From contig JAUSFL010000006.1 in the NCBI GenBank assembly GCA_030649735.1, forward strand, positions 1-18,093: a stretch of 18,093 nucleotides of DNA, written 5' to 3'. Both the position numbers and the translations under genes were made by a program. The notes beneath the pieces were generated by a model, which did not search any database, was not told the origin of the DNA, and saw only the letters and a program-made list of their open reading frames with translations. This document shows, in pieces, positions 1 through 18,093 of the stretch. Origin of the DNA: Candidatus Iainarchaeum sp. (lineage in GTDB: Archaea > Iainarchaeota > Iainarchaeia > Iainarchaeales > UBA10191). The stretch's first letter is position 1, and every line of letters begins with the position of its first letter.

Positions 1-248
1 ACACCATTGCCCATGCGACTTTGAGTACACCAGCTTGAAATATCTACAGTGCTACCCGAAGTGCCAGAAGAACTTCCACCAGAGCCATTTCCACCATTGC
101 CCGATACATTTCCAGAGTTAGTGTTTCCTCCAGTTCCTCCACCACTGCCTCCATTAAAGTCATTCTGGTCTCTTGCTTGCGGAGTTTGAGTACAGCCAGC
201 AAGCATAATTGCAGCCAGTATAATCAGAATTATTAGTGCCTTTTTCAT
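1..248 (-). CDS. Lipoprotein with Gly/Ser/Asn-rich linker (3' end runs off the window; absent from the ORF track)
   Basis: Manual translation from the ATG at 248 gives MKKALIILIILAAIMLAG|CTQTPQARDQNDFNGGSGGGTGGNTNSGNVSGNGGNGSGGSSSGTSGSTVDISSWCTQSRMGNG..., open to position 1. Basic N-terminus, hydrophobic core and LAGC lipobox. Confidence 0.85.
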   Translation of the reverse strand, partial: MKKALIILIILAAIMLAGCTQTPQARDQNDFNGGSGGGTGGNTNSGNVSGNGGNGSGGSSSGTSGSTVDISSWCTQSRMGNG

Positions 249-278
249 GATTTGAACTATATTATCAACAATCTTTCC

Positions 279-290
279 TTTAAAAACCTT
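279..290 (-). promoter_or_regulatory. Putative archaeal BRE/TATA (AAGGTTTTTAAA) for the lipoprotein at 248, probably leaderless
   Basis: Minus strand reads AAGG-TTTTTAAA, ending about 30 nt upstream of the ATG; no SD motif seen. Confidence 0.45.
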
Positions 291-315
291 ACTGGCTTTT
301 CTAGCCTCTGCAGTC

Positions 316-768
316 TTACTCGCTAATATCTTCTCTCCTTATTTCAAACCCGAATTCCAAAAGCTCTTCTGAAGAAATGCAAAGCAAGTGCTGTTCAGAG
401 CCGCCGCCGCAAATGATTTGCGGTTTGGAAGCAAGAGTTTTGTCAATCACTGTCTGAACTCCGTAAACGCTTATTGGAGGAACAGCGCCAACTTCATAAC
501 CGGTGATTTCCTCAACTTCTTTCGGAGTTGCCATGCGCGAAGTTTTGGAATTGAAAATTTTCTGGAGCTTTCTTGCAGAAACCTTTTTGTCGCCTGAAAC
601 AATTGCAAGCACTGGCTCGTTATTGTCCAAAATAAAAAGAATTGACTTTGCAATTTCGCCAACTGGCACTTTCATGAAGTTTGCAGCCTGCTGTACGGTG
701 TGAACTTTCTTGCTGCAAAAAATAAGCTTTGCCTTGAGCTGGTTTGCCTTGATGAAGTCTTCAATCAT
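316..768 (-). CDS. YbaK/EbsC family aminoacyl-tRNA deacylase (trans-editing, INS superfamily)
   Basis: 150 aa with 'HTVQQAA', 'IAKSILF' (conserved Lys), 'RMATPKEVEEITGYEVGAVPP' (GxxxP loop) and 'CGGG'. Confidence 0.9.
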   Translation of the reverse strand: MIEDFIKANQLKAKLIFCSKKVHTVQQAANFMKVPVGEIAKSILFILDNNEPVLAIVSGDKKVSARKLQKIFNSKTSRMATPKEVEEITGYEVGAVPPISVYGVQTVIDKTLASKPQIICGGGSEQHLLCISSEELLEFGFEIRREDISE

Positions 769-835
769 TTGGAATTCACTAAAGTATTAAAAAGCAGGAA
801 ATGCTTTTAATTTCACATCCAAGTGGAGGAAAATT

Positions 836-1351
836 ATGAAATATTCATTGATTATAATTGCAATATTAGCTGTTCTTGCGATTGCCTTGGCAGGCTGTGC
901 TGAAAGCGAGCTGCAAGGAGACGCACTAAAGCAGTCATTGGAAGGCAAGTACTGCAAGTCTTCAGAGCCTTACCAAGACACTGTGCTTGGTTATTTGGAG
1001 CAAAAGGACGAGATCTTAAATCAATGGTATGCGGTGATTGTTTGCAAGGAAAAAAACTTGAACACTGGAAATTTTGAAGTCAAAATTCGTTCTGACATAA
1101 TAACTGGAACAAGCCTTGACGAAAATTCAGCCTTGGAATTTTCTAAAAAAGCAGAGCTTGAAGGCAAGAATTACTTCATTAGGGGCGATCCATTCACTCC
1201 AGAAGGAAAGCTTGACAAAAGAAGAATTGAGTACAGGTTCTATCAAGAAAATGGACTCCCGCAAAGCATTGAGGTTTTTATGGTTTTAAGGAATTCTGAC
1301 AGGACAGCAAAGCCTGAAAAGACTTTAAGCATTGACTGGCCTGCAAGTTAG
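836..1351 (+). CDS. Hypothetical lipoprotein
   Basis: MKYSLIIIAILAVLAIALAG|C lipobox; GGAGG SD upstream; soluble domain with two further Cys, family not recognised. Confidence 0.8.
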   Translation: MKYSLIIIAILAVLAIALAGCAESELQGDALKQSLEGKYCKSSEPYQDTVLGYLEQKDEILNQWYAVIVCKEKNLNTGNFEVKIRSDIITGTSLDENSALEFSKKAELEGKNYFIRGDPFTPEGKLDKRRIEYRFYQENGLPQSIEVFMVLRNSDRTAKPEKTLSIDWPAS

Positions 1352-1371
1352 AAAAGAAAGCGCTGAAAAAC

Positions 1372-3915
1372 TCAGCGCTCTTTCGCTTCAAACTTCAATC
1401 CAGCCTCTTCAGCAAGAATGCTGGCTTTTGGGGTTTGCTCCCACGTAAATTCTGGAAGCTCGCGGCCAAAATGGCCGTTTGCTGCAGTCAATTTGAAAAT
1501 TGGCCTCTTAAGGTCTAATTCCTTGATGATGTTTGCAGGCTTGAAGCTAAAGTGCTTTCTCACAAGCTCTTCAATTCTTTCTTCAGGCACTTTATTGGTG
1601 TCAAAGCAATGCACCAGAATGCTCACTGGCTCTGCAACTCCAATCGCATAAGCGACTTGCACTTCGCACTTTTCAGCAAGGCCGGCCCGCACAATGTTTT
1701 TTGCCACAAAACGGCAGTAATAGGCTGCAGAACGGTCTACTTTAGTGGGGTCTTTTCCTGAATTATGGCAAACAAAGCCATTTGCAGTGAAAGTATGGCT
1801 GCCTGGCACAAGTAAGTCATACACGTGTGCGAAAGAACTTTCAATCTTTTTAACCTTAGGGTAGAAATGATTCATTTTGTATAATAACTCAAGTTTTTTG
1901 AATTCTTTTTCAAAACCAAGCTTGCCTTTATAGGTTTCCAGAAAGTTTTCGAGTTTGTTGTAAGTTAATTCTTTCGTTGCTTTTCCAGTCCTAGCCCTAG
2001 TAAGTCTTCCAATATTAGCTTGGTCTTTTTGATGCTCGTTTGTTGAAAGTTTTTCCCAAAGCAATCTTATTCTTTCCTGCTGATTAGGGATCCTCAGAAA
2101 GTTTTCTTTCTCTTCAAAGTTTATTTCATTAAGAATTTTTTGTTTCCTCGGCAAATTAAACCCTATTTCTTCTTTAAAAACTCTGGCACTTTCAGAACCT
2201 TTAACGCGGAGAGCATAAACAATCCTTCGAGAGGTTGCTTCTCTTCCATTAATTTTGAACTTTTTTCCAGCATTATCAGTTGTTTGAATTCTTGAAACAA
2301 CCCCAAAACTCAATAATAATTGCTGAACTTGCTGTATTAAAGTATAAGAAGTTGAAACTAGTTTTATGTCCGGAAAACTCTTGTTTCTTCCATGAATTCT
2401 TACACCCCCATCAGTGTCAAATAAGCCCCTAAGAAAAGCTGCGATAACGCTCTTTTGTGCCTTAAATAGTTTTTCTGGAACTGCCTTTTCCCAAGATCGT
2501 TTATAATCCAAGCCAATGTGCTTCAAATAAGCTCTCAGCTCAACACCACCAACATAGGCCCAATGGCCAAAAATCTTCCATTTACTGCCAAAAAGCCTTT
2601 CATATAACTCACTTATGTTGCTTTTTTGTTCCGATTCGCAAACACAAACAGCTATTGCGCCATCCATCATGCAATTTCCGTCTCCAACAAGCAATCCAAG
2701 CAAGTATGCATAATCATCAGTTAATTCTTTTGGCAGATCAAACTTGTTTTTTCTGGCTTCGGCAGTTCCTTCCTTATAATTATAATTAAAATCGCTCAAA
2801 TCTACCTTTTCTCCAAATAATCTGTTTTTTTTATGGATTGCGATGTAATCGCCTTCTTTTAATTCATCCAATCTTTGCCAAACATAATCGCCTTTTTTGT
2901 CAATGATTCTAACACGCTGGTTTTTTGAGCCTTCTAAACAATAACCATCATCAGTTGTGACAGCAAAAGTTTCCATTTCACCATTATCATACCATTCTTT
3001 TGCTGGGGTTGGATGGATATCAGTCTTAACAAGTAAATGATTCTCGACAGTTTCCTGCATATTTCTAATCGGCTCTAAACCTTTTTGCGTGTTAATTAAA
3101 GAATTACCTTCAACACAAAAAGCCCCTCCCCCATGATAGCCTGCGCCGCCGTAAGAGTCAACAATGATTTTCCTTCCAGTCACTCCAGAATCTCCAGGCG
3201 GGCCGCCAATCACAAAGTCGCCAGTAGGGTTTACGAAAATTTTTGTTTTGGAATCAATTAAATTTCCGCAAACTGGCTTGATTACTTTTTCAAGAATGTC
3301 GTCAAAAACTTGCTGGTGCTTTACATTAGGCGCGTGATGAGCGCTAATTACAACTGCCTCAAGCCTTGCAGGCTTTCCATCCTTGTATTCAACAGAAACC
3401 TGGCTTTTTCCATCAGGCCTAAGGTACGGAATTGCCTTGCTCTTGCGGACTTCAGAAAGCTTTGCAGTTAATTTGTGCGCCAAGGAAATAGGCATTGGCA
3501 TTAATTCTGGAGTTTCATTGCATGCAAAGCCAAACATCATTCCCTGGTCGCCAGCGCCCTGCTCTTGGAACAAGCCTTGGCCTTCAGTGACCCCTATTGA
3601 AATGCTCGGGCTTTGCTCGTGCACTGAAATCAAAACTCCAACAGAGTCAGCATCATAGCCTACCTCTGGAGAATTATAGCCTATTTCGCGAATTGTCTCT
3701 CGCGCAATCTTTTGATAGTCAAGGACTGCCTTAGTGGTTATTTCGCCGGCAATCACACACAAGCCAGTAGTCACCAAGGTTTCAACAGCAACCCTTGAGT
3801 TAGGGTCTTGCCTTAACGCGGCGTCCAGGACAGCGTCTGAAATGTGGTCGCAAATTTTGTCGGGGTGCCCTTCAGTAACCGACTCCGAAGAAAAAATATA
3901 ATTTTGCTTTTTCAT
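1372..3915 (-). CDS. metK: S-adenosylmethionine synthetase (bacterial/eukaryotic-type MAT), intein-containing; spliced product about 395 aa
   Basis: Motifs [60 protein letters not shown]...[11 protein letters not shown] and GHFGR. N-extein 266 aa plus C-extein 129 aa. Confidence 0.97.
1762..3117 (-). mobile_element. Intein (452 aa) with LAGLIDADG homing endonuclease inserted in metK
   Basis: Starts at Cys (GGGAF|CVEGNSLI) and ends [21 protein letters not shown] followed by +1 Ser (SGKD). LAGLIDADG-like blocks [11 protein letters not shown] (about 2676-2710) and [13 protein letters not shown] (about 2404-2443). Visibly more AT-rich than the exteins. Confidence 0.96.
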
Positions 3916-3948
3916 TAAAAATTCCCCCTAAAAGACTGTAAAGCAGGC

Positions 3949-4007
3949 ATAATGAGGAAAGAATAGTTTATTAATAATTTTTGAAACAAATATTCATTAA
4001 AGAATAT
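3949..4007. promoter_or_regulatory. Divergent metK/regulator promoter region: symmetric TATA-like element plus operator-like palindrome
   Basis: Palindromic TTATTAATAA at 3968-3977; inverted repeat ATATTC-ATTAAA-GAATAT at 3990-4007; degenerate copy ATAATGAGGAAAGAATAG at 3949-3966 (13/18 identical). Confidence 0.5.
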
Positions 4008-4042
4008 AATTAGTATGTGTTTGAGAAAGAGGGCGATTTTGA

Positions 4043-4609
4043 TTGACTGCAATTCCAGACCTGAGTGAAATAAAATTCAAGAGAAAGCAGTTCAGCCTCA
4101 CGCAAAAAGAGCTTTCCCAAAAGTCGGGGGTTTCGCAAAGCCTGATTTCAAAAATCGAGGCAGGAGTTTTAATCCCTAATTTTGAGAACGCTAAAAAAAT
4201 CTTCGACTGCCTGAACGCGTTGAAGGAAGACTCTGAAGTGAAGGCAAAAGACATAATGCACAGGAAAATTTATGGAGTGAAGCCGAAGGAAAGCCTGCAG
4301 GTCGCAATAAGGCTGATGACTTCCAAGGGAATTTCGCAAATGCCTGTTTTGGAAAACAATCATTCAGTGGGAAGGATTAGCGAAAGGCTGATTGTTTCAA
4401 GAATAGGCTCGCGGGAATCATTCGGGAAATTAAGCGTTGAGGAAATAATGGACGACTCAATGCCTGTAGTTCAGGAAACAACGCCTTTAAGCGCGGTGAC
4501 AGAACTGCTGAAATACTCTTCAGGAATCCTTGTCGGAAGCCATGGGAAAGTCGTTGGAATAATCACAAAAACAGACTTGCTGAAAGCAAGCATTGCAAAG
4601 AGAAAGTAA
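4043..4609 (+). CDS. Transcriptional regulator, N-terminal XRE/Cro HTH plus C-terminal CBS pair (COG3620-like)
   Basis: 'IKFKRKQFSLTQKELSQKSGVSQSLISKIEAG' is an XRE HTH; 'VKAKDIM...ISQMPVL...VGRISE' and 'VEEIM...VVGIITKTDLL' are two CBS domains. TTG start with GAGGG upstream. Confidence 0.92.
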   Translation: MTAIPDLSEIKFKRKQFSLTQKELSQKSGVSQSLISKIEAGVLIPNFENAKKIFDCLNALKEDSEVKAKDIMHRKIYGVKPKESLQVAIRLMTSKGISQMPVLENNHSVGRISERLIVSRIGSRESFGKLSVEEIMDDSMPVVQETTPLSAVTELLKYSSGILVGSHGKVVGIITKTDLLKASIAKRK

Positions 4610-4645
4610 CTTTTTAACGTGAAAAAAGCCCAAAAAAGGCATAGG

Positions 4646-4653
4646 TTTAAATA
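4646..4653 (+). promoter_or_regulatory. Putative TATA box (TTTAAATA) for the surface-protein operon
   Basis: TTTAAATA preceded by a purine-rich stretch, in the 4610-4732 intergenic region; AGGGGG SD before the TTG at 4733. Confidence 0.45.
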
Positions 4654-4732
4654 TTTCCCCGCTAGGGAGTTATATTATAGACACTTCTTAACTGTGCCTA
4701 GTTAACTGTATTTTTCTTTAGGGGGTTTTGTT

Positions 4733-5266
4733 TTGGATTTTAAGCAATTCTCAATGATGGCAGTAATTGCCTTAATGATTTCAGGCCTTGCCTTGGCTCA
4801 AACCATCAAGGCGCCAAGCCTTGTTGAAATAACCCCGGAAAACAAGGAATTCACTGTAAAAGTCACTAACGACTCAAACAAGCCAGGCACTATTTCAATT
4901 CTTTTCTCAAGCCCAATGGACTATGACATTCAGCCAACGCCAGTAAGCATTCAGGCATTCACTACGCAAAGCTTCAAAATCAAGCTTTCCCCCGACAATT
5001 CACAGTCAAACCAAAGCTTTGAAGGCACAATAATCGCAACTATAGGGGATTCTGCAAGCAAAAAAAGCATTGAAGTCTCAATTTCAGGCGATTTTTCAAA
5101 AAAGCAAGGCCAATCAGGCAGCACTGGCTTTTTTGCGCTGCCAAGCCTGGGAAACTTGAGCTGGGACCAAATTTTGGATATTTTACTAGTAATTATAATT
5201 GTAATTCTTGCAATCGCGTTGTTTGCAAGGCTTGTGAACAGGGGCAAAAAACAAGGAGAGTTCTGA
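4733..5266 (+). CDS. Small membrane-anchored surface protein with one Ig-like beta-sandwich
   Basis: Signal peptide (...SGLALA|Q), about 95-aa beta-strand-rich domain ('FTVKVTN', 'FKIKLSP'), C-terminal TM helix (ILDILLVIIIVILAIALFA) and basic tail. Confidence 0.8.
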   Translation: MDFKQFSMMAVIALMISGLALAQTIKAPSLVEITPENKEFTVKVTNDSNKPGTISILFSSPMDYDIQPTPVSIQAFTTQSFKIKLSPDNSQSNQSFEGTIIATIGDSASKKSIEVSISGDFSKKQGQSGSTGFFALPSLGNLSWDQILDILLVIIIVILAIALFARLVNRGKKQGEF

Positions 5267-5267
5267 A

Positions 5268-8200
5268 ATGAAAGCAAAAATACTCGCGGTAATCATTGGA
5301 ATTTTCATGCTGGCTTTTGCAGCGTACGCGCAGGCAGAAGCACCAAGCCATTTGGAACTTGAAGTCTTGAATCCGCAATCAGGCGCCTTGATAAGCCAAG
5401 CAAACGGAAATTACCGGATTTTGTTCAAAGTTTACGACACTAACATTGCCGCGGACATTAACGCAAGCATTTACTACTTTGATTCAAGCACAAAAGCAAT
5501 AGTAGAAAACCTGCAATTGAAGACACAAGGCAATTGCACAAGCATTGACTGGACAGCAAAGCCAACTTGCTATTTTGACTGGAACACTGCGGGAATAAAC
5601 ACTGCAGCGCAATATTTACACACTATAGCGCAAGACTTGAATGCAGGCTGGTCTACAACATTCATTTTTGGAATGACAATAGACAACACTCCGCCTTCAG
5701 GAGTTTCAATCCAAATAAACAACACGCAAGCATTGACAAACGAAACAGGGCTTTCTCTAGGCTTAAGCGCTAGCGCTGACGCAAACCAAATGCAATTCTC
5801 CTGCGACAATTCAAGCTTTACTGCGTGGGAAAACTTTGCAGCAAGCAAGGCTTTAGACTTGGCAACTGGAAATGGAGCATGCAATGCAACAGACGGCAAC
5901 AAAACAGTTTACTTCAGGGTTAAAGACACCGCAGGAAACAATTCGGCAGTGGCTTCGGATTCAATAATTCTTGACACCGTGGGGCCAACAATTGAAATAA
6001 CACAGCCGCAGGGCAATGGATTCGACAATAATTCAAGAAGGCAAATCATTGCAAGCATTTCAGACAGCCTTTCAGGCCTGAAAATCAGCTCATTAAAATT
6101 CAGGATTGACGAAAAAAGCAGGGCTTTGGGAATCTTTGCGGATTATTCATTGGCATTCGCAAGCGACACCAATGTTTTGACTTACACTCCAAAAACAATA
6201 GACTACAACAACGGGCCGCACTACATTCAAATAGACCTGAATGACATTGCAGGAAACCAGGCAACTGAAACAGCAAGCTTCAATATTGACTTGAATGCGC
6301 TTGACGCAATAACAGACTTGAATGGCGGAATCCAAGGAAACATGCAAATAACAATAGCTTGGACTGCCCCATCACTAGCCGGGGCAGACTTGAACTTTTA
6401 CAAAATTTACAAAAGCCGAAGCCCAGTGGTTGAAATATTCAAGCTGGCAAGCTATTATGCAAAAACAAACAGCACAATATTTGATGACAGCAACATTGCA
6501 AAAGGAAGCACTTACTATTACTATGTGACAAGCGTTGACGCCGCGGGAAACGAAAGCAAATTATCCAATGAAAAAACCGTCCAAGTGCAGGGCTTTGTGC
6601 AAATAAGCTTTGACAAGAACGCAATAACACTGGAGGAAGGAACTTCATACAGCATTGAAGTGACAGTATTCAACGACACCCAAGAGTCAAAAAACATTGC
6701 TTTAACCGCCTCAAGCGATGACGGCAGATTGAACGCAGAGCTTGGCTCGACATACTTCAGGCTCAACCGCGGGGAAAGGACCACATTTTCCCTTTCACTA
6801 ATTGCTGAAAGCAACGTAAGGTCAGGCGACCACGAAATCACAATTGAATTAAACTATGACAATTTGACAGTTACAAAAACAATTGACGTCACTGTAGGAA
6901 ACAGCGATTTTGTCAGCTTTGACATTCCAGACCCTGAAATCTGCAATGAAGATTACACAATCATAATTCCAGTCGACATTACAAACCTTTCAAGCAACAC
7001 CAAGACAATCAGCCTGACTGCATCAAACAGCACTTTCATGCCTTACTGGGATGACAGTCCAATACAATTGGATCCTGATGAAACAGCAACAACAGACTTG
7101 ATATTGAACAACCAGCCGGCAAACGGGCTTGAAGGCCAGTACACAATCCAAGTGACTGCAAGAAGCGGCAGCAATATTTCAGTCCAAGACTTGGAAGTGA
7201 ATATTTCAAACTGCAATTCTTCAGGCTCAAGCGATTTTTCACTGACTGTTGACAATTCTTCAATAGAAATCCGCAAGAACGAAAAACGGAGAATCGAGTA
7301 CAGGATTACAAACAATTCAGACTTTGACCAGTACTTTCACGTCAGCGTTGAAACAGACTTGCACACAGACTACAATTCATTGATTTTCGTGCATTCTGGA
7401 GACACAGAACGTGACTTTTCTTTAGTTAGCGCGGGGCCATTCCAGGAAGCCGACAAAAGATACGATTACAAAATTATAGTGTCAAATGACGACTTCACTA
7501 AAGAAAAAACAATCAGCGTCAGGGTTCTTCCAACACACTACTTCGAGTTTTCAGCAAGCGTGCAAAGCCTTGATTTAAGGCAGGGAGAAAGCATTACAAT
7601 CCCGATTGAATTCGACAACGCGGACTACACTGAAGACTTCACTCTAGGCATTGAAAAAAGCGATTCTGCAATCACAACAGGCTTTAGCGAACCAACATTC
7701 AGAATGCTTGCAAGGGAATCAAAAACCGTGAATTTGACAATCACCGCGCCAAGCAATGCGGCATTAGGAAGCAGGACTTTCAAAATCACTGCAAGAACTG
7801 GAAGCGTTCCAACAAAAAAACTGGACTTGGGCCTTAACATAACAGCGGCAATCCCAATTCCTGAAACAACCCTCCTGGACATTGAAAGCTATCCAACACA
7901 AGTGCAATTAATGCCAGGCCAGTTCAAAGAAATAACTTTCATAATCTACAATCCATCAAGCAATCCGGCAAGCACCACAATAGAGCTTTCAGGGCTTCCG
8001 GACGGAGTCTCGCTCGAAGAAGACATTATTGAAACAATCCAGGCAAAGTCCAGAAAGACAATAACCGCAGTCTTGAAGGCAGACAAGACAGCAAGCACTG
8101 GAGACTTTGAAGTTGCGGCAAGAATTCAGGCGTTTGGAATGACTCAGACAAAAAGATTCAACCTGACTGTCGGAAACCAGCAGCAAGGATTCCTGTCAGG

Positions 8201-8339
8201 AATAATTTCAGGATTTTTGACCTTGGGCGAAAGCGTCTGGCTTGGAGTATTGGCATTAATAGCGATAATTGTTGTCTTAGTAATGCTTGGAAAGCTCGCA
8301 GGCAATGGAAAGCCCAAAGAAACATGGGTTCAAAAATAA
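5268..8339 (+). CDS. Large membrane-anchored surface protein with Ig-like, FN3 and repeated NEW3/COG1470-like beta-sandwich domains
   Basis: Signal peptide (...AAYAQA), 'IDNTPP' and 'LDTVGP' Ig-domain junctions, FN3 ('ITIAWTAP...YKIYK...YYYYVTSVDAAGNES'), about five roughly 105-aa repeats ('IEVTVFN', 'IPVDITN', 'IEYRITN', 'IPIEFDN', 'ITFIIYN'), many N-x-S/T sequons, C-terminal TM. Starts 1 nt after the upstream stop. Confidence 0.85.
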   Translation: MKAKILAVIIGIFMLAFAAYAQAEAPSHLELEVLNPQSGALISQANGNYRILFKVYDTNIAADINASIYYFDSSTKAIVENLQLKTQGNCTSIDWTAKPTCYFDWNTAGINTAAQYLHTIAQDLNAGWSTTFIFGMTIDNTPPSGVSIQINNTQALTNETGLSLGLSASADANQMQFSCDNSSFTAWENFAASKALDLATGNGACNATDGNKTVYFRVKDTAGNNSAVASDSIILDTVGPTIEITQPQGNGFDNNSRRQIIASISDSLSGLKISSLKFRIDEKSRALGIFADYSLAFASDTNVLTYTPKTIDYNNGPHYIQIDLNDIAGNQATETASFNIDLNALDAITDLNGGIQGNMQITIAWTAPSLAGADLNFYKIYKSRSPVVEIFKLASYYAKTNSTIFDDSNIAKGSTYYYYVTSVDAAGNESKLSNEKTVQVQGFVQISFDKNAITLEEGTSYSIEVTVFNDTQESKNIALTASSDDGRLNAELGSTYFRLNRGERTTFSLSLIAESNVRSGDHEITIELNYDNLTVTKTIDVTVGNSDFVSFDIPDPEICNEDYTIIIPVDITNLSSNTKTISLTASNSTFMPYWDDSPIQLDPDETATTDLILNNQPANGLEGQYTIQVTARSGSNISVQDLEVNISNCNSSGSSDFSLTVDNSSIEIRKNEKRRIEYRITNNSDFDQYFHVSVETDLHTDYNSLIFVHSGDTERDFSLVSAGPFQEADKRYDYKIIVSNDDFTKEKTISVRVLPTHYFEFSASVQSLDLRQGESITIPIEFDNADYTEDFTLGIEKSDSAITTGFSEPTFRMLARESKTVNLTITAPSNAALGSRTFKITARTGSVPTKKLDLGLNITAAIPIPETTLLDIESYPTQVQLMPGQFKEITFIIYNPSSNPASTTIELSGLPDGVSLEEDIIETIQAKSRKTITAVLKADKTASTGDFEVAARIQAFGMTQTKRFNLTVGNQQQGFLSGIISGFLTLGESVWLGVLALIAIIVVLVMLGKLAGNGKPKETWVQK

Positions 8340-8459
8340 AGACTGAATCCATTCTTTAATTCTTTTAACTGATTCTTTGCAAAACAAAGGCGATAATTAA
8401 AGCCCAAAAGTCAAGTTTTTTAAGCCAGTTCAAGCATTATAGTCTATCATAAAGAGGCT

Positions 8460-9191
8460 TTGAAAATGACAAAACTTTCAAAAACAGCAGGCGGCTTTTC
8501 GCTGCCATTAAGCGACAGGGAAATCAAAGAGCTCGAGCTAATTCCAGAAAAAGAGTACGAAATACTCAAGGCAAGAAAAGGACTCTATGTTTTAATGGAC
8601 AAGCACTTGATAGAGGAAGAATTCCTCACAAAGCTTGACGACAAAATCTTCGCGCTCCTGGAAAAAAGCGCAATCCAGGACAGGGTTGAGGAAAAATTCG
8701 AGAAAATGCTCAATGAGCTCGAATTAAACAGGTTTAACGAGCTCTTAAAGCAGGGAAAAGTCGAAAAATTCAAGGCATCGGAAAAATACAAGAAAGCAGT
8801 GTACAAAATCAGCGAGATTGAAGAGAAAAAAAGCGCGGAAAAGCCGGCACAATCCATTTCCCAATTTTCCAAAGGAAAACTATTCATTACAGTAAGGACA
8901 GAACAGCAGGCACGCGAGCTCAATGACAAGTACGGGAAAGAATTAAAGGACGGGCAACTGAAAGGAATCAAGGAATTCGACAACTCATACTATTTGATAG
9001 ACACTGACTTGCTCAGCGAAAAAAAATCCAAACTAATAAAACTATTGCAAGACTGCAAAAGCGCAAGCGCAGAAGACCTTGCAGTAAAGCTTTCAGTCCA
9101 GCCAGACCTGGTGAAAGGAGTCTGCGCTTTCCTGAAAGAAGACGGCGAAATCATGGAAAAAAAGCGGGGAATTTACAATTACATACCGTGA
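8460..9191 (+). CDS. Hypothetical protein, possible DNA-binding protein (AbrB-like N-terminus, C-terminal winged helix)
   Basis: N-terminus 'KLSKTAGGFSLPLSDREIKELELIPEKEYEI' resembles an AbrB/MazE swapped hairpin; C-terminus 'LIKLLQDCKSASAEDLAVKLSVQPDLVKGVCAFLKEDGEIMEKKRGIY' resembles a wHTH. GAGG at 8454-8457 favours the ATG at 8466 as the start. The CDS is solid; the function is tentative. Confidence 0.7.
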   Translation: MKMTKLSKTAGGFSLPLSDREIKELELIPEKEYEILKARKGLYVLMDKHLIEEEFLTKLDDKIFALLEKSAIQDRVEEKFEKMLNELELNRFNELLKQGKVEKFKASEKYKKAVYKISEIEEKKSAEKPAQSISQFSKGKLFITVRTEQQARELNDKYGKELKDGQLKGIKEFDNSYYLIDTDLLSEKKSKLIKLLQDCKSASAEDLAVKLSVQPDLVKGVCAFLKEDGEIMEKKRGIYNYIP

Positions 9192-9205
9192 GGTGTTGAT
9201 TAAAA

Positions 9206-9415
9206 ATGGCTGAAAAAAACGAATCTAAAAAAATCAAGAAATTAAGGCTTGGAAAAAACAAGATTCTCGCCGGAGTATGCTCTGGAGTTGCAGACTACTT
9301 TGAAGTTGATCCTGCATTAATCAGAATACTCTGGGTTTTGGGAACAATCCTAAGCATTGGAGCAGGAATACTGGTTTACATCATAGCCTGGCTGATAATG
9401 AAAAGCAACAATTGA
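9206..9415 (+). CDS. pspC: PspC domain-containing membrane protein
   Basis: 'KKLRLGKNKILAGVCSGVADYFEVDPALIRILWV...GILVYIIAWLIM' is the PspC domain pattern; GAGGTG SD at 9190-9195. Confidence 0.92.
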   Translation: MAEKNESKKIKKLRLGKNKILAGVCSGVADYFEVDPALIRILWVLGTILSIGAGILVYIIAWLIMKSNN

Positions 9416-9430
9416 AGGCGTTATTACAGT

Positions 9431-9811
9431 ATGAAATGCCTAGTGCCGATTTTAACCAAGCAAGAGTTCAAGCCAGAATTCATTAACGCAATCTTGGACA
9501 AGGCCGATGATTTAGTCCTGCTGGCAGTCATTGACAAGACAGACCTTGCAGGAAAATTCGGTTTTGCAGCAACGGAAATAATGCAAGCCAACAAAATAAT
9601 GGAAGGCATTGAGGCAGAACTGACAAAACTCAAGGTAAAAGTCGAAGGAATTGTGGAATGGGGCTCAACAGTAATCAAAATTGACCACACTTGCAGGCTC
9701 AAAAAATGCGAAACAATCTTCCTCCAAAAGCAAGAAGGCAAATCCTTTGCCGAATTATTGAAAGAGCTCGAGAAAATCAAGGAAAAAAAAGTCAAGATTG
9801 AAGTGCTCTAA
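9431..9811 (+). CDS. Universal stress protein (USP)-like protein, divergent
   Basis: 'MKCLVPI', 'LVLLAVID' and 'VKVEGIVEWG...KIDHTCRLKKCETIFL' follow the USP beta/alpha pattern; the G-2x-G-9x-G(S/T) ATP motif is absent. Confidence 0.65.
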   Translation: MKCLVPILTKQEFKPEFINAILDKADDLVLLAVIDKTDLAGKFGFAATEIMQANKIMEGIEAELTKLKVKVEGIVEWGSTVIKIDHTCRLKKCETIFLQKQEGKSFAELLKELEKIKEKKVKIEVL

Positions 9812-9825
9812 AAAAATTAATGAAA

Positions 9826-10197
9826 TTAAAAAGACTCGGGCGCCACAGTATTCTTTCTTGAATAAAACCTTGAAAGGAAAATAGCCGGCCCAAAAACAAG
9901 CCCAATATTTGAAAACACAAACAAATTCTTAAATTGCACTAATGACAAAGCTTGAAGTACAACAAAAGCCAAACTTAAGAAGTAAAACAATGTTAAAGTG
10001 CTTTCAACAGTTTTGATTCTCTCAAGCGCCACAGACATATTCTTTCTTAAAGCATAAAATTCAACTATTACAGCAAAAGCAGATATAGGAAGCAGAACCA
10101 CGACAAAAGCAAACTGCCCAGATAATAAGAAATACAAAATACTCAAAACCCAAGTTAAAAGGAAGAACCAGCCCCAAATCTTAAAACTATTGGCCAT
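9826..10197 (-). CDS. Hypothetical integral membrane protein (about 4 TM helices), probably co-transcribed with trpS
   Basis: 123 aa with four hydrophobic segments; starts 11 nt after the trpS stop. Confidence 0.75.
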   Translation of the reverse strand: MANSFKIWGWFFLLTWVLSILYFLLSGQFAFVVVLLPISAFAVIVEFYALRKNMSVALERIKTVESTLTLFYFLSLAFVVLQALSLVQFKNLFVFSNIGLVFGPAIFLSRFYSRKNTVAPESF

Positions 10198-10208
10198 CTT
10201 TTAAACCA

Positions 10209-11309
10209 TCATTTTCCAAAAACAATCTCTTTCGCCAGAGGCAGCTTTTCAGCAACTTTGGCCTGGTGCTTTTCAAGGAATTCTTCAACAAACTGGGTAG
10301 TGAATTCCTTGTTTTCAGAGTCAAGTATTTTGCCGGCGCGGTAGTCTTCAATGATTTGATTGAGCTTTTTAGTGTTAGGGTAATGGAAGCGAAGCATTTC
10401 GCAAACTTTGCAAATGTCAGGATTTCCGCCTTTCTCGCGCTGTTCTTTAACTGTGGGCTGGCCGCCAGTAAAAGCGCGCATTATCTTCCTTCGCGCTTCT
10501 TTAGGTGCGTCTGAAAGGAAAATTGCAGTGTCGGGCTCTGAACTGCTCATTTTCTTGCCTTCCTGCAAGCCAGACTGGTGCTTGAAGTAAATGAAAGACG
10601 GCTCTTCAATATTATATTCCCCCAAGCGTTTTGCAATGTCCCGCGTCAAGCGAGCGTGAGGGTCTTGGTCAAGGCCAATTCCAGTGACTGACGGCATTTT
10701 TCCAGAAAATTCTGGAAGCTGGGAATGCAAAATGTCGGCGTATTGCAAAAGATTTGCGGAAATTTTTCCCAAGTCCAAATGCCCATACATTGCCTCGTGA
10801 GTATTTGCGGTTATTTTTTTGGAAAGCTCGAAAGCAAAAGAGTAATAGCGCGCTGGCATTCTGCTTTGGACATAAACGTCTTTTTCAGAAAGCCCCAAAG
10901 CCAATGCGTGAGAAAGATTTTCTACGGAAAATTCCCGCGCTTTCTTCAAAGAAGGCACTTTCTTGTCAGGCCTGCTCACATAACCGTCCAAATCGCAGAT
11001 TGCAAACCTGTTAACTGCACCGCAATCCTTGAAAAACTTGAACAAGTCAATGTCAACCTTGTGTCCAAAGTGAACATTGCCTGAAGAGGCAATTCCAGTC
11101 ATATTGATGAAAGGCTTTTTTGCAATAATGCGATTGAAGACTTTTTCAAAATCCCTGTGCGCAATGACAATATTACGTTCGAAAAAATAATGGGTTAATT
11201 TTGAAGACATTTCTTCAGGAAACTTCTTCAACCCAAATTCCTTGAAAACATGCTCGTAATCGCTGATTTCAGCAGAACCCCAAGGGTCTATAACAGTATG
11301 ATCTTCCAA
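10209..11309 (-). CDS. trpS: Tryptophan--tRNA ligase (archaeal type)
   Basis: 'IDPWG' N-terminus, HIGH variant 'HFGH', 'QYADIL', 'GLDQDPHARLTRD', KMSSS, 'AFTGGQ' and 'GGNPDIC'; TTG start with AGGTG SD. Confidence 0.95.
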   Translation of the reverse strand: MEDHTVIDPWGSAEISDYEHVFKEFGLKKFPEEMSSKLTHYFFERNIVIAHRDFEKVFNRIIAKKPFINMTGIASSGNVHFGHKVDIDLFKFFKDCGAVNRFAICDLDGYVSRPDKKVPSLKKAREFSVENLSHALALGLSEKDVYVQSRMPARYYSFAFELSKKITANTHEAMYGHLDLGKISANLLQYADILHSQLPEFSGKMPSVTGIGLDQDPHARLTRDIAKRLGEYNIEEPSFIYFKHQSGLQEGKKMSSSEPDTAIFLSDAPKEARRKIMRAFTGGQPTVKEQREKGGNPDICKVCEMLRFHYPNTKKLNQIIEDYRAGKILDSENKEFTTQFVEEFLEKHQAKVAEKLPLAKEIVFGK

Positions 11310-11382
11310 AAAAACACCTTTAAAAATTAAACATTTCTTAAATTATAAAGAAAATGCTTGTTTAAAAAAGAATGGTGAAAAA

Positions 11383-11892
11383 ATGGCTTTGCTGGAGAAT
11401 AATAAGGTAGTTGAAAGGGGAAAGCTCGAGAGGGACGCTCTTCACGAGAAAGGCTTTGGGGAATTGAAGGACAAGCGCATTGTGCTTGACTTGTTCGAAG
11501 CCTGCTATTTGATCGAGAAAGAAAAACTCAATGTGGAAGACGCAAAAGGAAAGAAAGTTTCAGCCGAGAAAATAGCAAAAATCGCCTGCTTAAAGGACAA
11601 GAAATGGCATTCAAAATTCGCGGTCTTTGAAGACTTGAGGAACAAGGGATACTGCGTAAAGACTGGATTCAAGTTCGGGTTTGACTTCCGCGTCTATCCT
11701 AAAGGAAAGAAAATGGGCGAAGACCATTCTCAATGGTGCATTAGCGTAATGAACGAGCAGGACAGGCACTCAATGACAGAACTGTCCAGAAAAGTAAGGC
11801 TAGCGCAAAATTTGAAAACGCAATTGCTCATTGCAGTAGTGGACAGGGAAGACGAAGTGAATTACTATCAAATAAACCGGATTGTGCCTTAA
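11383..11892 (+). CDS. endA: tRNA-splicing endonuclease, single-unit (alpha4-size) subunit
   Basis: 169 aa; 'LDLFEACYL', 'VFEDLRNKGYCVKTGFKFGFDFRVY' (Tyr105), 'EDHS' (His115) and 'LLIAVVD...VNYYQINRIVP'; GGTGA SD. Confidence 0.93.
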   Translation: MALLENNKVVERGKLERDALHEKGFGELKDKRIVLDLFEACYLIEKEKLNVEDAKGKKVSAEKIAKIACLKDKKWHSKFAVFEDLRNKGYCVKTGFKFGFDFRVYPKGKKMGEDHSQWCISVMNEQDRHSMTELSRKVRLAQNLKTQLLIAVVDREDEVNYYQINRIVP

Positions 11893-11914
11893 ACCATTGA
11901 GAAAGCCAAAAGCA

Positions 11915-13606
11915 TTATTTCTTTTTCTTTGAGGCAGTACTCGCGCTTCTTGATCTGATGAACATTCTTCCAATGAACAAGACAATGGCAAGCATTCCTA
12001 AAGCAAGCAGAATGACACTAAAGCGCAATGTTGAAATCGCGGATTCTACAGCAAATGCTGTCGGAGCAGAAAAGATTGACGCTCCAGACAAGACAATTGT
12101 TGAAGAGCCCATGTCTGCCTTTACTTCAGCGGCTGTCAAGGCGCGCCTGTAAACGCGCAAATTGTCAATGCTTCCCTTAAAAGCCAAAGAGTCATTGTTC
12201 ACTGCATTTCCAATCCGATACTTTGTGGCGCCTGCAGAAGCATTGTTGAAAAAGAACACTGTTGAGGCAGAGCCCACCCTATAAGTTGGCGTGACTAAAA
12301 CTCCATCAATGTAAAACTTGTTTCCTGAAACGCTAACCACATATGCCAAATGATGCCAATTGGTTTGCCTTTTAGGCAAAGCAATGTAAGCGTCAAATGT
12401 GGGAGTGCATCCGCTGGCTGCACCGCGGACTTCAAAAGCGCCATTGTTTATTGCAAGTTCAAAAGGATTAGTGCAGTTTCCAGAATCTGCAGCAAACCAG
12501 TCATTAAATCCCAAAGTTGTTGAAGACACTTTCACCCACGCAGTTATTGTTCCGGCAGTCAAATTGTCAAAAGAATCATTTGCGTTCAATTGCACGTAAT
12601 TATTTATTCCATTAAAAGAAAGGGCCTTTGAGTATTTTCCATTCACCCAACGGGCTCCAGAGATTGTTCCAGCAAAGCCGTTTCCTGAAGAGTCAGTGAG
12701 ATTAATGCCTTGGTTTTCATTAAAATTATAGGCTGCAACAATGCTGCTTACAGTCGGCATTGTAATGCTTTTTATTGGAGACAATGCAGATTCATTGCCT
12801 GCCGCGTCAAAAGCGCTGACTGCATAATTGTAAGCGCTGCCTGCAGTCAATCCGGCATCAGAATATGACGTGGCAATTGAAGAGCTAACCATTATGCTGT
12901 TTCTATAAATATTATATCCCGCAACTCCCACATTGTCTGTTGATGCAGTCCAAGACAAATTGACTTGCGTTTGGGAAATTGCTATTGCAGCCAGTCCTGC
13001 AGGAACGCTTGGCGCTTGAGTGTCTGGGGGAAGAATGCAAGAAGCATCGCAAGTTCCAGGCAAGTCGCACTCGCTTCCTACCGAACAGTCAGAATTGCCA
13101 AAGCATGCTATTGCATAACCGCAAGTGCTTACTGAAGCATTAGTTATTGCAAAAGTTATTGGCTGGTTTGAACTGTCGGAAAGCGCAACATTTGAAAGAT
13201 TTATCTGTGAGAATCCGGCATTGTCTGCATGAAGCGTTAAAGTTGCCAAGACTCCATTCACTGAAACACCGCCGCTTGCCATCCTAACGCACGCAAACTT
13301 TGAAGCAAGCCCGGTGTTTATTTGCCAAATGCTTGAGTCAGTGCAGAAAACCTGGCCAGCTGTTCCCAAAGCATTCGAAAAGCCCGCGTTCTTGAAAGAA
13401 ATCACGCTTCCATCATACTGAACGTCAAACTGGAAACCGTAAAGATTACTAATGCCTTCAGCGGCAATGGAAACAGTAAAATCTGAATTTGGCGAAGCAA
13501 CAATGCTTGAAGGCTGGATGTAAATTCTTTGGGCTTGAGAAAAGCCGGCAAGAGCCAAAAGAACCAGCAAAACAAACCCAATCTTCAAATTTTTTCTCAT
13601 TTGCAT
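11915..13606 (-). CDS. Membrane-anchored cohesin-FN3-LamG protein (mini-scaffoldin-like), about 563 aa
   Basis: Start reassigned to ATG 13606 (or 13600), giving signal peptide MQMRKNLKIGFVLLVLLALAGFSQA. Cohesin-like domain at about 13127-13531 ('FTVSIAAEGISNLYGFQFDVQYDGSVI...GVSVNGVLATLTL...INLSNVALSD'); 6-Cys linker; FN3 ('DTQAPSVP...LSWTASTDNVGVAGY'); LamG ('AAYNFNE...DSSGNG...GKYSKALSFNG...WHHLAYV...FYIDG...FKGSIDNLRVYRRALT'); C-terminal TM and KKKK tail. Confidence 0.88.
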   Translation of the reverse strand: MQMRKNLKIGFVLLVLLALAGFSQAQRIYIQPSSIVASPNSDFTVSIAAEGISNLYGFQFDVQYDGSVISFKNAGFSNALGTAGQVFCTDSSIWQINTGLASKFACVRMASGGVSVNGVLATLTLHADNAGFSQINLSNVALSDSSNQPITFAITNASVSTCGYAIACFGNSDCSVGSECDLPGTCDASCILPPDTQAPSVPAGLAAIAISQTQVNLSWTASTDNVGVAGYNIYRNSIMVSSSIATSYSDAGLTAGSAYNYAVSAFDAAGNESALSPIKSITMPTVSSIVAAYNFNENQGINLTDSSGNGFAGTISGARWVNGKYSKALSFNGINNYVQLNANDSFDNLTAGTITAWVKVSSTTLGFNDWFAADSGNCTNPFELAINNGAFEVRGAASGCTPTFDAYIALPKRQTNWHHLAYVVSVSGNKFYIDGVLVTPTYRVGSASTVFFFNNASAGATKYRIGNAVNNDSLAFKGSIDNLRVYRRALTAAEVKADMGSSTIVLSGASIFSAPTAFAVESAISTLRFSVILLALGMLAIVLFIGRMFIRSRSASTASKKKK

Positions 13607-13625
13607 TACACTTAATCCTTTTCTC

Positions 13626-13638
13626 TTTTTAAACTTTC
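13626..13638 (-). promoter_or_regulatory. Putative BRE/TATA (GAAAGTTTAAAAA) for the cohesin gene
   Basis: Lies in the 55-nt gap after the dockerin-gene stop, 20-26 nt upstream of the ATGs at 13606/13600. Confidence 0.45.
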
Positions 13639-13661
13639 CCAGAATTTCTGACAAATAATCA

Positions 13662-16600
13662 TTAGCAGGCCTGTCCAAAATTAGCAGCAACTTCCTGCAA
13701 GTCGCTGATGTTCACTCCGTCATTGTCTTTAACATCCGCAGGGTCTCCAGTAGCATTTCCAATCCTTAAGGCAACAAAAACCAGGTCAAAAACATCGACT
13801 TTAGAATCATTGGTCAAATCAAAGCAAGTCCTTGGCGGAGCAACGCCAGTGTATTCGAAAGCGCCAATGTCCCAGGCAGTTCCTTGAGGCCTTGAAACTC
13901 TGTCATAATCTTCGCTAAAGCCCGCAATTGCTGTTCCATTGTTTATTGCGGGGCTTGCTGATTGCAAATGAAAATCAAGATTTGCCGAATCTGCAAACAA
14001 TGGGTTTTGGCCAGTAATGTCGCTTGCATCGCGCTTTGCTGGAGTGATTCCATAAAACAAGTTGGTTCCTTGAGTGAAAGTCCCGCCATTCTCTGCAGTG
14101 AACTGCCAGCTTGCGCTTGCCTCAAAGCCAGAGTAAATTATGTTGTTCCTGACATCGCCAGTAGTGTTTGCGCGGTACCAGACAAAATAAATCGTTGGCT
14201 TTTTCACAGTGCCAATCACATTGTTGTAGACCTTTACGTTTTGAGTGTCTTGAATGACAATTATGGAATTTACAATGTCAATGAAAACATTGTTCCTTAT
14301 TATCCAGTCAGAATGCAAAGAGCCAGTATAGGCATTTCCAATAACTGCCTCGTGGCTGTCCGTGCAAAAATTCTTTTCAAAAAGCATGTTTTGTGCGCCA
14401 GAGCCGAAAGTCTGAAAGCAATCAACATGGCATTTGGTAGTTACATCAATGATGTCACTGGCTGTGCCGTGCATGTAATTGCCCCTGAAAACCCCGTTTG
14501 TTCCAAAAAACCTTGTATAATCACAGTCTCCCAAATATGCGTTGTCTATTTGCTTCTCAATGTCGTTGTTTTCAACCAAATAATTCGAGCCGTCAACAAC
14601 AATTCCTATTTGCGTTTGGTACAAGTGGTTTTGCGAAACTCTTGTTCCATCGCCATCGCCAATGATTCCGTACTTTCCAATGTCATGAATGTAATTGTTG
14701 ACTATTTCAATATTGTTGCCTGCAAAGTCAATTCCATCTCCATTGCCGCCATTGTTTGTGATATCAAAGCCGTCAATAATCAAATTGGAGCCATTAATGT
14801 TAAAGCCAGTCACAAAAGCCTGCTGTTTTGTTTCAGACTTGATTGTGATTTTACTTAAGGAAGTGCCTGATTTTGAAATATTCACAATCCCAGCTCCAGT
14901 GTAATTTCCAGGATAGGCCAAAACAGTGTCTCCAGCAACTGAGGCAGTGAGAGCGGCAGAAATTGTTGAGTATTCTTGCCCGCTTCCAACGCACCGGATG
15001 CTTGTTAAAGCGCAATTGCCGCTTGGTTGTGCTGGAGTTGTTGCAGAAGCCTGCGCTGATTGCGCGCTTTCATTATTTGCTGCATCAAAGGCTGAAACTT
15101 TGTAATTGTAAGTCGTGCTCGGACTCAAGCCAGCATTCTGGAAAGACGTTGTTGCAGAAGAGCCAATGTTCACTCCGCCGCGATAAACATTATAGCCAGT
15201 AACTGCAACATTGTCAGAGCTAGCAATCCAAGAAAGATTAATTTGAGAGCTAGAAGCAGCAGCCGCAGAAAGGCCAGAAGGCACAGACGGAGCAGTAGTA
15301 TCAGGGGCAGTAATAGTGTACACTTGCTGTTTCACAGTTTCAGAATTACTGGCAGCATCAACAGAATAATACCTCAAAATATTGCTTGAAGAAATTGAAA
15401 TCGCGGAAGAATAAGTCATTGACGGGGCACAGCCAGAACCAAGGCAATAATAAGTAATGCCAGACTCGTTCCGGGAAAGCGTAATGCTTTGCGTGCCAGC
15501 GTAAGTTCCCCCTAATGGAGAAGCTGTCGTTACTGGAGGAATAGTGTCTTCAGGAGGAGAAGCGCCAGTAAACTCGTAAGCTCCCCTTGTCCAATTAGTT
15601 CGCGTGTTGCCTTCCATGTCCACATCGTATGGAGCGCCAAGATTTGTTCCAATCATAGTTAATCCGGAAATTGTGTTTCCCAACACATGCAAATTTCCAG
15701 GCACTGAAACAAAAATTGCGCTTGCTGATGGAGCAACTAAAGAATTATTTCCAGCACAATTCCCGCTTGGATCGCTTCCCCCATACTGGATGCATCTCCA
15801 ATAGCTTTGCGCGCCAGTCGGCCCGCCAGAATACCAGTAGGTGCCCCACACATTATTGTAGTTTTCAGTTCCTGCAATGCTGGCGCCGTAACTATTATTT
15901 ATCCACAAATTATTCTTGACATCATAACCAGTCGATCCGTTTATGGAAGCAACTCCAGGATTTGCATTAAATCCATAAATTGTGTTATTATAAAACTTCA
16001 AGCCGTTAATCGTGCCAGTACTGGTGTTATCAATGACTGGGAACGCTGTCGAACCGCATTCAGTGGCGCAAGGCCCTTCAACAAGCTTGAATACATTGCC
16101 GTAAACTTCATGGTTAGTGCCAGTTCCATACAATTGCACAAACTGCCCGGTTCCGCGAATGTCTTCAAAAATATTCCAGCGAAGTATGACTGAACTGGTG
16201 CGGGAAGCCCATCCTTCAGCATGCATTGGAGCAGTAGAACGGTTCCTTGCCAAATAACTATACTGCAAAGTGGCAGTGCCGCCCATTAGAAACCCGGCGC
16301 CTTTAATGTCGTGAATGTACAAGTGGTCAAGCAAGCCGTTAAAAGCACAGCCGCCAACGCACAGCATTCCATGAGGGCCAGCAAGAGTTATTGGCAAATT
16401 AGTCGCGTTTACTCCGTCAATTTCATAATGGGAAATTGTAATGCCTGATACATCATTATCAAAAGTAAAACCTACAGCGCCAGAGCCAGTTGCATCACTG
16501 CGGGAGCGAAAGCCATAGCCAGTAGTTGTCCCATTGTTTGCAGAGCCAGCACCGCAAGAGCCATCAATAGTCCAATAATTTGTCGAAATGTCCCATCCTG

Positions 16601-18093
16601 AAGGAAACTGGGCCTGTGTTCCGCCTTCAGCAGAGCAAACTGAAAAAGCATTAGACCATCCAGTTGCTATGTTGTGATCTGCTATTGTGGCTCCCTTGAT
16701 TGTTATAACGCTAATGCCGCTTTGGGCAGTGTCAAGGGCAACAGCCGTATAATTTCCAACAGCCACGTAATAAGTTGCGCCCCTAGTAAAACGTCCGCCA
16801 GTTCCCGCGGCTTTTGCGGCAGCAAGTGAAGGAAAAGCAGTAGTCCAATCATTGCCGCAACTGCTAGTGCAGGAAGAGCCGGCGCGGATGTAAAAAACAT
16901 TGGAAGGAACGGCTTGAAACTCGTAAGCCCCAATGTCCGGAGTTCCAGAAATTGCATTTCCACGAATATCTGTAGAATAACCCAAGCTTGCCCCATTGTT
17001 TATTGCAGGACTTCCTGATTGAATGTTAAAGCCGTCATCTGCAGTGAAGGGAATTCCGTCAGCGCCTAAAGGGCTTGATGGATTAATGAATTTTGGGTCG
17101 CCTTGGAAATTGCCAATTCCAGAAACATATCCAGGAGTAGTAATAGTGGAATCATAAAGATTGTTCGCGCCAGTAAGATCTGGATAAATCCTTGGCTCGC
17201 CAGTAGACCAGCTTTGGCCTGAAATGATGTTGTTTCTTCCATCCCAATTGCCTAAAAGCCTTGCCGGCCCCTTGAAAACATTATTGTGGAATTTTACCGC
17301 ACCAATTGAAGTGTAATTATGCGGCTTGAAAACATCCCCGTTCGAAACAAAAACATTGTATGCAAAATTAAAGTTTCCTAAAGGCCCTAAATGGGCGTCC
17401 AGCATGAAAATGTCCCCAGTGTCCCAAAAAATGTTCCTGTAAACGTTAAGGCTGTAATTGTTGTTCTCAACCTGAAATACATCCCTGTGCTTTCCATCAG
17501 CAGGGCCTACATTATGGATGAAAATTGAATCCTGCATTGTAACTGTTCCGCCGCCGGCATACTTTATCATGTCTTCAGCGCTGTTCTTTTCAAAAGTGCT
17601 GTTAGAAATTGTGGCATTGGGAACGCGGATGTAAAGCGAAGTTCCCCAAGCGCCAGAAAAATCCCCTTTCACAAAAACATTCTTCAATTCAAAAAAATCG
17701 CCATTACAGCCAGCGCATAAAGCAGCATCCTGCAAGTCAATTGTATAACCACCGGCCGCGGGAACAATAATCTTGTCCCTGTCTCTTCCATCAACAGTAA
17801 TGTATGGGTGCTTTATTGCCATGCTGTCGATATAAACAATGCCATTTCTTCCAGATTCTTGCGATCTTGCAATAGTGATTCTCTGGCTTGCGGTTCCAGC
17901 CTTTCCAGTGGTTAAAGCAGCATAACTCAGGCTTGAAGAGCCGCCGTCAATGAAAATCGTGTCGCCCGGATTTATAGTAGTTTTTCCAGTAAAATTAAGG
18001 CTTGTCCAAGCATTAGCCCAAGAATTTCCAGTAGTGTTGTTTCCAGTCGGTGAAACATACCAGCTGGTGGAAAACGCAAAACTGGCAAAAAAC
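13662..18093 (-). CDS. Large secreted protein (>=1476 aa, 5' end outside the window): three right-handed beta-helix (pectin lyase-like) modules, a CHB_HEX_C-like domain, FN3 and a C-terminal dockerin-like domain
   Basis: The frame stays open 90 codons upstream of 17822: ...FFASFAFS|TSWYVSPTGNNTTGNSWANAW...INPGDTIFIDGG..., i.e. the end of a signal peptide and a beta-helix N-cap. Modules at about 16915-18060, 15567-16900 and 13850-15000 have Asn-ladder coils ('IVNNYIHD', 'IRNNVF', 'VYNNVI') and end in 'DIGAYEF', 'RGAYEF' and 'DIGAFEY'. 'DTIPPVTTASPLGGTY...LRYYSVDAASNSE' domain at about 15310-15550; FN3 at about 15040-15305. Confidence 0.9.
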   Translation of the reverse strand, partial: FFASFAFSTSWYVSPTGNNTTGNSWANAWTSLNFTGKTTINPGDTIFIDGGSSSLSYAALTTGKAGTASQRITIARSQESGRNGIVYIDSMAIKHPYITVDGRDRDKIIVPAAGGYTIDLQDAALCAGCNGDFFELKNVFVKGDFSGAWGTSLYIRVPNATISNSTFEKNSAEDMIKYAGGGTVTMQDSIFIHNVGPADGKHRDVFQVENNNYSLNVYRNIFWDTGDIFMLDAHLGPLGNFNFAYNVFVSNGDVFKPHNYTSIGAVKFHNNVFKGPARLLGNWDGRNNIISGQSWSTGEPRIYPDLTGANNLYDSTITTPGYVSGIGNFQGDPKFINPSSPLGADGIPFTADDGFNIQSGSPAINNGASLGYSTDIRGNAISGTPDIGAYEFQAVPSNVFYIRAGSSCTSSCGNDWTTAFPSLAAAKAAGTGGRFTRGATYYVAVGNYTAVALDTAQSGISVITIKGATIADHNIATGWSNAFSVCSAEGGTQAQFPSGWDISTNYWTIDGSCGAGSANNGTTTGYGFRSRSDATGSGAVGFTFDNDVSGITISHYEIDGVNATNLPITLAGPHGMLCVGGCAFNGLLDHLYIHDIKGAGFLMGGTATLQYSYLARNRSTAPMHAEGWASRTSSVILRWNIFEDIRGTGQFVQLYGTGTNHEVYGNVFKLVEGPCATECGSTAFPVIDNTSTGTINGLKFYNNTIYGFNANPGVASINGSTGYDVKNNLWINNSYGASIAGTENYNNVWGTYWYSGGPTGAQSYWRCIQYGGSDPSGNCAGNNSLVAPSASAIFVSVPGNLHVLGNTISGLTMIGTNLGAPYDVDMEGNTRTNWTRGAYEFTGASPPEDTIPPVTTASPLGGTYAGTQSITLSRNESGITYYCLGSGCAPSMTYSSAISISSSNILRYYSVDAASNSETVKQQVYTITAPDTTAPSVPSGLSAAAASSSQINLSWIASSDNVAVTGYNVYRGGVNIGSSATTSFQNAGLSPSTTYNYKVSAFDAANNESAQSAQASATTPAQPSGNCALTSIRCVGSGQEYSTISAALTASVAGDTVLAYPGNYTGAGIVNISKSGTSLSKITIKSETKQQAFVTGFNINGSNLIIDGFDITNNGGNGDGIDFAGNNIEIVNNYIHDIGKYGIIGDGDGTRVSQNHLYQTQIGIVVDGSNYLVENNDIEKQIDNAYLGDCDYTRFFGTNGVFRGNYMHGTASDIIDVTTKCHVDCFQTFGSGAQNMLFEKNFCTDSHEAVIGNAYTGSLHSDWIIRNNVFIDIVNSIIVIQDTQNVKVYNNVIGTVKKPTIYFVWYRANTTGDVRNNIIYSGFEASASWQFTAENGGTFTQGTNLFYGITPAKRDASDITGQNPLFADSANLDFHLQSASPAINNGTAIAGFSEDYDRVSRPQGTAWDIGAFEYTGVAPPRTCFDLTNDSKVDVFDLVFVALRIGNATGDPADVKDNDGVNISDLQEVAANFGQAC
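13665..13830 (-). other. Dockerin-like domain (duplicated Ca-binding loop-helix)
   Basis: TCF-DLTNDSKVDVFDLVFVALRIG...A-DVKDNDGVNISDLQEVAANFG-QAC: two D-x-[NT/K]-x-D/N-x-x-V-[DN]-x-x-D-L repeats, each followed by an amphipathic helix, at the extreme C-terminus. Confidence 0.8.

Follow-up and report, generated by a model that had tools for sequence, protein, structure and literature searches.

Cohesin-dockerin systems described to date

Bacterial cellulosomes such as that of Clostridium thermocellum (CipA/OlpB; 1ohz, 2b59, 3kcp) join a cohesin jelly-roll to a two-repeat dockerin that is preceded by a short proline-rich linker at a terminus of secreted carbohydrate-active enzymes, and they are anchored at the cell surface. 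The same features, with surface anchoring predicted, are found in a groundwater archaeon, Candidatus Iainarchaeum sp., in which a window of 18,093 nucleotides (the whole stretch of DNA analysed) encodes a large dockerin-bearing protein, the cargo, and a cohesin protein, the anchor. In contrast to the bacterial hosts, this archaeon with a 1.28-Mb genome has no multi-cohesin scaffoldin but one cohesin in each of four anchors, which appear to be held by a transmembrane helix rather than by SLH or sortase attachment; its dockerin is flanked by two conserved cysteines, and the cargo of the window has no recognised catalytic family. According to their abstracts, the 'minimal cellulosome-like system' of Cellulosilyticum lentocellum (PMC13487519), the Ruminococcus bromii amylosome (PMC4611034) and the mucinolysome (PMC12997984) resemble the archaeal system in pairing a small number of cohesins with a limited complement of dockerin enzymes for non-cellulose substrates, whereas they belong to Firmicutes and no membrane-helix anchor is mentioned in those abstracts. 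The NagH/NagJ proteins of Clostridium perfringens (2ozn, 2jnk) give the best sequence match to the archaeal dockerin profile (E = 1.7e-4) and represent a non-cellulosomal pairing of glycoside hydrolases. They differ in being a bacterial enzyme-to-enzyme pairing with no membrane anchor role.

The cohesin and dockerin modules of Archaeoglobus fulgidus are few and lie partly within the same protein, and we know of no glycoside hydrolases among the proteins that carry them. The non-cellulosomal A. fulgidus cohesin (2xdh) has the same fold as the model of the window cohesin (TM 0.74/0.80). Binding of archaeal cohesin-dockerin pairs has been reported as verified (PMC9012536), and the text of the same paper describes an expanded extracellular dockerin and cohesin repertoire with a proposed surface role in ANME archaea, the cargo being ABC substrate-binding and S-layer proteins and the scaffoldin-like proteins carrying up to five cohesins. 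Going by that text, and with CAZyme cargo possible in ANME as well, the Iainarchaeales system differs in that its cargo consists of beta-helix proteins and CAZymes and that every anchor is monovalent and predicted to be transmembrane. No description of an archaeal, transmembrane-anchored, monovalent cellulosome-like system was found in the literature searched. The pair in the window is probably one channel of such a display system, genome-wide in extent, that binds and cuts polysaccharides at the cell surface.

The cargo protein and its dockerin

Both genes, with all of their features, lie on the minus strand. The cargo gene (13662..18093) consists of an ORF at 13665-18092 and a TAA stop at 13662-13664, and its 5' end crosses the contig edge: 1476 codons lie inside the window and the remaining 13, with a GTG start, on contig C32, the 3' end of which overlaps the right end of the window uniquely by 108 nt. 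The protein computed from the window and C32 has about 1489 residues and 155-157 kDa. No TM-like segment was found in it by a hydropathy scan, which agrees with the first-pass annotation of a secreted protein lacking a membrane anchor.

The first-pass description of a triple beta-helix holds in the sense of three tandem right-handed beta-helix regions, of which the third exceeds the Pfam cut-off; a trimeric fold is not meant. Region 1 (residues 1-400; 16893..18092) opens with a putative signal-peptide tail, FFASFAFS/TSWYV, that resembles the signal peptides of paralogues, closes with the motif DIGAYEF (16917-16937), and scores slightly below the cut-off for Pfam Beta_helix (24.4 bits, E = 2.4e-5, cut-off 25.9). 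Region 2 (residues 401-855; 15528..16892), which closes with RGAYEF (15570-15587), matches no Pfam family at E<=0.1; an ESM Atlas feature search (0.95/0.94 against clusters labelled right-handed beta helix, Pel9A-like or NosD) provides a lead that it is probably the second right-handed beta-helix. A CHB_HEX_C_1-like Ig-type module (15330..15518; Pfam 25.2-27.1 bits, cut-off 22) and an FN3 module (15051..15284; Pfam fn3 34.8 bits), which is 61% identical to the FN3 module of the anchor, separate these from region 3 (13851..15005). Region 3 matches Pfam Beta_helix with 42.4 bits when the whole protein is searched (residues 1142-1309 being the best stretch) and 32.5 bits as a segment alone, and NCBIfam choice_anch_Q is matched in two stretches (78.2 bits, cut-off 25; best stretch residues 1372-1414), the choice-of-anchor Q motif WDIGAFEY (13851-13871) closing the region. 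No catalytic family could be assigned to the beta-helix cargo, and a PDB sequence search matched only its FN3 module (chitinase A1 FN3, E = 6.7e-12).

The final 57 residues, following a short proline-rich linker, form a class-A dockerin (13665..13835) composed of two loop-helix repeats bracketed by a Cys...Cys pair, with D-T-D-D-D and D-K-N-N-D at positions 1, 3, 5, 9 and 12 of loops 1 and 2. The lysine at position 3 of loop 2, a position that is variable across class A, means that calcium binding by this loop is not assured. Dockerin_1 is the sole Pfam match of the C-terminal piece and falls below the cut-off (10.7 bits, E = 0.64, cut-off 22.9), so the identification depends on in-genome paralogues, their family profile and a structural model, all of which confirm the two-loop dockerin first noticed at the end of the cargo. 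The same genome contains 23 paralogous modules, making a family of 24, of which three paralogues exceed the Pfam cut-off on their own and another three with neighbouring matches in frame; the window copy scores 108.1 bits against the family profile. Solved dockerins were the top-scoring matches of a profile built on 19 modules (E = 1.7e-4 to 1.8e-3), with both repeats covered in 2b59_B (E = 6e-4). The AlphaFold2 model (pLDDT 92.8) matched dockerins at all of Foldseek ranks 1-31, the best with TM 0.82, rmsd 1.6 Å and, for this very short domain, E = 0.058.

The anchor protein

A spacer of 55 nt (13607..13661) separates the cargo stop codon from the ATG of the anchor gene at 13606. It contains the TATA-like element TTTAAAAA (13626-13633), starting 27 nt before the ATG, as the first-pass annotation had noted. 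Such elements occur 21-45 nt upstream of 16 of the 20 dockerin and cohesin genes, compared with 5.5% of random positions. Each gene seems to be preceded by a TATA-like box of its own, so that co-transcription is not implied.

The anchor gene (11915..13606) encodes 563 residues (59 kDa) in the domain order already given in the first-pass annotation, to which Pfam and hydropathy lend agreement: signal peptide, cohesin, Cys linker, FN3, LamG, TM helix and basic tail. The signal-peptide-like N-terminus, MQMRKNLKIGFVLLVLLALAGFSQAQ (13529..13606), and the C-terminal segment (11918..12028), made up of a TM-like helix (11957-12028) and the basic tail RSRSASTASKKKK (11918-11956), were called by a simple hydropathy scan of our own. 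The Cys-rich linker (13037..13129), with seven cysteines in 31 residues, is common to the relatives P0123, P0124, P0149, P0160 and P0178, and is followed by the FN3 (12788..13006; Pfam fn3 30.3 bits) and concanavalin-like Laminin_G_3 (12119..12610; 69.7 bits, cut-off 27.6) modules. The N-terminal domain (13094..13537) is confirmed as a cohesin by Pfam (31.3-34 bits, cut-off 24.1, residues 65-186 in P0002 numbering), by a cohesin family profile (189.4 bits) and by an AlphaFold2 model (pLDDT 94.4) for which Foldseek listed nothing but cohesins down to rank 50 (best E = 7.1e-11). It possesses a conserved Cys pair (C66/C84 of alignment A2). Of the Pfam families named in the first-pass annotation, Cohesin, Laminin_G_3 and Beta_helix (region 3) are above their cut-offs, and Dockerin_1 and Beta_helix (region 1) below.

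Genome-wide repertoire

The first-pass annotation had taken the system to be minimal, with a one-socket anchor for one cargo, neither of which is supported. The genome (51 contigs, estimated contamination 2.27%) encodes four single-cohesin proteins with predicted membrane anchors and 24 putatively secreted dockerin proteins in two sequence classes, and via the C32 join the window pair becomes the end of a five-gene same-strand array of four class-A dockerin genes followed by the anchor. Other dockerin cargo encoded elsewhere had been foreseen, and 12 more class-A dockerin ORFs are present. By the hydropathy scan, each of the four cohesin ORFs begins with a signal-like segment and carries TM-like segments at the C-terminus. 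Where the N-terminus of a dockerin ORF lies within the assembly, nothing but its N-terminal signal-like stretch is TM-like; in five others (the window cargo, C17, C18_14881, C44_77086 and C2) a contig edge truncates the 5' end.

Among the dockerin-bearing cargo encoded elsewhere in the genome, Pfam recognises four glycoside hydrolase families (GH10, 162 bits; GH18, 63 bits; GH39, 68 bits; GH88, 290 bits), both the N and C domains of heparinase II/III, a SASA esterase (72 bits) and GxGYxYP_C, together with LamG and beta-helix domains. GH39 belongs to a class-A dockerin protein; GH10, GH18, GH88, the lyase and the esterase belong to class B. Apart from GH39, Pfam assigns mostly non-catalytic domains to class-A cargo (beta-helix, Laminin_G_3, He_PIG/Big_9/Cadherin-like), as would be expected if the same assembly served attachment, the anchor presenting beta-helix, LamG and Ig/cadherin-like proteins as adhesins for glycans of a host or neighbour. 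This function is unlikely, although it would suit a DPANN archaeon with a small genome, and adhesion roles have been proposed for non-cellulosomal dockerin proteins of Omnitrophota and ANME (PMC10066038, PMC9012536). It does not account for the GH39 of class A or the enzymes of class B. Beta-helix folds are equally typical of polysaccharide lyases or hydrolases and of adhesins. No host is known, and some Diapherotrites may be free-living according to a review (PMC6349945). The dockerin-bearing hydrolases, lyase and esterase point more towards breakdown of surface glycans than towards host attachment, and polysaccharide binding and cutting at the cell surface is the most likely job of the system.

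Pairing of cohesins and dockerins

A same-strand gene ending in a dockerin lies directly upstream at all three cohesin loci of the genome: in the window, on C30 (dockerin gene C30:60902-63058, cohesin gene C30:58521-60866) and on C10/C19, which precede the cohesin locus of C13 through a 141-nt overlap. With 24 dockerin ORFs among approximately 1280 ORFs, our rough estimate of the chance of this pattern is about (0.019)^3. Of 19 cohesin loci taken from public genomic and metagenomic sequences, 11 have a dockerin within the flanks, and in six of them it forms the end of the same-strand gene directly upstream; no dockerin was found in the flanks of the other eight. The order seen in the window thus recurs in related genomes. 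Class-A-like dockerins (CFDxT...) are next to cohesins from the clade of the window cohesin or from the sister of that clade (window, C30, L058, L059), whereas class-B dockerins (CPDxKxD) adjoin a small-plus-large cohesin pair (C13, L050). Of 40 genomes belonging to the same order, four have such cohesins, and family dockerins are present in three of these; in the 36 without such cohesins there are none. The fourth, G015 (74% complete), has cohesins but yielded no family dockerin at E<=0.001. Neither module was found in G001 of the same genus (81% complete) or in two genomes of the same family, and the system is therefore patchy.

Complex prediction for the window cohesin and dockerin gave a score of 0.44 (runs 0.43, 0.44 and 0.50; best of three controls 0.07), with contact agreement of at least 100% and partner pLDDT of at least 91, from inputs (our own alignments and two Ca ions) that differ from those of the calibration. 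In the calibration, 58 of 80 solved complexes scored at or above the mark, as did two of 110 mismatched pairs, and passes at 0.60 or under comprised only seven of the 80 solved complexes together with both of those mismatched pairs. Cohesin-dockerin complexes have already been solved, so a pass may reflect likeness rather than binding of this copy. The prediction lends weak support to pairing of the two modules and came without an interface.

This score, the Pfam result for the window dockerin and the seemingly separate TATA-like boxes would also fit adjacency without pairing, the cohesin binding another dockerin class, the dockerin of another cell or nothing, and the cargo module being only a calcium- and disulfide-stabilised end cap. 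We regard this as quite improbable in view of the gene order at all three loci here and six elsewhere, the correspondence of dockerin classes to the cohesin clades of their neighbours, and the confinement of the family dockerins to cohesin-bearing genomes among the 40.

Origin and proposed function

That the contigs are mis-binned bacterial DNA with similar modules, for example from Patescibacteria, is highly improbable: although in the Patescibacteria-titled locus L063 a run of three dockerin genes leads into one for a two-cohesin protein from the same sub-families and some contamination is estimated for the assembly, a tRNA intron endonuclease gene of the archaeal tRNA-splicing type (97 bits) adjoins the anchor gene on the window contig, the closest cohesins in the tree belong to records whose titles read archaeon or Candidatus Iainarchaeum, and near-identical dockerin modules (61-90% to that of the window) link eight contigs, including those of 149 kb and 160 kb. 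The DPANN origin surmised at first sight accords with these observations and with the assignment of the genome to Iainarchaeales.

In the proposed display system, cargo and anchor would both be exported, and the anchor would remain in the membrane as a type-I protein through its C-terminal helix, the basic tail lying inside and the cohesin being the outermost module. FN3 and LamG would form a stalk and possibly a sugar-binding module. The single cohesin may take class-A dockerins singly, calcium occupying both dockerin loops, and the cell surface would thus hold the three-beta-helix cargo or, in its place, any of the other 12 proteins with a class-A dockerin. The pair belongs to a far larger kit that probably displays sugar-degrading enzymes on the archaeal cell surface.

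Cohesin and dockerin genes of the genome

The genome of this Candidatus Iainarchaeum sp. (1.28 Mb in 51 contigs, 92.7% complete, 2.27% contamination) devotes 28 genes to cohesins and dockerins. In this DPANN archaeon they make up a cellulosome-like system, monovalent and predicted to be anchored in the membrane, of which the adjacent pair in the window is a single channel. The first-pass annotation, which had described the pair as a minimal surface display system and had proposed a genome-wide count, named the right kind of system but underestimated its extent: the genome has four cohesin modules, one each in four ORFs (in the window, on contig C30, and a small and a large ORF on contig C13), and 24 dockerin ORFs. 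All four cohesin ORFs have a signal-like N-terminus and a TM-like C-terminus by hydropathy scan.

The dockerin ORFs fall into two sequence classes. Class A (CFDLT...) comprises 13 ORFs, with the dockerin C-terminal in 12 and N-terminal in one; its cargo consists of beta-helix, LamG, Ig/cadherin-like and GH39 proteins and one with a weak alpha/beta-hydrolase match. Class B (CPDxKxDG...) comprises 11 ORFs, with the dockerin N-terminal, just after the signal peptide, in five and C-terminal in six; its cargo includes GH10 (162 bits), GH18, GH88 (290 bits), heparinase II/III-like, SASA esterase and GxGYxYP_C proteins and some unknowns.

At every cohesin locus of the genome (3/3), a dockerin gene is located directly upstream, an arrangement with a chance of roughly 7e-6 by our own rough estimate from about 1280 ORFs. 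The upstream gene is of class A in the window and on C30 (C30:60902-63058, then C30:58521-60866), and of class B at C13, where it is joined by a 141-nt overlap of contigs C10 and C19 with the beginning of C13. C10 and C19 (1699 bp each) encode 87%-identical GxGYxYP-type putative glycoside hydrolases with class B dockerins, both joining C13:1-141; this pair, which represents strain variation or a gene duplication, caused the assembly break at this point.

Organization of the window locus

The window comprises one entire contig of 18,093 bp (C24). On its minus strand, the cargo ORF is open at the contig edge (18092) and is closed by a TAA stop (13662-13664), encoding 1476 residues in the window; it is followed after a 55-nt spacer by the ATG of the anchor gene (13606), which ends at 11915 on the same strand. 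The missing start of the cargo is on contig C32, whose 3' end shares 108 nt with the right end of the window; none of the 25-mers of the overlap is found anywhere else in the assembly. The joined gene begins with GTG and a signal peptide resembling those of its paralogues, and encodes a protein of about 1489 aa (157 kDa). Three more class A dockerin genes (629, 680 and 940 aa) are situated directly upstream on the same strand, so that the array reads three dockerin genes, the big dockerin gene and then the cohesin anchor. Upstream of this dockerin array, locus L079 (C32, 7-8806, plus strand) contains four same-strand ORFs (1036, 372, 217 and 1255 aa) with weak Pfam matches only (Big_7, TSP3 repeat, CBM_56-like), and then glmS.

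A gene for tRNA intron endonuclease (97 bits), an archaeal marker, adjoins the anchor gene on the side away from the cargo, and a class I tRNA synthetase gene is also present on the contig. Other genes of the window encode an S-adenosylmethionine synthetase of bacterial type (1372-3915, minus strand), with all three Pfam domains, split by an intein that carries a LAGLIDADG homing endonuclease, and another large surface protein (5268-8339, plus strand; 1023 aa) of Ig-like and FN3-like repeats (FixG_C, NPCBM_assoc, Big_13), in which the dockerin family profile found no dockerin. Assignment of the genome to a DPANN archaeon, given as probable in the first-pass annotation, is supported, with the order as Iainarchaeales, by the kinship table, which places G019 and G030 (archaeon GW2011_AR10 and Candidatus Iainarchaeum archaeon) in the same order as the window genome, and by the NCBI lineage of Candidatus Iainarchaeum (Nanobdellati (DPANN); Iainarchaeota; Iainarchaeales).

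The anchor protein and its cohesin

The anchor protein possesses, in order, Cohesin (31.3 bits), fn3 (30.3 bits) and Laminin_G_3 (69.7 bits) domains, and the Cohesin match (PF00963) exceeds the curated cut-off of 24.1 both on the protein and in a six-frame search (34.0 bits). By sequence and a simple hydropathy scan, its N-terminus is signal-peptide-like and its C-terminus consists of one TM-like helix followed by RSRSASTASKKKK; inspection of the C-terminus by eye found no PGF motif of an archaeosortase-type signal. A 31-residue stretch with 7 Cys lies C-terminal of the cohesin.

Because a homologue search with the full-length anchor was dominated by FN3 proteins and returned nothing on the cohesin, the cohesin alone was used as the query in an exhaustive search, which gave 1442 relatives at E<=0.001, many with 4-8 cohesin stretches. 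The nearest relatives, P0123 and P0124 (63-64% identity), share the anchor's plan of signal peptide, cohesin and Cys linker through to a TM segment. A 223-aa relative, P0211, has a cohesin and then an apparent two-repeat dockerin (by eye) in one chain; Archaeoglobus fulgidus also has a cohesin and a dockerin in one chain.

Sequence comparison with the PDB gave one weak cohesin match only (3l8q, E 0.033), so a fold comparison was needed. The AlphaFold2 model of the cohesin (27-row alignment) is all-beta with pLDDT 94.4, and Foldseek returned 162 PDB matches at E<=0.001, of which the best 50 are all cohesins; the best match is 6kge_A (E 7.1e-11), TM is 0.71-0.76 among the matches listed, and comparison with the A. 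fulgidus cohesin 2xdh gives TM 0.74/0.80. The predicted model is a flattened beta-sandwich like those of solved cohesins, which bears out the jelly-roll expected in the first-pass annotation, and identification of the N-terminal module as a cohesin is secure.

Cargo protein and C-terminal dockerin

Pfam and NCBIfam searches of the cargo identified Beta_helix (42.4 bits, four stretches), CHB_HEX_C_1, fn3 and choice-of-anchor Q (78.2 bits, two stretches). Searched by segment, the first 420 residues match Beta_helix at 24.4 bits, slightly too low for the cut-off; the following 440 lack a Pfam match and, as no more than a lead, resemble beta-helix, Pel9A-like and NosD clusters by their features in the ESM Atlas (0.95); and the last region matches Beta_helix at 32.5 bits. 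A (D/R)(I)GA(Y/F)E(F/Y) motif closes each of the three regions. Sequence comparison of the cargo with the PDB matched the FN3 module alone, and this is therefore a beta-helix cargo without a solved close relative. The trimeric 'triple beta-helix' fold was dropped as a candidate; the evidence is of right-handed single-chain beta-helix regions. The FN3 modules of the cargo (15030-15305, minus strand) and the anchor (12767-13027, minus strand) are 61% identical over 83 residues, which suggests that modules may have been exchanged between the neighbouring genes.

Domain searches of the pair matched Cohesin, Laminin_G_3 and Beta_helix as predicted, but the cargo's last 57 residues alone, for which Dockerin_1 is the sole Pfam match, score only 10.7 bits (E 0.64) against the cut-off of 22.9 for PF00404, and this copy is absent from the 20 matches to that model in the genome at E<=1. 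It is one of the 24 such modules of the genome, and paralogues in the same family exceed the cut-off (26.9, 24.2, 23.7 and 23.7 bits). With a profile of 19 in-genome modules, solved dockerins rank first (E 1.7e-4 to 1.8e-3), among them that of Clostridium perfringens NagH (E 1.7e-4) and the type II dockerin of C. thermocellum CipA (E 6e-4, both repeats covered). The AlphaFold2 model of the cargo's dockerin (pLDDT 92.8), with two helices at residues 16-24 and 44-51, has the dockerin fold as predicted: Foldseek ranks 1-31 are dockerins only, the best being 2y3n_B (TM 0.82, rmsd 1.6 A, 55 columns), and the shortness of the domain makes for poor E-values (from 0.058 upwards). The adjacent dockerin cargo and cohesin anchor are confirmed, the cohesin by its Pfam score and model and the dockerin by family profile and model.

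Loop positions 1, 3, 5, 9 and 12 of this dockerin are D-T-D-D-D in loop 1 and D-K-N-N-D in loop 2, with position 3 non-canonical in both; position 3 of loop 1 is likewise non-canonical in the CipA type II dockerin of the alignment. All 19 aligned dockerins are invariant at positions 5 and 12 in loop 1 and at positions 1 and 12 in loop 2. The aligned copies all have a Cys at the start and nearly all have one at the end, a pair that suggests a putative disulfide clasp.

Predicted binding and promoters

From family membership, gene order and co-occurrence, we infer that the window cohesin binds the dockerin. When cohesin residues 1-142 were modelled together with the dockerin and two Ca ions, from our own alignments, the complex prediction gave weak support, with a score of 0.44 (runs 0.43, 0.44 and 0.50) compared with 0.07 for the best of three controls; at least 100% of contacts agree among the runs, and partner pLDDT is at least 91. 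Of 80 solved complexes, 58 attain the mark for a pass, as do 2 of 110 mismatched pairs; 7 of these 80 and both passing mismatches do so at 0.60 or under. Cohesin-dockerin complexes are already among the solved structures, and the pass may therefore mirror likeness to them.

The cohesin gene had been credited with its own TATA box, and the TATA-like TTTAAAAA begins 27 nt before the anchor ATG. Of 20 dockerin and cohesin genes, 16 have a TATA-like hexamer 21-45 nt upstream of the guessed start, mostly near 29 nt; one is present at 5.5% of the random genome positions that served as the control in place of upstream regions of other genes. The element in this genome is often AAA(G/A)TTAAATA. Such spacing fits separate promoters, probably with short or absent 5' leaders.

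Distribution in related genomes

Cohesins of the window's family are present in 4 of 40 genomes of the same order and in 7 of 200 sampled genomes of the phylum. Dockerins of the window's family are encoded by three of the four same-order genomes with such cohesins and by none of the 36 without them; one genome of the same genus and two of the same family possess neither module. A single-protein query found no relative in public genome contigs; a 7-row alignment query did find loci, and a metagenome scan yielded three distant cohesin loci only. In relatives, a dockerin is the C-terminus of the directly upstream gene in 6 of the 19 fetched cohesin loci, occurs in divergent neighbours in two, and is found in the flanks of 11 of the 19, which come from public genomes and metagenomes.

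In the cohesin tree, the window and C30 cohesins form one clade with P0123 and P0124 (100/100), located beside cohesins of GW2011_AR10 and other archaea, and the 'small anchor' cohesins group separately in a clade of their own. Dockerins adjoining AR10-type cohesins are class-A-like (CFDRT...), and those adjoining a small-plus-large cohesin pair in another genome (G008) are class-B-like (CPD.K.D). That the neighbouring dockerin class follows the cohesin type is a correlation over few loci that fits two specificities. It is possible, rather than probable, that the system is a two-channel, membrane-anchored 'archaeal cellulosome' with orthogonal pairing, in which the 13 class A dockerins would bind the cohesin-FN3 anchors of the window and C30, and the 11 class B dockerins would bind the small and large anchors of C13.

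A locus titled Patescibacteria group bacterium (L063, 269-8260, plus strand) contains three tandem genes ending in dockerins of the window's family, and then a gene for a protein with two cohesins of the window's family. One possible explanation of this arrangement is that CPR bacteria and DPANN archaea share modules.

Comparison with known systems

Assemblies in which cohesins and dockerins organize enzymes for polysaccharide degradation are considered an invention of bacteria and fungi. The cohesin and dockerin modules described here are ordinary ones. As in cellulosomes, dockerins of this genome are found on carbohydrate-active enzymes, now including GH39 of class A beside the enzymes of class B; in the cargo of the window itself, only beta-helix regions are found. 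Whereas a cellulosome has a multi-cohesin scaffoldin, each cohesin ORF here has a single cohesin, and the system is for this reason called cellulosome-like, not a cellulosome. Bacterial cellulosomes are anchored by SLH domains or sortase, which the TM-like C-termini would replace.

The available excerpts of PMC9012536 report that archaeal cohesin-dockerin pairs have been verified to bind, that earlier surveys found no archaeal scaffoldins, that ANME dockerins occur on ABC substrate-binding and S-layer proteins, and that the roles of archaeal cohesins and dockerins are unclear, with non-CAZyme cargo reported; as far as these excerpts go, the known archaeal systems differ from this one in cargo. 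In the excerpted part of a 2019 review (PMC6349945), protein and polyhydroxybutyrate degradation are given for Diapherotrites, and polysaccharide depolymerization for other DPANN phyla only. Searches of openly accessible papers found none that connects dockerin, cohesin or cellulosome with Diapherotrites or Iainarchaeota, and the phrase 'archaeal cellulosome' is absent from all papers listed. A search for cohesin, dockerin and DPANN returned no paper on DPANN by title, and the dockerin in an Omnitrophota paper is, in the part available, an Omnitrophota protein.

The most likely use of the system is to keep proteins that bind or cut glycans on the surface of the cell. The main rival reading is that its purpose is adhesion to a partner cell. 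In this ultra-small archaeal genome, the 28 genes, with glycoside hydrolases, a lyase and an esterase among the cargo, are wired very simply, with one cohesin per membrane anchor.

If the two-channel reading is true, this would be the first archaeal cohesin-dockerin system organizing polysaccharide-degrading enzymes, and would suggest that in groundwater DPANN archaea and Patescibacteria exchange the module set. If binding is confirmed, the question of such exchange between the two groups would be raised, and compact, disulfide-clasped and possibly orthogonal cohesin-dockerin pairs would become available for protein engineering. Confirmed binding would also add polysaccharide depolymerization to the traits of Diapherotrites as listed in the excerpted part of PMC6349945, and would provide a testable mechanism for the DPANN cell surface, by which these archaea may feed on external or host glycans or attach.
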